From a virus: 64,000 nucleotides of DNA. The DNA lies in IMG/VR virus record IMGVR_UViG_3300032291_003205, positions 1 to 64,000 of that record; one strand, written 5' to 3'. Positions 1 through 64,000 of the stretch are shown here, in pieces; the first letter of the stretch is position 1; each line of letters begins with the position of its first letter. The translations under genes and the position numbers were made by a program. A model generated the notes under the pieces. The model saw nothing but the letters and a program-made list of their open reading frames with translations. It made no database searches and had not been told where the DNA came from.

Positions 1-150
1 AAAGAATCAAACAATGAATACCAAGAACAAAAGCAATCTTATGAGAACAGTGTAGAAATGTTTCCTATTGATTTTGCGAATTATTTAGAAGTAGGATTTA
101 TAGAAGGTGCAAAATGGATGCGTAATAAAATACAAGGAGGTGAGCAATGA
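1..150 (+). CDS. 3' part of a small hypothetical cassette-array protein (ends ...GFIEGAKWMRNKIQGGEQ)
   Basis: Open frame 1 from the window edge to TGA at 148-150; ends in the GGAGGTGAGCAATGA junction. Confidence 0.7.
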   Translation, partial: KESNNEYQEQKQSYENSVEMFPIDFANYLEVGFIEGAKWMRNKIQGGEQ

Positions 151-245
151 GCCTTGACTTAAACAAACTTGAAAACAAACTTGATGAAGCATTAATTAAG
201 GAAACAACTGAAACACTAACCAAATTTTTAAACGATAAAAGAATG
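147..245 (+). repeat. ~100 bp dispersed repeat, copy 1 (copy 2 at 56941..57039)
   Basis: atgagccttgacttaaacaaacttg...tttttaaacgataaaagaatg versus atgagtcttgacttgaacaaacttg...tttttaaacgataaaagaatg. Confidence 0.9.
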
Positions 246-440
246 ATAAACAAACAACCAAAACCACCATTAGGACTAATGCCACATAGTGTATTTTTAT
301 TAAGAAGATTAGAAGAGATTTTTCAAGCGATTGAAAGATACTATGAGGCAAGTATGCAAATTCCAATTGAATGGATTCAAGAATACAATTTGTTAATAGA
401 AATGTATAAAAATAATTTAGGAAACTGTGACAAACAATAA
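147..440 (+). CDS. Hypothetical cassette protein; N-terminal 33 aa shared with 56941..57258
   Basis: ORF track; MSLDLNKL.NKLDEAL..ET.ETL.KFLNDKRM repeat. Confidence 0.75.
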   Translation: MSLDLNKLENKLDEALIKETTETLTKFLNDKRMINKQPKPPLGLMPHSVFLLRRLEEIFQAIERYYEASMQIPIEWIQEYNLLIEMYKNNLGNCDKQ

Positions 441-741
441 ACAACAGACGGCGGTGGAATGGTACATTGAAAAACTACTCGATTTAGATTATGAATATGC
501 AAAAGGACTAATAACTTTGGCAGTTTGGAGTGAAAGAAAAAAATCTTTAATTGAACAAGCCAAAGAAATGGAGAAGCAAATGACAATGAAACTTTATAAT
601 GATTATGAAAATTATTTAGAAGAAGCATTCAAGAACCAATGCGGTGGTCAAGCGGTGATAATGTCATTTGGAGCATTTTACGACCAAACCTACGGAGAAG
701 ACGATAGTATTAAAATTAACAATGGAGGACATCAGATCTAA
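427..741 (+). CDS. MTNNKQQTA-family hypothetical cassette protein
   Basis: GTG start; N-terminus shared with 55848 and 56147; QAKEMEK and QTYG motifs. Confidence 0.75.
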   Translation: MTNNKQQTAVEWYIEKLLDLDYEYAKGLITLAVWSERKKSLIEQAKEMEKQMTMKLYNDYENYLEEAFKNQCGGQAVIMSFGAFYDQTYGEDDSIKINNGGHQI

Positions 742-911
742 TGAAGCTAGGTGGTATTGTTGAATTGTTGATTAAGATAATTACATTTGGACAAGGCCAC
801 CGAATTGCTTTATTCATAGCCAAAAAAATGGGTTATGATGATTGTGGTTGTAAAGCAAGAAAAGACAAGCTAGACTTGTTTTGGGACAAAATATTAAATA
901 AATTAAAGTAA
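741..911 (+). CDS. Small protein with DCGC motif (56 aa, below the ORF-track cutoff)
   Basis: MKLGGIVELL...GYDDCGCKARKDKL...; coupled by TAATG overlaps on both sides. Confidence 0.7.
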   Translation: MKLGGIVELLIKIITFGQGHRIALFIAKKMGYDDCGCKARKDKLDLFWDKILNKLK

Positions 912-1417
912 TGTTATTAAATTCAAATCAAATCGCAAATCACGTTATTGAATCAGAATTCTCTAAACGTGCACAAATTGGCATTGACCTATCAGTGTGT
1001 AAAATTGAGCGTATTGATGTGGGTTCTGTTGTCTATAAAGACAAAACTCATATTGATGCGACAGGTTATCATGAGCTTCCAACTCAACTTATAGACAATA
1101 AGGATTGTTGGAGACTAGAAAAGGGTGTTTACTCGGTTACATTTAACGAGGGTATTAAAGTTCCAGCTGATGCTGCTGCTAAAATTACTCACCGCTCATC
1201 TTTGTATCGTACAGGAACTATTATCGAATCGCCTTGGTGGGATCCAGGATTCTATTGTGACCAAATGAACACAACAATGATTGTAACAAGTGTTATTATC
1301 ATTGAAAAAAATGCTCGTATTGGACAAATTGCATTCTGGCAAGTAGGTGAGGTAGGAGAGCAGTATGGTGGTGAAGGAAGTCAATGGCAAGGATTAAACA
1401 CTGCTTACAAACAATAA
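911..1417 (+). CDS. Trimeric dCTP deaminase / dUTPase family protein
   Basis: GIDLSV, THRSSLYRTG, WDPGF, RIGQIAFW and C-terminal YGG..SQWQG motifs. Confidence 0.8.
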   Translation: MLLNSNQIANHVIESEFSKRAQIGIDLSVCKIERIDVGSVVYKDKTHIDATGYHELPTQLIDNKDCWRLEKGVYSVTFNEGIKVPADAAAKITHRSSLYRTGTIIESPWWDPGFYCDQMNTTMIVTSVIIIEKNARIGQIAFWQVGEVGEQYGGEGSQWQGLNTAYKQ

Positions 1418-1437
1418 TTTTTACATTTTCTTAATTT

Positions 1438-1463
1438 AAGGCTTGGGAAACCAAGCCTTTTTT
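1438..1463 (+). terminator. Intrinsic terminator overlapping the promoter of polB
   Basis: AAGGCTTGG-GAAA-CCAAGCCTT followed by a T run. Confidence 0.85.
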
Positions 1464-1474
1464 ATTATATTGAC
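1443..1474 (+). promoter_or_regulatory. TTGG-N19-TATATT promoter copy
   Basis: TTGG 1443-46, TATATT 1466-71. Confidence 0.7.
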
Positions 1475-1479
1475 ACCAC

Positions 1480-4146
1480 ATGTATCAAGCTGTATTTTAC
1501 GATAAAAACGAGAAACAATATTATTTACGTGATGATAGGTGGGATGGTTTTAAAACTGTTCAACATTGGCCTACCTATTATGTAGCTGATCCAGATGGTG
1601 AGTTTGTAACCTTAGAGGGTACACCTGTATCTCCTGTAAAAAAGATGGATGATTGGAAAAATCCTAAATACTTTGAAAAGGATGTAGATAAGGATACTCG
1701 ATTATTAGTTGATTATTATTACGAATCAGATGATACTCCCAAGTTCCACAACATTGTATTTTTAGATATTGAGTGTGAAATAGCAGGAGCATTAACTCCA
1801 GAAAACATTCGTAATCCTAAAGGTAAAATCACTTCTATTGCTCTTTATGATAATAATTCTAAAAAATATTATTGTTTAGTTTTAGATGAAAAACAAATTA
1901 TGAGTCCTAAATCTCATGATTTTAAAGAAGTTATCCCTTATATTAGTGAAAAGGATTTATTAAATGGATTTTTAGAGTTATGGATTAAGTTAGATCCTAC
2001 AATTTCATCTGGATGGAATAGTGCATTTTTTGATATGCCTTATTTGTATTTCCGTATGAAAAACATTTTAGGTGAAGAAACAGCATCTTACCTGTCTCCA
2101 ATAAATAAAGTTATATATAACGAATATAACAGTGATGACCCGCTAACAATTGGTGGTATTAATCACTTGGATTATATGTTGTTATTTAAAAAGTTTATTA
2201 CTAAACAAGAACCATCTTATCGTTTAAATGATATTGGTACTAAGTATGTTAAGTTAGGTAAGATTGATTATGAGGGTTCGCTTGATAAATTGTTTGTAGA
2301 CGATATAGATAAGTTTATTGATTATAACCTACGAGACGTAGAAATTATTGTTGAGTTAGAGAAAGCACAAAAATATATTGAGCTGACAGTTAATATTTGT
2401 CACTTATGTCATACCCCATATGATACAATTTATTATTCAACTGTTCTGAATGATGGAGCTATTTTAACTTACCTAAAACGTAAAGGAATAGTTTCACCTA
2501 ATAAACCAACTACTTACAATCCAGGATTAAGAGATATTAGTGTTAAAAAAGCTAAATTTGAATATGAAAAGGGCAATATTACAAAAGATGAATACGATGA
2601 AATAATATTATTAGCAGAATATGCTGGAGGTTATTTAAAAGATCCGGTACCTGGTTTATATGAGTGGGTTATTGATTTGGATTTTACTTCCTTGTATCCC
2701 TCAATTATTCGTTCACTTAATATGGGAATTGAAACATTAGTTGGTAGGGTTGTACATAGTGGTAAATTTGACAACCAGTGGTCATTAAAGGAATTAAAAC
2801 AAATGGACCCTGAAAGAGTTGTTGATATTGAAAAAATTAAAAAAGATAGAACAATTTCTATCTCTAAAATTAAAGTAGGTGACCTAGTAGAACTTATTGA
2901 AGAAAACGATTTATATATTTCGGCACCTGGGGTAATGTTTCGTAAAGACAAGTTAAGTGTTGTTTGTGAAATTTTATCAGACTGGTTTGCTAAACGTCAA
3001 GAATATAAACGTTTAATGAAAAAAGCATATAAAGTTGATAAAGACCCTGTAATGGGGGCTTTTTATGATAAACGTCAACATGCTTATAAAATTAAATTGA
3101 ATGATGTTTATGGTGTATTTGCTATTAATGGTTGGAGATACACAGATGGTAATAAGTTTATTAGTAAAGCTATTACTTTAACAGGACAACGTTTGTTACA
3201 AGAAAGTATTTCTAATATGAATGTTTATCTAAACAAGGAATTAGGTAATGAAATACCAGTAGATTATATTATTACAAGTGATACAGATTCACTATTCATT
3301 CAGTGTAAAGATCTATTAAAAGCAAGACATCCTGATATTGACTTTACTAATCATGAGGATGTAGTTAAAAAAATATTAGTAATTGCTACTGAGTTACAAG
3401 CAATGGCAAATAAGTTTATTGGTGAGTTTGCTGGAGAGGCTTTTAATTTAGGAGATGATGCCTTACACTATTTTGAATTGAAGCAAGAGGTTGTACTTGA
3501 TAGAGGTTATTTTGCTGGTAAGAGAAGATACGCCCAACACATTGTTAATAAAGAAGGTGTACCAACAGACGAACTAGATGTTAAAGGATTAGATTTGATG
3601 AAATCAAATTTCCCACCATTATTTAAAAAGTTTGGTGAACATCTTATTAATGAAATTATGTTTGGTAAACCCAAAACCGATATTGATAAACAAATATTAG
3701 ACTTTAGAAACGAAATAAGGACAATTAGTTGGAGGAAAATCCTAAAACCTACAGGATTAAAGATAATGAAAGAATATCTAGCATCTCCTCCATCAGCAGG
3801 TGAAATATTTTCTAAACTTAAATTAAAATGTCCTATTAATACTAAAGCAGCAATTTATACAAATGATATTTTACGATTTAAGAAACTAGATAAAAAATAC
3901 CCAACATTCCAGATTGGAGATAAAATTTATTTAGTATACCTAAAAGATAATCCATACAGAATAGATGCTATTGCTTTAAATGGTTATAATGATGCTCCTG
4001 AATTATTAGAGTTTGCTGAAAAATATATAGACAGAGATGGCTTATTTGATTCAGTTATGAAGAATAAATTAGAGTCATTATATTCGGATTTAGGATGGGG
4101 TGCTGTAGTACTTAATCCAAACATTAATAAATTTTTTAAATTTTAA
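1480..4146 (+). CDS. polB: Family B DNA polymerase with 3'-5' exonuclease domain
   Basis: Exo motifs DIECE and GWNSAFFD; polymerase motifs DFTSLYPSII, KIKLNDVYG, SDTDSLF, KRRYA. Confidence 0.97.
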   Translation: MYQAVFYDKNEKQYYLRDDRWDGFKTVQHWPTYYVADPDGEFVTLEGTPVSPVKKMDDWKNPKYFEKDVDKDTRLLVDYYYESDDTPKFHNIVFLDIECEIAGALTPENIRNPKGKITSIALYDNNSKKYYCLVLDEKQIMSPKSHDFKEVIPYISEKDLLNGFLELWIKLDPTISSGWNSAFFDMPYLYFRMKNILGEETASYLSPINKVIYNEYNSDDPLTIGGINHLDYMLLFKKFITKQEPSYRLNDIGTKYVKLGKIDYEGSLDKLFVDDIDKFIDYNLRDVEIIVELEKAQKYIELTVNICHLCHTPYDTIYYSTVLNDGAILTYLKRKGIVSPNKPTTYNPGLRDISVKKAKFEYEKGNITKDEYDEIILLAEYAGGYLKDPVPGLYEWVIDLDFTSLYPSIIRSLNMGIETLVGRVVHSGKFDNQWSLKELKQMDPERVVDIEKIKKDRTISISKIKVGDLVELIEENDLYISAPGVMFRKDKLSVVCEILSDWFAKRQEYKRLMKKAYKVDKDPVMGAFYDKRQHAYKIKLNDVYGVFAINGWRYTDGNKFISKAITLTGQRLLQESISNMNVYLNKELGNEIPVDYIITSDTDSLFIQCKDLLKARHPDIDFTNHEDVVKKILVIATELQAMANKFIGEFAGEAFNLGDDALHYFELKQEVVLDRGYFAGKRRYAQHIVNKEGVPTDELDVKGLDLMKSNFPPLFKKFGEHLINEIMFGKPKTDIDKQILDFRNEIRTISWRKILKPTGLKIMKEYLASPPSAGEIFSKLKLKCPINTKAAIYTNDILRFKKLDKKYPTFQIGDKIYLVYLKDNPYRIDAIALNGYNDAPELLEFAEKYIDRDGLFDSVMKNKLESLYSDLGWGAVVLNPNINKFFKF

Positions 4147-4165
4147 TATTTATAATAAATAAGTT

Positions 4166-4906
4166 ATGATTAATAAATTAGACCTAGTTTCGATTATTTC
4201 AAAGTATTTCCTTAATGGCAAAAACGAGGCCGTTAAATGGGATATTAAAGACAACAAATTAACAATCAAGTTTAAAGCCCCTGACAAAGCAATGATTGGG
4301 AGTGTCACTTGTGATACTTTTGATTTAGAGGATTCATCAATTGGTATTAGTAATACTACTCAACTACTTAAGTTGTTAGCTATTACAAATGGTCCTTTAA
4401 GTTTAGAATATACCAAGCAACATAAGTTAATTACAAAACTTATTGTAGCTGATAACCAATTTACACTTAATTATGCTTTAGCAGATACAATGATTATCCC
4501 CCCAGCCGGTGAATATGTTGGTGATAATGTATACAACATTGAGGCCACGTTAGATAACGAGAGTATAAATTCTATAGTGCGAGCAAAATCGGCTTTGGCC
4601 GAAACCGATACAGTTGTATTTAAACCGTTTACTAACGCTGATGGTGATTTACAATTAGAGATGTTATTTGGTGGAAACATTGAATACTCAAACAAAGTAT
4701 CATTTTACATTCCAGACATTATTACTCATGATTTACCATATGATTTTAAAGTTAATTATGATTCTAACATGATTAAAGAAATTATGTATTGTAATAAAGA
4801 CGTAGCACATTGTACTATGGGGATTAATTTGGATGGAATTATGAAATTAGCTTTTGATAACGGAAGTATTAAAAGTGAATATTATGTAATTTCTAAAGAT
4901 TATTAA
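4166..4906 (+). CDS. Probable sliding clamp (T4 gp45-like)
   Basis: 246 aa, two-domain alpha/beta pattern, adjacent to polB and near the clamp loader; call rests mainly on synteny. Confidence 0.6.
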   Translation: MINKLDLVSIISKYFLNGKNEAVKWDIKDNKLTIKFKAPDKAMIGSVTCDTFDLEDSSIGISNTTQLLKLLAITNGPLSLEYTKQHKLITKLIVADNQFTLNYALADTMIIPPAGEYVGDNVYNIEATLDNESINSIVRAKSALAETDTVVFKPFTNADGDLQLEMLFGGNIEYSNKVSFYIPDIITHDLPYDFKVNYDSNMIKEIMYCNKDVAHCTMGINLDGIMKLAFDNGSIKSEYYVISKDY

Positions 4907-4907
4907 T

Positions 4908-5123
4908 ATGAATATTCCACTAATTGCTATTAAAGACGAATTGTATCATGTTATTAGACAAATCCCAGAACATTCAGGAATTGATACAAACTTATTTAAA
5001 GGTTACACAAATACAACTCATGTATTTAGAAAAGATGGAATGTTTTGGTTTGTTCGCTTAATAGAGGAAGCTCAAATTGTTGAAGAAGAACAACCACTTC
5101 TTGAGGAAAATTTGGAATCCTAA
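4908..5123 (+). CDS. Hypothetical protein
   Basis: ORF track, tight packing. Confidence 0.7.
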   Translation: MNIPLIAIKDELYHVIRQIPEHSGIDTNLFKGYTNTTHVFRKDGMFWFVRLIEEAQIVEEEQPLLEENLES

Positions 5124-5143
5124 GGGAGAGTTCGTATATTACC
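5112..5143 (+). promoter_or_regulatory. TTGG-N19-TATATT promoter copy
   Basis: tttggaatcctaagggagagttcgtatattacc. Confidence 0.8.
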
Positions 5144-5159
5144 GGAAATAAAGACTGTT

Positions 5160-5480
5160 ATGACAAAAGAAAAAGAAGAGTTATCAAACAACACGTTTAT
5201 TAGAGACGAAAAAATTGAACCTTATTTTATTGGTAAGGATTCACACTGCTACACAGTTTATGAAACTATTACCCCTGACACACGTTACACAGAAGGTAAT
5301 GTAGCTGGAAAAGATTACACTAAAGCATTAGGACATTACAGTAATTTTGGAAATTGCCTAAAAGCAATTGCTCGTAACAAAACAAACGACAAACAAAATT
5401 ATAGTTCTATTTTAGAGTATCTTGAAACATACAAACAAATGGAAACAACAATCAATCAATTAATTAACACAGGAATATGA
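5160..5480 (+). CDS. Hypothetical protein
   Basis: ORF track; ATGA overlap with groES. Confidence 0.75.
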   Translation: MTKEKEELSNNTFIRDEKIEPYFIGKDSHCYTVYETITPDTRYTEGNVAGKDYTKALGHYSNFGNCLKAIARNKTNDKQNYSSILEYLETYKQMETTINQLINTGI

Positions 5481-5788
5481 AATTAGAAGCATTATACAAC
5501 GCAGTTATCGTTAAACCAGTAGAGGCAGAGGAAACCTCATACGGTGGAATCATTGTTCCCGATTTGGGAAATGAAAAGAACAAACTTGGTAAAGTAGTAG
5601 CAGTTGGAGACGGTTATTACTCAGTTACAGGAACTTACATCAAAACCATTCTTAAAGAAGGTGACACTATTATCTTACCTACAATGGGTTTTAGTAAACT
5701 AGAGCATGAAGGTGATGAGTATTGGATTGGTCCTGAAAACCAAGTGTTAGGTAGATTAGTAGAAGATTCAATTGAAGTACCATTTTAA
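5477..5788 (+). CDS. groES: Co-chaperonin GroES
   Basis: ETSYGGIIVPD and GKVVAVGDG; directly upstream of groEL. Confidence 0.93.
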   Translation: MKLEALYNAVIVKPVEAEETSYGGIIVPDLGNEKNKLGKVVAVGDGYYSVTGTYIKTILKEGDTIILPTMGFSKLEHEGDEYWIGPENQVLGRLVEDSIEVPF

Positions 5789-5795
5789 TAAATAA

Positions 5796-7409
<1,614 letters not shown>

Positions 7410-7419
7410 ATTTACAGGT

Positions 7420-7608
7420 ATGCAAGACGCAGTATCACTAATCGGAAAACTTATTAATATGAACGGTCAATTACTTACCGTTAAATCGTTATATTTTGTT
7501 CCTGGTACTGATAGGATTTTTGTAGGTATGGCCACAGCAGGTCATACCTACATAAATTATCCTATTGAGGATTTAATTCCATATTTTCAAAATCAAATCA
7601 AGTTATGA
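7420..7608 (+). CDS. Hypothetical protein
   Basis: ORF track; preceded by variant promoter TTGG(7384)-N19-TAAATT. Confidence 0.65.
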   Translation: MQDAVSLIGKLINMNGQLLTVKSLYFVPGTDRIFVGMATAGHTYINYPIEDLIPYFQNQIKL

Positions 7609-7871
7609 GCAAAACAGAAGTTATAGAAAAAAATATTGAGATTGCAAATCGAATCCCACCAGGTGATAGATGGCAAGTGATTGGTGTTGAAGGAATTCAA
7701 AACGGATTAACTGATGCTTTAGAAGCTTATTATAATGTATCTACTGTTAAACCAAATGCATTTAGGTTGGGTTTAACTGAAGGTAAACTTTATGCTATTG
7801 TAAGTAATGAGGTTGAAGTCAAAATTCCAGAACCTAAAAAATATTCAATTTACGGAGACTATGAGTTCTAA
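7605..7871 (+). CDS. Hypothetical protein
   Basis: ORF track. Confidence 0.7.
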   Translation: MSKTEVIEKNIEIANRIPPGDRWQVIGVEGIQNGLTDALEAYYNVSTVKPNAFRLGLTEGKLYAIVSNEVEVKIPEPKKYSIYGDYEF

Positions 7872-8799
7872 GAGAGAACACACTTTATGGGTTGAGCTTT
7901 ATAGACCTGATAGTCTAGAAGGTTATGTTGGTAATGAAAATATCAAACAAACAATTAACCACTACCTTCTTCAAAACGATATCCAGAACTTTTTATTCTA
8001 TGGACCTCCAGGATGTGGTAAAACTACACTAGCAAAACTTATTGTTAACAATCTTGATTGTGAATATATGTACATCAATGCAAGTGATGAAAATGGAATT
8101 GACACAATTAGGGAAAAAGTTAAAAGTTTTGCCTCTGTTGCCTCATTTAAACCATTTAAAGTAATCATTCTTGATGAAGCAGATTATATTACAATTCAGG
8201 GCCAAGCAGCGCTTCGTAATATCATTGAAACATTTTCAAGGTCAACTCGTTTTATCTTAACTTGTAACTATATTGAACGTGTAATCGATCCTTTACAATC
8301 TCGTTGTCAGGTATTAAAAATTGTACCTCCTTCCAAAAATGAGATTGCTTATCATATTATGAATGTCCTTAAACAAGAGGAAGTTGACTGTAGTGCTGAT
8401 GATTTAAAATCAGTTATCAACCAACATTATCCTGATATTCGTAAAATGCTTAACACACTACAAATGAGTGTTAACGGCAATGAAATAGTTGTAGATAAGA
8501 GTATATTAGTGTCTAATAGCTACAAAAACAAGGTGCTCGCGGAACTATGTAAACCAACATCTAAATCGTTTAATAACATTAGACAAATAATTGCTGATTC
8601 GAATGTAAGTGATTTTGAAGACATGTTTAGGTACTTGTATGACAATGTAGAAAAATATGCTCCATTAAGTGTAGGTGAGGTAGTAATTTATATTGAAGAA
8701 TACCAATATCATTCCAATTTTAGAATCGATAAAGAAATAAATACAATGGCTTTGATATCCAGAATCTTGTCATTAATTTCAAGTAAAAGAGTTATATGA
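7861..8799 (+). CDS. Clamp loader AAA+ subunit (RFC-small / T4 gp44-like)
   Basis: WVELYRP, GPPGCGKTT, INASDE, ILDEAD, LQSRC; start moved to ATG 7861. Confidence 0.95.
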   Translation: MSSKREHTLWVELYRPDSLEGYVGNENIKQTINHYLLQNDIQNFLFYGPPGCGKTTLAKLIVNNLDCEYMYINASDENGIDTIREKVKSFASVASFKPFKVIILDEADYITIQGQAALRNIIETFSRSTRFILTCNYIERVIDPLQSRCQVLKIVPPSKNEIAYHIMNVLKQEEVDCSADDLKSVINQHYPDIRKMLNTLQMSVNGNEIVVDKSILVSNSYKNKVLAELCKPTSKSFNNIRQIIADSNVSDFEDMFRYLYDNVEKYAPLSVGEVVIYIEEYQYHSNFRIDKEINTMALISRILSLISSKRVI

Positions 8800-8996
8800 G
8801 AAAATTTGTCCTATTTTTCATAATGTGGGTAGCTAGTAATTTATCTATTCCGTTTTGGGCAGTAGGACATATTCATCTAACCATGAATGTATATGATGAT
8901 ATTAAAGAAATAATAGCATCTTTCGGTATGAACATATTAGTTGCTACCGGATTTTATTTAGATTGGAAAAAACATAAAAAAGAAAACAATGAATAA
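8796..8996 (+). CDS. Small membrane protein
   Basis: Two hydrophobic stretches. Confidence 0.65.
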   Translation: MRKFVLFFIMWVASNLSIPFWAVGHIHLTMNVYDDIKEIIASFGMNILVATGFYLDWKKHKKENNE

Positions 8997-9249
8997 TAAA
9001 CAACAAATGAATGTCAATATTGACATCAAAAACACTAAAGCCATTACATCACCAGAAGGCAATCACGTTTTTGCTGAGGGTGTAATTTTACGTAAAGTAT
9101 CTCGTTTTGTAACAGGTACATCCGAAGACGGAGTTATCCCAGTACCTTGTTTTTATGATATAGCTACAGGAAAAGTATTAGTAGAATTGCTTCCTAAAGA
9201 ATTAAGAGCAGAATTTGAAGAGGGTTCAACTGAACATTCAATGGACTAA
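8989..9249 (+). CDS. Hypothetical protein
   Basis: ORF track. Confidence 0.7.
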   Translation: MNNKQQMNVNIDIKNTKAITSPEGNHVFAEGVILRKVSRFVTGTSEDGVIPVPCFYDIATGKVLVELLPKELRAEFEEGSTEHSMD

Positions 9250-9255
9250 TAAATG

Positions 9256-9933
9256 ACAATATTTGATGACTTTTTGATTTTATACCATATGTATAATCAA
9301 AAATAGTCATGATTGGAATTTATAAGATCACCTCACCCACAGGTAAAATATACATTGGGAAATCAATTCATGTTAATGAAAGAATCAATAGCTACAAATA
9401 TGCTAGTAGAAGACAATCTCAACATAAATTGAATAATTCTATTAAAAAATATGGTTTAGAAAATCACCTATTTGAAATAATAGAAGAGTGTATTGAAGAA
9501 TTACTTGATGAAAGAGAAATATATTGGATAAACTTTTATAATAGTGTAACAGAAGGACTTAATTTAAAATATGGAGGAGAAGGGGGTAAACATAGTCAAG
9601 AAGTAAAAGATAAAAAATCTAAATCTATGACTGGAAAAAAAGCCTCTTTAGAAACCAAACAAAAAATGAGTCAATCTAAAAAAGGACACTCAATGTATAA
9701 TGATGAATGGAAGGAAAAAATGAAACAAAAAACATGGGTAAGTGGAACAAGCTCCAAACCTATCCTTCAGTTTGATTTAGATGGGAATTTTATAAAAGAG
9801 TATGTATCTTGCGCTGAAGCAAAAAAGGCACTAAATACAACATCAGTTTCAATAAATAATGTTTTAACAGGTATAAGCAAAACAGCTCATGGTTACAAAT
9901 GGAAATATAAAGAATAGTTTTACAATATTTGAT
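9256..9933 (+). mobile_element. Endonuclease insertion bounded by the 12-bp direct repeat ACAATATTTGAT
   Basis: Repeat at 9256-9267 and 9922-9933; removing one copy plus the insert restores ATG ACA ATA TTT GAT TGG (MTIFDWLKE). Confidence 0.75.
9309..9917 (+). CDS. GIY-YIG homing endonuclease with NUMOD3/NUMOD1-like DNA-binding domains
   Basis: GIYKIT...IYIGKS, ETKQKMS, KPILQFDLDGNFIKEY...GYKWKY. Confidence 0.92.
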   Translation: MIGIYKITSPTGKIYIGKSIHVNERINSYKYASRRQSQHKLNNSIKKYGLENHLFEIIEECIEELLDEREIYWINFYNSVTEGLNLKYGGEGGKHSQEVKDKKSKSMTGKKASLETKQKMSQSKKGHSMYNDEWKEKMKQKTWVSGTSSKPILQFDLDGNFIKEYVSCAEAKKALNTTSVSINNVLTGISKTAHGYKWKYKE

Positions 9934-10344
9934 TGGCTTAAAGAGATAACAACAACGAAATCAGCTTGGTCTTCTTTTACAGAAGACCAGCAAAATTCGT
10001 TTAATTCTTACATGGTTCACCGATTTGTTAGTATGTATGAGGAGTATACCGAGGTTGCGAATTATGGCCAAAGGATACCATATCCTGAAAAAGAAAAAAC
10101 CTATAAATACTACTGCCATATGTTACCTAAAAAGAATGTCTTCCTTAAGTACGTGAAAAGTTCACGTAAAAAATCAAACGAACAATTGTTACATCACATT
10201 GCTAATCATTTTACAGTATCATTAGGTGAGGCAGAAGAATACATTGAGTTATTAAAAAAAGCCGGAGTAGAACAAATCCTTGAAAAATCAGGGGTTGACG
10301 AAAAGGAAATAAAAAAGTTACTTGCTTCTATAAAAGGAAATTAA
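9889..10344 (+). CDS. Probable clamp loader small subunit (T4 gp62-like)
   Basis: IFDWLKEIT...FNSYMVHRFVSM...LPKK pattern; proximity to the gp44-like gene. Confidence 0.6.
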   Translation: MVTNGNIKNSFTIFDWLKEITTTKSAWSSFTEDQQNSFNSYMVHRFVSMYEEYTEVANYGQRIPYPEKEKTYKYYCHMLPKKNVFLKYVKSSRKKSNEQLLHHIANHFTVSLGEAEEYIELLKKAGVEQILEKSGVDEKEIKKLLASIKGN

Positions 10345-10376
10345 AAAGTTCATTTTCTATATATTTATAATAGAAT

Positions 10377-11084
10377 ATGAAAGTATGTACTAAATGTAAA
10401 GAAGAAAAAAACCTATTTGATTTCCCTAAGAATAAAAGAAAAAATGATGGATACCACTACCAGTGTAAGGTTTGTGTAAATAATACCTCCAAAACATACC
10501 ATCAAAATAATAAAGAAAAAAGAAATAAATATATAAAACAGTATCAAAATTTATCTAAAGATCAAATTAAAGAATACCAACAGTTCTGGTATTTGGGTAA
10601 TAAAGAAAAATTAAAAAATATATACGATTCTAAAAAAGAAACTAAATTATTATATCAAAAAGAATATTATCAAAATAATAAAGAAAAAAGAAATGAATAT
10701 TTAAAACATTATCATAAAAATAAATACAATAATGATATTGATTTTAAATTAAGTATTTCTTTTAGAACTAGAATTATTGCTGCTTTAAAGGGAAATTTTA
10801 AGGAAGATAAAACTTTTAGTCTTTTAGGTTGTAATATTAAAGAATTTAAATTATATTTAGAAACACAATTTTTAAAAGAGATGAATTGGGATAACCATGG
10901 ATATATTTGGGAAATAGATCATATAAAACCTTGTGCTATGTTTAATTTATCTGACCCTAAACAACAAAAGGAATGCTTTCATTATACAAACCACCAACCT
11001 CTTTTTAAAACAACAGAAATAGCAAAATCTTTTGGTTATAAAAATTATATAGGAAACAGAAATAAATTTAAAAACAAGTTATGA
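10377..11084 (+). CDS. HNH-type free-standing endonuclease
   Basis: N-terminal CTKC/CKVC, K/Y-rich helical repeats, WEIDHIKP...CFHYTNHQPL. Confidence 0.85.
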   Translation: MKVCTKCKEEKNLFDFPKNKRKNDGYHYQCKVCVNNTSKTYHQNNKEKRNKYIKQYQNLSKDQIKEYQQFWYLGNKEKLKNIYDSKKETKLLYQKEYYQNNKEKRNEYLKHYHKNKYNNDIDFKLSISFRTRIIAALKGNFKEDKTFSLLGCNIKEFKLYLETQFLKEMNWDNHGYIWEIDHIKPCAMFNLSDPKQQKECFHYTNHQPLFKTTEIAKSFGYKNYIGNRNKFKNKL

Positions 11085-11329
11085 CAAAAAACAGCGATTT
11101 AGGAATTGTAGGGAAACACCCTGAAATAAGAACAGTTATTAAAACAGACTCAGTAGTTGATTCTATTGTTGATAGTTTTATCTCAAGAGCAGCCCAAGGT
11201 AAAGAAAAATATGGACATACCTTAGACAGACAGGATTTATCAGTATTAGACTGGATCAATCATGCTCAGCAAGAACTTCAAGATGGTATTTTATATCTTG
11301 AAAAACTAAAACAAACCTTAGGTGGCTAA
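11081..11329 (+). CDS. Conserved phage protein, possibly all-alpha NTP pyrophosphatase-like
   Basis: GKEKYGHTLDRQDL..LDWINHAQQELQDGILY. Confidence 0.5.
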   Translation: MTKNSDLGIVGKHPEIRTVIKTDSVVDSIVDSFISRAAQGKEKYGHTLDRQDLSVLDWINHAQQELQDGILYLEKLKQTLGG

Positions 11330-12275
11330 GAAGAAAAAAATACCTGCTATTGTAAAACAGATACAAAAGCAACCTGTTAAGGAAGTTAACTATGCGTTTC
11401 ATAAATCGATCTCGTATAGTCAACTTTCTATGTATACTAACTGTCCACGCAAATGGGCTTTACAGTATAGAGACGGTCATTACACGTCTGAGGCATCGAT
11501 TCACATGACGTTTGGTACAGCGTTGCACGAAACCTTACAACATTATATAACAACTATATACGAGGTAAGTGGTGCTGAAGCCGACAGAATTGATTTAGAT
11601 GCTTATTTTGAGGAACGTTTTAGAGAAACATACTTAAAGGATTATAAGTCAAATAAAAAAGTACACTTTAGTGACCCGGTCCAAATGAAGGAATTTTATG
11701 AAGATGGACTTGAAATTATTAAAGTTGTAAAGAAAAATAGAGGTGGCCATTTTGGTAAAAGAGGATGGTATTTAATAGGCTGTGAAGTACCTATTATTTT
11801 AACTCCACTACCTGAATTCAATAATGTTTTATACAAAGGTTATTTGGATGTTGTTTTATATCATGAACCAACTAATAGTTTTAAAATCCTAGATATTAAA
11901 ACATCTACTAAGGGTTGGAGCGATTACGAGAAAAAAGATGAAACAAAACAATTCCAATTAATACTTTACAAACACTTCTTTGCTAAACAATTTGGAGTTG
12001 AAGTTGATAAAATTGATATTGAATTCTTTATTGTTAAGCGTAAACTATGGGAAAATTCCCCATACCCACTATCCAGAATACAAGAGTTTACTCCAGCCTC
12101 TGGTAAAGTAAAATTAAATAAAGCAGTAAATGCTGTAACAAGTTTTATAGAAGGTGTATTTAACACAAACGGTTCTTACAAAGATATAGTTCATGAACCT
12201 AATCCTACTCTCAGTACTTGTAAATACTGTCCTTTTAAAGATAACAAAGAATTATGTAATAAAGGTATATCTTAA
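11322..12275 (+). CDS. PD-(D/E)XK nuclease (RecB/Cas4-like)
   Basis: ISYSQ..YTNCP, FGTALHE, KGYLD..ILDIKTS, QLILY, CKYCPF..LC. Confidence 0.9.
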   Translation: MAKKKKIPAIVKQIQKQPVKEVNYAFHKSISYSQLSMYTNCPRKWALQYRDGHYTSEASIHMTFGTALHETLQHYITTIYEVSGAEADRIDLDAYFEERFRETYLKDYKSNKKVHFSDPVQMKEFYEDGLEIIKVVKKNRGGHFGKRGWYLIGCEVPIILTPLPEFNNVLYKGYLDVVLYHEPTNSFKILDIKTSTKGWSDYEKKDETKQFQLILYKHFFAKQFGVEVDKIDIEFFIVKRKLWENSPYPLSRIQEFTPASGKVKLNKAVNAVTSFIEGVFNTNGSYKDIVHEPNPTLSTCKYCPFKDNKELCNKGIS

Positions 12276-12319
12276 GGGATCTACATATATTTATATATAA
12301 CAAAAAAATAATAAAAGCT

Positions 12320-12514
12320 ATGACAAATAAAAAGGATATGACATTAACCTCTGTGAAAGTACAGAGCGAGTTATTCGAGGATTTCAAGATTGCATGTGTT
12401 AAGTACAAATTTTCTTTACAAAAACTTGCCGACCGCACTATTCATTTGTATCTTACAGATGATGATTTTCGTAAAAAAGTTCACTCACACAACAACCTAG
12501 AAATTAAAAACTAA
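12320..12514 (+). CDS. Small putative ribbon-helix-helix DNA-binding protein
   Basis: LTSVKV strand followed by two predicted helices. Confidence 0.5.
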   Translation: MTNKKDMTLTSVKVQSELFEDFKIACVKYKFSLQKLADRTIHLYLTDDDFRKKVHSHNNLEIKN

Positions 12515-12521
12515 AAAACAC

Positions 12522-13958
12522 ATGAATTCAAGTTTTGCTTACTTACCTCCTGAAAAGAGGAAGAAAATTTTGCTTATTTGTGATGACATTAGAGTTCACT
12601 CTGGTGTAGCAACAGTAGGTAGAGAAATCGTAGTCCATACTGCCCAACATTTCAATTGGGTAAATATTGGAGGAGCTATTAAACACCCAGACAATGGAAA
12701 ACGTTTAGATTTATCACAATCAACAAACGAAAACACAGGTCTAACAGATACATCTGTTACTTTGTATCCTGTTGATGAGTATGGTAATCCAGACATTTTA
12801 AGACAATTAATTAAAATCGAGAAACCAGATGCAATTATGTTGATTACGGATCCTCGTTATTTTGTTTGGTTGTTTATGATGGAAAACGAAATCCGTAGAA
12901 CAATCCCAATTACCTATTTAAATATTTGGGATGATTATCCAGCACCTTTGTATAACAAACCATTCTATGAGGCCTGTGATTTGTTAATGGGTATTTCAAA
13001 ACAAACAGTTAACATCAATAGATTAGTATTAGGTGATGCTGCCGATAGTAGGATTCTTAAGTATATTCCTCATGGATTGAATCATGATATTTATAAACCT
13101 TTAGATAAAAATGATTCTACTTTAAAGGAATTTAAAAAGAACTTATTTAAAGGTAAAGACTATGATTTTGCTTTATTGTTTAACTCTAGAAACATCAGAC
13201 GTAAACAGATTCCAGATACATTATTAGCATACAGAATTTTTATTGATCAATTATCTATTGAACAAGCTAAAAAATGTTGTTTAGTATTACATACAGAACG
13301 AGTTAACGAACATGGTACTGATTTAGATGCTGTTATTGAGTTGTTATTAAATGGTGAACAATACAATGTTATTTTCACAGATGCTAGATTTGATAACGGA
13401 CAAATGAATATGTTGTATAATAGTACGGATGCTCAAATCTTATTAACATCTAATGAGGGTTGGGGATTAAGTTTAACTGAAGCCATGCTAGCAGGTAAAC
13501 CTATTATTGCAAACGTAACAGGTGGTATGCAAGACCAAATGAGATTTGAAGATGAAAATGGAAACTGGTACACACCATCTCCAGAAATTCCTTCAAACCA
13601 TAGAGGTACCTATAAAAAACACGGTAAATGGGCTTTTCCAGTATACCCAACATCACGTTCAATTGTTGGTTCACCTCCAACACCTTATATTTTTGATGAC
13701 AGGTGTGAGGCAGAAGATGCATCTAAACAAATTATGAATGTTTATAACTTATCTCCTGAAGAACGTGCTGAATTAGGTTTAGCAGGTAGAGAATGGGCTA
13801 TTGGAGAGGAAGCAGGATTTACAGGTGATCATCAAGGTAAGAGAGTAATAGAGGCATTTGATGAATTATTTGCAACCTGGAAGCCAAGAGAAAAATATGA
13901 ATTAATCAACACAAACGAAGTTAAAGATAGAGTTATAAACCATAAATTGTTATATTAA
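12522..13958 (+). CDS. GT-B glycosyltransferase (GT4-like)
   Basis: RNIRRK and SNEGWGLSLTEAMLAGKPII. Confidence 0.9.
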   Translation: MNSSFAYLPPEKRKKILLICDDIRVHSGVATVGREIVVHTAQHFNWVNIGGAIKHPDNGKRLDLSQSTNENTGLTDTSVTLYPVDEYGNPDILRQLIKIEKPDAIMLITDPRYFVWLFMMENEIRRTIPITYLNIWDDYPAPLYNKPFYEACDLLMGISKQTVNINRLVLGDAADSRILKYIPHGLNHDIYKPLDKNDSTLKEFKKNLFKGKDYDFALLFNSRNIRRKQIPDTLLAYRIFIDQLSIEQAKKCCLVLHTERVNEHGTDLDAVIELLLNGEQYNVIFTDARFDNGQMNMLYNSTDAQILLTSNEGWGLSLTEAMLAGKPIIANVTGGMQDQMRFEDENGNWYTPSPEIPSNHRGTYKKHGKWAFPVYPTSRSIVGSPPTPYIFDDRCEAEDASKQIMNVYNLSPEERAELGLAGREWAIGEEAGFTGDHQGKRVIEAFDELFATWKPREKYELINTNEVKDRVINHKLLY

Positions 13959-15265
13959 TGAAACCATTATTTATTATAAGTTGCCCTTTTGACACCTACA
14001 GTGGCTACGGTGCTCGTTCAAGAGATTTAGTTAAAGCCATTATTGAAACAGACAAATATGAGGTAAAACTTTTATCTCAAAGATGGGGTGCTACACCTTT
14101 TGGATTTTGTGATGCTAATCCTGAGTGGTCATTTTTAATGAACCATGCTTTAAATTCCCCTCAATTACCAAAACAACCAGAAATTTGGATGCAAATTACA
14201 GTACCAAATGAATTCCAACCTATTGGAAAATTTAATATTGGTTGTACAGCAGGTATTGAAAGCAATGCTTGTCCTGGAGATTGGATTGAAGGTATTAATA
14301 GAATGGATTTAACTCTAACATCATCAGAACACTCTAAAAAAGTATTTTTAGATTCTACATTTGAAAAAAGAAATAAACAAACAAATGCTTTAGAAGGTGA
14401 AGTTAAATTAGAAAAACCCGTTGAAGTATTATTTGAAGGTGCTGATACAGACATTTACAAAGTAATTGAATCACACCAAATTAAAAATATCAACTTAGAT
14501 TCTATTAAAGAAAAATTTGCTTACTTGTTTGTAGGTCACTGGATGGAAGGTGATTTAGGTGAGGATAGAAAAAATGTAGGTTTATTGGTTAAAGCGTTTT
14601 TTGAAACATTTAAAAACAAAGCCAACAAACCAGCCTTAATTTTAAAAACAGCTCAAGTAGGTTCATCTTATTATGATAGAGAAGAACTTTTAAAGAAAAT
14701 TAAGAAAATCAGAAAATCAGTAGGTTCAGACAACGTACCAAATGTTTATTTGTTGTGTGGTGATTTTAGTGATTCAGAAATGAATGAACTTTATAACCAT
14801 CCAAAAGTAAAATCTATGATTAGTTTAACTAAAGGTGAAGGTTATGGACGTCCATTGTTAGAATTTACTTTAACTAAAAAACCATTAATTACTACAGGAT
14901 GGTCAGGACATATGGATTTCTTAAATCCTGAGTTTACTAACTTATTAGGTGGTACATTAACCCCTGTACATCCAAGTACTAAAAACCAATTCTTAATTCC
15001 AGATTCAAGATGGTTTTCACCAGATCCAGCCCAAGTAGGTTTTTATTTAAAAGATGTATTTGAAAATTATAAAAAATACACTGATAAAGCAAAACGTCAA
15101 TCATTTAAATCTAAAAGTGAATTTAGTTGGGACAAAATGGTTGATAAAACAAACGAATTACTTACTAAATATGTACCTGAATTTCCTCAAGAGGTAGAAC
15201 TTAAACTACCTACTATGAAGAAAATTGAAATACCAAAACTTAAAAACTTAAATACAAATGGATAA
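13958..15265 (+). CDS. GT-B glycosyltransferase (GT4-like)
   Basis: SGYGARSRD, DRKN, KGEGYGRPLLE, TGWSGHMDF. Confidence 0.88.
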   Translation: MKPLFIISCPFDTYSGYGARSRDLVKAIIETDKYEVKLLSQRWGATPFGFCDANPEWSFLMNHALNSPQLPKQPEIWMQITVPNEFQPIGKFNIGCTAGIESNACPGDWIEGINRMDLTLTSSEHSKKVFLDSTFEKRNKQTNALEGEVKLEKPVEVLFEGADTDIYKVIESHQIKNINLDSIKEKFAYLFVGHWMEGDLGEDRKNVGLLVKAFFETFKNKANKPALILKTAQVGSSYYDREELLKKIKKIRKSVGSDNVPNVYLLCGDFSDSEMNELYNHPKVKSMISLTKGEGYGRPLLEFTLTKKPLITTGWSGHMDFLNPEFTNLLGGTLTPVHPSTKNQFLIPDSRWFSPDPAQVGFYLKDVFENYKKYTDKAKRQSFKSKSEFSWDKMVDKTNELLTKYVPEFPQEVELKLPTMKKIEIPKLKNLNTNG

Positions 15266-15713
15266 TCTAATTAATTGTACTCGATGTGGTTCTGATGCTT
15301 GTTATGTAGATGAAGTAAACCAGGACATTAAAACATATTTTTGTTATGGGTGTGGTTTTCAAACTAACTCATTAATGAAAGAAGGTGAAGAATTCTATGA
15401 ACAACAAATAGCTCTTTTACCTGAACTCTATAAGGATTTACTTTATACAGATGAAAATGGACTAATTTGGATGCCTTCAACAGTAAATGTTCCTACTCAA
15501 GGAATGATATTTGCTAACGGACCTTCTAAAACAGATTGGGGATGGGCAGCTGTAAAAGCAGTTCCTGTAACAGAGGAAGAAAAAGAAAAATATCCAATCC
15601 TCGGAAAAAAAGGAGAATACTATGAATGGAGAATGGATATGACCACACTTCAGATGTTTCTTGAACGTGATTTTATGGAAGCACTTTCATATATTGGAGT
15701 AATACCAGAATGA
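15258..15713 (+). CDS. Zinc-ribbon protein
   Basis: CTRC and CYGC. Confidence 0.7.
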   Translation: MDNLINCTRCGSDACYVDEVNQDIKTYFCYGCGFQTNSLMKEGEEFYEQQIALLPELYKDLLYTDENGLIWMPSTVNVPTQGMIFANGPSKTDWGWAAVKAVPVTEEEKEKYPILGKKGEYYEWRMDMTTLQMFLERDFMEALSYIGVIPE

Positions 15714-16318
15714 TTAGCATAGCAATAACGGTTTGTAACGAACATAAGGAGTTAGAGACTTTATTGGATTATTTATCTGAAAGGGCTCTATCTCCGGATT
15801 ATGAAATTGTTGTTCAGATTGATGAACAGAATCATACACCTGAGGTACTTCATACTATCATAGATAGAGGTATTAAACATCATTTTTTCCCGTTAAATAA
15901 AGATTTTGCTTCTTATAAAAATGAGCTAATTAAACATTGTTTAGGAGAATATATCTTTCAAATAGATGCTGATGAAATACCAAATCCTGAGTTACTTACT
16001 ATGTTACCTAGTATTTTAAAAAGTAATCCGGATGTAGATGTATATTTAGTTCCTCGAATTAATACTGTAAGTGGTATCACCGAGGAACACATCCAGAAAT
16101 GGAGATGGAATGTAGAAGGTGATAGAATAAATTTTCCTGATTATCAATGGAGAGTTTATAAAAACATCCCAACAATAAAATGGATAAATAAAGTACACGA
16201 ACGCTTGGATGGGTTTAAAATTTATAGTACATTACCTCCCCAAGATGAATTTTGTTTACTTCATCCAAAAACAATTGAACGACAAGAAAAACAAAACAAT
16301 TTTTACAACACGTTATGA
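15710..16318 (+). CDS. GT2 glycosyltransferase
   Basis: ISIAITVCNE, IDADE, PDYQWR, KVHE. Confidence 0.88.
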   Translation: MISIAITVCNEHKELETLLDYLSERALSPDYEIVVQIDEQNHTPEVLHTIIDRGIKHHFFPLNKDFASYKNELIKHCLGEYIFQIDADEIPNPELLTMLPSILKSNPDVDVYLVPRINTVSGITEEHIQKWRWNVEGDRINFPDYQWRVYKNIPTIKWINKVHERLDGFKIYSTLPPQDEFCLLHPKTIERQEKQNNFYNTL

Positions 16319-16755
16319 TATATTGGTTTACAGGACAACCAGGACATGGTAAGACAGTTTTAGCGACTGCTTTTAAAGAATATTTAAATAATAAGTGTTT
16401 CCATATTGATGGAGATGATATTAGAGAAATTTTTGATAATAAAGATTACTCGGAGGCAGGTCGTAGAAAAAATATTGAACTGGCTCAACATTTATCTCAT
16501 TTTTTACACAGAAAAGGACAAAACGTTGTTGTATCTTTAGTATCACCTTATAAAGACCAAAGAGATGCTTTTAAACATAAACTAGGAAAAGGCGTTTTAG
16601 AATATTATATTCACACTACTGATATTAGAGGTAGAGAAGATTATCATGTTGATGGATATGAAGCACCTACCGAAGATTTTTGTGGTATAGATACAACAAA
16701 CATTTCACCTTTAGATAGTTTAAAACAAATTATTAGTTATGCAAAATTGGGATAA
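16315..16755 (+). CDS. cysC: Adenylyl-sulfate (APS) kinase-like
   Basis: WFTGQPGHGKT P-loop, IDGDDIR, DYSEAGR..NI, VSLVSPY, YEAP. Confidence 0.8.
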   Translation: MIYWFTGQPGHGKTVLATAFKEYLNNKCFHIDGDDIREIFDNKDYSEAGRRKNIELAQHLSHFLHRKGQNVVVSLVSPYKDQRDAFKHKLGKGVLEYYIHTTDIRGREDYHVDGYEAPTEDFCGIDTTNISPLDSLKQIISYAKLG

Positions 16756-17134
16756 AAAAATCCATGTACAATCTTCTTTATCTCCTAAAGAAGGACAACA
16801 CGCTATGTTTGTAGGTAGGTGGCAACCACTACATACAGGACATCAAGAACTATTTAAACGAGCAATGGATGAAGGTAAGAATGTTTTGATTTGTATTAGA
16901 GATATCCAACCAGATGAAAAGAACCCATTTACGGCCCAACAAGTATTAGAAAACATTACTGAGTTTTATCAAAATGAACCTCGAGTTACAGTAATGGTCA
17001 TTCCTGATATTTGTTCAATTGAATTTGGACGTGGTGTTGGTTATGATATTATTGAACATGTTCCCCCTACAGTAATTGGAGAAATTTCTGCTACCAAAAT
17101 TAGAGAACAAATGAAAGCCGAAGGTAAGTTATGA
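16739..17134 (+). CDS. HxGH nucleotidyltransferase (cytidylyltransferase-like)
   Basis: GRWQPLHTGH, NPF, ISATKIR. Confidence 0.85.
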   Translation: MQNWDKKIHVQSSLSPKEGQHAMFVGRWQPLHTGHQELFKRAMDEGKNVLICIRDIQPDEKNPFTAQQVLENITEFYQNEPRVTVMVIPDICSIEFGRGVGYDIIEHVPPTVIGEISATKIREQMKAEGKL

Positions 17135-17568
17135 GCACTTCAAAAATATACCAGATAAGATTTAATACTGTATCTAAAGATGATACCGAAAGGTGGAGAC
17201 TAATTGAAAACGGCAATGAAACATTAGTAGCAAACATTATTATTGATGGTTCTACTTATACAACTAAAGACTGGATGGAAGAAATTCAGGATTATAAGTG
17301 GCATGTTACTTGTGAGGGTCATTGTGAAGTAAAAAACAATATTGCTTACATTAAAACAGTTAAAGAAAAATCAGTATTAAAAAGACATATCCTAAAAGCA
17401 ATTTCATGGAGAGCAATTGGTACTATTGATACTATGATTTTGGGTTGGATTATTACTGGAAACCCTTTACTAGGTTTAAAAATTGGAGCATTAGAAGTTT
17501 TAACTAAAATGACTCTATACTTTCTTCATGAAAGAATTTGGTACAAATACGTTAAAATTAAAAAATGA
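17131..17568 (+). CDS. Protein with C-terminal DUF2061-like membrane domain
   Basis: KAISWRAIGTIDT...LYFLHERIW. Confidence 0.75.
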   Translation: MSTSKIYQIRFNTVSKDDTERWRLIENGNETLVANIIIDGSTYTTKDWMEEIQDYKWHVTCEGHCEVKNNIAYIKTVKEKSVLKRHILKAISWRAIGTIDTMILGWIITGNPLLGLKIGALEVLTKMTLYFLHERIWYKYVKIKK

Positions 17569-18377
17569 AATTAAAAGTAGCTCACTTTGATAAACAGGTT
17601 TTTGAAGATAAATTACAACATTTATCTCACCTGGATTTTTCTTTATTTATAGAAACAGCTCCTCAATCACAAGATGAGTTGTCTGATCTGAACATTATCT
17701 CATTCCAGGAACCAAATGAATATTTTGGACTACATGATTGGGTTATTAAGAACCAACATATATTTTCAGTTATCTTAACTCAAAATGATAAAGTATTAAA
17801 CAACTGTGATAATGCCACTTATCAACCTTTTGGACACACTTGGTTAAAACCAGACCAATACAATAAAGATCATGAGAAAAAATTTCAATTATCTCATTTG
17901 TGTGGTAAATTAAATAAAACATACGGTCATTCTTTAAGACACGAAACACTAGCCAGACAAAATGAGTTTAGTATTCCTCTTAATTTTTATGAAACTTATG
18001 GGGATCGAAACAATATTGAGGATGCTCGTTTAGGTAAAGAATTTATATTTGGAGATTCACAGTTTGGAGTAGTAATTGAAAATACTTCTTATAGAGGTTA
18101 TTTTACCGAAAAAATATTAGACTGTTTTTTATTGAAGACAATTCCGATTTACTGGGGTTGTTCGAACATAGGGGATTATTTTGATATAGACGGTATTATA
18201 ACGGTTAATAACGTAGATGATTTGATATACAAGACAAATCAATTAAATGAACGTTATTACGAAAATAGAAAAGAAATAATTGAGAAAAATTGGAAATTGG
18301 CTTTAGATTACGTAGATTACCAGCAAAACATAGTTAACACAATCACAAACATTTTTAAACACAACAAATTAATATGA
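17565..18377 (+). CDS. GT10 (fucosyltransferase)-like glycosyltransferase
   Basis: IENT..RGYFTEKILDCF..TIPIYWG. Confidence 0.8.
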   Translation: MKLKVAHFDKQVFEDKLQHLSHLDFSLFIETAPQSQDELSDLNIISFQEPNEYFGLHDWVIKNQHIFSVILTQNDKVLNNCDNATYQPFGHTWLKPDQYNKDHEKKFQLSHLCGKLNKTYGHSLRHETLARQNEFSIPLNFYETYGDRNNIEDARLGKEFIFGDSQFGVVIENTSYRGYFTEKILDCFLLKTIPIYWGCSNIGDYFDIDGIITVNNVDDLIYKTNQLNERYYENRKEIIEKNWKLALDYVDYQQNIVNTITNIFKHNKLI

Positions 18378-19516
18378 AAAAAGTATGGTACGCCCCTTAT
18401 AAGTTTGAATCTTATGGGGAAGAAGAAATTAAAGCCGTAGAGGAATCATTACGTTCTGGATGGCTTGGAGGACAAGGTCCTAAATCAGTAGAATTTGAAG
18501 AAAAAATTGCTAAACGTTTTGGAAAAAAATATGGTGTGTTTGTTAATTCAGGCTCATCAGCATGTTTATTAGCTTTAGCAAGTTTGCAGTTACCTAAAGG
18601 TACTAAAGTAATTACACCAGCTTGTACTTTTTCAACTACATTAGCTCCTATTGTCCAATTAGGACTTAGACCTGTATTTGTTGATGTAGGACTAAACGAT
18701 TATGTAGCTAATATTGATCAAGTAATAGAGGCTGTTACTCCTGATGTAAAAGTAATTATGCTACCTAATCTAATTGGTAACAAACCAGATTGGAAAAAAC
18801 TTAAGAATGATTTAAAATTCTTAGGTAGACCTGATGTTATTTTAATTGAAGACTCAGCAGATACAGTTACTTATACTTCTGAATCAGATATTTCTACTAC
18901 CAGTTTTTATGCCTCACACGTTATTACAGCAGGTGGAACAGGTGGGATGGTAATGTTTAATAGTAAAAAATTAGTTACTGTTTGTCTTCAATTTAGAGAT
19001 TGGGGTCGTTTAGGTGGTGATTCTGAAATTATGTCTGATCGTTTTAATCATATAGTTGATGGTATTCCTTATGACCATAAATTCCTATATAGTGTTTTAG
19101 GATATAATTTTAAATCCTCAGAAATGAATGCTGCTTTTGGTTTAGTTCAATTAGAAAAATTTAAAACATTTGAACAAATCCGAAGAGCAAACGTTGAACG
19201 TTATTTAGAAAATCTTAAGGATGTAGAAGAAATTATATTACCTAATGATTCTATCAAACCTAACTGGTTAGCAATTCCAATGCAAACCGAAAGACGTTAT
19301 GAATTACTTAACTTTTTAGAAGATAATAATATTCAAACACGAGTAACATTTGCTGGAAATGTAACACGTCACCCTGCTTATAGAGAATATCTTCAAGACT
19401 TTACCAATTCAGATATTATTATGAAAAATGGTTTCTTGTTAGGTGCACACCATGGAATGACGATTGAGGATGTAGATTACGTTTGTGATAAAATTAAAGA
19501 ATTCTTTAGTAAATGA
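18374..19516 (+). CDS. DegT/DnrJ family PLP enzyme, NDP-4-keto-6-deoxyhexose 3-dehydratase type (RfbH/ColD-like)
   Basis: VNSGSSA, LIEDSAD, SFYASHVIT with His at the usual Lys position, GYNFK. Confidence 0.85.
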   Translation: MKKVWYAPYKFESYGEEEIKAVEESLRSGWLGGQGPKSVEFEEKIAKRFGKKYGVFVNSGSSACLLALASLQLPKGTKVITPACTFSTTLAPIVQLGLRPVFVDVGLNDYVANIDQVIEAVTPDVKVIMLPNLIGNKPDWKKLKNDLKFLGRPDVILIEDSADTVTYTSESDISTTSFYASHVITAGGTGGMVMFNSKKLVTVCLQFRDWGRLGGDSEIMSDRFNHIVDGIPYDHKFLYSVLGYNFKSSEMNAAFGLVQLEKFKTFEQIRRANVERYLENLKDVEEIILPNDSIKPNWLAIPMQTERRYELLNFLEDNNIQTRVTFAGNVTRHPAYREYLQDFTNSDIIMKNGFLLGAHHGMTIEDVDYVCDKIKEFFSK

Positions 19517-20124
19517 TAAATCTAAAAAACCGTATACTAGAAATTGCTTATAAAAATAAATTAAGCCATTTGGGTTCTTATTTATCTAGTTTAAGTATTA
19601 TAGAAGAAATATACAATAAAAAACACCCAGAAGACATATTTATTTTATCTTCTGGACATGCTGCCTTAGCTTTATATGTTATTTTAGAAGCATATGAAGG
19701 AAAAAATGCTGAAGAATTATTTAAAAAACATGGTGGACATCCTCATCGAAATGAAGAGGATGGATTATATTGTTCAACAGGTAGTTTAGGATTAGGCATT
19801 ACTATTGCTGTAGGTAGAGCATTAGCTAATCCTAAAAGAAAAGTATATGTTTTGATTAGTGATGGTGAATGTGCTGAAGGTAGTATATGGGAGGCTTTAA
19901 GGTTTATTCATGATCAAAATATAAAAAATATAGAAGTATATGTAAACATAAATGGATATGCTGCTTATGATAAAGTAGACTCTGAATATTTAACTAATAG
20001 ATTATTAACATTTTTACCTAATATTAATTTAAGATACACATCAGTTAACCAATATCCATTCCTAAAAGGAATAAATGCCCATTATCATGTTATGTCAGAC
20101 GAAGAATACCAATCAACACTATGA
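19513..20124 (+). CDS. Transketolase-like protein, N-terminal TPP-binding subunit
   Basis: SHLGS, LSSGHA, STGSLGLG, SDGECAEGSIWEA. Confidence 0.9.
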   Translation: MINLKNRILEIAYKNKLSHLGSYLSSLSIIEEIYNKKHPEDIFILSSGHAALALYVILEAYEGKNAEELFKKHGGHPHRNEEDGLYCSTGSLGLGITIAVGRALANPKRKVYVLISDGECAEGSIWEALRFIHDQNIKNIEVYVNINGYAAYDKVDSEYLTNRLLTFLPNINLRYTSVNQYPFLKGINAHYHVMSDEEYQSTL

Positions 20125-20591
20125 GAAAAGAATTTGCATCCTTACTACATTCAGCAATGTCTGAAAATGAAAATATTATTTTATTAACTGGAGATTTAGG
20201 TTATGGGTTATGGGATAGAATAAAAATTGATTATCCTGATAGATTTTATAATACATTATCTGCTGAACAATTAATGTTAGGAACAGCTATAGGGATGGCT
20301 ATGGATGGAAAAATACCTGTAGTTTATTCTATTACATCATTTGCAATTTATAGACCTTTTGAATTAATAAGAAACTATTTAAACCATGAAAATATTCCAG
20401 TAAAAATTGTAGGTGGAGGAAGAGATAAAGAATATGGTTACTTAGGTTTTTCTCATTGGGCTGAAGAAGATATTGATATTTTATCTAATTTTAAAAATTT
20501 AAATTTATTTAAACCTAAAGAATTTAACTTAAAACTATTTAATACTTTTATGTTTAATAATAAACCTTCATATTTAAACTTATCTAAATGA
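20121..20591 (+). CDS. Transketolase-like protein, pyrimidine-binding subunit (short)
   Basis: LTGDLG, AEQLMLGTAIGMA, GFSHWAEED. Confidence 0.88.
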   Translation: MRKEFASLLHSAMSENENIILLTGDLGYGLWDRIKIDYPDRFYNTLSAEQLMLGTAIGMAMDGKIPVVYSITSFAIYRPFELIRNYLNHENIPVKIVGGGRDKEYGYLGFSHWAEEDIDILSNFKNLNLFKPKEFNLKLFNTFMFNNKPSYLNLSK

Positions 20592-21367
20592 AAATTTTAA
20601 TTACAGGTACAAACGGTTATATAGGTAAATCCTTATATAATGCTTTAAAAGATGAGCATAATGTAACGGGTCTAACCAGAAATGATTTTGATTTAACCGA
20701 TTCATCTGAGACTTTTAATTTTTTTATAGACAAATACTTTGATGTTGTTATTCATTGTGCTGTAGTAGGTGGTAGTAGACTTAAAATGGATGATAATGAT
20801 GTTTTAGATAATAATCTAAAAATGTATTATAATCTTTTAAACAATAAATACCATTTTAATAAACTAATCCATTTAGGATCAGGAGCAGAAATACACCAAC
20901 AAAATACTTTGTATGGATTAAGTAAACACGTTATAAGAACTTCATTACTAAATCAAGATAATTGTTATAATTTAAGAATATTTGCTGTATTTGATGAGAA
21001 TGAATTAGAAACTAGATTTATAAAAACAAACATTAAAAAATATTTAAATAAACAACCTATAGAAATTTTTCATAATAAAAAGATGGATTTCTTTTATATG
21101 GAAGACTTGGTTATGTTAATAAAGTTTTGTATATTTAACGATAATTTACCTAAAGAAATAAATTGTAATTATAATTATACTCCTTACATGTTGGATATAG
21201 CTGATATAATTAATGGTTTAGATTCTTATAAAATAGATATTAAAAATATTTCTCAAAAAACATTTGTTGAAAACTATTGTGGAGATTTTACAAATCTAAA
21301 TATAAATTTTATTGGGTTAGAACAAGGTATAAAAAACGTTTATAATAAATTAAAAAATGAACATTAA
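20588..21367 (+). CDS. NAD-dependent sugar epimerase/dehydratase/reductase
   Basis: ITGTNGYIG and YGLSK. Confidence 0.9.
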   Translation: MKILITGTNGYIGKSLYNALKDEHNVTGLTRNDFDLTDSSETFNFFIDKYFDVVIHCAVVGGSRLKMDDNDVLDNNLKMYYNLLNNKYHFNKLIHLGSGAEIHQQNTLYGLSKHVIRTSLLNQDNCYNLRIFAVFDENELETRFIKTNIKKYLNKQPIEIFHNKKMDFFYMEDLVMLIKFCIFNDNLPKEINCNYNYTPYMLDIADIINGLDSYKIDIKNISQKTFVENYCGDFTNLNINFIGLEQGIKNVYNKLKNEH

Positions 21368-22310
21368 AATTACAAGCCATATTATGCCTTGGGACATTGA
21401 TTATGCCTTATTAATGTTTACCCAATTAAAAAAATCCAAATACCATCTTCCAGATGATGTAACTGTAACTTTAGATGTTGAACTAAACCTTACAAGTTAT
21501 TTATATAATTGGGAAGAAAGCAAATTGCCTAAAGATTATTTCATTGATAAATTTAATAATTTGCTTTTATTATTAAAAGATTATAAAGTAGATAGTAAAA
21601 TATATGAGGGAAATGAGTTATATGGACATTTAAATCAACAACGAAATGCAATATCTCCTGAAGTAGATTTTTACATGAACATATGTCCTGATATTTACTT
21701 TAGTGAATTTGCTTTAACATATTTGATAGAATCAGCTAAACAAGTTAATAATAAGTATTTTGTTATTACCCCTCAAATTTCCAAAGTTGGAGATTCTAGT
21801 TGGGACGAAATAACAAATTCAGAGCTTGTAAACATCCCATACTCAGATTATCTTAAAGTTGATATTTTTGATGTAAGACATATTAACAAATATTCTAATC
21901 AAGAAAAACAATTATATTCAACTAAAAATAGTAAATGGGCTGGGTGGTTTGATCTTTATAATAAAGCATTTTATGAAGAACTATGTCCCTATTTAGAGGA
22001 ATGGAATGGATATGGTCCTTGGGATCATTATTCTATTATAATATCTGATGTAGCTAAATCTGCCGGGGTTGATTTTCAACAATATGTTGTTCAAGGAGAA
22101 ATAATTTGGATGTATCCCTCTGGACCATTATTAAAAGATGGAGCTGATGGATTTACTAAATACTACAGAGATAGATTAAAAACAAATGATATTCCAAGTC
22201 AAAGAGCTGAATTTGAAGCCAAGATGCCAGAATATATAAATAAAAGTATATCAATTCTAAAACAAAAAAATATATTACCGGAACAATTAAATGTAAGTTT
22301 TAAACAATAA
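21357..22310 (+). CDS. Hypothetical protein, possibly a GT-A glycosyltransferase
   Basis: Within the glycan island; CPD and GYGPWD motifs. Confidence 0.5.
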   Translation: MNIKITSHIMPWDIDYALLMFTQLKKSKYHLPDDVTVTLDVELNLTSYLYNWEESKLPKDYFIDKFNNLLLLLKDYKVDSKIYEGNELYGHLNQQRNAISPEVDFYMNICPDIYFSEFALTYLIESAKQVNNKYFVITPQISKVGDSSWDEITNSELVNIPYSDYLKVDIFDVRHINKYSNQEKQLYSTKNSKWAGWFDLYNKAFYEELCPYLEEWNGYGPWDHYSIIISDVAKSAGVDFQQYVVQGEIIWMYPSGPLLKDGADGFTKYYRDRLKTNDIPSQRAEFEAKMPEYINKSISILKQKNILPEQLNVSFKQ

Positions 22311-22313
22311 AAT

Positions 22314-22883
22314 ATGGCACATAGAGAACAAATAGAGTACGTAAACAGGGTTAAAGATAAATTCCCTACGTTTTTTCAAAACCAAAAAGTTTTAGGTATA
22401 GGTACCTTTAATGTTTGTGGTACTGAAGATGAATTTTTTAATGATTGTGATTATCAAGGATTAGATCTAGGACCAGGACCTGGAGTGGATATTGTATGTC
22501 CTGCTCAAGATTATGATGCACCTGATAATTCATATGATGTTATTATTTCATGTGAGTGTTTTGAACACAATCCATTCTATAAAGAAACAATCCAAAACGC
22601 TTATAGAATATTAAAACCAGGAGGCATGTTTTTATTTACATGTGCTACAACAGGTAGACCAGTTCATGGAACAGCTTCGTTAGAGGAAGAAAGTAAAATG
22701 AAATGGGAAAATTGGAAAACAATGCCTAATGTTGTAAAAGAAAATTGGGATAATGATTACTATAAAAACCTAACAGAAGAAGACATCAGAGAATGTATTG
22801 ATATTGATGCCTCATTTAGTGAATATAAGTTTGAAGTAGAAACAAACCATTGCGATTTGTTTTTCTGGGGATTTAAAAAGTAA
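22314..22883 (+). CDS. Class I SAM-dependent methyltransferase
   Basis: GLDLGPGPGVD, YDVIISCECFEH, LKPGG. Confidence 0.88.
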   Translation: MAHREQIEYVNRVKDKFPTFFQNQKVLGIGTFNVCGTEDEFFNDCDYQGLDLGPGPGVDIVCPAQDYDAPDNSYDVIISCECFEHNPFYKETIQNAYRILKPGGMFLFTCATTGRPVHGTASLEEESKMKWENWKTMPNVVKENWDNDYYKNLTEEDIRECIDIDASFSEYKFEVETNHCDLFFWGFKK

Positions 22884-22886
22884 TAT

Positions 22887-23870
22887 ATGAGAGTTTCATT
22901 CGTTATTCCTGTTGTAAATAATTTTAAATACACAAAGTATGTGTATGATAATTTAAGGAAATACTATCCAAACGATGAAATTGTTATTTCTGATGGAGGA
23001 AGTACTGATGAAACTATAGATTATTTTAGTAATATTGAAGACAATAATTTAATATTATTAAATAATGGGTCTTGTAATTTAGCTAAAAACTATAATATTG
23101 CTGTTGAAAATTCTACTAGTGAGGTTATCATATTATTACATAATGATATGTTTATTCCTCCTAACTTTAAAGATAAAATACTAAAAGATTTAACCCCAAA
23201 CAACATTGTAACATATACTAGAATTGAACCCCCTATCTTTCCAGGTGAATCATCAGGTAAATTAGTAAGAAATTTTGGTAACGATATTAATGAATTAAAA
23301 CAAGAAGAATTTATTAAGTTTGCTGAAAATTATAATATAAAAACTGATGGTGGGGGTCAATTGTTTTTTGCTTGTTACAAAAATAATTACCTAAAATTAG
23401 ATGAAGTAACTTATCACCCACCTCAAATGTGGTGTTCGGATGATGATATTCACTTACGTTTTATTTTAAAAGGATTAGATAAAGTTGTAAGTAGTGCTTG
23501 TGTTTATCATTTTGTAAGTAAAACTTCCAGAACAGGTGAATATAAGGAAGGTGAAATAATATCTAATAAAAACTTCCTTCGCAAGTGGGGATTTAGAAAA
23601 TCTAACTACAATGTAGTTTATAATAAAAAATTTATTTCTAATGTAGTATTAGATGATGAAACTAGAGAAGTTTTAGGATGTTTTTTTAACGGTGGGGAGG
23701 ATATTATTGTAGAACTAAATAATAATTTCAATGATGATGATTATAGTTATATTCAACAATTAAATGACATTGTAAAACAAACAAACGATACAGGAACATT
23801 TGAGTTAGGAAATCTAACCATTACCGTCAACTCATTAGAAGAACAACAAAATAAATATATTATACTATGA
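22887..23870 (+). CDS. GT2 glycosyltransferase
   Basis: SFVIPV, ISDGGSTD, LHNDM, VYHFVS. Confidence 0.88.
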   Translation: MRVSFVIPVVNNFKYTKYVYDNLRKYYPNDEIVISDGGSTDETIDYFSNIEDNNLILLNNGSCNLAKNYNIAVENSTSEVIILLHNDMFIPPNFKDKILKDLTPNNIVTYTRIEPPIFPGESSGKLVRNFGNDINELKQEEFIKFAENYNIKTDGGGQLFFACYKNNYLKLDEVTYHPPQMWCSDDDIHLRFILKGLDKVVSSACVYHFVSKTSRTGEYKEGEIISNKNFLRKWGFRKSNYNVVYNKKFISNVVLDDETREVLGCFFNGGEDIIVELNNNFNDDDYSYIQQLNDIVKQTNDTGTFELGNLTITVNSLEEQQNKYIIL

Positions 23871-24025
23871 TATTCAAATTTTATAGCAGAAACGATAAAA
23901 ATCAAGAAACAATTGGTCGTATAATCACCTCCTCAAGGTTACAAGCAGCTAAATTGTTTGCCGAACGTAAACAATTACCACTAAAAGAATTCTTGAAAAT
24001 ATTTGGTGTAACAACTATCCTATGA
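23867..24025 (+). CDS. Small hypothetical protein (52 aa)
   Basis: MIFKFYSRND...; ATGA overlaps at both ends. Confidence 0.65.
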   Translation: MIFKFYSRNDKNQETIGRIITSSRLQAAKLFAERKQLPLKEFLKIFGVTTIL

Positions 24026-24399
24026 AAAATTTTGGTAAAAATCTAAAAGTTCAACCTAAAAAACGAGAGTTAAACGAAAAAGATACGTTTATTGACCTTA
24101 TCGATATTTTTGATAATTGCAATATGCGTACCGAGGAATTAGAGGGTAATTTTATGTTTAATATTTCATCTTATGATGAGCCATTTTATATAATGATAGA
24201 AAATTTATTTTTATTACATTATGGTGAGTGGAAAACAGATATTATATTGTGGTGGATTTATGATAGGTTTAATGAGGAAGGCAATATATCACCTATTGAA
24301 TTTAATGACCACGATACAAACTCTCAAGAAGAAGTATTAGTAGAAACACCAGAACAACTCTGGAACTTTTTAAAACGAATTGATAAATTAAAAAAATAA
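24022..24399 (+). CDS. Hypothetical protein
   Basis: ORF track. Confidence 0.7.
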   Translation: MKNFGKNLKVQPKKRELNEKDTFIDLIDIFDNCNMRTEELEGNFMFNISSYDEPFYIMIENLFLLHYGEWKTDIILWWIYDRFNEEGNISPIEFNDHDTNSQEEVLVETPEQLWNFLKRIDKLKK

Positions 24400-24402
24400 A
24401 AT

Positions 24403-24708
24403 ATGGTTATAAGACATTGTACCGGGTGTGGAGAGCAAATTCACCCCAAACGTTTAGAAATTATGCCTACAACAACTCGTTGTGTAGCATGTTCAACAGT
24501 ACAGAAAAAAGGAGCAGTAACAATTATGAAGGGTGAAGGTGATCATACTTGGGTAGAAACAATTCATTTAGAACATGATGAGTTTAAAAAGTATATGGAG
24601 GCAGAAAATAAGCTACGTAAAAACGGAGCAGCCTTATTAGACACCCCAGAAACACCTACAGAGGTTCCCTTTGGATTCAGTGAAACTAAATTAGAAAAAA
24701 ATGCCTAA
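24403..24708 (+). CDS. TraR/DksA-type C4 zinc-finger protein
   Basis: CTGCGEQIHPKRLEIMPTTTRCVAC. Confidence 0.8.
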   Translation: MVIRHCTGCGEQIHPKRLEIMPTTTRCVACSTVQKKGAVTIMKGEGDHTWVETIHLEHDEFKKYMEAENKLRKNGAALLDTPETPTEVPFGFSETKLEKNA

Positions 24709-25345
24709 GGCTCGTCCTTTAAGCCATGAGATGATAAGAGCAGCTGTTGCTAAAACTAAAAGTAATAAGGCAGCAGCAAGATACCTCAATTGTAGCTATA
24801 TTCACTATAAAAAGTGGGCTAAAACATATGATGCTACAGAACCTGGTTATGCTAATATATTTGAACAACACAAAAATCAATCAGGTAAAGGTATACCTAA
24901 GTTTTTAAGCAATGGTAGCCCTAGAAAGGATTTTGCCTTATTAGATTTAATAGAAGGTAGAATCGATCCATCATCCTTTAATCCAGCTAAAATTAAGTAC
25001 CGCTTAATTCAAGAGGGTTATATACAAGAGGAATGTACTACCTGTGGGTTCCATGAACGTAGGGTATTAGATTATAAAATGCCCTTAATCATGCACTTTA
25101 AAGATGGTAATAAACAACATTACCGGCTTGAAAATATACAATTACTATGTTACAATTGTTATTATCTTCAGATTGGGGATTTATTTACAGGTAAACAACT
25201 TGAGGGGATGGAAGATCATGTATCTAAAAATGAATCTAAAGTGGATTGGGAAGTAGATTCTTATACTGAACAACGACTTAAAGAATTAGGATTATATGAT
25301 TCTAAACCAGTTGATGATGGTAGTGAATATATTTCTCGTTTTTAA
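24701..25345 (+). CDS. Protein with N-terminal HTH-like region and degenerate HNH zinc-finger domain
   Basis: AAARYLNCSY; CTTC...HFKDGN...LENIQLLCYNC. Confidence 0.7.
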   Translation: MPKARPLSHEMIRAAVAKTKSNKAAARYLNCSYIHYKKWAKTYDATEPGYANIFEQHKNQSGKGIPKFLSNGSPRKDFALLDLIEGRIDPSSFNPAKIKYRLIQEGYIQEECTTCGFHERRVLDYKMPLIMHFKDGNKQHYRLENIQLLCYNCYYLQIGDLFTGKQLEGMEDHVSKNESKVDWEVDSYTEQRLKELGLYDSKPVDDGSEYISRF

Positions 25346-25356
25346 TATTTATTAAT

Positions 25357-25542
25357 ATGGTTAAAAAAATACCATTACTGAAAAAGGGTAAGCATAAAAA
25401 ACACGATGCTATTGTAAACGATTTTGAAGCACAAAAAAATAAACATCTTGAAAAACTTGCTACAAAGAGCTTGTCTGAGCAAGAGAAATTTAGTAAATTA
25501 AAGGAAAAGAACATTAAAACAGATTTTTTTAAATTATTTTAA
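25357..25542 (+). CDS. Small basic hypothetical protein
   Basis: ORF track. Confidence 0.6.
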   Translation: MVKKIPLLKKGKHKKHDAIVNDFEAQKNKHLEKLATKSLSEQEKFSKLKEKNIKTDFFKLF

Positions 25543-25544
25543 CC

Positions 25545-25877
25545 ATGGTAGCAGAAATCACATTAAACAACTCAGACGAATTCCAAGAATTGGTAGACCA
25601 AAAAGATTTTAGAATATCTAAAGCAATTGTAGAGGGTATTTTAGATAACATTAACTCAAAGAAAAAACACGTACATGTTTTATCCGTTACTTGTCTTGAA
25701 GACGATCAGATATATGATATTACAGTCGAACGTAGGCACTTTGCTGAAACCTTAGAGGAAAATTTACCTTACTACATTAGAGAGGAACAATATGAGGATT
25801 GTCGACGTATTGTAAGCACAATTAATGAGTTAAAAAATCCTATAGTTAAACAAAGAGGTAGACCAAAGAAATCTTAA
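25545..25877 (+). CDS. Hypothetical protein with C-terminal RGRP (AT-hook-like) tail
   Basis: EEQYEDC and KQRGRPKK. Confidence 0.65.
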   Translation: MVAEITLNNSDEFQELVDQKDFRISKAIVEGILDNINSKKKHVHVLSVTCLEDDQIYDITVERRHFAETLEENLPYYIREEQYEDCRRIVSTINELKNPIVKQRGRPKKS

Positions 25878-25883
25878 TTTAAC

Positions 25884-25915
25884 TTGGCAAGTCAAAATCT
25901 TGTCATTATATTCCA
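25884..25915 (+). promoter_or_regulatory. TTGG-N19-TATATT promoter copy
   Basis: TTGG 25884-87, TATATT 25907-12. Confidence 0.7.
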
Positions 25916-25931
25916 CTCAAAAATAAATGTT

Positions 25932-26234
25932 ATGAAAAATTTAATCACAGAAGAGTTCAAAGAAAAATTCAAAGCAGCATTTGCTCGCTTTATGAACATT
26001 ACTATTGTAGCATCAACTTTGATTGCTGGTTTTGGTTTGGGTTACTATTTCCAAGAATTAAAAATGAAACCTAAAGCTGTTAACGAAACTATCCTAAATA
26101 AAGAAGTTAGGATTGCTGTTGATAGTGAAAGTAAGCTTATTGTTATGGATAGAAAAACAGGTCAGTATGTTATTTACAGTGACTCAGTTGGTAAAGCTAT
26201 CTTTAACATGTATGCTACTAAAATCGTTCAATAA
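25932..26234 (+). CDS. Single-TM membrane protein upstream of the lytic transglycosylase
   Basis: ITIVASTLIAGFGLGYYF; ATG 25932 follows the promoter. Confidence 0.7.
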   Translation: MKNLITEEFKEKFKAAFARFMNITIVASTLIAGFGLGYYFQELKMKPKAVNETILNKEVRIAVDSESKLIVMDRKTGQYVIYSDSVGKAIFNMYATKIVQ

Positions 26235-26785
26235 TGAATATGTTCGCTAAATTAAAACATTGGTATTTGATTATCATCCTAGGTGTTATGGTGCTTATGT
26301 ATCTTAACCTTAATAGAAGGATTGATGATTTTGAAGACAAATTAGATTTAGCAGCTGGAACCACATCACTCCAGATGTATGAGTCAATTGAACACTGGAG
26401 TGATAGTTTCGGTATTCCAAAACACATTGCTTACAATGTTGCTTACTTGGAAACACGTTATCAAGGTCCGTTTGATTTTGATTATAACCATAAACAAACG
26501 TCATCTGCAGGAGCAACAGGTGCAATGCAAATCATACCTAAATATGCTCATAAGTTTGCTGGGAGGAAAGTTTCACCTAAAGAATTAAAAACAAATTTTA
26601 ATCTAAATATAAAAATTAGTATGCAAATGCTAAGAGCATGGTATAATATATATCACGATTGGACTTTAGCAGCAGGAGCCTATAACTCAGGTCAACCTAT
26701 TAGAAACGAATATGCTCTTTACGTTTCATCTAATAAAGATTATAAAAATAAATGGGTAAAATGTAACGTATATTTAGAAGATTAA
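26234..26785 (+). CDS. SLT-domain lytic transglycosylase with N-terminal TM anchor
   Basis: AYLETR catalytic Glu, SSAGATGAMQI, AYNSG. Confidence 0.88.
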   Translation: MNMFAKLKHWYLIIILGVMVLMYLNLNRRIDDFEDKLDLAAGTTSLQMYESIEHWSDSFGIPKHIAYNVAYLETRYQGPFDFDYNHKQTSSAGATGAMQIIPKYAHKFAGRKVSPKELKTNFNLNIKISMQMLRAWYNIYHDWTLAAGAYNSGQPIRNEYALYVSSNKDYKNKWVKCNVYLED

Positions 26786-26790
26786 TAAAT

Positions 26791-26815
26791 AAGGGGTGTA
26801 TAAAAACACCCCCTT
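26791..26815 (+). terminator. Hairpin (terminator-like)
   Basis: AAGGGGTG-tataaaaa-CACCCC(C)TT. Confidence 0.55.
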
Positions 26816-26850
26816 GCATATTTATTATCGACCAAAACAATAAAAATGCG

Positions 26851-27420
26851 ATGATAAATATTACGTACATCTATCTAGTTGAAAACTGTTTCAACAATCT
26901 TAATAAAATTTATATTGGTAAAACTATAGATTTATCAAACAGAAAAAGTAAACATAAAAAAGTATATGGTAAAGAAATTAAGTTTACTATAATAGATGAA
27001 GTTAATTCCTTAGATAGAAAAGATTGGAGACCTATTGAAACAATGTGGATACAAAGTTTTATAGGTTGGGGTTTTGATGTTTTAAATACTCAAAAAGATG
27101 GAGGTAGCGGTCCATCCTTTAAAACCGAAGAACAGAAAAAACATTTAAGTAAAAAATTAAAAGAAAGAAAATATTTAGATAATTGGACATTAAAAAATAA
27201 AGAAAACCAACGTAAAGGTCCAAAACATTCTAAAGAACAAATTAAAAAATGGAGTAAACCAGTCCTTCAGTTTGATAAATATGGAAATTTTATTAAAGAA
27301 TTCCCATCAATATTATCAGCTGCTTCTTCTTTAAATAAAAGTAGACCCTTTATTTGGAATTGTTTAAAAGGAATAGTTAAAACTGCTGGTGGTTACATTT
27401 GGAAATACAAAAATAATTAA
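26851..27420 (+). CDS. GIY-YIG homing endonuclease with NUMOD1-like domain
   Basis: YIYLV...IYIGKT and KPVLQFDKYGNFIKEF...AGGYIWKY. Confidence 0.88.
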   Translation: MINITYIYLVENCFNNLNKIYIGKTIDLSNRKSKHKKVYGKEIKFTIIDEVNSLDRKDWRPIETMWIQSFIGWGFDVLNTQKDGGSGPSFKTEEQKKHLSKKLKERKYLDNWTLKNKENQRKGPKHSKEQIKKWSKPVLQFDKYGNFIKEFPSILSAASSLNKSRPFIWNCLKGIVKTAGGYIWKYKNN

Positions 27421-27452
27421 TTATATTAAAATGTCATGTATGTATTGGCATC

Positions 27453-27608
27453 ATGGCAGCAGCAAAATCTAAAAAAACAACAGTAAGTGCATCTTCACTT
27501 TACAAAGAAAAACCTAAGAGATCAAGAAAAGGTATCGTAGCAAAAACAAAAACAAGTAAAACAAAAACAAGTAAAAATTATAAAAAATTATCAGTAGGAC
27601 AAGGTTAA
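27453..27608 (+). CDS. Small Lys-rich protein (51 aa) ending in GQG
   Basis: MAAAKSKK...KNYKKLSVGQG, read manually. Confidence 0.7.
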   Translation: MAAAKSKKTTVSASSLYKEKPKRSRKGIVAKTKTSKTKTSKNYKKLSVGQG

Positions 27609-27615
27609 AACATTT

Positions 27616-27738
27616 ATGAGCAAAACAAGTAATTTACAAAGATTATCGGTTCTGAAAATTTGGTTAGAAGAACAAAAACGCAAAGGCAAGATTAAAAAAC
27701 AACCAGCTTGGTTAAAGGAAATCTTAAACGAAGATTAA
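27616..27738 (+). CDS. Small hypothetical protein (40 aa)
   Basis: Manual translation; fills the gap between genes. Confidence 0.55.
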   Translation: MSKTSNLQRLSVLKIWLEEQKRKGKIKKQPAWLKEILNED

Positions 27739-27741
27739 TAA

Positions 27742-27924
27742 ATGAAACTAGATGGAGGTGCTTTGGAATTCTTTCAAAGTTTACCTGATGATTTAATGGT
27801 TCAAATTGCTATTAATGATTGGGATGCTTTAGAAAGATTATGTGTAGCACTTTCCCTAGATATTCAACTTATTATTGAAGACGCTGAACGATTAAAGAAG
27901 AAAAAAACCAAAAAGAAAAACTAA
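27742..27924 (+). CDS. Hypothetical protein
   Basis: ORF track. Confidence 0.65.
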   Translation: MKLDGGALEFFQSLPDDLMVQIAINDWDALERLCVALSLDIQLIIEDAERLKKKKTKKKN

Positions 27925-28874
27925 TGAGTAAGTTTCAACTAGTAAATTACAATTTTGATGATCAAAGAATAGATTTTAGAATCAATCATCCTGTTAAAGA
28001 CGGTTATATTATAACTAAGGATATAGATTTAGATACTACTATCTATAAAATGAAAATATGGAATGTAACTCCAGGTTTATTTGCTTTCTTTATCCCTACA
28101 CCAAGACATGGTTTTGATTTTCAAAGAGAGGATTTTGGTGGATTTACTTTTGAACTTATTGATGAGGGTGTTGTCTTAGAAAGACAAATCCTTCGCTTTA
28201 GGTACACTAACATGTATCAACACAAACAAAACATAAACGACTTTTACCATCCCGTATTTGTTAATTATAGGGAGTTTTTTGTTTATGATAGGTATAAAGA
28301 ATTCAATTTGGAAGGATGTGAAAATGTTATTGATGCTGGAGCTAGTGTAGGTTTGTTTACACAATATATGTTAAATAAAGGAGCTAAACAAGTAGCATCT
28401 GTTGAGTGTGATGATAGAAGTATAGTAGCTTTATTTAGTAACTTTGTTAGTAATCTAAAAGTTAAAATCATTGGAATGGCTTTATCAGATATTAATGGTG
28501 AAAAAGAATTATACTGGAAAGAAGATAATCCATTAGTAAATAGTTTAGATATTGATGGTAGTGAGTTTAGTACTCATGTTAATCCTAATTCTAAAACAGT
28601 TAAAACTACAACTTTAGAAACATTAATCAATAATTTAAATTGGGATAAAACCGATTTATTAAAAATAGATATTGAGGGAAGTGAATGGGACGTTATTAAT
28701 ACTACTCCAGATGATACTTTTCAATCTATAGATAAAATATTATTAGAATATCATTGGCCAAAAGATAGATTACAATCTGTTATTTCTAGATTCCAATCAC
28801 TAGGGTTTAAACATATGTTTGAATCTGGATGTGATGGAAGTGAGGAAAACGGCACTGTATTCTTTTCAAAGTAA
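27924..28874 (+). CDS. FkbM-family methyltransferase with an extra N-terminal domain
   Basis: VIDAGASVG, LLKIDIEGSE, LEYH. Confidence 0.88.
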   Translation: MSKFQLVNYNFDDQRIDFRINHPVKDGYIITKDIDLDTTIYKMKIWNVTPGLFAFFIPTPRHGFDFQREDFGGFTFELIDEGVVLERQILRFRYTNMYQHKQNINDFYHPVFVNYREFFVYDRYKEFNLEGCENVIDAGASVGLFTQYMLNKGAKQVASVECDDRSIVALFSNFVSNLKVKIIGMALSDINGEKELYWKEDNPLVNSLDIDGSEFSTHVNPNSKTVKTTTLETLINNLNWDKTDLLKIDIEGSEWDVINTTPDDTFQSIDKILLEYHWPKDRLQSVISRFQSLGFKHMFESGCDGSEENGTVFFSK

Positions 28875-28875
28875 T

Positions 28876-28925
28876 TTGGATTTCTGAATTCCTGTTCGTA
28901 TATTCATGTCATAATAAAGGTTATG
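28876..28925 (+). promoter_or_regulatory. TTGG-N19-TATATT promoter plus AATAAAGGTT leader
   Basis: tttggatttctgaattcctgttcgtatattcatgtcataataaaggttATG. Confidence 0.82.
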
Positions 28926-29393
28926 GCATTACATAAAATAATTGAAAAACATCAAGTAAATATCTTAGGTCAAGAAATTACCTACACTAATAGGTTTTTT
29001 AAGTATTCTAAAAGTACATCTTATGGTTTTAAACCATCTAAAAGTTTAGTTAGTAGTGGTGTTTATGTGTTTAAATACACTTATGAACACCACTCATTAC
29101 CCCCAACATTATTTGTTTCACCTATTTCAGGTAAGAAATTTATTGTTCCTACTTGGCAAGAGGTTCATCCACAAACTACATTATCAGATATTGAGTGGAT
29201 TAGACCAGTTAAAGTAGAAGTACCTGTAGAAAAAGGAACTTGGATGTTTGAATCCTCAAGTGAAAAAGGTATATTTTACAAAGTTACTAAACAAGGTGAT
29301 AAATTAACTTGCAACTGCTCAGGCTTTTATCGTTGTAAAGATAGAAACAAAGGTTGTAAACATGTTCAAGAAGTTCGTAAACAATTAAATTAA
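28923..29393 (+). CDS. SWIM zinc-finger protein
   Basis: YKVT...CNC...CKH. Confidence 0.8.
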   Translation: MALHKIIEKHQVNILGQEITYTNRFFKYSKSTSYGFKPSKSLVSSGVYVFKYTYEHHSLPPTLFVSPISGKKFIVPTWQEVHPQTTLSDIEWIRPVKVEVPVEKGTWMFESSSEKGIFYKVTKQGDKLTCNCSGFYRCKDRNKGCKHVQEVRKQLN

Positions 29394-29611
29394 TGATAAC
29401 AAGTAAACGTCCTAAAAAAACTAAAATCGAAATCGATTTGTTGGGTCCTGAAGGTAATGCTTTTGCTTTACTAGGTATTGCTAAGGATTTATGTCACAAA
29501 ACAGGTATTGAATGGGAACCTGTTAAAAATGAAATGACAAGTAGTGATTATGAAAATCTAATTAATGTTTTAGATAGACATTTTGGTGATGTGATAGTCA
29601 TGTATCGGTAA
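29393..29611 (+). CDS. Conserved small phage protein
   Basis: IDLLGPEGNAFALLG...SSDYENL. Confidence 0.75.
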   Translation: MITSKRPKKTKIEIDLLGPEGNAFALLGIAKDLCHKTGIEWEPVKNEMTSSDYENLINVLDRHFGDVIVMYR

Positions 29612-29612
29612 T

Positions 29613-29665
29613 TTGGCTTTTTGAATGATTGTTCGTATATTCACGGTATGGAAATAAAGGTTATG
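29613..29665 (+). promoter_or_regulatory. TTGG-N19-TATATT promoter plus leader
   Basis: tttggctttttgaatgattgttcgtatattcacggtATGgaaataaaggttATG. Confidence 0.85.
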
Positions 29666-30094
29666 GAAAAAACAGAACGTAGAGGTAGGCCTGCTGAAGC
29701 ACCTGCTGTAGTATTAGATAAGTTTGAAAGAACGTTTTATGAGTTTGCTAATGAGCAATATCAAAAAGATGGTCGTAAAACTACTTTTTATTATGATATG
29801 AATAAAACCGCTAATGGTCCTTATAAAACTGAAGTAGCTTATCCTAAAGGTTATAAACACGACAAGGTTAAAGCAGAAAAAGGTAAAGCATATAATAACC
29901 AACCAGTGGTAATGGTGTTCAAATCATCTGAACGTTCAAATGCTAAATTCAAAATTAAAGTATGGAATAATGAAAATATTGACTACATTATTACAGCTCC
30001 TACATTACCAGGTGTTCCTGATAGCGCTATTATTTTAGAGGTAGGCGTAGGAGAAAGTTTTATTGATTCTTTTAAATCTAAATACAATTTGTAA
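29648..30094 (+). CDS. Hypothetical protein (start 29648 or 29663)
   Basis: ORF track; RRGRP motif. Confidence 0.7.
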   Translation: MEIKVMEKTERRGRPAEAPAVVLDKFERTFYEFANEQYQKDGRKTTFYYDMNKTANGPYKTEVAYPKGYKHDKVKAEKGKAYNNQPVVMVFKSSERSNAKFKIKVWNNENIDYIITAPTLPGVPDSAIILEVGVGESFIDSFKSKYNL

Positions 30095-30113
30095 TATTTA
30101 TAACATATAAATT

Positions 30114-30623
30114 ATGGCAACCAGAGGACAAATCGCTTACTTAGCAAACCCAAACACAATATTTTCAATATACAACCACTATGATTCTTACCCAGAACAT
30201 TTAGGTACAGCATTAACTACTTACTTTAATTCAGATAGTGATGCAGAAGACGTAGTAATGAATGGTGGTGATATTAGATTCATTGATGATGATGGAACTG
30301 TAGATCGTTTTGATAAAGGTGGAGCAATACAAATTAAAGGCGAAGAACCAGAAGATTTATTTAATGAGTTGTACTCACACTCCGATAGTGCTTCCGCTGA
30401 TTATGTTTATGTTTGGTTAGAAGATAAATGGATTACTCTTCCTATAAACAAAGGTAGAGAATACTTTGTAGGTACTTTACTTGATTCAATCAGAAAATCA
30501 GAACCAGCTATGGAAGCTTATCACATTGGTGGGAATAGGGAAGTAATTACTAAAGAAGACGAAGACGAAATGAATGAAATTTTTGTTCGTCAAATGAAAT
30601 ATAAAGCAGGTATTATTAAATAA
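30114..30623 (+). CDS. Conserved phage protein (MATR...Y.HYD.YP..LG family) with an MNE...MKYKAGIIK tail
   Basis: Motif recognition; ATATTTATA upstream. Confidence 0.7.
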   Translation: MATRGQIAYLANPNTIFSIYNHYDSYPEHLGTALTTYFNSDSDAEDVVMNGGDIRFIDDDGTVDRFDKGGAIQIKGEEPEDLFNELYSHSDSASADYVYVWLEDKWITLPINKGREYFVGTLLDSIRKSEPAMEAYHIGGNREVITKEDEDEMNEIFVRQMKYKAGIIK

Positions 30624-30645
30624 AAAATAAATAAAAATAAATAAA

Positions 30646-31344
30646 ATGAAAAAAGCAGATAATTTTGACGCAACAAAGTGGTTAGTAGAAAATAAAATTA
30701 CTACTCAATCTCGTTTAAATGAAGAATATTCAAATGAAAGAATAAACCAACGTGATGTAGAAATAGCAGGTGGAGAAGTTATTAATCATACCTTTGATAC
30801 TATTGATATGATTGATCTTGATAATGGATATAAAGTAAAAATAATTACAACTTATTACTTTAGAGATCCAGGAGTAAAAGGATATAGTAGTACTGCTAGT
30901 GATGAAAATCCTATGTTAAGTGGTGTAAAAACTACATTAATGGATTCTTCTGGTAAACCAATTAAAAACCATAATTTTACAGGTTCTGGTCAATGGTGGA
31001 TGCTTCAAGGAGGAAAAGAATACTTCATGCCACAAATTAAAGCATGGTGGGAAAATAAAATGGGTAAGTTAGGTTTAAGCGAATCTAAATTAAACGAAGA
31101 TTTAACAGACGAAATAGCAGCATTACCAAATCACCACACAGCAGAAGATACAGCAGAAGCAACATTAGTAGTTGGTAAATATGCTGTTGTTCGCTATGAT
31201 GAAAGCGATGAAGGAGGTGAAGACATGTATGTAGTATGGGACAATACTAGAGACCAAGAAGAAATAGGTCCATATGAAGATGAACCTGAATTCGAATCAA
31301 CAGATCCAGCTGAAGTAGCTGCTTTTTTAATGAAAAATTCATAA
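30646..31344 (+). CDS. Putative internal head protein, paralogous leader MKKADNFD...SRLNE
   Basis: N-terminal ~26 aa shared with 31361; internal SKLNE. Confidence 0.55.
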   Translation: MKKADNFDATKWLVENKITTQSRLNEEYSNERINQRDVEIAGGEVINHTFDTIDMIDLDNGYKVKIITTYYFRDPGVKGYSSTASDENPMLSGVKTTLMDSSGKPIKNHNFTGSGQWWMLQGGKEYFMPQIKAWWENKMGKLGLSESKLNEDLTDEIAALPNHHTAEDTAEATLVVGKYAVVRYDESDEGGEDMYVVWDNTRDQEEIGPYEDEPEFESTDPAEVAAFLMKNS

Positions 31345-31360
31345 TTTAGAACCATTCTAT

Positions 31361-31909
31361 ATGAAAAAAGCAGATAATTTTGACACAAAACAATGGTTGG
31401 TTGAAAATAAAATTACTTTTCAATCTCGTTTAAATGAAGATGAAGAGGAAAAAAAATATTACCTTGCAGCAAAGTCAAAGGATGGAAAAAAACATGAAGT
31501 ATTTAAAAAAAATCCAAACTATATAAAAACAACTTATGATAGTGCTTTAAAGCTTATAAACTCTTTAAAAAAACCAAAACATTATACCTACTACGTATCA
31601 GATATAGATGGTAACCCTGTTGATAAAAATGGTAACATTATTAATGAATCTCGTTTAAATGAAAATTTTGAAGAAACCCATGAATATCTTGAAATAAGTC
31701 CTGAGAATTTCCAACCAGGTGATTATTTTTTAAGAACTCCTGTATATGATAATAGTGGTGAATTTTTTGATCATAAAGAAAAAATTAAAATATTATCTAT
31801 TGATCTTCCTAAAGATGGTAGAAGCGATATATCCAAAGTTAAAACTGAAGATGGTGAAATAATGGGGTTATCTAGTACTTCATTATACGACATAGCAAGA
31901 CCATTGTAA
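31361..31909 (+). CDS. Putative internal head protein, paralogous leader MKKADNFD...SRLNE
   Basis: Shared leader; internal INESRLNE. Confidence 0.55.
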   Translation: MKKADNFDTKQWLVENKITFQSRLNEDEEEKKYYLAAKSKDGKKHEVFKKNPNYIKTTYDSALKLINSLKKPKHYTYYVSDIDGNPVDKNGNIINESRLNENFEETHEYLEISPENFQPGDYFLRTPVYDNSGEFFDHKEKIKILSIDLPKDGRSDISKVKTEDGEIMGLSSTSLYDIARPL

Positions 31910-31946
31910 GTAAAAATAATATTATTTGGAATTATTCTAAATGACG

Positions 31947-31985
31947 AAGGGAGGTGGCTTTGTCATCTCCCTTTCGTATATTGAC
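31947..31985 (+). terminator. Terminator hairpin fused with a promoter copy (GTGG-N19-TATATT)
   Basis: AAGGGAGGTGGC-ttt-GTCATCTCCCTTT then cgTATATTgac. Confidence 0.75.
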
Positions 31986-31988
31986 GAC

Positions 31989-32129
31989 ATGATGAAAGAG
32001 CAAGACAAATTTAATGGTTTATCAAAAGGTCAAGTGAAACAAATCATTAGACGTAATATGATTACTCGTGTAAAATCAAGTAAAAAAGTTTACGATCGAA
32101 AGAATTTTAAAAGAGATTTGGAATCCTAA
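31989..32129 (+). CDS. Small basic protein
   Basis: ATG 6 nt after TATATT; ...KSSKKVYDRK. Confidence 0.6.
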   Translation: MMKEQDKFNGLSKGQVKQIIRRNMITRVKSSKKVYDRKNFKRDLES

Positions 32130-32170
32130 AAGAGGGTTCGTATATTCACGGTATGGAAATAAAGGTTATG
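32118..32170 (+). promoter_or_regulatory. TTGG-N19-TATATT promoter plus leader
   Basis: tttggaatcctaaaagagggttcgtatattcacggtATGgaaataaaggttATG. Confidence 0.85.
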
Positions 32171-32440
32171 GAAAAAATAAAAATAAACACAAATTTTAAA
32201 TTCACTTTCGACACTGATGTTGATCTTAGAAGAGCCGAATTAACAGGTTACATTGAATCATATGATATGGTTCGTATTTGTGTTAAAAGATTAGACAATG
32301 GAAACCAAGTTGATTTTCCAATTAAAACCAGAGAAGATTATTTTGACACAGTTGCTAGTTTGAATGAAAGATCTAACGAGTATGATATGGTAGAAATTTA
32401 CCAAGACACTCATATGTTTGATATGTACGATTATATTTAA
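32153..32440 (+). CDS. Hypothetical protein
   Basis: ORF track. Confidence 0.7.
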   Translation: MEIKVMEKIKINTNFKFTFDTDVDLRRAELTGYIESYDMVRICVKRLDNGNQVDFPIKTREDYFDTVASLNERSNEYDMVEIYQDTHMFDMYDYI

Positions 32441-32522
32441 TAAATAAAGTTATGATAATTACAGTAATAGTAGCAGCAGCTTGGACCGGTTGGACAATTC
32501 ACTTATTAAAAAAATAAAAGTT

Positions 32523-32759
32523 ATGAAAAAAACAAATGTTATTACCCCGATGTGGCTTAAGTGCCAAGAAATCCTTAAAACTGGTGATTTGGAACTCGCT
32601 GATAACAAATTAATGGAACTAGTTTGGAAACTATCCGACTATACAATGGAAGGTTTTAAAGATGCTGATGTGATTGAAGGTGTAAAGCTCGAAACATGGA
32701 AAGAACGTGTATGGTTTGCTATTGAGAATGCTGGCTTATTACCTGAACTAAATGACTAA
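32523..32759 (+). CDS. Hypothetical protein
   Basis: ORF track; start at aaagttATG. Confidence 0.7.
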   Translation: MKKTNVITPMWLKCQEILKTGDLELADNKLMELVWKLSDYTMEGFKDADVIEGVKLETWKERVWFAIENAGLLPELND

Positions 32760-32889
32760 CGAGGAACAAGACACATTGTACACTAAGTTAATGAGTATTC
32801 TAATGCTTATGGAGAAGGATTATTACTATAAGGCTACATTAGAGTTGGAATCGTTAATAGAACATATTAAATTTGGACAAGTAAAATAA
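32752..32889 (+). CDS. Small hypothetical protein (45 aa)
   Basis: Manual translation; overlapping stop-start with the next gene. Confidence 0.55.
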   Translation: MTNEEQDTLYTKLMSILMLMEKDYYYKATLELESLIEHIKFGQVK

Positions 32890-33194
32890 TGGAAAAAAGA
32901 GGACAATTAGAAAAACTAAGATACAATTTTGACACAGCCAAAGGTGTTTTTGTTAAAATGAATGATAAAATGTATCGAGTAACAGAACGTGACTTTAGAT
33001 CATTTAATGGTGAAAGATTCATATTTGAAAAAGTAGATGGTGAGTATCAACATGTACCTTACAAAGGTCCTCTTTACTACCACAACACAAATAAAAAATG
33101 TAAAGAACCAATTGGTATAAACAAGGTTCAATACGCTCATGATTTACCTTGGACTTCAATTAGAAGACCACATGAAAACTATTTAGTTGATTAA
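32889..33194 (+). CDS. Hypothetical protein
   Basis: ORF track. Confidence 0.7.
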   Translation: MEKRGQLEKLRYNFDTAKGVFVKMNDKMYRVTERDFRSFNGERFIFEKVDGEYQHVPYKGPLYYHNTNKKCKEPIGINKVQYAHDLPWTSIRRPHENYLVD

Positions 33195-33235
33195 AACAAG
33201 AGAGATTAATATTTATAACATATAACTGTTATTAA

Positions 33236-35761
33236 ATGGCTAGTCTACTCAACAATGCTTCACTCTTATTAAATCCTGCGGGTAGTATAATTGCTTACGA
33301 GGAGGATAAAATATTTTCTGTGTTACCATCAAATGGTACCGGTGATTTTACTTTTTCAGGAGGTGATGGAGGTACTAGAGTAAATCAACAAGGGTATATT
33401 GAACAGACACCTGCTAACTTTATGCTTAACAGTGGTACTACTTGGACTCCTTTTAATGTTACAGTTACTACAGGTGTAACTGATCCTGTAGGTGGTACGG
33501 GAGCTTATACTATAGGTAGTATAGCTTCTGGAAATATTACTGATTATGGTAATAAAGGAAGTAATACTATGTCTCTTCCTGCAGGTACTGTTATTACTTT
33601 TTCAATTTCTATGAAAGGTTCAGGTACTATTGCTACTTACCTTGAAAGAGCATTAGCTGGTACTTATTGGTTTGATGTTAAAACTCATACTTTAAGCAGT
33701 GAATGGCAGGTATTTACCCACACTTATACAGTTCCTACAGATGCTAGTGGTGTTGGAGTTTATGTAGGTAATGCTACAGGAACAACCGCTACATCTGTTG
33801 ATATAGCATTTCCAATGTTAAATTATGGCTCAACAGCTAAACCATACCAACCAACAACAGACCGCTTAAATTATCCTCGTATAACTTATCAAAATGGTAG
33901 AGGTGCTTTATTACAAGAACCACAGAGAACAAATGTAACAACTAATAGCCAAACTATAAGTGCAGGTACCGGTACTACTGTTTCTTTGGATAGTGGAATA
34001 TCTCCTGATGGAACTCAAAACGCTGATAAACTTATAGAAGATACAAGTACAGGAACTCATATAACAACATTTGGAGGTTCTTTAGGTGGTTCTGTAGATT
34101 CAAGTACTTTTTGTGTTAGTATCTTTGCTAAAGCTGCTGGTAGAACACGTTTCATAATATTCGACAATAATCAGGGTGCAGGTGCTGCTATAAATGTTTT
34201 TGATTTAGGTAATGGTACAAAAATTAGTGGGAATGGAACTATTGAAAATTATGGAAACGGGTGGTATAGGTGTATTATTTTTCCATCAAAAACTGATAAT
34301 ACAACAGCTAATATACAAATTAGATTAATAAATACAGGAACAAATGATAGTTACACTGGAGATGGATCTAGCGGTATCTTTTTTTGGGGTAAACAAATCG
34401 AAGTAGGTGAATTTCCAACCTCATACATCCCAACAACATCAGCAACAGTAACTAGACCTATAGACCAATTCTTTAAAAATGATTCACCAGCTTTAAGTAC
34501 TACTAGTTGGACATTTTATATGTCTGGAGTTAATATAGGAAAAAATCAAAATTCTAGTGGGAATCCTATTGATGCTGTAAACTGGAGTTTTGATAGTGGT
34601 GCTGGTCCTTATGGGGCAAACTCAATACATAACTACAATAATACAGTGTATTATTATGATACTGTTAATGGGGCAGCATTTTTAGGGGCAATTGGTAGTA
34701 CAACTACAAAATTTGCAGTTACTAAAAACGGAACTACATTTAAATTTTTTAGAGATGGAGTTTTAACTACAACAAGTACACTTTCTTTAGCAAGTAATGT
34801 TTGGGATTCATTTAGAATGTATGGTGATGTAGATGGCCAAGGCCAAGCATTTTCAAATAACCCATCTACATTAGCTATTTTACCCTCAGCTTTATCAGAT
34901 TCAGATGCACAATCACTAACCACAGTCCGCTCAGGTTCAGGTGGTAACATCTCATACTACGGACCATACACAATCCATACATTCACAGGCTCAGCAACAT
35001 TCACTCCTTCATTTACAGGTCCTGTAGAGGTACTTGTTGTTGCTGGAGGTGGTGGAGGAGGTTCTGGTTTTAATAGATCTGCCTGTGGTGGTGGAGGTGG
35101 TGCTGGAGGTTTACTTTATGCTTCATCCTATGGTGTATCTGCTGGTACTGGAATAACTGTCACTATTGGTGCCGGTGGTGCTGGTGGACCTGCAGGTACA
35201 GGAAGCCCTACAGGAGATGGTTCTAATGGCTCTAATTCAATATTTGGAGGATTAACATCTATTGGTGGTGGTGGAGGTACTACTTATTTTGATACTAATG
35301 GTAAAAATGGAGGTTCTGGAGGTGGAGCTGGAGGTGCTGGTGGTTATACTCCAGTAGGCGGACAAGGAATACCAGGCCAAGGAAATAATGGCGGAAACCA
35401 AGTTGGTTCAGGACAAAGTACAGACACTACATCTTGTGGAGGTGGTGGAGGTGCTGGAGCTGTAGGAGCAAACGGAGTTACCTCTCAAAGAGGAGGTAAT
35501 GGTGGTATTGGTCTACCTTACTATATTTCAGGATTTTCTACTTATTATGCTGGTGGTGGTGGTGGAGGTGCTTCACAAGTAGGTGGTGGATTTGGAGGTC
35601 TTGGTGGTGGAGCCAATGGAGGTAATTTAGATAGTAATGGATCTAGTGGTGTTAATTATACAGGTGGAGGCGGAGGCGGAGCTAGTTCAGGGGTTGGAGT
35701 AGCAGCAACAGCAGGTGGTACAGGAGGTTCAGGTATAGTAATAGTACGTTATTTAACTTAA
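33236..35761 (+). CDS. Virion fibre/spike-like protein: beta-sandwich domains plus C-terminal glycine-rich domain
   Basis: GDFTFS..TRVN..GYIE, EPQRTN, YGNGWYRC, PTSYIPT, VEVLVVAGGGGGG...GSGIVIVRY. Confidence 0.8.
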   Translation: MASLLNNASLLLNPAGSIIAYEEDKIFSVLPSNGTGDFTFSGGDGGTRVNQQGYIEQTPANFMLNSGTTWTPFNVTVTTGVTDPVGGTGAYTIGSIASGNITDYGNKGSNTMSLPAGTVITFSISMKGSGTIATYLERALAGTYWFDVKTHTLSSEWQVFTHTYTVPTDASGVGVYVGNATGTTATSVDIAFPMLNYGSTAKPYQPTTDRLNYPRITYQNGRGALLQEPQRTNVTTNSQTISAGTGTTVSLDSGISPDGTQNADKLIEDTSTGTHITTFGGSLGGSVDSSTFCVSIFAKAAGRTRFIIFDNNQGAGAAINVFDLGNGTKISGNGTIENYGNGWYRCIIFPSKTDNTTANIQIRLINTGTNDSYTGDGSSGIFFWGKQIEVGEFPTSYIPTTSATVTRPIDQFFKNDSPALSTTSWTFYMSGVNIGKNQNSSGNPIDAVNWSFDSGAGPYGANSIHNYNNTVYYYDTVNGAAFLGAIGSTTTKFAVTKNGTTFKFFRDGVLTTTSTLSLASNVWDSFRMYGDVDGQGQAFSNNPSTLAILPSALSDSDAQSLTTVRSGSGGNISYYGPYTIHTFTGSATFTPSFTGPVEVLVVAGGGGGGSGFNRSACGGGGGAGGLLYASSYGVSAGTGITVTIGAGGAGGPAGTGSPTGDGSNGSNSIFGGLTSIGGGGGTTYFDTNGKNGGSGGGAGGAGGYTPVGGQGIPGQGNNGGNQVGSGQSTDTTSCGGGGGAGAVGANGVTSQRGGNGGIGLPYYISGFSTYYAGGGGGGASQVGGGFGGLGGGANGGNLDSNGSSGVNYTGGGGGGASSGVGVAATAGGTGGSGIVIVRYLT

Positions 35762-35762
35762 T

Positions 35763-35963
35763 ATGGATATAATAGAACAATATTTAGGGTTATGGGGTGT
35801 AGATGTAGCAGTTAAAAAATTACGTCCACATGCTCAATTTGAACTTTACAATACAACATTTACTAAGTGGGTTGATCCTACAGGAACACAACCTCCTACT
35901 TGGGAAGAAATAAACAAACAAATAGAAAAAGATAAAGAATTATGTCATACTTTGCACACATAA
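35763..35963 (+). CDS. Small tail-fibre-associated protein
   Basis: AVKKLRPHA...W.DP...PPTWEEI. Confidence 0.55.
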   Translation: MDIIEQYLGLWGVDVAVKKLRPHAQFELYNTTFTKWVDPTGTQPPTWEEINKQIEKDKELCHTLHT

Positions 35964-36280
35964 ACGAAAACAGTGTTGTTACTACCGTTATAGTAGCAAC
36001 TCAAGAATTTATTAATACAGGTAGTGAAGGCGATCCTGCTAGTTGGATAGAGACATCTATAGACGGTAGTTTCCGCAAACAATATGCGGGTATAGGTTAT
36101 ACCTATGATGCTGAAGCAAATGTATTTATATGTCCTCAACCTTACCCATCTTGGGTTTTAGATTCAAATTATGATTGGGTTGCTCCTGTACCTTATCCTC
36201 AAGATGGTAAGTGTTATGTGTGGGATGAGACAATTATTAACTGGGTAGAAGTACCTTGTATGCCAACTGGATCAATTTAA
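35942..36280 (+). CDS. Tail-fibre assembly-like protein, companion of Gly-rich domains
   Basis: RKQYAGIGYTYD...PQPYPSW...WVAPVPYP.DG..YVWDE. Confidence 0.65.
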   Translation: MSYFAHINENSVVTTVIVATQEFINTGSEGDPASWIETSIDGSFRKQYAGIGYTYDAEANVFICPQPYPSWVLDSNYDWVAPVPYPQDGKCYVWDETIINWVEVPCMPTGSI

Positions 36281-36281
36281 T

Positions 36282-36671
36282 ATGCATAACTACCAATATA
36301 GAAAATATATGATGAGTGATTTATCTCTATTAAATGAGATAACTCAAAGTTATACTAACCCTATTACAGAGGAAACTAGTTTTACTTACACTCAAACAGT
36401 TTATGTTATGGGTCCAATTTGTGAACAATGGGTAACAGGTAGTTCTCCTATGGGAATGCCTATTATGTCTTGTTCTTTATATTCTACAGCCTCAGCGGTA
36501 GATATTTTATGGGATCAAGAACCACTACCTAATTTTAGCTCAAGTGAGGTATGGCCTTTTCCAGGTACAGAATTAACTACATTTGGTAATGCAATGCCTA
36601 TTTACCAAAAAGACTATTGTGAGCGTTTTTATTGTCCTACAGGTTCAGGTCCAATACCTCCACCTCTTTAA
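36282..36671 (+). CDS. Hypothetical protein of the structural cluster
   Basis: ORF track. Confidence 0.65.
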   Translation: MHNYQYRKYMMSDLSLLNEITQSYTNPITEETSFTYTQTVYVMGPICEQWVTGSSPMGMPIMSCSLYSTASAVDILWDQEPLPNFSSSEVWPFPGTELTTFGNAMPIYQKDYCERFYCPTGSGPIPPPL

Positions 36672-36689
36672 TATTTATAATAAACTAAT

Positions 36690-38402
36690 ATGCCAAATCC
36701 AGTTGCTGTTAATGATCTAAGTCCTATATCTGGGAGCTTACAAACCTCTAGGATAAGTTATGCTGTAGATACAGCAGGTAAAGATTATGGTCAAGACTAC
36801 AACGGTACAACTTGGTACTCAGATATTCCACAAAATGGAAGTCAATATACAATTATTTCAGATAATTATACAGCTAACTATTATGTATCTCGTTCAAATG
36901 CCGAAGGTGCTTATGTTGAAGGTGGTTTACCAGCAGTAGATGAATATTCTGCTCCTGTGTTTTGGTTAACAGCAGGTACTTCAAGTTTAGATATTATAAC
37001 TATTGTAAATGGTTTACCTGATAGAAGAGGACAAATACCATTTAACTCTGGTTCTCAAGCATTAAATTGGGTTGCCTCAAGTAGTAATTATTTTGCTGTT
37101 GGACCTCCATATGAACAAATTGATGCTGATTCTTTAAAATTATATTTAAATGCAGGTCAAATTATTTCTTATCCAACTACAGCTTCTACTTGGTATGATA
37201 TAAGTGGATATAGTTCAAAAGGTACATTAATAAATAGTCCTGCATTTAATTCAAATGGTTGGATTGATTTTGATGGTACTGACGATTATGTTAATTTTTT
37301 CAATAATAGTCTTTTAAATATAGGTACTAGCAATTTTTCCCAAACAGTTACTTTTTTAATCAACTCAGTTACAAGTGGTCAAAGAATAACTTTTAAAAGA
37401 CTAGGAGGTTTAGGATATGGGTATTCTATGTTTATAGATGGAACCGGGGCACTTGGATTTGAAATTCTTACACCATCTACTTCTATTACTGCTTACGGTG
37501 GATACCCTTCAACAGGAAGATGGCATCAAGCAACATTTTCATTAAATAGATCAGGAAATGGTATTTTATATCTTGATGGGGTTGCAAGTACTCCTGTAAG
37601 TTTTAGTTCATTAGTTGGGTTAGATATTTCTAATAATGAGGATTTTTGTTTAGCAGCAGTAAGTCCTGCTATTGGTGGAGGTGCTTATTTAAATGGAGAT
37701 TTAGCTACAGTAGCTTCATATGCCAAACAATTATCAGCAGCAGAAGTAGCTCAAAACTACTACGGTGGTCCAATTGTAACAGGTAGTTTATTATTTGCTA
37801 TAGATGCAGGTAATTTAGTATCATACCCTAAATCAGGAACAGCAGTCTACACATTAACAGGAAGTGTTAACGGTACTTTAACAAACGGACCAACATTTAA
37901 TCCTACTTTTGATGGGTGTTGGAATTTTGATGGTACAGACGACTATATTCTACTAGGCTCAAGTATTACTCCAGGAAACGGTAACTGGACATTATCAGCA
38001 TGGGTAAGAGGATTTGGAGGAGTAGTAGGTAATACATCAGGAGGTCCTGTAGCTAGTGGTTTTGGGATATTTAGTACCGGAGGTAATTATAAAATTTTTT
38101 ATGCTAACTATGATGGCTCTTGGAATTATAATTACGGAAATACTACTTTAAATCCTAATGAGTGGTATTTTTTAACTTGGGTAAACTATACAGGAAATAC
38201 TATGAAAATGTATGTTAATGGGATAGCAGACTCATCAGTATTTAACTCTCTTACCTCTAATGGTGGGCCTGTTGATGCTGTAGGAGGAACACAAGGAACA
38301 CCTGGAGGGACATTTAATGGAAATATAGCATCAGTTCAGTGGAACATAGGTACTGCTTTTACTGATGCTCAAGTCTTACAAAACTATAACGCAACAAAAT
38401 AA
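36690..38402 (+). CDS. LamG/concanavalin A-like repeat virion protein (anchor plus 2 modules)
   Basis: Modules LDAG..SYP..G..W...FDGTDDY...QNY. Confidence 0.85.
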   Translation: MPNPVAVNDLSPISGSLQTSRISYAVDTAGKDYGQDYNGTTWYSDIPQNGSQYTIISDNYTANYYVSRSNAEGAYVEGGLPAVDEYSAPVFWLTAGTSSLDIITIVNGLPDRRGQIPFNSGSQALNWVASSSNYFAVGPPYEQIDADSLKLYLNAGQIISYPTTASTWYDISGYSSKGTLINSPAFNSNGWIDFDGTDDYVNFFNNSLLNIGTSNFSQTVTFLINSVTSGQRITFKRLGGLGYGYSMFIDGTGALGFEILTPSTSITAYGGYPSTGRWHQATFSLNRSGNGILYLDGVASTPVSFSSLVGLDISNNEDFCLAAVSPAIGGGAYLNGDLATVASYAKQLSAAEVAQNYYGGPIVTGSLLFAIDAGNLVSYPKSGTAVYTLTGSVNGTLTNGPTFNPTFDGCWNFDGTDDYILLGSSITPGNGNWTLSAWVRGFGGVVGNTSGGPVASGFGIFSTGGNYKIFYANYDGSWNYNYGNTTLNPNEWYFLTWVNYTGNTMKMYVNGIADSSVFNSLTSNGGPVDAVGGTQGTPGGTFNGNIASVQWNIGTAFTDAQVLQNYNATK

Positions 38403-39955
38403 TGAGTAGATTCGAAGGTCCACAAGGTATAATAACAAATGGTTTAGTATTAAACCTAGATGCAGGCGATCCGGATTCATACACTCGCTCACAACCTCCA
38501 TATGTTGAGGTATTAGTTGTTGCTGGTGGTGGTGGAGGTGGAACATATGCAGCCGGAGCTGGAGGCGGAGCAGGAGGTGTAATATACAACAGTGCATACC
38601 AACTAACATCAGCTGCTGCTGTTACTGTTACTGTAGGTGCTGGAGGAAATGGGGGTGTGTGGAGTGTTAGTAATTCTACCCAAGGATCTAATAGTGTATT
38701 TGGTTCATTAACTGCTGTCGGTGGAGGATATGGAGGAACAGGTTGGATTACCCAAGCTGGAGGTAATGGCGGCTCTGGTGGTGGTGGTGGAGGGTATGAT
38801 GGAAGTAACGGCACATTTACTGTTGCTGGTGGTACAGGTACAGCAGGTCAAGGATTTAACGGAGGTTTAGGTAGAGGCATTAGTGGAAACAGAGGAGCAG
38901 GAGGTGGTGGAGGTGGAGCAAGTACTCAAGGTGGAGACTCTACTACAAACTCTGGAGGTAATGGTGCTAATGGCTTAGCATTTTCAATATCAGGTACATC
39001 AACATACTATGGTGGAGGTGGAGGTGGAGGTGATTACGGTTCTGCTAATGGAGGTCAAGGCGGTTTAGGTGGTGGAGGAAACGTTAGTGGTGGCAATAGC
39101 AGTGGAATACCAGGATACCCCGGTACAGCAAACACTGGTGGTGGAGGTGGTGGTTCTAGAAGCGCTACCTCAGATAGTTGGAATGGGGGTAATGGTGGTT
39201 CAGGCATCATCATAGTACGTTACCCAGGCCTACCAGCAGCAACCGGAGGTACAATTACATATGTAAACGGATACACAATCCATACATTTACCTCTAGTGG
39301 AACATTTACTCCATTTTTATGGAATGATGTGAGTGGGAATGGAAAAAATGCTACTTTTACAAATGGTGTTCCTAGTGATAGTTATGTAAACTACATTAAA
39401 GGAGGTTATATGAGTGGTTTTTCCACTGATGATTATTGGAATGTAGGAAATACTCCTTACGGAGTAATACCAACTGGAACTTCTACTAGAACAATATTTA
39501 CTGCTTTTAGAACCCCTACCACTCTAAACTCAAACATTTATTACCATATATTTCATTACGGAACAGCTAATACTGACAATGCTTTTGGCTTAGCTATATA
39601 TGGTAATTTACTCAATAATCACACATGGGCTGGTAATTCTAATTTTTCTAATTTTACCTTAAGTGCTGATACTGATTATATAGTAGCTGTAAGATTTAAT
39701 AATAGTAATTCTCCTAGAAATAATTTCTTTATAAATGGAACTTTTGGAACTACAGGATTTGGCCAAGGCAAAACAGCAGATTATGCTATTAGTACAGGAA
39801 CTAGTAATGAACCTAGAGTTGGGATGCGTATTGATTCCCCAACAGAAGGTCTAAATAACGGTAGAGTGTATGCTCTATATATCTATAATAGTTATTTATC
39901 AGATGCTGAAATTACTCAGAATTACAATGCTTTAAGGCCAAGGATAGGAATTTAA
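38402..39955 (+). CDS. LamG-like protein with an inserted glycine-rich domain
   Basis: GLVLNLDAGDPDSY-[Gly-rich]-WNDVSGNG...QNYNALR. Confidence 0.85.
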   Translation: MSRFEGPQGIITNGLVLNLDAGDPDSYTRSQPPYVEVLVVAGGGGGGTYAAGAGGGAGGVIYNSAYQLTSAAAVTVTVGAGGNGGVWSVSNSTQGSNSVFGSLTAVGGGYGGTGWITQAGGNGGSGGGGGGYDGSNGTFTVAGGTGTAGQGFNGGLGRGISGNRGAGGGGGGASTQGGDSTTNSGGNGANGLAFSISGTSTYYGGGGGGGDYGSANGGQGGLGGGGNVSGGNSSGIPGYPGTANTGGGGGGSRSATSDSWNGGNGGSGIIIVRYPGLPAATGGTITYVNGYTIHTFTSSGTFTPFLWNDVSGNGKNATFTNGVPSDSYVNYIKGGYMSGFSTDDYWNVGNTPYGVIPTGTSTRTIFTAFRTPTTLNSNIYYHIFHYGTANTDNAFGLAIYGNLLNNHTWAGNSNFSNFTLSADTDYIVAVRFNNSNSPRNNFFINGTFGTTGFGQGKTADYAISTGTSNEPRVGMRIDSPTEGLNNGRVYALYIYNSYLSDAEITQNYNALRPRIGI

Positions 39956-39977
39956 TTAATATTTATAATAAAATAAT

Positions 39978-40259
39978 ATGACAACACAAGAAGAGTATAT
40001 TAACAGACGTTTTGTAATTTTCAACGTTACAGAACTCCCCCTTATTGACTTTAATCAAGTCTACGAAACCTCAATTGACACAGTCCGTAAATCAGTTGAT
40101 GGAACTCAAACATTTGTAAAATACGATATACCAGAACCTTCATCAGTTACTGCTTTAACTACAAAATCTATAGAATACACATATGATGAGATTTTGCAAA
40201 TTTTAGCTACACCAGAGTGGACAAACCCAGAACCATTCCCAACCGGTTCAATAGGTTAA
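39978..40259 (+). CDS. Conserved small LamG-associated phage protein
   Basis: IDFNQVYETS..TVRKSVDGTQTFVK...EW. Confidence 0.7.
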   Translation: MTTQEEYINRRFVIFNVTELPLIDFNQVYETSIDTVRKSVDGTQTFVKYDIPEPSSVTALTTKSIEYTYDEILQILATPEWTNPEPFPTGSIG

Positions 40260-40263
40260 TTGA

Positions 40264-42585
40264 ATGTCTAGGCCTATAGCATATAATGCTTCGGGTCCTT
40301 TGTCTGGTAGTATTAGAGGAGGATCTGTTAATTACACTGTAGATAGTGGTAATAGGGATTATACTACCTTTGCCTCTAAAAAATGGGTACCATCAGCAGA
40401 TGGGGTTGCCCCAATTGTATTTGTAACAGATACTTATACTCAAGGGTTTGAACTTAATCCTAGTTTAGCTGTACCTTTATTTTTTTCATGTAATGGAACA
40501 GGTTCAGCAGCTATTTTATACACGGCAAATCGTATACCGGGTTCACCAGGTAATTATAGTGATGCAAATGTTGCCTTAAATGATTTAATAAATGCTAGAG
40601 GTTATTTTATTTTAGAATCAAATGATCCGTTTGAAGGAATAGATGCTGATGGGTTGGCTTTAGATTTAGATGCTGCTAAAATGTCTTCTTATCCTCAAGT
40701 AGGTACTAACTGGCGTGATTTAAGTGGTAATGGGAATACAGGAGCTTTAACTAATGGACCAACTTGGAATTCAAATGGGTGGTTTGATTTTGATGGGATT
40801 GATGATTATGGTTTAGCCAGTAGAACACCATCTATCTCTCCTACTTCCGGGATTACCCAAGAAGCTTTAGTAAATTTTGATGCCGATAGTGCAGTTATAA
40901 TAGGATTACAGTATGGAGCTAGTTCAGATAACTCTTATGCTTTTTGGAGAGATGGTGCTAATTGGAATGGTCTAGTTAAAACATCCAGCGGAACTCAAGT
41001 TATACAATATAATCAAGTATTAACTACTGGAAGATGGATTCATTTTTTACATACCTATAGTGGTTCAACTCAATATCTGTATGTAAATGGAACTCAAGTT
41101 GCCTCATCCGGAGTATCTGGTGGTGATATTATATATGATTCTAATAATAATGTAGTAGTAATTGGAGGTGATTTTAACTCAGGATATAATGCTGGATTAG
41201 CCCTACCTCTCAATGGTAAATTAGCCAAAGTAGGTATATACAGTAAAGGATTATCTCAAACAGAAATTAATCAAAACTACTTCGGTTCACCAATAGTCAC
41301 AGACGGTCTAGTATTTGCTGTTGATGCTAATAATATAGTATCATATCCTAAATCAGGAACAGCATGGTATAATTTAACTGGTAGTGTAGGTACAGGTACA
41401 TTAACTAACGGACCTACATTTAACATAAATAATGGTGGTTCTATTAGATTTGATGGAGTTGATGATTTTGTAAATATCCCATATAATTCTTCTTTAGATA
41501 TTCCAACTGCTATTACTGTTGAAGTATGGGTAAAATATGCTTCTCAAGGAGAAATCGGTAGTGGTGGAAGAACATACTCCGTACTTAGTTATAAAGGATA
41601 TCCATGGACATGGTTATTAGAGGATATAAGTGGACAATTTAATTTTAGAATTTCAACAACATCCGATGGAGATAGTCGTCTTGATTCTAATTACTATCAT
41701 GGGGTTGAACGTTGGGATCATGTAGCTTGTACTTATAACGGCTCAACTCAATCTATTTATGTAAATGGAATTTTACAAAACAGTAAAAGTTTAACAGGAA
41801 CTATTATTACAAGTGGAACCACAATTGAATTAGGAACATATGGTACAGGTGATTACAGTTTTAATGGATGGTTAGCCAATCACAGAGTATACAACAGAGC
41901 ACTCTCAGCCGCCGAAGTTCAACAAAACTACCAAGCCGAACAATACAGATTTGAAACACCAGCAGGCCCAGCAACAAATGGATTATTATTATATTGGGAT
42001 GCAGGTAATTTAGATTCCTACCCAGGAACAGGTACTACAATTTATGATTTATCAGGAAATGGCAATAATGGTACTTTAGTAAATGGAGTAGGATATAATC
42101 AAACAAATGGTGGTGTATTAACTTTTGATGGTGTAGATGATGGTGTGTATTTAACCTCACTAAATTTATCAAGTACTAATAATACAGTAATGGGTGCTGC
42201 TCGTTATACAGGTACTACTCCTCATGGAAGGATGATTAGTGCTTATAATAACAACTGGTTAATTGGGTGTTGGAATAACTCAACTGAAAATTATTATGCT
42301 CAAGGTTGGGTATCACCGGTTCAAAATGGAGCTAATGATACTAATTGGAGAATAGTAACTGCTTTAGGAGATGTAGGAGCTGATAGTTATACTTCATATA
42401 TAAATAATACCCTTTCAGCTGGCCCTAATAATGGTGGATCACAAGGACCTGATGGTATTTTCATTAGTCCATCATCTGAACCAAGTACAGGCCAATTTAG
42501 TTTCTTATTAGTGTACAACAGAGTACTTACCGCAGCAGAAATGACTCAAAACTACAATTACTTTAAAGGAAGATTCGGACTCTAA
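40264..42585 (+). CDS. LamG repeat virion protein (anchor plus 3 modules)
   Basis: Three DA..SYP..G..W...FDG.DD...QNY modules. Confidence 0.88.
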   Translation: MSRPIAYNASGPLSGSIRGGSVNYTVDSGNRDYTTFASKKWVPSADGVAPIVFVTDTYTQGFELNPSLAVPLFFSCNGTGSAAILYTANRIPGSPGNYSDANVALNDLINARGYFILESNDPFEGIDADGLALDLDAAKMSSYPQVGTNWRDLSGNGNTGALTNGPTWNSNGWFDFDGIDDYGLASRTPSISPTSGITQEALVNFDADSAVIIGLQYGASSDNSYAFWRDGANWNGLVKTSSGTQVIQYNQVLTTGRWIHFLHTYSGSTQYLYVNGTQVASSGVSGGDIIYDSNNNVVVIGGDFNSGYNAGLALPLNGKLAKVGIYSKGLSQTEINQNYFGSPIVTDGLVFAVDANNIVSYPKSGTAWYNLTGSVGTGTLTNGPTFNINNGGSIRFDGVDDFVNIPYNSSLDIPTAITVEVWVKYASQGEIGSGGRTYSVLSYKGYPWTWLLEDISGQFNFRISTTSDGDSRLDSNYYHGVERWDHVACTYNGSTQSIYVNGILQNSKSLTGTIITSGTTIELGTYGTGDYSFNGWLANHRVYNRALSAAEVQQNYQAEQYRFETPAGPATNGLLLYWDAGNLDSYPGTGTTIYDLSGNGNNGTLVNGVGYNQTNGGVLTFDGVDDGVYLTSLNLSSTNNTVMGAARYTGTTPHGRMISAYNNNWLIGCWNNSTENYYAQGWVSPVQNGANDTNWRIVTALGDVGADSYTSYINNTLSAGPNNGGSQGPDGIFISPSSEPSTGQFSFLLVYNRVLTAAEMTQNYNYFKGRFGL

Positions 42586-44969
42586 TGCCACAACCAGTAT
42601 CATATAACCCCGGAACACCAGTATCAGGTAGTATACAAGAAAACAGTATATCATATGTTGTTGATGGTCAAAACCGTAACTACAGAGGTGGTTTCGGAGG
42701 ACTATCTTGGATGAGTGAAGTACCGGCGGCCAACAATGTTATTTTTATAGGTAACTCTGTTAGTTTAGGTAGAGGACCAGCTAACATACCTTTATTTTAT
42801 CCTTCATATAATAACAGTGCGGCCAATATTATTTATGCCGCTAATACATTACCGGGTTCACCTAGGAATTTTACAACTACCGCAAGTGCTTATAACTGGG
42901 CAGTAACAAATAATTTCTTTATTAATAATTCTGATAATCCTATTCCTAGAATTGATGCTGATAGTATGTTTTTGTGTTTAGATGCTGAACAAGCAACTTC
43001 ATTCCCACAAACAGGAACTAGTTGGTATGATATGAGTGGGGCAAATTATACAGTTACAGGTACTAATAATCCTACTTGGAATTATAATAATGGTAAATCA
43101 TATTGGCAATTTGATGGTACAGATGATTATTTTGCATTTTCCTCAACACCCCCAATAGCTCAAAGCACATATACATCAACTGTTGAAATTTGGGCTAAAT
43201 CAATTAATAATGTTCCAACATTTCAAGTAATGTTTGGTGGTGGTGTACAAAATACAAACCAAGGATATTATTATGGTTTTAGACAAGATAATGCAAATTT
43301 TATGTATGCTTTCTATGCTAATGACCAAGATGGATCTACACCAAGAGATAATAGAGTTTGGAATCACTATGTGGCTGTTTATAATCAAGCCACTGGAGCA
43401 AGATACAGGTATTTTAATGGGGAATTATTATCTCCATCCCAAGCATCGGGAGTAACTGCTACTTCAGCTAATAGTTTTACTATTGGTGCTTTTAAAGATG
43501 TTAATACTGGACCTCAATACTTCTATAATGGGTATATTTCTAAAGTTAGAGGATACAGTAAAGAATTAACTCAAGCTGAAATTAAACAAAATTATTTCCA
43601 AGGTAATATTGTTACTGGTAGTTTAGTATTCATGATGGATGCTAATAATATAATTTCATATGAAAGTTCAGGTACCCTAGTCTATTCATTAACAGGTTCA
43701 TTAAGTGGTTCATTAATAAATGGAGTTGGATATAATACAGGAAATGGAGGCAGTTGGGTATTTGATGGAACAGATGATTATATTAATTTTGGTCCTTTAG
43801 CAACAAATTCACCATTATCATTTACAAATGGTAATTTTACATTAGAACATTGGATTAAACCAACATCTCTTCAAAGTAGTACATATTTTGGTTTAACTAA
43901 TATAATATTATCTAAAGGTCCAGCTAGTACATTCAATTATGCAACCCAAGTTGTTGATGCTACAAGTGTTAGGTTTTATCATAGAGATAATAATGAAGGT
44001 TTATCTAATAATACATTTACAGTTCCTAATTTATTAAATGCATGTACCCATCTAGTGTTTGTTATTAATCCAGCAGGAACTCAAATTACTTTATATATGA
44101 ATGGTATTTTACAGCAAACACAAAATTTAACTGGAAATCCTATAACCCCCTATACAAATGATGAACTACTTATTGGTAGTCACTATGGACAGCAATATAC
44201 TAACTTTATTGGTAACATTTATACAAATAGAATATACAGTAGAGCACTCACCTCAGATGAAGTCCAACAAAACTACCAAGCAACCAAAGATAAATTCCTA
44301 GGTGAAAACATAGTAACAAACGGATTAGTACTTAATTTAGATTCTGCTAATAAAGATTCATATCCTGGAACAGGAACAACATGGTATGATTTAAGTGGAA
44401 ATGGAAATAACGGTACTTTACAAAATGGACCCTTGTTTATACCTAATCAAAATAGTGGTGTTTTATCATTTGATGGAGCAGATGATTTTGGGACAGCTGG
44501 TAGCTTTTTTACATATCAAGCATTCACAATTAATTTATGGATTAGACCAGGTTCATCTCAAACAACATATGCTGATATAATTGATAATAACCATACAGGA
44601 ACCCAGAACTGGGTATGTCAACAAAATGAAAATAACCTAAACCAATATGAATTTGCGGTACTTGGTGGGGGAGGTGCTTTTAGTACAACAGGATTATTCA
44701 CATTAACTTCAAATATATGGGTTAATTTAACTTTTACTTATGATGGTGACAAAGTAAGAGGATATAATAACGGATCTTTATTTGGAACTGGTATTTCTCT
44801 AGGTACTACTATTAACTATGTTGCTCCTACTTTTAACATAGGTAGATGGAATCTTGGAGGTAGAAATTGGAATGGACAGTATGGTATAATAAATGTTTAT
44901 AACAGAACATTATCTGCAGCAGAAATAACTCAAAACTATAATGCTGCCAAAACAAGATTTGGCCTTTAA
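42585..44969 (+). CDS. LamG repeat virion protein (anchor plus 3 modules)
   Basis: Three modules; ends QNYNAAKTRFGL. Confidence 0.88.
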   Translation: MPQPVSYNPGTPVSGSIQENSISYVVDGQNRNYRGGFGGLSWMSEVPAANNVIFIGNSVSLGRGPANIPLFYPSYNNSAANIIYAANTLPGSPRNFTTTASAYNWAVTNNFFINNSDNPIPRIDADSMFLCLDAEQATSFPQTGTSWYDMSGANYTVTGTNNPTWNYNNGKSYWQFDGTDDYFAFSSTPPIAQSTYTSTVEIWAKSINNVPTFQVMFGGGVQNTNQGYYYGFRQDNANFMYAFYANDQDGSTPRDNRVWNHYVAVYNQATGARYRYFNGELLSPSQASGVTATSANSFTIGAFKDVNTGPQYFYNGYISKVRGYSKELTQAEIKQNYFQGNIVTGSLVFMMDANNIISYESSGTLVYSLTGSLSGSLINGVGYNTGNGGSWVFDGTDDYINFGPLATNSPLSFTNGNFTLEHWIKPTSLQSSTYFGLTNIILSKGPASTFNYATQVVDATSVRFYHRDNNEGLSNNTFTVPNLLNACTHLVFVINPAGTQITLYMNGILQQTQNLTGNPITPYTNDELLIGSHYGQQYTNFIGNIYTNRIYSRALTSDEVQQNYQATKDKFLGENIVTNGLVLNLDSANKDSYPGTGTTWYDLSGNGNNGTLQNGPLFIPNQNSGVLSFDGADDFGTAGSFFTYQAFTINLWIRPGSSQTTYADIIDNNHTGTQNWVCQQNENNLNQYEFAVLGGGGAFSTTGLFTLTSNIWVNLTFTYDGDKVRGYNNGSLFGTGISLGTTINYVAPTFNIGRWNLGGRNWNGQYGIINVYNRTLSAAEITQNYNAAKTRFGL

Positions 44970-44970
44970 C

Positions 44971-45002
44971 TTGGCTTCCTAAAATATTATCATTATATTA
45001 CA
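44971..45002 (+). promoter_or_regulatory. TTGG-N19-TATATT promoter copy
   Basis: TTGG 44971-74, TATATT 44994-99. Confidence 0.7.
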
Positions 45003-45027
45003 CTATCAATTAAGTTTGATGATATTT

Positions 45028-45222
45028 ATGTCTATGACTAACGAAGAGCTAATCGAGGAATTGTACCACAAAGCTCATGCAAAGGGTTTCTTTCATGAGT
45101 TACATGAGAAAGTAAAAGAAGTAAAACAAAGTGGTATAAAAGAGTGTGAACATAGATTAGTTCAAAGAGCATATAGTGAGCTTAAAAAAATTAAGCTTGC
45201 ATTACCTACCCCACAAATTTAA
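45028..45222 (+). CDS. Hypothetical protein
   Basis: ORF track. Confidence 0.6.
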   Translation: MSMTNEELIEELYHKAHAKGFFHELHEKVKEVKQSGIKECEHRLVQRAYSELKKIKLALPTPQI

Positions 45223-45264
45223 TCCGTATATACGAACCCCATAAAATAAATAAGTTATAAATTC

Positions 45265-46278
45265 ATGATTGATAAACAAAAGGTATGTATTATAATAGGT
45301 AGTTACCCCCAAAACTATAAAGATAATACTTTACTTGGATTAACAATTGAAAGTTTTAAGTCCCAAGGCTATGATATATGTTTAGTATCTCATTCCCCAA
45401 TTAACCAAGAACTACAACAAGCAAGCAAATTTACAATATATTCAGATGAAAACCAAATACTAAATTTTCCAACACCATCAGTGGTGACAGAATTTTGTGA
45501 TGGAGATGATTTAAGATTCCAGACCAACCACGGAAATAGGGTTGGACAGCATTCATTTGCTGTTTTAATGAATCTAAAAAATGGGCTATGGTTATTGAAA
45601 AATAAAAAATACACTCATTTTATTTATGCTGAAAATGATACATTTTTAACTAGTAAGGATCAAAAATTATTAGAAAATAAATTAGAGGAATTTAATTTTA
45701 TGGAAAATGATTATTGGTTTATGCTTGAGAACCAACATACACAACTGGTGGCAACATCAATGTTTGGGGGAAAAATTGATGTATTTTCGGATACATTGGA
45801 TTCAATTAATTCCCCCGAGGATTATCTTAAAGTTGAGGCCTCGTCTTTAGAGGCATTTATGGGTAAATTATTTACTAATAAGGATTATTATTATGATGTT
45901 AAACCTAGGGATTTGTTTGAGAGTAAATGGCTAGGAATTTCTAGTTATTGCTCTATTAATTTTCCAGGTATTGACAGTAAGTTAACAGTAATGGTTGATA
46001 TTGTTAGGAATTTAAAGGATGAAGAAAATGTGTTTTTTATTGTAAATAAAAACGATAATGTAGAGGAGGTAAATGTAAGGCTTTATAGAGATAACCAAAT
46101 AGCTACAACAACTGATATAAAAACAGGTCCGTTGTATTATTGGGGGTATCAAAAACAAGATACTAACATTTGGAAGATGGAGGTGTGGATGAATGATAAA
46201 ATTATATCTCAAGTTGAAAGAACAACTGAGGAAATATTTTGGAACCGAATGTCTTATTTTGAAATTAAAAACAATTAA
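45265..46278 (+). CDS. Hypothetical protein, glycosyltransferase-like N-terminus
   Basis: DICLVSHSP, IYSDEN, FIYAEND. Confidence 0.55.
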   Translation: MIDKQKVCIIIGSYPQNYKDNTLLGLTIESFKSQGYDICLVSHSPINQELQQASKFTIYSDENQILNFPTPSVVTEFCDGDDLRFQTNHGNRVGQHSFAVLMNLKNGLWLLKNKKYTHFIYAENDTFLTSKDQKLLENKLEEFNFMENDYWFMLENQHTQLVATSMFGGKIDVFSDTLDSINSPEDYLKVEASSLEAFMGKLFTNKDYYYDVKPRDLFESKWLGISSYCSINFPGIDSKLTVMVDIVRNLKDEENVFFIVNKNDNVEEVNVRLYRDNQIATTTDIKTGPLYYWGYQKQDTNIWKMEVWMNDKIISQVERTTEEIFWNRMSYFEIKNN

Positions 46279-46282
46279 TAAA

Positions 46283-47005
46283 ATGAATATAAAAGATAGA
46301 TTATTATTGATAGCCGCTAGTTTTGCACTAGGGTGGTTATTAGTTGACGCAACTACAATGTCTATTAGTTCCGCGGCCCTAAACAGTACGTTGGTTATAG
46401 ACACTATTAAACACGTTAAACCACAGGACACCGTTGGAGCTAGTGTCCAACAGGACACTATTGTGGATGTTAAAGGTAAAAATGTACTGTTTATAGGGGA
46501 TTCACATACGGCCGCAGACTACGGATGGCAACACCAACTGTGTAAAAAAACACAAATGAGGTACTTAAACACAGCCGTTGGAGGTAAACAAACTGGATGG
46601 ATGTTGGAGGTAGCTAAACTGCATGTTAATTCAGGATACGATTACTGTTTTATTTACGGAGGGGCAAATGATATGGCAGGTAATAGAGCTCCTATTAAAT
46701 CAGTTAAAAATATACAAAAGATTGTAAACATGTGTTTGGCAAAACAAGTAACACCAATTGTGTTAACAGGTTTTGATCCAGTAAGTTGTATTAATGTTAA
46801 CGGCCGAGATGTATACAAAGGATATCCACAACGCTATGCCAAGTTTCAACAACTGTTAGTTGATTCGATTGTAGGGGCTAAAGTATTGAAAACACATTGT
46901 ATTTCAAGGACCGATTGTGGAGACTTTTTATGCCACATGACAGCCTCAGGTCATAGGAAGATGACAAGCTTTATTATTTTAGCTTGTAGATTTAAAACAT
47001 ATTAA
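46283..47005 (+). CDS. SGNH/GDSL hydrolase with N-terminal signal/TM segment
   Basis: FIGDSHT, GG, GGANDM, DFLCH catalytic blocks. Confidence 0.85.
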   Translation: MNIKDRLLLIAASFALGWLLVDATTMSISSAALNSTLVIDTIKHVKPQDTVGASVQQDTIVDVKGKNVLFIGDSHTAADYGWQHQLCKKTQMRYLNTAVGGKQTGWMLEVAKLHVNSGYDYCFIYGGANDMAGNRAPIKSVKNIQKIVNMCLAKQVTPIVLTGFDPVSCINVNGRDVYKGYPQRYAKFQQLLVDSIVGAKVLKTHCISRTDCGDFLCHMTASGHRKMTSFIILACRFKTY

Positions 47006-47021
47006 TTATATTTAGGTGATT

Positions 47022-47168
47022 ATGTGGTTACAGAATAATTTTAAATTAGTTATGATTGGTGGGTTGGCTTTAATACTAGGTTTAAGTTTTATGGGTGCTA
47101 GGCAAACTCATAAAGAAATTAAGAAGGGCGAGGCCCAATGGTTATTAAAAAAGAAGAAAAATAAATGA
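47022..47168 (+). CDS. Small membrane protein (48 aa)
   Basis: Manual translation; hydrophobic helix; ATGA overlap. Confidence 0.5.
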   Translation: MWLQNNFKLVMIGGLALILGLSFMGARQTHKEIKKGEAQWLLKKKKNK

Positions 47169-48031
47169 AAAAAATTATAGCACTGTTAATGCTTTTGGTC
47201 TCCTTAGCATCAGTGAACGCAAAATGTGATTGGAGCTCACTAAAACTCCAACAATGGAACAATCGTAATTACTATAAATGGTATGTGAGTGGAAAAGCAT
47301 TAGATGACACTTGTGTTGATTGGATGTTTATGATTTACGATTTTCAAACCAAGAAAACCGACACTGTATGGGACAACAAAGGTATTTGTGAAGTTCAATT
47401 CAACAAAAAAGGTAAATACAAAATGTATTTGAAGGTTTGGAACAGATGTAAAAAGTGTGATACAGCATTGTTTCGTGAAGTAAATATTATCTATTTTCCT
47501 AAATGCACATTTACTTATGGGATGAGAAGTTCTAAAGGTAATAATTGTGCTGATAGTATGGTCGGTGAAATGAGTTTAGGACCTTGGACTAAAGGTGATA
47601 CTTGTTGGCAGTGGTGGTCTTATATTTACAATAGTAAAGAATTAAATGACTTATCACAGAGTGATTGGGATTCAATGAGTAATGAGCAATTATATAACTA
47701 CTACGATTTTAACGATACTGGAATGATATTTTATCAGGGTCCAACAAATGCTGCTCGTAGGATTGAATACAAATTCCCACGCGATGGAAAATACTTGGTA
47801 GTAACTCAATGGTATAACAAATGTTTAAGTCAAGATACGTTCTTCTTTACTCGTATTACTGTTAAATGTAGTAAAGTAACAAGTGTTGAGAAAATTGTTA
47901 AGAATGAGAATTTAAAAATAATTGGTTACTATGATATGATTGGCCGTAAGGTTGAGTATATGGAAGTTGATAAACCATATGTTATTATTTATAGTAATGG
48001 TAAGCGTCAAAAAGTAATTAGAACAAAATAA
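47165..48031 (+). CDS. Secreted Cys-rich protein with T9SS-sorting-like C-terminus
   Basis: Signal peptide MKKIIALLMLLVSLASVNA; C-terminus YYDMIGRKV...YVIIYSNGKRQKVI. Confidence 0.65.
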   Translation: MKKIIALLMLLVSLASVNAKCDWSSLKLQQWNNRNYYKWYVSGKALDDTCVDWMFMIYDFQTKKTDTVWDNKGICEVQFNKKGKYKMYLKVWNRCKKCDTALFREVNIIYFPKCTFTYGMRSSKGNNCADSMVGEMSLGPWTKGDTCWQWWSYIYNSKELNDLSQSDWDSMSNEQLYNYYDFNDTGMIFYQGPTNAARRIEYKFPRDGKYLVVTQWYNKCLSQDTFFFTRITVKCSKVTSVEKIVKNENLKIIGYYDMIGRKVEYMEVDKPYVIIYSNGKRQKVIRTK

Positions 48032-48050
48032 TTTAAAAATATTTCATAAG

Positions 48051-48103
48051 AGGGTTGGCTTTTGCCAACCCTTTTTGTATATTCACGTATAATAAAAGTT
48101 ATG
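48051..48103 (+). terminator. Terminator hairpin fused with a TTGG-N19-TATATT promoter
   Basis: AGGGTTGGC-tttt-GCCAACCCT-TTTT-gTATATTcac. Confidence 0.85.
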
Positions 48104-48523
48104 GAAAAAATAGAATACACTAATCGTTACAATGATGTTTTTACATTCACTAAAACAGAGGATGGAAACATTTTATTTGAAGGAGAATTTAAATGGATGC
48201 GTTGTAGTTGGCCTAATGTTTATGATAGAGCTTATGAAGCATATTGTGCTGATGCTGATACTGATGAGCGAATGACTTTAGGTGAATTTAAAACCGCTGT
48301 TCATGAGTATGATAAGGAAACATTCAAATCAACCCCATTAGCTAAAAAATATCAAGGTTTAGTTTACTCAAATACAAAAGTAATTGATTCAATAGATCCA
48401 AGTGGGGGCCCATATTTACATAGTGGTTATGATATGGGAATGTTTGATAAATCATTTAAAGGAATGATTGTTGAAGAATTTAAATCAACTCCAGAAGGAT
48501 ATTTACTAATAATTAAAAAATAA
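48101..48523 (+). CDS. Hypothetical protein
   Basis: NRY.D and IDPSGGPY. Confidence 0.7.
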   Translation: MEKIEYTNRYNDVFTFTKTEDGNILFEGEFKWMRCSWPNVYDRAYEAYCADADTDERMTLGEFKTAVHEYDKETFKSTPLAKKYQGLVYSNTKVIDSIDPSGGPYLHSGYDMGMFDKSFKGMIVEEFKSTPEGYLLIIKK

Positions 48524-48526
48524 GTT

Positions 48527-48883
48527 ATGGAAAACAATTTTATCTACAATTTAAGCGAGACCGAATATTTGGTATTTAAAACCCAACGAGATTACTTTGA
48601 ACTATTCAGCGGACATGAAGGTTCAGAAACAAATAGTAAACTAGCTACCTACAAAGGTGGTAGATGGATATTTAAAGATTATAATCAAAAGAAACTATTT
48701 TGGTTTTTGTTTAGTATCTATAAAAAGGATTTTGGTAAAGCGCTTAAACAATATATTCGCTCACAACAAGAAAAACCTAAAACATTGATTTTTACTTGTG
48801 CTAAACGAAGAGTTGATATTAAAATTACAAAAATGAAGCGTAATGTGTGGGATTGGTTTTATGGAACATTTTATGGCAAATAG
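48527..48883 (+). CDS. Hypothetical protein
   Basis: ORF track. Confidence 0.65.
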   Translation: MENNFIYNLSETEYLVFKTQRDYFELFSGHEGSETNSKLATYKGGRWIFKDYNQKKLFWFLFSIYKKDFGKALKQYIRSQQEKPKTLIFTCAKRRVDIKITKMKRNVWDWFYGTFYGK

Positions 48884-49967
48884 ATTAGACGAACAGTATC
48901 AAAGCTTACTCCAAGACATTATTGATTTTGGGGTTGACAAGCAAGATAGAACGGGAACTGGAACTAAAAGTATTTTTGGTTACATGATTCATCATAACAT
49001 GAGGAATGGTTTTCCATTACTAACTACTAAAAAGGTCCCATTCAAAACAATGGCTATTGAACTGATGTGGTTTTTGATGGGTGATACAAATATTAAGTAT
49101 TTAGTTGATAACAATTGTCATATTTGGGATGGGGACTGCTATAAGAACTATTTAAAACATTATAATATACTCGCTGAGGATTTAAATGAGTGGCAAAAAG
49201 AAAATATACCTCCTCTAACTCAAGAACAGTTTATTGATGCTATCAAAACAGACGAAGAGTTTGCTAAGAAGTGGGGTGAATTAGGACCAATCTATGGTAA
49301 GCAGTGGAGAGCATTTGATGAAGAGGAATGGGGCGGTATAGACCAAATAACAAACCTAATTAACGAGCTCAAAACAAATCCAGATTCAAGACGATTAATA
49401 GTTACAGCTTGGAATCCATCTTATCAGCATCAAATGGTTCTTCCACCTTGTCATTATGGATTTCAAGTTTATACAAGAGAGTTGAATAGAGCAGAAAGAG
49501 TAGAAAATTACAACTCTATGTTTGAAAATAAAATAGACATACCATTCATAAAAGTAAACTTAGGAGACGTAATAGAAAATACTATTGATACAGCTTTAAC
49601 TCAAGCTAACATACCAACTAGAGCAATCTCATTATCTTGGAATCAACGTTCCGTGGATGTGTTTCTAGGTTTGCCGTTTAATATTGCTTCATACGGTCTA
49701 TTACTTGAGATGATTGCTCATGAGGTAAATATGGTGCCTGAACATTTAATTGGTCATTTAGGCGATACACATTTGTATTCAAACCATATTGAACAAGCTA
49801 AAGAACAAATCAGTAGAGAACCTAAAGAATTACCCACATTAAAAATGAGTTCAGGTCATAATTTTAGAGCAGCAATGGCTGGTAAAGTAGATGAAATTGA
49901 TTTGAATGATTTTATTTTATTAGGATATGAACCACACCCAACAATTAAAGCACCTTTATCAAACTAA
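48873..49967 (+). CDS. thyA: Thymidylate synthase
   Basis: DRTGTGT, FPLLTTKK, LGPIYGKQWR, LPPCH, QRSVDVFLGLPFNIASY, DTHLYSNH. Confidence 0.97.
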   Translation: MANRLDEQYQSLLQDIIDFGVDKQDRTGTGTKSIFGYMIHHNMRNGFPLLTTKKVPFKTMAIELMWFLMGDTNIKYLVDNNCHIWDGDCYKNYLKHYNILAEDLNEWQKENIPPLTQEQFIDAIKTDEEFAKKWGELGPIYGKQWRAFDEEEWGGIDQITNLINELKTNPDSRRLIVTAWNPSYQHQMVLPPCHYGFQVYTRELNRAERVENYNSMFENKIDIPFIKVNLGDVIENTIDTALTQANIPTRAISLSWNQRSVDVFLGLPFNIASYGLLLEMIAHEVNMVPEHLIGHLGDTHLYSNHIEQAKEQISREPKELPTLKMSSGHNFRAAMAGKVDEIDLNDFILLGYEPHPTIKAPLSN

Positions 49968-49979
49968 AAAATAAAAATT

Positions 49980-50552
49980 ATGAAATCAGAATTAGCAGAA
50001 AAATTATTTTCAATCTGCGGAAGTGCAGATTTGTATGCAACTTACGGTTATAATGATATTAAATCAATAACTCAGTTAACAGAAGAACAACGTATTGAAA
50101 TTGAATCATTACTAATTGATAATTTAGGATTTGATAAGATAGTATGGGTGGGACTACCTGCAGGTTTAACAGAAGATGGAGAAAAACCAATTGTTGTTAA
50201 AACTAGGAGAATTGTAGACCCATATGAAGAACTCCCTCATAAAGGTGAAGTAGGATATGTTTATACTATAACATTTACTCCAAAAATGTACGACCCGATG
50301 GAAATGTACCAACCTGTAAAAGATGGATGTGTATTTACACCTACTACTTATAATCCAAAAACATTTGAACCTAAACAAAGTATCACTTTAACTTGGTCAC
50401 CTGATTTTTATCAAGACATTAATGCACCTGTTAGAACACATGAAGATGATAAACAAATGATTCGTGGTATGTTAGAAAAAGTATTAGATAATCCTGAGGA
50501 ATATAGACCGGTTGGATATATTGGATGTTTAATAAGATATGCTGCTGTATAA
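49980..50552 (+). CDS. Hypothetical protein
   Basis: ORF track. Confidence 0.7.
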   Translation: MKSELAEKLFSICGSADLYATYGYNDIKSITQLTEEQRIEIESLLIDNLGFDKIVWVGLPAGLTEDGEKPIVVKTRRIVDPYEELPHKGEVGYVYTITFTPKMYDPMEMYQPVKDGCVFTPTTYNPKTFEPKQSITLTWSPDFYQDINAPVRTHEDDKQMIRGMLEKVLDNPEEYRPVGYIGCLIRYAAV

Positions 50553-50634
50553 CCCAACAACCAAACCCCCTTAAGTAATTAATTTTTAATATTAAAGTAA
50601 TATAATAATTATACAATTTATTATTTATAACTGA

Positions 50635-51318
50635 ATGAAAACACTTATCATTTCAGACCTTCATATAGGGTCTAAAGGTTGTAAAACAGAGGAGATTTTA
50701 GAGTTATTAAAAGACGAGTCATTTGAACGTTATATTTTAGTAGGAGATATAATTGATGGGTGGTTATTTAAAAAATATAAAAAATTCTCATACCAACATG
50801 CTCGAGTAATTAGACGTTTACTTAAATTATCTAAAAACAAAGATATTATTTGGATTTCAGGTAATCATGATGAGTTTTTACGTAAGTATACTCCAATTGA
50901 ACTAGGTAATATTAAAGTAGTAGATGAATTTATTGAAGATGGTATTTGGTATTGTCATGGAGACAAATACGATGGTATTGTTAAGATGCGTTGGTTAGGA
51001 ATATTAGGTTCAATTGGTTATGATTTAGCTATCATAATTGATAGATTTTTAAAGCGTTTTAATAAGAAAACTAGTTTATCTAAATACCTTAAAGATAATG
51101 TTAAAGCCGCTGTTTCGTTTTTAGTTGATTTTGAAAATGAAATGGTTCGTCAAGCTAAAAAACGTAAATGTCATACTGTAGTTTGCGGTCATATTCACAC
51201 TCCAGAATATAAAATTATTGATGGAGTGGATTATTTGAATTGTGGTGATTGGGTTGAAAATTGTTCACACATTGTATTAGAAAATAATAAATTTAACTTA
51301 TGTTATCAAAACAACTAA
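50635..51318 (+). CDS. Metallophosphoesterase, UDP-2,3-diacylglucosamine hydrolase-like family
   Basis: ISDLHIG, VGDIID, GNHD, HGD, CGHIH, NCGDW. Confidence 0.88.
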   Translation: MKTLIISDLHIGSKGCKTEEILELLKDESFERYILVGDIIDGWLFKKYKKFSYQHARVIRRLLKLSKNKDIIWISGNHDEFLRKYTPIELGNIKVVDEFIEDGIWYCHGDKYDGIVKMRWLGILGSIGYDLAIIIDRFLKRFNKKTSLSKYLKDNVKAAVSFLVDFENEMVRQAKKRKCHTVVCGHIHTPEYKIIDGVDYLNCGDWVENCSHIVLENNKFNLCYQNN

Positions 51319-52016
51319 CCATTGTAATTCCAACTTACAATGAGGGTAAATACATTGCTCGAACATTGTATGCTATTGCTGCTCAATCTAAAACTAAAGG
51401 TATTAAAATTATTATTGCTGATGCTAAATCAACTGATAATACTAGAACAATGGCTGAGACTAATGGGTTTGAATTAGGATTAAACTTAATGGTTATAGAT
51501 GGTGGTTTACCTGCTGTAGGTAGGAATGCTGGAGCTAAATTAGCAACTACACCTTATGTTTTATTTTTAGATGCTGATGTAACATTTACTCACAGACATG
51601 CTATTAAAGAAGCGTTTGATGAAATAGCAACAGGTAAATACGAAATGGTAGCAACAACACCGGTTTATAAGGGCGAGTTAGACATTAGAGCATTCATTAT
51701 GTTCGGTCTAAATAAGTATGTAACGTGGTTCCTATCTAAAACCGAACCATTTGCAATAGGTGGTTTTACAATGGTTAATAGACAAGTATTTAATAAATTA
51801 GGTGGTTATGATGAGAAAGCAAAACAAAGTGAGGATTGGTTATTAAGTAAAAAAATAAAACCCCATAACTTTAAACTAGTATCAGAATTAATCACTCAGG
51901 ACAATAGACGATTTAAGCGTTATGGTTATTTTAGTATGGTGAAATTATTATATAATAACTGGAGGAATCGTAATAATACTCAATATTTTTACGAGGATCA
52001 GGGTTATTGGAAATAA
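51300..52016 (+). CDS. GT2 glycosyltransferase
   Basis: IVIPTYNE, DAKSTD, RNAGA, FLDAD, GGYDE, SED. Confidence 0.9.
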   Translation: MLSKQLTIVIPTYNEGKYIARTLYAIAAQSKTKGIKIIIADAKSTDNTRTMAETNGFELGLNLMVIDGGLPAVGRNAGAKLATTPYVLFLDADVTFTHRHAIKEAFDEIATGKYEMVATTPVYKGELDIRAFIMFGLNKYVTWFLSKTEPFAIGGFTMVNRQVFNKLGGYDEKAKQSEDWLLSKKIKPHNFKLVSELITQDNRRFKRYGYFSMVKLLYNNWRNRNNTQYFYEDQGYWK

Positions 52017-52035
52017 TTATATTTATTATTAAGTT

Positions 52036-52368
52036 ATGTTAGAAGATATAAAAATCATTCACCTTAAAAGCAATGCCCAACAGCTTGAAACATGGATTGC
52101 TATGTTAAATGGGGAAATTGTAGGTCATATCTACATGGAACGTGAAGAAAACGCTAAAATTAAATTTTTAGATGCTTGGGTACATGAAGAACACAGACTA
52201 AAAGGTATATTTAGGAGATTGTGGGACACTAGATGGGAATATGTAACAAACAAATACAAAGGTTATAGTGTGTATGCTTGGTGTAAACCAGGTTCATTAC
52301 CATTACTTTTAGAAAAGGGGTTTAGTGAGGGTGAAACGTGTACCTATGTTGAGAAAACAGTAGAGTAA
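52036..52368 (+). CDS. GNAT-family acetyltransferase
   Basis: WVHEEHRLKGIFRRL...EKGF. Confidence 0.8.
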   Translation: MLEDIKIIHLKSNAQQLETWIAMLNGEIVGHIYMEREENAKIKFLDAWVHEEHRLKGIFRRLWDTRWEYVTNKYKGYSVYAWCKPGSLPLLLEKGFSEGETCTYVEKTVE

Positions 52369-52817
52369 TGCGTATTTTGCTGCTTATATTGGTTTTATTT
52401 ACGTTTAACAACGTATATAGTCAAATAACTATACCGGCAATGGCAAGCCAATACGCTAAAACAATTGACTCGGCTATAACGTTGGTTCAAAAAACTGATA
52501 TAGAGGTTTATAATAGACTAGATAGTGTTTGTGATGGGGTTGATTTATGGTTAGGTAGTTTTTCGTCTTGTAGTGACGGGATTATTTACATAAGTAGGAA
52601 CGATGTTTTATTAGGTGTTCAAAATGTAGCCGCTGTTTTGGTTCATGAAAGTAAACACTTATGGATTTGGCAACAACAAATCAAATTGGAGATTGAGCAA
52701 GAGGAGACAATGTGTTATAAGTATGAGTTAGAGTTTTTAAATAAAATACCTAACTGTAGTTGGGAGCTTAAAAAACATGCTATAAATTTTATAATAGAGT
52801 TTGGCTCCCCAAAATAG
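52368..52817 (+). CDS. Secreted zincin-like protein
   Basis: Signal peptide; VLVHESKH...EE. Confidence 0.6.
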   Translation: MRILLLILVLFTFNNVYSQITIPAMASQYAKTIDSAITLVQKTDIEVYNRLDSVCDGVDLWLGSFSSCSDGIIYISRNDVLLGVQNVAAVLVHESKHLWIWQQQIKLEIEQEETMCYKYELEFLNKIPNCSWELKKHAINFIIEFGSPK

Positions 52818-52838
52818 GGTTCGTATATTCACGGCATG
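52801..52838 (+). promoter_or_regulatory. TTGG-N19-TATATT promoter, ATG at the predicted +1
   Basis: ttggctccccaaaatagggttcgtatattcacggcATG. Confidence 0.85.
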
Positions 52839-53033
52839 GAAAAAAATAATAAATCAGATAGTTTAGGTCTTGGAACAATTTTATTTTTGATTTTCTTAAC
52901 ACTTAAACTAGCTGGAATAGGTGTTGTTGCTACTTGGAGTTGGTGGTGGATATTTTCACCTATTTTGATTCCTTTAGCTGGTTTGTTGGTAATATTTATT
53001 ATTATTGGAATAGCTACTTATATTAATAGATAA
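52836..53033 (+). CDS. Small two-TM membrane protein
   Basis: LFLIFLTLKL.G...WSWWWIFSP. Confidence 0.8.
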   Translation: MEKNNKSDSLGLGTILFLIFLTLKLAGIGVVATWSWWWIFSPILIPLAGLLVIFIIIGIATYINR

Positions 53034-53035
53034 TT

Positions 53036-53266
53036 ATGACAAACGTTCCTATATTAGATCTACATGGTGTTTCACATAGTGATGCCTTGTTAATTGTTGA
53101 AGAATGGGCTATTATGTGGGATTATCGAGTATTAGGTTTTCAAGGTAAAATCATTACAGGCAATAGCACTAAAATGAAAACACTAGCAATTAGTGCATTA
53201 AAAAAACATAAATTTAATTACCAAATTATGGGTGATGGTTCAATTTTAGTTTCAGGAACAATATGA
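53036..53266 (+). CDS. Stand-alone Smr-like domain protein
   Basis: LDLHG...IITGNS. Confidence 0.7.
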   Translation: MTNVPILDLHGVSHSDALLIVEEWAIMWDYRVLGFQGKIITGNSTKMKTLAISALKKHKFNYQIMGDGSILVSGTI

Positions 53267-53685
53267 GCAAAGAATATAACGAGTGGTATTGGAGATTGTA
53301 TAGGTGGATAAGATGGGAATTACCTTACCAACACAAGTACATTAAGTACGGAGTTAAAAACCTATATAACTGGTTTTGGATCATTTGGAAGGATAGAGAC
53401 TGGGACCATCATTATATTTTTGAGGTATTAAAATTTAAATTAGAAAAACAAGCCAAACATTTAGGTGAAAGAAATTGGCATGAAAGTTCTAAACGTGATG
53501 CTGAGTTAATGATGACTTGTGTTAGGTTGATTAATAAAATTCAAAATGAAGAATATTATGATGGGCTTTATAATTTAGATGAAAAGTCACCTGAAGTATT
53601 TAAAATAGTAATCGATAGACATAATAAAGCTAGACGTTTATTATTTAAAATTCTGGAGCAAAAAATTGAAAGTTGGTGGGATTGA
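53263..53685 (+). CDS. Conserved phage protein
   Basis: IWKDRDWD...WWD. Confidence 0.75.
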   Translation: MSKEYNEWYWRLYRWIRWELPYQHKYIKYGVKNLYNWFWIIWKDRDWDHHYIFEVLKFKLEKQAKHLGERNWHESSKRDAELMMTCVRLINKIQNEEYYDGLYNLDEKSPEVFKIVIDRHNKARRLLFKILEQKIESWWD

Positions 53686-53686
53686 T

Positions 53687-53724
53687 TTGGAATCCCGAGA
53701 GATTATTCGTATATTCACGTCATG
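53687..53724 (+). promoter_or_regulatory. TTGG-N19-TATATT promoter, ATG at the predicted +1
   Basis: tttggaatcccgagagattattcgtatattcacgtcATG. Confidence 0.85.
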
Positions 53725-54351
53725 AAATTAGATAAAAATAGTAAATTCTACACACCACCAACGTTTAAACAACGTTTAGATAATATCAAGTATGGTATAT
53801 TGTTTTGGAAAGGACGTAGTAAAGGTATGATTTATACTCGTAGTATTGAGTTAGATGATCTACGTTACATATTCTTTCCTAAAGGTTTTCATGAAAAGTA
53901 TAGTTATTTAGGTTCTGTTCCTTATAATGAGGACGGACCATATTTTAAAGCAATGCTTCCTTTAGTATTAGCAATGGATTATGAGGCAAGACCTAAGTTA
54001 TGTCCAAAATGGTTCTTACGTTTCTTAGAAGTATTTGGTAACGATAGATCTATTGTTCGAGTTCGTAACCGGACTTTGCACGATCTACATAAGAAACTAA
54101 CTAAAGGTATGCGTTTTATTGATTATAAAACTAAATGGGAGGATTATGACTTACGTATTTCAATTAGTGCTCCTAAACATTTACAAGATCTAGCTGATGA
54201 TATTGAATTTGGATATTACAGTAGAGGTAAACAAGAAGAGTTAGTAGCTGAAATAAAAAAATTAGACCCTAATGCTAGTATTATTTGGGGGAGTGTTGAT
54301 AGATTAACAAAACAATTAGAAGAATTAGAAAACAAACAAGATAATAAATAA
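53722..54351 (+). CDS. Hypothetical protein
   Basis: ORF track. Confidence 0.7.
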   Translation: MKLDKNSKFYTPPTFKQRLDNIKYGILFWKGRSKGMIYTRSIELDDLRYIFFPKGFHEKYSYLGSVPYNEDGPYFKAMLPLVLAMDYEARPKLCPKWFLRFLEVFGNDRSIVRVRNRTLHDLHKKLTKGMRFIDYKTKWEDYDLRISISAPKHLQDLADDIEFGYYSRGKQEELVAEIKKLDPNASIIWGSVDRLTKQLEELENKQDNK

Positions 54352-54357
54352 GAAGTT

Positions 54358-55041
54358 ATGGAAAATCAAAATAGTGTATGTTTTGTAGCTCGTATTAACG
54401 AGATTAAACCAATTGAAGGAGCAGACAATATCGAACTAGCAGTAATTGGTGGTTGGAACTGTATTGTAAAAAAAGGACAATACAAAGTAGATGATTTAGT
54501 AGCTGTAGCAACTACTGATGCAGTCATTCCTCAACATTTGTCTGATGATATGAATGTGACTAATTACTTACGTAAGGGTGGTCGTGTTCGTACTGTTAAA
54601 TTAAGAGGTGTTTATTCCGAGTGTTTGATTATTCCTATTGAAAAAACAGGATTATTCAAATATGAGTTTACTGAAGGTAAAGATTTGATGGACATAATGT
54701 ACATCTACAAGTACGAACCACCAGCAGTTCAAATCCAATTATCTTCAGGTAAGATTAGGAAATGTAAGGAGAATGAAGCTTTTAAAGTGTATTATAAATT
54801 TCCTAATATCAAGAATGTAAACGGTATGTTTAATGAATTTGATGAAGTAGAGGTAACACGTAAAATACATGGCACATCAGCAAGATATGGTATTGTTAGA
54901 AAAGTAGAATTAACTTTATTAGATAAGGTTAAGTTGAAATTAAATAAGATGTTTGGTATTGGAGGTGATAGTTGGAAGTACTGCGATTATGAATTTTATA
55001 TTGGTAGCCATAATGTTGTAAAAGATATACAAGATTTGTAA
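54358..55041 (+). CDS. RNA ligase (DRB0094/Rnl2-like), N-terminal fragment
   Basis: PIEGADNIE, RVRTVKLRG.YSE, KYEPP, motif I KIHGTS; ends just after GSHNV. Confidence 0.85.
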   Translation: MENQNSVCFVARINEIKPIEGADNIELAVIGGWNCIVKKGQYKVDDLVAVATTDAVIPQHLSDDMNVTNYLRKGGRVRTVKLRGVYSECLIIPIEKTGLFKYEFTEGKDLMDIMYIYKYEPPAVQIQLSSGKIRKCKENEAFKVYYKFPNIKNVNGMFNEFDEVEVTRKIHGTSARYGIVRKVELTLLDKVKLKLNKMFGIGGDSWKYCDYEFYIGSHNVVKDIQDL

Positions 55042-55061
55042 CTTTTATATATTTATGTCCG

Positions 55062-55778
55062 ATGGATATTTCGAGCAATATAGGAATTTATAAAATATTA
55101 AATCCTAAAGGAAGAGTATATATTGGACAATCTACTAATTTAAAAAATAGAGAAAAACAATATAAAAACATAAAAGAATCTAAAGAACAAATAAAATTAA
55201 ATAGATCTTTTAAAAAATATGGGATTGATAATCACCTATTTGATATTGTAGAGTATTGTACTTTAGAACAGTTAGATGATAGAGAAATATATTGGGGTGA
55301 ATTTTATAATGTATTAAAAACAGGTTTAAATTGTAGATTAGGTAGAGGTAGAGGATTAGTAAGTGATGATTTGAGAGAAAGAATGAAAATATCTAATAAA
55401 AGGAAAAAAATTAAACCTGTTTTACAATATGATTTATATGGTAATTTTATTAAAAAATGGGAAGCAATTTCAGATGCTGAAAAAAGCTTAGGAGTTAATA
55501 ATAATACTAACATAAGTGCTTGTTGTTTAGGAAAACAAAAAACAGCATGGGGTTTTATTTGGAGATTTGAAAACGGGGATATAGAGAAAAAAATAGAGGG
55601 AGTAAAACACACACAAGTAGTTGTACAATATGATTTAGAAGGTAATTTTATTAAAGAATGGGATAATATAAAACAAATTAAAGAAACATTAGGTTTTTCT
55701 TATTCAACATTATATGAATGTGTAAATGGAAGATGGAAACAATGTAGTGGTTTTATTTGGAAGTATAAAGAAATTTAA
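55062..55778 (+). CDS. GIY-YIG homing endonuclease with two NUMOD1-like repeats
   Basis: GIYKI...VYIGQS; QYDL.GNFIK.W...GFIW twice. Confidence 0.92.
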   Translation: MDISSNIGIYKILNPKGRVYIGQSTNLKNREKQYKNIKESKEQIKLNRSFKKYGIDNHLFDIVEYCTLEQLDDREIYWGEFYNVLKTGLNCRLGRGRGLVSDDLRERMKISNKRKKIKPVLQYDLYGNFIKKWEAISDAEKSLGVNNNTNISACCLGKQKTAWGFIWRFENGDIEKKIEGVKHTQVVVQYDLEGNFIKEWDNIKQIKETLGFSYSTLYECVNGRWKQCSGFIWKYKEI

Positions 55779-55786
55779 AAATAAAT

Positions 55787-55850
55787 TTGGCTTCCTGAAG
55801 GATTGTTCGTATATTAACGACATAGAAAAAAGATAAAAATAAAAGTTATG
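55787..55850 (+). promoter_or_regulatory. TTGG-N19-TATATT promoter heading the cassette array
   Basis: tttggcttcctgaaggattgttcgtatattaacgacata. Confidence 0.85.
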
Positions 55851-56150
55851 ACAAACAATAAACAACAAACGGCAGTACAACTAATTATTGAAGCCTTGGA
55901 CATTGAATGCAAATCAAGAGGAATGAATGTGAATTGGGATATGTATTTAGAAATAGAGAAGAAACAGAGGATTAAAGACAAACTTGAATTGTCAGCATCT
56001 TTAGTTAAAAATAAAGAGCAACAACATGAAACTACTTGGATAGCAGCACTTGACTATGGAATTGAAAAACTGAAAGGTTTAAATGATTTAGAATCTAAAG
56101 ATGCTTTTGAACAATACTATGAACAAACCTACGGAGGAGGTGAGCAATGA
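55848..56150 (+). CDS. MTNNKQQTA-family cassette protein ending TYGGGEQ
   Basis: Shared termini. Confidence 0.8.
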   Translation: MTNNKQQTAVQLIIEALDIECKSRGMNVNWDMYLEIEKKQRIKDKLELSASLVKNKEQQHETTWIAALDYGIEKLKGLNDLESKDAFEQYYEQTYGGGEQ

Positions 56151-56368
56151 CAAACAATAAACAACAAACGGCAATGAAACAACACACATACGAAGAGTTA
56201 ATATCTATTTCAGATAAACTTTACAGAGAACAAAACCCAACAGGAACTATGTGTACACCAAATAGTGTATACATAACAGTAATTGAAAAGTGGTATCCTA
56301 AATATATAGAATCTAAAAGCGAATTAGATTTCTATGACTACTGTATTAAAACCTATGGAGGTGAGTAA
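56147..56368 (+). CDS. MTNNKQQTA-family cassette protein ending TYGGE
   Basis: Shared termini. Confidence 0.75.
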   Translation: MTNNKQQTAMKQHTYEELISISDKLYREQNPTGTMCTPNSVYITVIEKWYPKYIESKSELDFYDYCIKTYGGE

Positions 56369-56601
56369 TGACAAGTAAATATAAAATTGGTGACATCATA
56401 GTTACCCAAAGAGAATATTTACTCTTGTTTGATGAAGGTGAGGAGTATGAAATTGTTGATATTGAAAACAACTTGGGTGATTTAATGTATTATGTTTCTC
56501 ATAACGGGAAAAGGATAGCAAGTTGGGGTCTTAAAGAATTTGAATTGGATATTCAATTTATAAAAAAACCTACGGAGGAGATAACAAATGAAAGTAAATG
56601 A
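56368..56601 (+). CDS. Small SH3/KOW-like cassette protein
   Basis: YKIGDII...YEIVDI; the junction is read out of frame. Confidence 0.65.
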   Translation: MTSKYKIGDIIVTQREYLLLFDEGEEYEIVDIENNLGDLMYYVSHNGKRIASWGLKEFELDIQFIKKPTEEITNESK

Positions 56602-56941
56602 ATTAAGAATTGGAAATTGGTACGACCAATTTAGCAATCACCACAAAGCAACATGGGCTACTTTAAAACAATTAGATGAAGCACCCAAATCTCAACTTTG
56701 GTGCAAACCCATCCCACTCACAGAAGAATGGTTGTTAAAGTTTGGGTTTGAGCGTAGACAGATTAAAGATTTAATAAGTTACACCTTGCCAAAATTAGAG
56801 TTGTATCAATATTCATCTAATAACAATAAGATATTTTTTGAATATGCTGATGGGGAAATACAACTTAGATATGTCCACCAACTACAAAACCTATACTTTG
56901 CTTTGACTGGTGAAGAATTAACCTACGGAGGAGGTGAGTAA
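56588..56941 (+). CDS. Conserved phage protein (ELRIGN...PIPLTEEWLLKFGF...VHQLQNLYFALTGEEL) with appended TYGGGE
   Basis: Motif recognition. Confidence 0.8.
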   Translation: MKVNELRIGNWYDQFSNHHKATWATLKQLDEAPKSQLWCKPIPLTEEWLLKFGFERRQIKDLISYTLPKLELYQYSSNNNKIFFEYADGEIQLRYVHQLQNLYFALTGEELTYGGGE

Positions 56942-57258
56942 TGAGTCTTGACTTGAACAAACTTGCAAACAAACTTGATGAAGCGTTAAGCAATGAAACA
57001 AGCGAAACACTAAATAAATTTTTAAACGATAAAAGAATGGAAAACAACAAACAAACAACACCAGTTGTAGTAAAACAGCCCACAGGGGTAGCTATTAACA
57101 CCGAAAATGTAAGCCCTGAATTAATTAACCTTTTAACCCAAAACTTTGATCACTATGAAGATGATTATTTCGGTGTCATTGGGATGGATAACGGATCCGA
57201 AGAACATAAATCACTTATGGAATCAATGTCTAAAATGGGTATGGAATGTAAGAAATAA
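56941..57258 (+). CDS. Cassette protein sharing its N-terminal 33 aa with 147..440
   Basis: Repeat copy 2. Confidence 0.75.
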   Translation: MSLDLNKLANKLDEALSNETSETLNKFLNDKRMENNKQTTPVVVKQPTGVAINTENVSPELINLLTQNFDHYEDDYFGVIGMDNGSEEHKSLMESMSKMGMECKK

Positions 57259-57275
57259 ACAATAATAAACAAATT

Positions 57276-57452
57276 ATGATACATCAAGAATTAAATGAAT
57301 GGGATGAAAATATAAAAGCATTTGTAAAAGAAAAACAAATGACTAAGGAAGTACAAGAAGAATTTTTAACGGAATACGACTCTCATCTATTTAGAGGTGG
57401 AATTAACGATGTTGAATGGTTCTATAACGAATTATATGGAGGTAACAAATGA
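57276..57452 (+). CDS. Cassette protein (58 aa) ending LYGGNK
   Basis: Manual translation; in-frame NNNKQ remnant upstream. Confidence 0.7.
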   Translation: MIHQELNEWDENIKAFVKEKQMTKEVQEEFLTEYDSHLFRGGINDVEWFYNELYGGNK

Positions 57453-57964
57453 AAAAGTTATTTAATAAATTATTTAAAAGAAAAAAAGAGAAGACTCACT
57501 TCTACCCAACAGACGTTTGGTCTGAAATTGCTGAAAAATATCATATTAGAGAACAATTGTGGAATTTGTTTAAATCTTTACAAGATGTTTATGAGATTGG
57601 TTCCGGTATTGTAATCTATGGTGAAATTTATGGTCCTGGTATTCAAAAGAACTATGACTATGGTTTGAAAGAAATTGAATATGCTGGATTTGATATGACT
57701 ATTAATGGTGAATACACACCATGTAGTACTAGTTTTATGTATCATGATATGTTGGGTTTAAAATATGTACCTGTTTTGGCTGCTGATACTTGGTCTCAAG
57801 AATTACAAGAAAGATATATGTTTGATAAAATCGAAGGAACTAAAGTACCACATGAAGGTGTTGTAATTAAATCTATGGATGGTGACAGACGTAAAGTAGC
57901 TAAAATAATCAATCCAGAATATTTGATTTACGGTGAAAAAAATAACGTAGGAGATTCACACTAA
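57449..57964 (+). CDS. RNA ligase, C-terminal fragment
   Basis: FYPTDVW, IYGEIYGPGIQKNY (motif III), GFD (IIIa), EGVVI (IV), AKIINPEYL (V). Confidence 0.85.
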   Translation: MKKLFNKLFKRKKEKTHFYPTDVWSEIAEKYHIREQLWNLFKSLQDVYEIGSGIVIYGEIYGPGIQKNYDYGLKEIEYAGFDMTINGEYTPCSTSFMYHDMLGLKYVPVLAADTWSQELQERYMFDKIEGTKVPHEGVVIKSMDGDRRKVAKIINPEYLIYGEKNNVGDSH

Positions 57965-57976
57965 AAATAAAACAAA

Positions 57977-58345
57977 ATGATAACAGGAGAACAACCTAAA
58001 CTATTAGTTGCCATTGATGAAAATGGCAACATAGGTCTTGATGAAAATCAAGCTGAATTGATGGGCTTAATTGAAAAAGAATTTAATTGGAAATTAGTTC
58101 GTGAACGTGATGGTCTAACTAATCAATCTAAAGATATTAAATGGATTGAGTGGAATGAGGAAGGTAGATATAAAGCTGACCATAAAGAACCAGCAGTGGG
58201 ACGAGCATTACTTATGTCTCCATTTAATGATTTTTTTACTTGGATGACAACAGATATTACAGAAATCGTGGAAGAGCGAGAGGATTATATTAAATTCAAG
58301 ACACGAAATAGTAATTATGAATTATGGAAACTAAAAAACGATTAA
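57977..58345 (+). CDS. Hypothetical protein
   Basis: FTWMTT.IT...FKTRNS.Y. Confidence 0.7.
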   Translation: MITGEQPKLLVAIDENGNIGLDENQAELMGLIEKEFNWKLVRERDGLTNQSKDIKWIEWNEEGRYKADHKEPAVGRALLMSPFNDFFTWMTTDITEIVEEREDYIKFKTRNSNYELWKLKND

Positions 58346-58644
58346 GTAGAGAACAAAAATGGGAAAAGGCAGTTATTGATTTAATTAACGAAATGTTTAT
58401 CATGGCTGGTCATGAAGTTACTTTTGATGACATCAAAGATAGAAAAGATAACTGGTTTCAGCAATGGACTATGACTATGCAACAATACGAGGACTGGAAA
58501 TTATGGGGTAAAAAATACCTTATGAAAAATTTAAGACTTAGTGCTAAAAACGCTGAAAGAGAGATGATGTGGGTAGGATTACAGTGGGGTCTTAAATGTA
58601 GTGATTATGAAGAATATTGTAAAAAACGGGAAGATGAGAATTAA
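58324..58644 (+). CDS. Hypothetical protein
   Basis: ORF track. Confidence 0.7.
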   Translation: METKKRLSREQKWEKAVIDLINEMFIMAGHEVTFDDIKDRKDNWFQQWTMTMQQYEDWKLWGKKYLMKNLRLSAKNAEREMMWVGLQWGLKCSDYEEYCKKREDEN

Positions 58645-58777
58645 AACACATACCACAGAAATGTACCAATCAGTATTTATTACACCAAACATATGGGTAA
58701 CATGGAATCATCTTTATGTTACAGTAATTTTTGGTTGGTTGAAATGGACTTACGATATTGATTTTTATAAAAAATGA
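58634..58777 (+). CDS. Small GWLKW-motif protein (47 aa)
   Basis: Manual translation; motif shared with 59809..59979. Confidence 0.6.
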   Translation: MRIKTHTTEMYQSVFITPNIWVTWNHLYVTVIFGWLKWTYDIDFYKK

Positions 58778-58974
58778 TGACACAACAGGAATTTGAACAA
58801 CATAGACAAACATGGATCAAAGAGTGGTCTGATAAATGGAGATTACTTGACATTGACTTTGAAATGTATATGATAATGAAAGGTATGGCACCTGAGGAAT
58901 ATAGAGCAATGAATGAGGCAAGTTGGGATAAGAATGAACTTATTGATGATGAGTGGGGTGAAACCTTTATTTAA
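58774..58974 (+). CDS. Hypothetical protein
   Basis: ORF track. Confidence 0.65.
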   Translation: MMTQQEFEQHRQTWIKEWSDKWRLLDIDFEMYMIMKGMAPEEYRAMNEASWDKNELIDDEWGETFI

Positions 58975-58981
58975 AACAGAT

Positions 58982-59034
58982 TTGGCTTTCTGAGGGATTT
59001 TTCGTATATTCACGTTATAGAAATAAAGGTTATG
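58982..59034 (+). promoter_or_regulatory. TTGG-N19-TATATT promoter plus leader
   Basis: tttggctttctgagggatttttcgtatattcacgttatagaaataaaggttATG. Confidence 0.85.
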
Positions 59035-60863
59035 AACAAATTTAATAAAATCAGTAGAGACAAATGGAATCAATTGAAAAACATTTCTGATATGTTTGAA
59101 GTAGTTGGTTATCAATATGGTAAGAATGTTGTTTACAATGAAGTAAAAGTATGGTGTAGAGATAAGTGGGATAACATTAGATATAGTCACGTAGCAATTA
59201 ATGAAAACTGGTATTAATATGAAAAATAAAGCATTTAAAACAACAGTAGAACTAGGTTACAACGATGGTTTTCATATGACATTTGAGAACGGTTGCACTA
59301 TTAGCGTTCAGTTCGGCAAGCACACCTATAGTGATGCTGGTGAAACAACAGCAGAAGTAGCTGCTTGGGATAATCAAGGGAATTGGTTGATGACTGATGG
59401 AGAGAGATGGTTTGAGATTGTAGATGGAAGTGATGTTATGCCTCGTCAAACAGCAAGTGATGTTGCTAAATTAATCTACACTTTAAGTCAATGGTAATAT
59501 GGAAATAGATCAATATAGAAGAGTAGCATTAGAAATTATTCATGAATATTATTATGCACTGCCTAATAATGGTTCATTAAATCATGGGCTTATGAGCTGT
59601 GATAGACGTTATAAAGAAGCAATACAATGTGCTTTAATAGGTGTTAAACGACTTATTCTAACTTTAGAATTTATATCAACAGAATCAAATGATCCCAGGA
59701 TTATGAGCAGAATAAATATCTATGACAAGGTACAGGATGAATTATATAAAATGCAAGCCGATAATAGTAAAGTAACATTAGATGAACTTCCTAAAGTATT
59801 TAACAGCAATGAGCAACAATAAAATTAAAATTAAGTTTGAGTATTTTGAAAATATAGTAGAAATACTTCCTACAATTTATTACTACAGACAATCTTTTAG
59901 GGAAAGATTTGGGAAGGGTGTTATTGTAATAGGTTGGTTAAAATGGGGTATTGTAATTTATAAAACCAATGAGCAATAATATGAAAACAGTAAACATGAG
60001 TGAAGATGCATTAGGTAATGTATTTGAGGATTTAAATTTCTTATCTAGATTGATGGATGACATGGTTTCAGATTTACACAATGTAAAGGGCGGTCAACAA
60101 GCAAGACACAGTTATATGCTTTATAGAGAGTATATGTGGAAAATTAAAGCTGAATTGAAAAAAGGTATACAAGAAAAACCATGAGTAAATTAAGTAAAGA
60201 AATGATATTGCCTTTGGCATCAATGTTCACAGGTCCTTATACAGAAGAAGTAAAACAATCAATGGAATCATTTGATTGGAGTGAATCTAATTACTATAAT
60301 CCATCAACACCTAAAGGTCCAATGACTAAAAAGCAGGTTAAGGTTAGAAACAAAAATAAAGCCGCTCGTAAAGCTAGAAAGAAAAATAGGAAATAAGAGT
60401 TATGAATAAATGTAATTACTGTAATAAGGAAACACATAATTCTTGGAGTTATCACTCAATGATTTTGCCTCGTGAAGAAATGGAGCAAAAGATTGATAAA
60501 TGGGGTAGATTAAGTTGGTGGGAACATATGAAACGAACTGATTTAACTGAAGATGAAACCAAAGAACTAGAACAATTATCCTTTTATGACCAGATGCTTA
60601 ATACAGTAGGTAGAGGTTATCAGTGTGATGATTGTGCTAAATTAGAAAATAAATTATATAATAAGTACTATCCTGAACAATCTGGTTACCCTGAACAACC
60701 AGTATTCCCTTCAATTACTTTAAAAGAACGAATAGTAGGGGTATTAAAAATACATTCTATTGAAAAACCAGAAGATTGGTCTTACATCATCGAACAACGT
60801 GACTTTGAAGAATTAGCAGATAATTTAATAAAATGTTTTGAACAATTTGGAAGTTCAAAATAG
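59032..60863 (+). other. Operon of small hypothetical genes (59032, 59201/59219, 59499, 59809, 59969, 60181, 60402)
   Basis: ORF track; contiguous overlapping ORFs after the promoter. Confidence 0.7.
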
Positions 60864-60901
60864 GGTTCGTATATTGACGACATAAAGGAATTAAGATTAT
60901 G
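60847..60901 (+). promoter_or_regulatory. TTGG-N19-TATATT promoter
   Basis: tttggaagttcaaaatagggttcgtatattgacgacata. Confidence 0.85.
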
Positions 60902-61087
60902 GATAATAAAAACGATTTTCAAGTCTACGCTTTAGAATATGTAGATGCAGATACAAAAAATTATAGACATTGGGCAGAAGGATTAACATTGTACATTGTT
61001 AAAGATGGAGTTACAATGAAACTAAATTCAGAAGAAATTCAACAGGTAGCTAAAGCATTACCCGAAACAGTAGGAGGAAAATGGTAA
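60899..61087 (+). CDS. Hypothetical protein ending TVGGKW
   Basis: ORF track; AGGAGG near its 3' end. Confidence 0.65.
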   Translation: MDNKNDFQVYALEYVDADTKNYRHWAEGLTLYIVKDGVTMKLNSEEIQQVAKALPETVGGKW

Positions 61088-61293
61088 TGAGCAACAATAA
61101 ACAAACATCAGTAGAACAGTTATTCCATAAGCTATGGGATACACCAAAGGATAAATTCACTTGGTATGCTATATTAGAGGAGCATATGGCAATGCACAAA
61201 AAAGAATGTGTTAATTTATTGAACAAACACAACGATATTTTTTATACATCTGAGGACCATTACAATCAAACATTTGGAGATGATAAGCAATAA
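61087..61293 (+). CDS. MSNNKQTSV-family cassette protein ending QTFGDDKQ
   Basis: Divergent member of the MTNNKQQTA family. Confidence 0.7.
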   Translation: MSNNKQTSVEQLFHKLWDTPKDKFTWYAILEEHMAMHKKECVNLLNKHNDIFYTSEDHYNQTFGDDKQ

Positions 61294-61438
61294 AATAGAC
61301 AACACAATAGGAATGACATGGGACGAATATGGTAATCCAATTCCAGTTATGGATGATGAACAAGCTATTACTGAATATAATAAGATGGAAGAGGAATGGG
61401 AGATGGACAACTATAATGAAATGAAAGACGAACAATGA
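61280..61438 (+). CDS. Small acidic protein (52 aa)
   Basis: Manual translation. Confidence 0.5.
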   Translation: MISNKIDNTIGMTWDEYGNPIPVMDDEQAITEYNKMEEEWEMDNYNEMKDEQ

Positions 61439-61896
61439 AAGTTTATAGACACAAACTAACTAAGGCAATCATGAGCGAACATGATTACAATCATTTATCA
61501 AGTTATGAACAGCAACAAATGGAAGTAACAGATAGAGTAACAGTTGCCGAACTAGACCAAATGTCCCGAGAAACATCTTACTGGGTAAGCAAACCAAATG
61601 ATGGGGGAGAAAAATTGACAGGTGAGAATAATAATCCAGATAACACGGTGAAGGAGAAAACGTCGAAACAAAACAATACGGGAAAATATCCTGTTCCGGG
61701 TCAAATTTGGAAGCATTATAAGGGTGGACAGTATGAGATCATTGCAATGTGTAATCACACTGACACGGATGAGTCATTGGTGATTTATCGTTCATTGTCA
61801 TTTGGAGGTTATCATGCTAGACCATATAATGAATGGCATGATGAGGTATGGGATGGTTCTCTTTGTAAAACAAGATTTCAATTAGTATCATGGTAA
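61435..61896 (+). CDS. Protein with C-terminal DUF1653-like domain
   Basis: WKHYKGGQYEII...HTDTDE.LVIYRSL...ARP. Confidence 0.8.
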   Translation: MKVYRHKLTKAIMSEHDYNHLSSYEQQQMEVTDRVTVAELDQMSRETSYWVSKPNDGGEKLTGENNNPDNTVKEKTSKQNNTGKYPVPGQIWKHYKGGQYEIIAMCNHTDTDESLVIYRSLSFGGYHARPYNEWHDEVWDGSLCKTRFQLVSW

Positions 61897-62108
61897 CAAC
61901 ATTTATAGTACTGGCAATCATAGGTTGGTTAATCAATCTCATATTTGGGATAGGAACAATAGTGGATGGGTGGAGAAATAAGGATAAAAAGATGTTCGAA
62001 TTGGGTATATCGGTAACGGTAATAGGATTAATCTTTGGTTTAGTAACGGGATGGGTATTATTGGGGGGAGTGATTAAGGAAAAATATATTGATAAACGTT
62101 TTAAATAA
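61890..62108 (+). CDS. Small membrane protein
   Basis: Two hydrophobic segments. Confidence 0.65.
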   Translation: MVTTFIVLAIIGWLINLIFGIGTIVDGWRNKDKKMFELGISVTVIGLIFGLVTGWVLLGGVIKEKYIDKRFK

Positions 62109-62378
62109 AATGAGCATGTGGAAATTAATGAAGTTACTAAGTCTATTTAATGGGTTAAAAAGCATAATGCATGATTTAACACCGGATGAATTGGATGCAT
62201 TAATAGACGAGGTAGCACATGTGTATGAGCGCTACAAATAAGCACTAATGTAATTATTGCTTTACAATGTTTATGTCCAATCACGAACGGGTGACAAACA
62301 ATAACTATATAGATATACTAAGATACTGATATTTGTATTGTATGTGATAAACAGACGCAACGGTGGAGAACATGAGAT

Positions 62379-62400
62379 AAAAGGGGATGTAACCCCTTTT
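62379..62400. terminator. Terminator-like hairpin
   Basis: AAAAGGGG-atgtaa-CCCCTTTT. Confidence 0.5.
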
Positions 62401-62488
62401 CCTCGCGCCCACAACCTAGAGTACAAGTAAAGAAATATATACTATATCATTTAGAATCGCGACAAATGATAATTACTTTGCGATAGGG

Positions 62489-62526
62489 TTGGCTCCCCGA
62501 CCCCGGGTTCGTATATTGATGGTATG
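62489..62526 (+). promoter_or_regulatory. TTGG-N19-TATATT promoter, ATG at the predicted +1
   Basis: ttggctccccgaccccgggttcgtatattgatggtATG. Confidence 0.85.
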
Positions 62527-62805
62527 GAAGCAATAAAGGTTTTAAATTTAACTCAATTAGAGGAACAAGTATTAAGTAGTTTAATCGCCCAACTATATGC
62601 TGAGGCTGGATTCAGTGATGTTGATGCAAAGGACATTGCCCACCACATTAAAGTTGACATTAAGTCCGTCCGTGGGGCATTAGGTTCATTGGTGCGTAAA
62701 GGTATTATTGGTATTGATGGTAATGATTCAGGTTACCAAATCATATACTTGAATGAGGCACATTGGAACTTACACCCACAATGGAGTAAAGAAATTGCCC
62801 AATAA
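62524..62805 (+). CDS. Winged-helix-like protein
   Basis: LTQLEEQVL...KDIA...VRGALGSLVRKGII. Confidence 0.7.
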   Translation: MEAIKVLNLTQLEEQVLSSLIAQLYAEAGFSDVDAKDIAHHIKVDIKSVRGALGSLVRKGIIGIDGNDSGYQIIYLNEAHWNLHPQWSKEIAQ

Positions 62806-62807
62806 AT

Positions 62808-62860
62808 TTGGCTCCCCAAGAAACGATTCGTATATTCACGATATAGAAATAAAGGTTATG
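62808..62860 (+). promoter_or_regulatory. TTGG-N19-TATATT promoter plus leader
   Basis: tttggctccccaagaaacgattcgtatattcacgatatagaaataaaggttATG. Confidence 0.85.
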
Positions 62861-63052
62861 TTAGAAAAAATGGTAGGTCAAGTTGCGAGTGTTAACAATT
62901 CACCTACATTGAGTGCTAAGTTAATTAGTGTAGGTAATAAATGTGTATGGGAAGTAACTCCAAACCGTTACGGTGAGAGAGGTAATAACCGTGTGGGTGA
63001 GAAATTTACATTGCCAGCCTGGATTAGTGGTAACTGTTTCTGGGGAGTATAA
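62858..63052 (+). CDS. Hypothetical protein
   Basis: Start placed after the leader. Confidence 0.65.
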   Translation: MLEKMVGQVASVNNSPTLSAKLISVGNKCVWEVTPNRYGERGNNRVGEKFTLPAWISGNCFWGV

Positions 63053-63059
63053 TATAAAT

Positions 63060-63140
63060 AGTCAGGTGACAGAAAGTTATTGTCCAATTGCCGATAATGT
63101 AAGTGATTGCGAATTACAGGTTCGAATCCTGTCCTGACTA
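63060..63140 (+). tRNA. tRNA-like element with a non-canonical anticodon arm (identity unassignable)
   Basis: Acceptor AGTCAGG/CCTGACT; T-arm ACAGG-TTCGAAT-CCTGT; D-arm ACAG/TTGT; 7-bp stem with 11-nt loop. Confidence 0.7.
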
Positions 63141-63142
63141 CT

Positions 63143-63250
63143 ATGAAACAATTAATTAAACAAACCGTAATTGGAACCATGTACATGTTTGCCATTACCT
63201 CATTTATGGCGGTGGTAGTTGTTACCCTGTATACGTTGGCCGGACGTTAG
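63143..63250 (+). CDS. Small hydrophobic peptide (35 aa)
   Basis: MKQLIKQTVIGTMYMFAITSFMAVVVVTLYTLAGR. Confidence 0.45.
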   Translation: MKQLIKQTVIGTMYMFAITSFMAVVVVTLYTLAGR

Positions 63251-63522
63251 GACGGGGACGGGGGGTAGTACGTGGGTATGCCTGGCGGCATATATACCGC
63301 ATGTATACGTAATAGGATACCACGCGCGCCGTTGTCCATGCGGGCGTGTATATGGCGGAAAAGTGAATTAGCGTGAAAACTATATCGACTATAGGTACAA
63401 CCCATCGACAAATATATACGAATATACGATTATATACGATCCCCCACAATGCGATTGCGTTTCCATATAGGGAAATTTTTACGGAAAGCCGTAAAAGCGA
63501 TCCGAAAGTCTTTTAAAGAAAT

Positions 63523-63581
63523 TTGGCTATCGCAAGGTATATACGTATATTTATGTCATAATAATGATAATAAAGGTTATG
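63523..63581 (+). promoter_or_regulatory. TTGG-N19-TATATT promoter plus leader
   Basis: tttggctatcgcaaggtatatacgtatatttatgtcata...aataaaggttATG. Confidence 0.8.
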
Positions 63582-64000
63582 CAAGTTACAGAAAAAATAA
63601 ATCACTTTGGTAAAGAAATTGAGGTATTAAAAAAAGGTTTGTTTGTTGACACTATTAAATTGTCCAATAAACAGAGCGATTTAGCTAAAAAAGAAAACAA
63701 CGATTGTGTTGTTAGAGCATTTATGGCTGCTTTAGATATTCCATATGATCAAGCACACGCTTGGATTAAAAAGAGTATGAACCGTGAAGACCGTAAAGGT
63801 ACTTACACAGGTCAAGCCATTCAAAAAGTTGAAGGTAAAATAAAAAATGGTTATAAGCTTAGTTTTATGGGTGTAAACCCCGCTAAAACACATTGGAAAA
63901 AAATGACCGGAAGTAATAAAGTATTAACTAACCCAAAATATAAAAAACAAACAGGATATACATTAAAGTCATTTATGGAAAATAATCCAGTTGGTCGTTT
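63579..64000 (+). CDS. Partial conserved phage protein with NDCVVRA motif
   Basis: Open to the window end; ENNDCVVRAFMAALDIPY. Confidence 0.75.
   Translation, partial: MQVTEKINHFGKEIEVLKKGLFVDTIKLSNKQSDLAKKENNDCVVRAFMAALDIPYDQAHAWIKKSMNREDRKGTYTGQAIQKVEGKIKNGYKLSFMGVNPAKTHWKKMTGSNKVLTNPKYKKQTGYTLKSFMENNPVGR

Follow-up and report, generated by a model that had tools for sequence, protein, structure and literature searches.

Codon-ending shifts at the joints of exchangeable modules in tail-fibre-like genes from an uncultured lake phage

Here, we show that an uncultured lake phage carries five paralogous tail-fibre-like genes, in which glycine-rich modules and beta-sandwich modules, of the LamG_3 type or others, are set on a conserved anchor domain, and that in the first 20–25 codons of most module joints the silent codon endings move from T or G to C or A. 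This shift is independent of amino-acid content, next base and residue conservation. The module cores between the joints are replaced and reassorted among at least eight related lake-phage lineages, with joints that stay about 75–90% identical. The codon-ending bias may promote the swapping of modules or may instead serve translation.

Results

The window is the whole 64,000-nucleotide stretch of DNA that was analyzed. Megablast against INPHARED, a collection of deposited phage genomes, returned zero matches, and the host is probably a species of Bacteroidota. The five fibre genes all lie on the plus strand. The first, g1 (33236..35761, 841 residues), combines variable beta-sandwich modules with a glycine-rich domain that follows them at the C terminus, which Pfam reports as Gly_rich_2 (PF21722) at residues 584–839; it is a mosaic when compared with the related loci G1, G2 and L066. 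Gene g2 (36690..38402; anchor alignment A1) has the anchor domain and two LamG modules, and g3 (38402..39955) a glycine-rich module (Gly_rich_2 at residues 33–274) followed by a LamG-type C-terminal part. Both g4 (40264..42585, eight orthologues) and g5 (42585..44969, five orthologues) have the anchor domain and three LamG modules. In g4, Pfam reports two stretches of Laminin_G_3 (PF13385) and three LamG junction motifs are seen by reading the sequence; in g5, Pfam reports three stretches. Laminin_G_3 scores 71.6, 143.6 and 188.2 bits in g2, g4 and g5 (gathering cut-off 27.6), and Gly_rich_2 scores 83 and 89 bits in g1 and g3 (gathering cut-off 24.3).

Over the five fibre genes as a whole, third positions are T at a frequency of 0.48–0.52 (T3) and A at 0.34–0.37 (A3). 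A sequence-only reading of the window had picked out T-poor, C- and A-rich patches within these genes, and its hand counts are exact: 11 T and 24 C in 41881–41960 against 27 T and 12 C in nearby 41641–41720, and 19 T and 28 C in 34911–35000. The repeats it named also lie where it placed them (an 18-mer at 34966 and 39271, a 17-mer at 41920 and 44265, a 20-mer leader at 55851 and 56150); the repeats seen at the locus are direct and in-frame. Its extension of the bias to the cassette leaders fails, as GGAGG occurs in the mini-gene adaptors, which are not made of A and C alone, and the 20-mer is common to only two leaders.

Synonymous codons were permuted within each gene, and also within groups that share both the amino acid and the next base. 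Under these shuffles the patches at 41881–41960, 34911–35000, 44241–44325 and 39200–39290 are very strong (p ≤ 0.0008; in one example C3 is observed 10 times against 2.8 expected, and T3 2 times against 10.3). Nominal significance (p 0.001–0.02) is reached at 33825–33870, 34415–34460, 41270–41310 and 42530–42620, while 37730–37780 and 38455–38500 are individually weak (p 0.02–0.1). The four or five strongest patches survive a per-gene scan statistic as well, in which the maximum of a 20-codon window is taken across the gene: it flags 34901–35017 (p < 0.001), 41854–41952 (p = 0.002), 44226–44330 (p = 0.016) and also 34412–34474, and is significant in three of the five fibre genes compared with 5 of 57 other genes. 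The patches could in principle be an artefact of dinucleotide context or of linkers rich in Thr, Pro, Gln, Asn and Tyr, residues that often have A or C as their first two codon bases. However, the third-position bias stays when the protein is fixed, and also when amino acid and next base are fixed, which rules out both causes for the strong patches and leaves the artefact reading with next to no probability. The patches are thus a feature of synonymous sites, as the sequence-only reading had supposed.

That reading also placed the patches on module boundaries, and Pfam domain ends agree. At each joint, the DNA codes for a module's final beta-strand and the linker that follows (for example YNRALSxxEVQQNY, TSYIPTTSATVTR or GYTIHTFT), and the patches correspond to this strand and linker of LamG or beta-sandwich modules, or to the flanks of glycine-rich modules. 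In Pfam coordinates, LamG_3 models terminate at the QNY motif within the patches, and Gly_rich_2 models begin or end at 34985, 38498 and 39224. All joints and patches described below are on the plus strand. In g1, a 96% identical block between the window locus and G1 begins at 33826, in the joint patch KPYQPTTDRL (33825..33870); the scan-flagged patch TSYIPTTSATVTR (34412..34474) stands alone as a conserved island in both G2 and L066; and the strongest patch (34901..35017) covers the end of a variable module and the start of Gly_rich_2 (GPYTIHTFT), with homology beginning at 34931 in G2 and 34915 in L066. This last patch is the top C-over-G window of the whole 64 kb, and the three most extreme 78-nt windows by this measure lie in or beside g1 patches. 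Joint g2J1, LSAAEVAQNYYGGPIVT (37725..37800), has a moderate bias. The glycine-rich module of g3 is flanked on its 5′ side by a C-rich stretch (38441..38499) with 58 of 59 bases invariant in nine lineages and a weak synonymous test, and on its 3′ side by the patch PGLPAATGGTITYVNGYTIHTFT (39190..39290), where left edges of homology fall at 39179–39194 in eight lineages. Further joints are g4J1, QNYFGSPIVTDGL (41260..41335); g4J2, YNRALSAAEVQQNYQAEQYRF (41873..41957); the terminal joint of g4, YNRVLTAAEMTQNYNYFKGRFGL (42500..42584), which runs into the start of g5; and g5J2, RALTSDEVQQNYQATKDKFLGENIVTNG (44226..44330). Joint g5J1 (43555..43661) is a counter-example: it is a conserved island between variable cassettes, yet it shows no bias in any of five lineages. 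Two terminal joints likewise lack the bias, despite their equivalent structural position. The bias is junction-specific rather than universal among joints, and at each biased junction it is kept in all lineages.

Fourteen related loci were compared with the window locus. Codon alignments with G1 and G2, together with identity matrices, reveal hypervariable segments between short conserved motifs. Within g4, the LamG1 core (40811..41233, plus strand) is a variable cassette for which only G2 with L066 and L068 with L069 group in the identity matrix; the LamG2 core (41476..41872, plus strand) differs in all eight lineages; and the LamG3 core (42071..42474, plus strand) is common only to the window locus, L064, L065 and L066. 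L068 and L069 differ by a clean swap of LamG2, bounded by FDGTDDY, an unbiased, T/G-rich motif, and by IAN.KVYNKAL; in both of these loci g4J2 is the sole conserved piece at its position, with divergent sequence on either side. As cores reassort while joints stay conserved, exchanges must resolve in or beside the joints, and these alignments show the related phages to be chimeras with their exchange points in or near conserved motifs. The cassettes differ wholesale and not at adenines, and neither the phage genome G000 nor its complete relative G001 contains an RVT_1 match, which sets aside a diversity-generating retroelement. A search with the exact 17-mer gave no in-frame LamG hits in other phages, and the hits of the 18-mer were three close relatives along with two unrelated phages of higher GC content. 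The relatives' loci are themselves slightly GC-richer (0.36–0.39 versus 0.33–0.35).

In the related lineages the patches form the upstream (5′) edges of islands of conserved DNA. The 5′ edges of homology blocks from the 14 loci cluster on them, and in a circular-shift test the 20 codons that follow the 12 edge clusters, which were set by eye from BLAST ends in lineages that are not independent, have raised AC3 (+0.21, p = 0.0015) and C3 (+0.16, p = 0.0009) and lowered T3 (−0.18, p = 0.0009) and G3 (−0.03, p = 0.004). In the same test neither the codons upstream of island 5′ edges nor the island 3′ edges carry signal. The sequence-only reading had expected mosaic breakpoints to map onto the patches; the 5′ edges of blocks do cluster there, but the FDGxDDY motif, g5J1 and ten interior mosaic edges in other parts of the genome, outside the fibre genes, lack the bias. 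It is accordingly no general trait of all mosaic edges in this phage.

Which silent sites shift? Among two-fold codons, C/(C+T) in patches reaches 0.63 where the residue is conserved and 0.46 where it varies, compared with 0.16 and 0.15 elsewhere, and the frequency of T at four-fold codons is 0.16 and 0.31 compared with 0.44–0.48 elsewhere (Fisher p = 1e-16 and 6e-6, respectively). The shift is regional, not residue-specific. Four-fold codons in patches go to A (ACA.59, GCA.52, CCA.83), whereas the major capsid protein (MCP) gene prefers T (ACT.73, GCT.72, CCT.74); the glycine codon remains GGT. C3 rises while G3 drops to 0–1%. A-to-G changes are less frequent in patches (5/114 versus 36/252), and columns with a T majority acquire C more often there (26/56 versus 96/391, p = 0.001), and C/T changes within patches are balanced at 26:26. 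This balance, together with the elevated T-to-C gain, points to an equilibrium and not to a decaying relic of foreign DNA, and all lineages maintain the patch composition at such a local equilibrium. Selection for accuracy at conserved residues is out as a cause, as the 1001 conserved codons outside patches end like variable ones and fully conserved anchors show no codon-ending shift. No extra synonymous constraint was found: synonymous identity in patches (0.74–0.83) equals that of anchors (0.77–0.82), so no nucleotide constraint is added.

Discussion

Exchange of modules at conserved motifs is an accepted route of host-range change in phage receptor-binding proteins. The patches are the DNA of constant joints in a receptor-binding locus built of cassettes. 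What holds the silent sites of the joints in their unusual state? We tentatively favor, at somewhat less than even confidence, a reading in which selection acts on the nucleic acid itself and keeps the sense strand poor in keto bases. Under such selection, downstream of each divergent cassette, homology would resume with a poorly pairing A/C-rich strand and its G/T-rich complement; this would favor strand annealing or invasion there and so in-frame crossovers at the joint. The E. coli RecA protein, which is not the phage's own, binds GT-rich DNA best (PMC3763553). Some patches fold more weakly than their synonymous shuffles (41872–41958, z = 2.2; 41260–41334, z = 1.7), an effect that is modest and missing in four of seven patches. 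In a stronger proposal, the G/T-rich complement would be the strand that forms the invading 3′ tail after a break within the cassette, and the silent sites would be tuned as synonymous-encoded in-frame crossover points by which the phage carries its own means of exchanging receptor-binding modules; this strikes us as rather doubtful. Such hotspots had been suggested by the sequence-only reading; the patches do flank modules that are truly exchanged and the bias is linked to island 5′ edges, but swaps also end at unbiased motifs. Moreover, since an island's 5′ edge also starts a conserved peptide motif, edge location alone is no proof of a crossover hotspot. A Chi-like oligomer can be dismissed: no word is both over-represented and oriented genome-wide, and CCAACAACA occurs twice, which is the chance expectation.

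Translation offers another reading of the same pattern, possible but less than probable. Fast, accurate C-ending two-fold codons on weakly structured mRNA would allow the closing strand and linker to be made quickly, such that a module is closed by the time its homologous successor emerges; this would limit misfolding across tandem LamG domains, and the position at cassette boundaries would be incidental. In line with this, the two-fold and Ile codons of patches (TAC, AAC, TTC, ATC) match the preference of the MCP gene of G001 (z = +8.1), the bias has a fixed position relative to Pfam domain ends and concentrates in genes that carry homologous domains in tandem, it is junction-specific and kept in all lineages, other mosaic edges lack it, and domain boundaries are reportedly slightly enriched in fast codons (PMC2965230). 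A full match to capsid-gene optimal codons is not seen, however, as agreement is limited to the two-fold class: four-fold sites go to A against the strong MCP preference for T, and z is −1.3 for four- and six-fold codons and −0.8 for Q/E/K. Outside the patches, conserved residues are unshifted even in the fully conserved anchors, g5J1 and two terminal joints in equivalent structural positions are unbiased, and distant LamG relatives write the same motif AAT TAT. Because C-ending two-fold codons are also those the MCP gene prefers, a translational cause is possible for half of the signal.

It is unlikely that the odd composition of the joints is a functionless by-product of history (import from relatives of different base composition, hitch-hiking with recombination or locally biased repair) with no selection on composition. 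The absence of extra synonymous constraint in the patches would fit such an origin, as would the junction specificity of the bias, the somewhat GC-richer loci of the relatives and the presence of the same YTIHTF 18-mer, in frame, in unrelated phage contigs of 44–48% GC. Yet G-ending codons fall, and GC-biased gene conversion, in which both G and C should rise, is excluded by this, just as simple import from GC-richer DNA does not fit; the balance of C/T changes and the raised T-to-C gain speak for equilibrium. Nor is there concerted evolution among paralogous joints, since those of the same genome are no more alike (0.54) than those of different genomes (0.52), compared with 0.77 for orthologues. 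Another signal at the RNA level, either a C-rich, G-poor unstructured stretch for Rho loading or a protein-binding site on the mRNA, we consider highly improbable. Rut sites are C-rich and G-poor, and the patches are the region's strongest C-over-G, weakly folding windows. Against this, the patches contain no conserved RNA structure and no common oligomer beyond the peptide motif (CAAAACTAC is confined to the five copies of QNY), there is no evident reason for placing such a signal at module ends, and the A-rich genome holds many other A/C-rich windows.

How does the locus compare with known systems? In the antigenic-variation systems Borrelia vlsE and Neisseria pilE/pilS, variable cassettes lie between short conserved repeats of skewed strand composition, and the cassettes described here are similarly bounded by short conserved, strand-skewed sequence. 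In contrast to those systems, the present locus shows neither a silent archive of donors nor machinery of its own for the purpose, and variation occurs between phage genomes, not inside one. Linker-mediated shuffling in phages, as in the PeSL-type cassettes of T4-like phages and the adaptor-joined mini-gene array of the present phage, also relies on short conserved DNA between exchangeable units as homology for reassortment; those linkers, however, are intergenic (stop, ribosome site, start) and not A/C-only, whereas the present ones are in frame within proteins and have a codon-ending bias. As for Chi and RecA, the G/T-rich complement of the patches matches the binding preference of E. coli RecA (PMC3763553), but there is no defined oligomer or genome-wide oriented distribution as for Chi, and the phage has its own RecA-fold protein, of uncertain type, at 66.6–67.4 kb of G000. 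Local changes in synonymous usage near domain ends are known (Saunders and Deane, 2010; PMC2965230), and the C-ending two-fold codons of the patches are the same as in the highly expressed capsid gene. The present effect differs in that four-fold codons depart from that gene's preferred endings, in its much larger size (C3 about 3-fold) and sharp bounds, and in its restriction to swappable modules.

In the T-even gp37/gp38 adhesin, glycine-rich motifs flank hypervariable segments (Tetart et al, 1996, 1998, as cited in Trojet et al, 2011; PMC3157838). The likeness, as far as that account describes it, extends to the alternation of hypervariable receptor-binding segments with short conserved motifs and to chimeras with exchange points in or near the motifs. 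The folds are presumably unrelated, the proteins here being LamG_3 and Gly_rich_2 modules on a common anchor, and what is exchanged in the present phages is an entire domain core of about 130 residues. We know of no strand-asymmetric silent-site signature on one cassette side described for T-even adhesins. On comparison, the locus presents itself as conserved-motif module exchange in phage adhesin genes, to which a codon-ending bias is added: a sharply bounded silent-site signature, at equilibrium in at least eight lineages, on one side of each exchangeable module. As the signature is bounded, one-sided and at equilibrium, the locus lends itself naturally to telling nucleic-acid-level selection, for recombination, apart from translational selection on synonymous sites, and if the recombination reading is true, base composition alone could, much as in the sequence-only reading of this locus, mark exchange points in the genomes of uncultured phages.

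Results

The window, the first 64 kb of a 102-kb IMG/VR record, has a GC content of ~31% and carries every gene on the + strand. It includes five paralogous fibre-like genes, with Pfam matches to Gly_rich_2 in g1 (33236-35761) and g3 (38402-39955) and to Laminin_G_3 in g2 (36690-38402), g4 (40264-42585) and g5 (42585-44969); a conserved N-terminal anchor domain of ~150 residues is common to g2, g4 and g5 (alignment A1). Third codon positions in these genes are overall ~0.5 T (T3) and ~0.35 A (A3).

Short patches in the fibre genes are instead rich in codons ending in C or A, and this bias is real and maintained. The hand-made base counts of the sequence-only reading and the repeat positions it gave proved exact on recount, and amino-acid content does not explain the bias, which survives shuffles that permute synonymous codons within each gene while holding protein sequence and gene codon usage. 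Against such shuffles C/A endings are strongly in excess and T endings in deficit: at 41881-41960, third-position C numbers 10 against 2.8 expected and T 2 against 10.3 (p<0.0002), with a like outcome for 34911-35000, 39200-39290 and 44241-44325. The effect persists when shuffles are stratified additionally by the next base; 37730-37780 and 38455-38500 are weak taken singly. Because the patches had been chosen by hand, we also ran a per-gene scan statistic, which flags 34412-34474, 34901-35017, 41854-41952 and 44226-44330 and is significant in 3 of 5 fibre genes against 5 of 57 other genes of the window. In the complete 165.7-kb genome of a related phage, G001, four of the five fibre genes are within the 15 of 142 genes at p<=0.05, g1 having the top value of the whole genome. 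Smaller significant C-for-T patches outside the fibre genes (28182-28262, 30114-30179, 53311-53385, 25545-25604 and 54679-54747) fall in a methyltransferase-like gene, the shared leader of 30114, two gene starts and an RNA-ligase half. Codon usage is most patch-like, among whole genes of the record, in the small genes directly 5' of g4 (39978-40259) and g1 (32889-33194), neither of which has a PHROG family match.

The bias follows region and not the importance of residues: outside patches, the 1001 conserved codons do not differ in their endings from variable codons (T3 0.53, C3 0.08). In patches, two-fold pyrimidine codons plus Ile end in C at 63% of the positions that are conserved and at 46% of those that vary (15-16% elsewhere), and four-fold codons end in T at 16% and 31%, against 44-48% elsewhere, their A endings reaching 72% and 53% (Fisher p=1e-16 for the two-fold and 6e-6 for the four-fold shift). 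Gln, Glu and Lys codons in patches are 100% A-ending and G3 is 0-1%; glycine, which keeps GGT, is the sole exception. Sense-strand avoidance of G and T fits these data better than "optimal codons". Strong translational codon bias is seen in G001 at 125335-128379 (L086 5335-8379), comprising the major head protein gene with its 5' neighbour: their two-fold C/(C+T) is 0.73 and 0.54 (genome median 0.19), and their four-fold codons end in T.

The patches code for module ends and linkers and are constant joints between exchangeable modules. They contain the LamG_3 C-terminal motif (e.g. YNRALSAAEVQQNYQAEQYRF), the ends of other beta-sandwich modules in g1 (KPYQPTTDRL, TSYIPTTSATVTR) and flanks of glycine-rich modules (GYTIHTFT). 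Their proposed placement at module boundaries is borne out by the Pfam models, LamG_3 stopping at QNY inside patches and Gly_rich_2 starting or ending next to them.

An exact-word IMG/VR scan with an 18-mer yielded three related phage records, G001, G002 and G003, the last two identical to each other across the fibre locus, and anchor-alignment scans added L057, L060, L061 and eleven lake-metagenome contigs (L062-L072). Against all these relatives the locus is mosaic, islands of 75-96% nucleotide identity alternating with stretches of no detectable similarity. Mapped onto the patches, the 5' island edges cluster tightly there: at 33826 and 33839 (patch 33825-33870), 34383 and 34411 (34415-34460), 34915 and 34931 (34911-35000), 37689-37732 (37730-37780), 39179-39194 in eight loci (39200-39290), 41234-41269 (41270-41310), 41873-41906 (41881-41960), 42475-42584 (42530-42620) and 44205-44233 (44241-44325). 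The 3' edges scatter more widely, mostly at an FDGxDDY motif. In an amino-acid-corrected circular-shift test, the 20 codons downstream of 12 5'-edge clusters show AC3 +0.21 (p=0.0015), C3 +0.16 (p=0.0009), T3 -0.18 (p=0.0009) and G3 -0.03 (p=0.004), with no signal in the 20 codons upstream or on either side of 3' edges; each conserved island carries the bias on its 5' edge. No other part of the locus is as conserved in DNA as 38441-38499 (58 of 59 bases invariant across 9 lineages), shortly 3' of the g2/g3 stop-start (TAATG, 38400-38404); synonymous-codon identity reaches 0.95 over 38402-38530, compared with ~0.78 in anchors.

Module exchange among the relatives is real, and g4 identity matrices make reassortment visible. 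The LamG1 core pairs G002 with L066 and, separately, L068 with L069, and no two of the eight lineages have the same LamG2 core. In the LamG3 core and the adjoining 5' part of its island (90-94% in the latter) the window groups with L064, L065 and L066; the g4J2 joint (41873-41957), immediately 5' of that part, is only 70-83% identical among these four. Along g4, L068 and L069 share 80-93% identity; the exception is the LamG2 core, which is cleanly replaced from just past FDGTDDY to just short of IAN.KVYNKAL. In both, the g4J2 patch is the sole piece conserved with the window at that position, and a Cys-containing non-LamG C-terminal domain of ~290 residues follows it in place of the third LamG module (L068 2777-3642, L069 2445-3310). 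Window 33937-36103, which covers most of g1 plus the small gene after it, differs from G001 (L053 3172-5338) at 2 of ~2,170 positions, the wider 96% block starting at 33826; since identity between the two genomes is 70-90% elsewhere, this 2.17-kb tract represents a very recent transfer. In L060, a G002-like contig identical to G002 from G002 position 10222 on (reverse-complemented L054 coordinates), a new start codon at ~760-800 lies within the g4J1 joint, so that the downstream LamG modules form a separate gene without the anchor domain. An additional 248-aa ORF lies between g3 and g4 in G001 (L053 9297-10043) and is missing from the window.

Lineages agree in synonymous codons as often in patches (0.74-0.83) as in anchors (0.77-0.82), and the patches are therefore under no extra nucleotide constraint. 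The bias is junction-specific: strong at g4J2 and g5J2 (44226-44330) in all 5-8 lineages, moderate at g2J1 (37725-37800) and g4J1 (41260-41335), and absent from the conserved island g5J1 (43555-43661). In more distant members that have the QNYYGGPIVT joint, raw endings, not corrected for amino acids, shift the same way but less strongly; distant LamG relatives (L004-L008) show no such shift. Orthologous joints are 77% identical; concerted evolution is excluded, as paralogous joints are no closer within a genome (54%) than across genomes (52%).

Discussion

What maintains the bias? The patches had been read from sequence as crossover hotspots, encoded at synonymous sites, for swapping receptor-binding modules. 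The clustering of 5' island edges on patches agrees with part of this, but swaps also end at FDGxDDY, which lacks silent-site bias, although one FDGxDDY site in G001 is itself a patch. The island g5J1 is unbiased, and so are ten interior block edges in other parts of the genome. Bias at island 5' edges would favour strand annealing or invasion there, and we tentatively suggest, at somewhat less than an even chance, that it exists for this purpose. The record containing the window (G000) has a 267-aa RecA-fold ATPase at 66649-67452 (L089 1366-2169), adjoining a homing-endonuclease-like gene and of ambiguous type, with weak DnaB-like (helicase), UvsX-like and Sak4-like matches. No over-represented and oriented Chi-like word was found genome-wide, and no reverse transcriptase (RVT_1) in G000 or G001. 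Conserved RNA structure was not found in the patches either, just 3 of 7 of which fold more weakly than synonymous shuffles.

The main rival, a role in translation or co-translational folding, appears rather unlikely. The G001 major capsid gene (phrog_138) favours C at the end of two-fold codons and T at the end of four-fold ones, and the patches therefore match it in the former (z=8.1), as translational selection would have it, but not in the latter (z=-1.3). The third reading, that the bias is a functionless by-product, we consider improbable. Where T is the majority base, C also occurs in 26 of 56 columns in patches and in 96 of 391 conserved columns elsewhere (p=0.001). Changes between C and T within patches are balanced (26:26), and the composition there resembles an equilibrium rather than the decay of a relic.

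The closest known system is that of T-even adhesin genes, in which hypervariable segments are likewise exchanged at conserved motifs (PMC3157838). What is new in the present locus, and sets it apart from them, is a signature at silent sites on one flank of every cassette.

Follow-up and report, generated by a model that had tools for sequence, protein, structure and literature searches.

An uncultured lake phage (IMGVR_UViG_3300032291_003205) carries an RNA ligase gene as two separate open reading frames (ORFs) lying 2.4 kb apart, and the locus raises the question of how the gene came to be broken and whether its two pieces can still form an enzyme. The window analysed here comprises positions 1 to 64,000 of this record, and the features of the locus are collected in Table 1. 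A first-pass annotation made from the letters alone had described a DRB0094-family ligase whose first half carries the N-terminal domain and motif I (KIHGTS) and ends soon after GSHNV, whose second half resumes at FYPTDVW with motifs III, IIIa, IV and V, and whose halves are separated by a GIY-YIG gene, a promoter and six micro-genes. The ORF list bears out both halves, the first of which stops eight residues past GSHN, and all of the intervening elements were located as a GIY-YIG/NUMOD gene, a promoter-like motif and six coupled small ORFs. The gene belongs to the Rnl5 family of phage RNA ligases and has been broken by a mobile homing-endonuclease cassette lodged in the flexible loop after motif Ia. 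The inserted cassette runs, from left to right, from the stop codon after VKDIQDL through the endonuclease gene, the promoter motif and the coupled cargo to the ATG of the C-half head.

Table 1. Features of the split RNA ligase locus, in window coordinates
Feature	Position	Strand	Basis
Promoter-like motif TTTGG-N15-TTCGTATATT, before ORF 53722..54351 and the ligase N-half	53686..53715	+	regex scan
RNA ligase N-half, 227 aa: OB domain, motif I, motif Ia GSHN, tail VKDIQDL, stop	54358..55041	+	ORF, profiles
N-side junction module, residues ~181-227, FGIGGDxWKxCxYEFxIGSHNV version	54898..55038	+	sliding identity, bit scores
Free-standing GIY-YIG homing endonuclease, two NUMOD1 repeats and I-HmuI-like NUMOD tail	55062..55778	+	Pfam, PHROG
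Promoter-like motif heading cargo array and C-half	55786..55815	+	regex scan; within tract 100% identical to L001
Cargo ORF 1, 100 aa, MTNNKQQTA start, YGGGEQ end	55848..56150	+	ORF
Cargo ORF 2, 73 aa, MTNNKQQTA start, TYGGE end	56147..56368	+	ORF
Cargo ORF 3, 77 aa, weak tudor-like match (PF24144, 4.5e-4, below cut-off)	56368..56601	+	
Cargo ORF 4, 117 aa, phrog_10066 (function unknown), 2.3e-21	56588..56941	+	
Cargo ORF 5, 105 aa; paralogue of N-terminal 52 aa at window 147-299, 65% identical	56941..57258	+	
Cargo ORF 6, 58 aa, LYGGNK end; TGA stop overlaps C-half ATG	57276..57452	+	
RNA ligase C-half, 171 aa: basic head MKKLFNKLFKRKKEKTH, FYPTDVW, motifs III, IIIa, IV, V	57449..57964	+	ORF, profiles

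The N-half contains an OB fold at residues 10-94 (PF21189, 1.4e-15 in Pfam), matches the NgrRnl structure 5COT (1.2e-12) and covers positions 5-228 of the phrog_968 "RNA ligase" profile (E 8.8e-39). The C-half matches PF09414 at positions 44-171 (2.7e-10) and phrog_968 at profile positions 227-394 (6.9e-18). Because the two phrog_968 ranges abut (228/227), the ORFs are the two parts of a single divided gene and their pairing is no coincidence, and the OB fold, the RNA_ligase Pfam family and the NgrRnl match agree with the ligase family first proposed. The motif I lysine is K169, in KIHGTS, and the catalytic residues of the C-half are E59 (III), F81-D82 (IIIa), E136-G-V-V-I-K (IV) and K149/K152 (V); K169, E59, E136 and K149/K152 are invariant in alignments A1 and A2, with E59 and E136 aligning to NgrRnl motif III (GEIIG) and motif IV (REGLVFK). 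The OB domain of NgrRnl contacts the ATP gamma-phosphate and metal through Arg4, Asp53 and Lys121 (PMC7261155); D54 and K118 (KYEPP) of the N-half align with NgrRnl D53 and K121 (KWEPP), and an equivalent of Arg4 was not aligned. The C-half ends seven residues past the last profile position of the family, leaving no C-terminal appendage, as the Rnl5 type requires, and a Foldseek comparison aligns the AF2 model of an intact homologue (L002) with NgrRnl over its full length (E 1e-19, TMt 0.68). Enzymes of the Rnl5 type seal nicks with a 3'-OH RNA end and a 5'-PO4 end by way of a ligase-AMP intermediate.

In common with NgrRnl and DraRnl (Naegleria gruberi and Deinococcus radiodurans; PMC4408790, PMC7261155), the phage ligase combines an N-terminal OB domain with a C-terminal nucleotidyltransferase domain that lacks an appendage, its halves retain the motif I lysine, the motif III and IV glutamates and the motif V lysine, and its intact phage relatives match the fold over their whole length. 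It differs in consisting of two polypeptides where theirs, like Rnl5 enzymes as a type, is one, in having about 35 more residues than NgrRnl between motifs I and III, and in a KxHG motif I, like that of T4 Rnl2, instead of KxDG. It is a fractured derivative of the Rnl5 family (DRB0094/TIGR02306/NgrRnl type), not a standard member. Since the nucleotidyltransferase domain is divided, with motifs I and Ia on the N-half and III to V on the C-half, any activity needs the composite active site anticipated in the first-pass annotation.

The position of the break can be read from intact relatives. In about 73 of 78 viral loci the gene is uninterrupted and encodes 370-400 aa, aligning in frame with N-half residues 1-222, six codons, and C-half residues 18-171. 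In the AF2 model of L002, the residues at the break (214-226) form a loop of low confidence (pLDDT <50) that follows motif Ia and links a strand to a helix. Uninterrupted relatives of 391-398 aa (P0124 and others) carry a variable, Ser/Lys-rich loop of 17-19 aa exactly at this point, and the site therefore tolerates insertion. This long loop opens with the tail KDIQxL and closes like the head (KDIQxL...K(E)K(T)H), and uninterrupted relatives of 396 aa hold the tail and the head, except for the first six or seven residues of the head. Tail and head are thus not unique to the split form, and, those first residues aside, neither has to be a product of the insertion; the long loop may be the target of the element or a healed scar. 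The N-half tail (GSHNVVKDIQ(D/S)L) was found in 52 protein clusters, and the basic C-half head (MKKLFNKLFK..KTH) is conserved in about 40 clusters and in all split alleles. The tail spans 5-7 residues and the head, of which there are four types, 15-17 aa, with length changes in frame and the ATG kept. The acidic tail DIQDL of the window faces a very basic head; alleles with an HNH endonuclease (tail KKIQSL) lack this opposite-charge pattern. The N-side junction module accompanies the split or long-loop form regardless of backbone lineage, with bit scores of 116-167 in long-loop and split alleles versus at most 80 in short-loop alleles. The short loop, EKGSDSQG, is invariant as protein in about 150 short-loop alleles, with synonymous variation, and is missing from the split enzyme, in which a conserved function may have been lost or altered.

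Into this loop has come an endonuclease gene whose predicted product, with matches to NUMOD1 (3.1e-14), I-HmuI_NUMOD-like (1.1e-09) and phrog_314 (6.3e-17), fits an I-TevI/Seg-type GIY-YIG homing endonuclease with a catalytic domain and NUMOD/IENR modules. The GIY-YIG Pfam match itself (1.6e-4) scores 22.3 bits against a cut-off of 22.6, with GIY..YIG at residues 7-22. The gene product is 99% identical to that of another split locus, L001. The promoter-like motif occurs in 11 copies in the window, just upstream of ORF starts, and in 13 copies in the whole record, always on the plus strand; the copy ahead of the N-half is probably the start of the transcript that carries it. In L001 and L090, too, the motif comes after the endonuclease gene, and the L089 contig, which shows no endonuclease gene, begins with it at its left end.

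The six cargo ORFs (55848..57452) are coupled by ATGA stop/start overlaps and a repeated YGG(G)E/ATG junction. Pfam and PHROG profile searches gave no family match for cargo ORF 1, and cargo ORF 4 contains a 50-nt stretch that matches Cellulophaga phages phi10:1 and phi19:3 at 90% identity. Each locus examined has a different cargo between endonuclease and C-half, including those whose flanks are 99-100% identical. This agrees with the earlier proposal that the break serves as a landing site for cargo, but a second array with a paralogous cassette at window positions 1-741 shows that cassette arrays are not peculiar to the ligase break. A further proposal, that the last cassette junction supplies both the Shine-Dalgarno sequence and the ATG of the C-half, survives in its first part: the GGAGG does come from the junction. 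The ATG and the basic head, however, are the C-half's own, because the head is kept in all split alleles, even in those without cargo and without an upstream GGAGG. A loop at the surface of the ligase catalytic domain is the site of an endonuclease cassette, a promoter and six swappable small genes.

With a metagenomic record and a mosaic region, the arrangement might be an assembly chimera of two phage variants. We regard this as extremely improbable, given that the same order (N-half, endonuclease, optional cargo, C-half) recurs in independent contigs from other samples (L001, L006, L086, L090, G001) and that second-run contigs (X2) cover the N-half/endonuclease and cargo/C-half boundaries.

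Endonuclease genes are frequently found in introns and inteins, which would suit post-transcriptional or post-translational rejoining of the halves into a single-chain ligase, by a group I or II intron, split inteins or ribosomal bypass. Fractured phage genes with split inteins are indeed known (PMC2677866). At this locus, such rejoining is very improbable. A cmscan search of 54000-58500 on both strands gave no Rfam family, and thus no intron family, at E<=1, and the insert holds a promoter motif and seven ORFs; the HNH gene of L006 has only 106 and 27 non-coding bases on its two sides, which leaves no room for an intron core. A group I intron with an endonuclease ORF was rejected on these grounds. 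For a split-intein fractured gene of the type reported by Dassa et al. (2009), also rejected, the tail and head are far too short, the required C/S first residue and HN + C/S/T end are missing, and a Pfam search of the halves gave no intein family match at either end; rejoining would therefore have to be non-covalent. Among the contig joints listed for two DNA and two RNA runs, none crosses 55041/57449.

The whole split recurs in six further loci, three viral and three metagenomic (L001, L006, L086, L087, L090, G001/L099). The nuclease is of the GIY-YIG type in L001 and of the HNH type, with a related NUMOD tail and at the same junction, in L006, L086, L090 and G001/L099; L087, a short contig in which only L001-type cargo and the C-half are visible, adds no nuclease type. 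In searches that took in whole ORFs only, 52 N-half and about 40 C-half clusters with whole frames were listed versus 9 uninterrupted long-loop clusters, a ratio of about 5:1 in favour of the split form among long-loop alleles. Split alleles nest within two different clades of intact alleles, a single clade for them is rejected (AU test, p-AU 0.003), and at least 29 split/intact state changes are needed on a FastTree of 195 C parts.

The same junction is found in different ligase lineages, alongside intact short-loop and uninterrupted long-loop alleles with locally identical flanks. By sliding identity, L006 is 90-100% identical to the intact allele L069, except in the junction tract, which is 75-92% like the window. 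DNA identity between the window and L001 climbs from 56-81% to reach 99-100% over the endonuclease and promoter and then falls off beyond them. The C part of the intact allele P0001 is identical to that of the window apart from four junction residues, and the uninterrupted long-loop allele P0124 is identical to the window over about 150 junction-proximal residues; on these two identities, the split as a fixed, old lineage feature was rejected. The split is a homing insertion polymorphism in phage populations. Since the C body is identical to that of P0001 and the window N-half is only about 60% like P0001, the two ligase halves of the window have different histories. The identity of the C body also marks the split as recent on the window's own backbone, and the intact ORFs seen here therefore say little on their own.

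These observations give substance to another reading, in which the insertion killed the ligase, the halves are recent, still-open remnants of an accessory gene, and the split form is common only through endonuclease conversion of fresh alleles. The youth of the split, the different ancestry of the halves, the scatter of split among intact alleles and the destruction of a loop invariant in short-loop alleles all fit it, and since homing re-seeds fresh alleles, an abundance of whole split alleles is compatible with every one of them being inactive. Because phage RNA ligases are accessory genes, their loss could be tolerable under endonuclease drive; no other RNA ligase gene was found in the 102-kb record, which is 62% complete. 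RNA contigs matching the C-half begin at 57527, exactly where the intact allele becomes identical, and one (X15) extends upstream with sequence of the intact type. The most plausible source of these contigs is an intact allele and not the split one, and none of the RNA contigs listed is attributable to the split form.

We nonetheless consider it rather unlikely that the ligase is dead. All catalytic residues are kept in every sampled split allele, down to 53% identity, with E59, E136 and K152 invariant across 70 C parts, 35 of which come from split alleles. Of 138 near-invariant columns, 125 are retained, and 6 of the 13 departures are the broken loop. Values of dN/dS are 0.10-0.18 between the N-halves of the window and L001, 0.06-0.16 between L006 and L086, and 0.05-0.18 for the junction tract, which occurs only in split and long-loop alleles; as the tract is also present in uninterrupted long-loop alleles, its low values may partly have accrued in unsplit genes. 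Tail and head alone, window versus L090, give a dN of 0.033 and a dS of 0.51, in a set of only 22-24 codons. In the deeper comparisons dS is saturated. Head and tail stay in frame and preserve their character across the four head types, the split form predominates among long-loop alleles, and the variable loop of uninterrupted relatives is tolerated at the break. Both halves look selected (dN/dS 0.05-0.2, catalytic residues kept), and the relaxed selection that the first-pass annotation saw as speaking against a heterodimeric enzyme was not seen.

The association of two chains that it had envisaged also appears in a predicted structure. Co-folding of the N-half and C-half yields an ipSAE of 0.90 (best control 0.00), reaching a threshold that 58 of 80 solved complexes pass, compared with 2 of 110 mismatched pairs, with runs agreeing in at least 91% of contacts and partner pLDDT of at least 83. 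The contacts join N-half residues 157-181 (motif I strand) with C-half residues 51-62, 107-116, 135-144 and 149-154. Single-chain ligases of this fold are solved, and the result may therefore reflect likeness to them. As both pieces look selected, the enzyme probably works as two chains, and on selection and model together we judge a working two-chain RNA ligase likely.

Under this two-chain reading, the element would spread by endonuclease-triggered gene conversion, copying everything between the ligase homology arms, cargo included. An upstream transcript would supply the N-half, and the internal promoter the C-half together with the cargo. The N-half (OB domain, motif I lysine, motif Ia) and the C-half (motifs III to V) would associate without a covalent link to rebuild the nucleotidyltransferase beta-sheet, giving a nick-sealing RNA ligase made of two chains. 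Cargo turnover would be a separate, faster process of recombination between the promoter motif and the conserved YGG/ATG(MxNNKQ) cassette junctions.

The split ligase probably joins the "genes in pieces" already known. In the model of Dassa et al. 2009 (PMC2677866), an invading endonuclease gene sets the upstream stop and the downstream Met of the gene it breaks. Like the fractured genes of that study, the ligase comes from environmental phage loci, is interrupted in situ by an endonuclease gene of the GIY-YIG type that carries NUMOD modules, and has its upstream stop and downstream Met set by the invading element; unlike them, its halves carry no intein halves. The closest precedent, already named in the first-pass annotation and confirmed in the literature, is Aeromonas phage Aeh1, in which mobE divides the gene for NrdA and the resulting NrdA-a and NrdA-b form an active two-chain enzyme (Crona et al. 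2011, PMC3045599); T4 gene 39/60 with mobA is also discussed as such a case (PMC3045599). As in this intein-free type, the ligase is an endonuclease-fractured gene with neither intron nor intein, its two ORFs are collinear, its active site is divided between two polypeptides, and short extra peptides stand at the new C- and N-termini. The host gene differs, being an Rnl5 RNA ligase cut within the nucleotidyltransferase fold between motifs Ia and III; GIY-YIG or HNH endonucleases occupy the same junction depending on the ligase allele; tail and most of the head also occur as an internal loop in uninterrupted relatives; and the fracture contains a promoter and a variable cargo array.

The whole virus record is 102 kb long, of which the window is the first 64 kb. 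The phrog_968 ranges matched by the two ligase halves abut (table below), which indicates that a single ligase gene has been cut in two. The N-half, which also matches the N-terminal domain of the Naegleria gruberi RNA ligase (1.2e-12), carries the motif I lysine K169 (in KIHGTS) and motif Ia (GSHN), and the C-half carries E59 (motif III), F81-D82 (IIIa), E136 (IV) and K149/K152 (V). Rnl5 ligases are defined by an OB domain followed by a nucleotidyltransferase domain, without a C-terminal domain (PMC4408790, PMC7261155), and the ligase studied here has this order of domains, the C-terminal domain being absent. The AF2 model of locus L002, the closest uninterrupted type (35-sequence alignment), matches whole-length NgrRnl (Foldseek E 1e-19, TMt 0.68), T4 Rnl2 being a far weaker structural match. 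Architecture and model together show that the first-pass annotation was correct in assigning the ligase to the DRB0094 family.

Features of the split ligase locus and of the associated promoter-like motif
Feature	Position	Strand	Evidence or remarks
RNA ligase N-half, 227 aa	54358..55041	+	OB fold PF21189, 1.4e-15; phrog_968 positions 5-228, 8.8e-39
GIY-YIG/NUMOD endonuclease gene	55062..55778		between the ligase halves
Promoter-like motif	55786-55815		between the ligase halves
Six small ORFs (cargo)			between the ligase halves; linked through ATGA overlaps, with a recurring YGG(G)E/ATG junction
Strong GGAGG at cassette junctions	56130-56150, 56354-56371, 56571-56591, 56924-56944, 57435-57452		
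RNA ligase C-half, 171 aa	57449..57964	+	PF09414 positions 44-171; phrog_968 positions 227-394
Conserved 122-aa ORF	57977-58345		phrog_38150 (function unknown); always next after the C-half, in the window, L001, L087 and L090
Copies of the promoter-like motif	window 5111, 28875, 29612, 32117, 52800, 53686, 55786, 58981, 60846, 62807, 63522; genome 64126, 66587	+	

The gene is uninterrupted (370-400 aa) in about 73 of the 78 viral loci found with the N-half as query. These relatives run from N-half residues 1-222 through exactly six codons into C-half residues 18-171 with the frame unchanged, and their junction, GSHNVEKGSDSQGFY(D/S)TDVW, is invariant as protein and variable in its codons. In the L002 model the junction stretch (residues 214-226), flanked by a strand and a helix, scores a pLDDT of less than 50, which places the break in a flexible loop directly after motif Ia. 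Split alleles are also numerous. A search confined to proteins of 94-300 aa yielded C-halves of 170-172 aa in about 40 clusters (53-84% identity to that of the window), and in all of them a basic head, 15-17 residues long (MK..F..LFK.K.K(T)H), precedes FY(P/S)TDVWS; with N-half residues 150-227 as query, 52 N-half clusters were found to stop directly after GSHNVVKDIQ(D/S)L. Degenerate DNA patterns for head or tail (the VKDIQDL end of the N-half) retrieved from IMG/VR only the window relatives L001, L006 and G001, along with four distant intact ligases (chance matches). Among cultured phage records no close relative was found, distant Rnl2 genes being the only matches.

The latter protein search also revealed a third allelic state, comprising nine clusters of uninterrupted ligases of 391-398 aa (P0124, P0143, P0168, P0172, P0175, P0176, P0178, P0179 and P0182) that carry the split-type junction as an internal loop: KDIQxL, 11-12 variable Ser/Gly/Lys-rich residues and ..K(E)K(T)H-FYPTDVWSE. 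P0124 equals the window between N-half residue 150 and C-half residue 87, apart from the six or seven residues at which the window has the stop codon, the insert and the ATG. In Aeh1 NrdA the tails are unique to the split form, whereas here the tail and most of the head also occur in uninterrupted long-loop ligases. That the site accommodates a long variable loop makes a tolerated break more plausible, and the long-loop ligases could represent the cassette's unoccupied target or, alternatively, a scar healed after the cassette was lost.

Across split loci the contents of the break differ. The window and L001 share the same GIY-YIG endonuclease (99% identical) and have entirely different cargo; L087 has the cargo of L001, its endonuclease not being on the contig. 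An HNH/NUMOD endonuclease without cargo is found in L006 and L086, and an HNH endonuclease without cargo in G001 (L099), while in L090 an HNH endonuclease is accompanied by the promoter motif and three other ORFs. On the L089 contig, from which the endonuclease is likewise missing, yet another cargo set lies upstream of the C-half. The GIY-YIG and HNH proteins have NUMOD-type C-terminal modules in common, ending in GFIWKYKEI, which fits a single target served by two nuclease domains.

Phylogenetic and identity patterns indicate that the split state has moved between ligase backbones. In a junction-masked tree of 59 ligases, the window falls together with L001 in a clade with intact L002-L005 and L008 (support 96), and L006 nests with intact L069, L072 and L078 (support 100); constraining the split alleles to one clade costs 109 log-likelihood units (p-AU 0.003), and on a FastTree phylogeny of 195 C parts the split state requires at least 29 changes. 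In a sliding comparison, L006 is 90-100% identical to intact L069 throughout except at residues ~181-260, where identity to L069 falls to 20-70% and identity to the window rises to 75-92%. The C part of the intact protein P0001 is that of the window but for P20, T21, S25 and E26, its N part being only ~60% identical, and a contig from an RNA library joins the intact-type GFYDSDVWKT to window sequence from 57527 onward with one mismatch in 544 nt. Between the window and L001, DNA identity starts at 56-81% over the 5' part of the N-half, reaches 91-95% at 54719-55018 and 99-100% from 55019 to 55850 (endonuclease and promoter), is nil across the cargo, and returns to 95-100% from 57434 to about 58330, decaying beyond; the conserved 122-aa ORF sits within this last shared tract. 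Taken together, the tree, identity and flank patterns bear the marks of endonuclease-driven gene conversion with co-converted ligase flanks.

As regards splicing or inteins as means of rejoining the halves, no Rfam family matched the split region at E<=1, the insert contains its own promoter motif and seven ORFs, and in L006 the non-coding flanks of the HNH gene measure just 106 and 27 bases; the tail and head are far below the length of intein halves. In the short Logan contigs of two DNA and two RNA runs, no insert-spanning contig was found and the halves were not linked by any joint among those listed. The RNA contigs over the C-half are best explained by an intact allele and bear neither way on expression of the split form.

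Several lines of evidence favour use of the two-piece enzyme. Of 138 columns near-invariant in 56 intact sequences, 125 are retained by the split alleles; the broken loop itself accounts for six of the other 13. None of the 35 split C-halves aligned departs from the motif III and IV glutamates or the motif V lysine, and dN/dS between split alleles is 0.06-0.2. Most telling is the test on the junction codons, defined as those exclusive to split and long-loop alleles (the last 47 of the N-half and the first 30 of the C-half), for which dN/dS is 0.05-0.18 in nine of nine informative pairs. For tail and head codons alone, window against L090, dN is 0.033 and dS 0.51; head length varies only in frame, and split long-loop alleles outnumber uninterrupted ones about five to one. 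Co-folding of the N-half and C-half gave an ipSAE of 0.90 (best of three controls, 0.00), with at least 91% of contacts common to runs and a partner pLDDT of at least 83, and set the N-half motif I strand against the C-half strands of motifs III, IV and V; the mark used with this tool is reached by 58 of 80 solved complexes and by 2 of 110 mismatched pairs. Because single-chain ligases of the same fold have been solved, what the co-fold demonstrates is that the fold can be rebuilt from the two halves; it does not demonstrate binding.

Counting against a working two-chain ligase, the conserved short loop is gone from the split form, the split is young on the window's backbone, and homing can keep whole yet inactive alleles common. 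Relaxed constraint was also considered, from a relative-rate test (about twice as many unique amino-acid changes in split alleles) and from a dN/dS of 0.26-0.39 between L006 and L069, and was set aside since both measures are confounded by the imported junction tract and mosaicism; without that tract, the dN/dS of the L006 backbone is 0.19 (N) and 0.37 (C). On balance, we predict from sequence and model that the two-chain ligase probably works. Outside the window, a PD-(D/E)XK nuclease-like ORF (L095 642-1415) is followed by a P-loop kinase ORF (1450-2211; genome about 99993-101562 for the pair). The latter, which matches Zeta_toxin (1.6e-9) and AAA_33 (2.6e-6), is not callable as a polynucleotide kinase; it could heal RNA ends in partnership with the ligase, a role that these matches do not establish.

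The record contains 13 copies of the promoter-like motif, TTTGG-N15-TTCGTATATT, each 10-30 nt upstream of an ORF start, and the motif is also present in the related phages L001, L002, L004, L087, L089 and L090. In the window, L001 and L090 a copy comes after the endonuclease gene, and another lies at the left end of L089, where the contig starts. A scan for the sigma-70 consensus gave 22 sites against 22.1 expected from shuffles, and is uninformative for a Bacteroidota-type phage; no intrinsic terminator was found in the same scan, and the window has no tRNA genes. The block that differs between the window and L001 has exact limits, the first cargo ATG (55848) on one side and a point 16 nt short of the C-half ATG on the other, which indicates that the cargo is replaced independently of the endonuclease and at a faster rate. 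Exchange probably proceeds by recombination of the promoter motif with the conserved junctions (..ACCTACGGAGGAGGTGAG..ATGACAAACAATAAACAACAAAC..). At the 3' end of cargo ORF 4 (phrog_10066; window 56871-56921), 50 nt are 90% identical to hypothetical genes of Cellulophaga phages phi10:1 and phi19:3; similarity of the region to phage records at the DNA level is limited to this stretch, its only DNA match to cultured phages.

Cassette arrays also occur away from the ligase break: a second one lies at window 1-741, with a paralogue of cargo ORF 5 (ORF 147..440, first 52 aa 65% identical). This array ends in ..KIQGGEQ, includes a GTG-started ORF (427..741) opening MTNNKQQTAV, and lies directly upstream of ORFs 741..911 and 911..1417 and a family-B-like DNA polymerase ORF (1480..4146). 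The first-pass annotation credited the last junction with both the SD and the ATG of the C-half; it does provide the GGAGG in the window, L001 and L087, but the ATG is identical in all loci, including L006, L086, L089 and L090, where only an A-rich leader precedes the C-half. Most other genes of the phage have only such a leader (..AAATAAAGGTTATG), as is expected for a Bacteroidota host, and the junction GGAGG may be kept as YGG codons and recombination homology, not as a ribosome-binding site.

For Aeh1 nrdA/mobE it is established that a gene fractured by a free-standing endonuclease has kept its function (PMC3045599), and such fracture has been discussed for T4 gene 39/60 and fractured genes generally (PMC2677866); among the papers searched, none described a split Rnl5 ligase. 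What stands out here is the presence of two nuclease families at one junction, an identically flanked long-loop state that is uninterrupted, and the location of a promoter and exchangeable cargo inside the homing unit. This last feature raises the idea that accessory genes hitchhike on homing. Lying between two ligase homology arms, the promoter and small-gene array would be copied into the recipient allele at every homing event. A tentative and rather doubtful extension is that the fracture is an endonuclease-driven cargo slot, a natural gene drive for accessory genes, with the uninterrupted long-loop ligases as healed scars of cassette loss; were this true, the cassette would spread accessory genes through the phage population, and invasion and loss would remodel an otherwise invariant loop of the catalytic domain. 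With dozens of diverged alleles in three states (short loop, long loop and split) and locally identical flanks, the locus is a well-sampled natural addition to the small set of enzymes on record that a selfish endonuclease has cut and that are apparently still in use. Within the nucleotidyltransferase fold it marks a permissive site for splitting, between motifs Ia and III, that could serve in split-ligase designs, and its paired nuclease families and clear conversion-tract signature offer a system for the homing cycle in uncultured Bacteroidota-type phages. Elsewhere in the window there are two more GIY-YIG/NUMOD-like endonuclease paralogues, at 9312-9911 and 26905-27414, with 36% and 28% identity, respectively, to the ligase-borne one.
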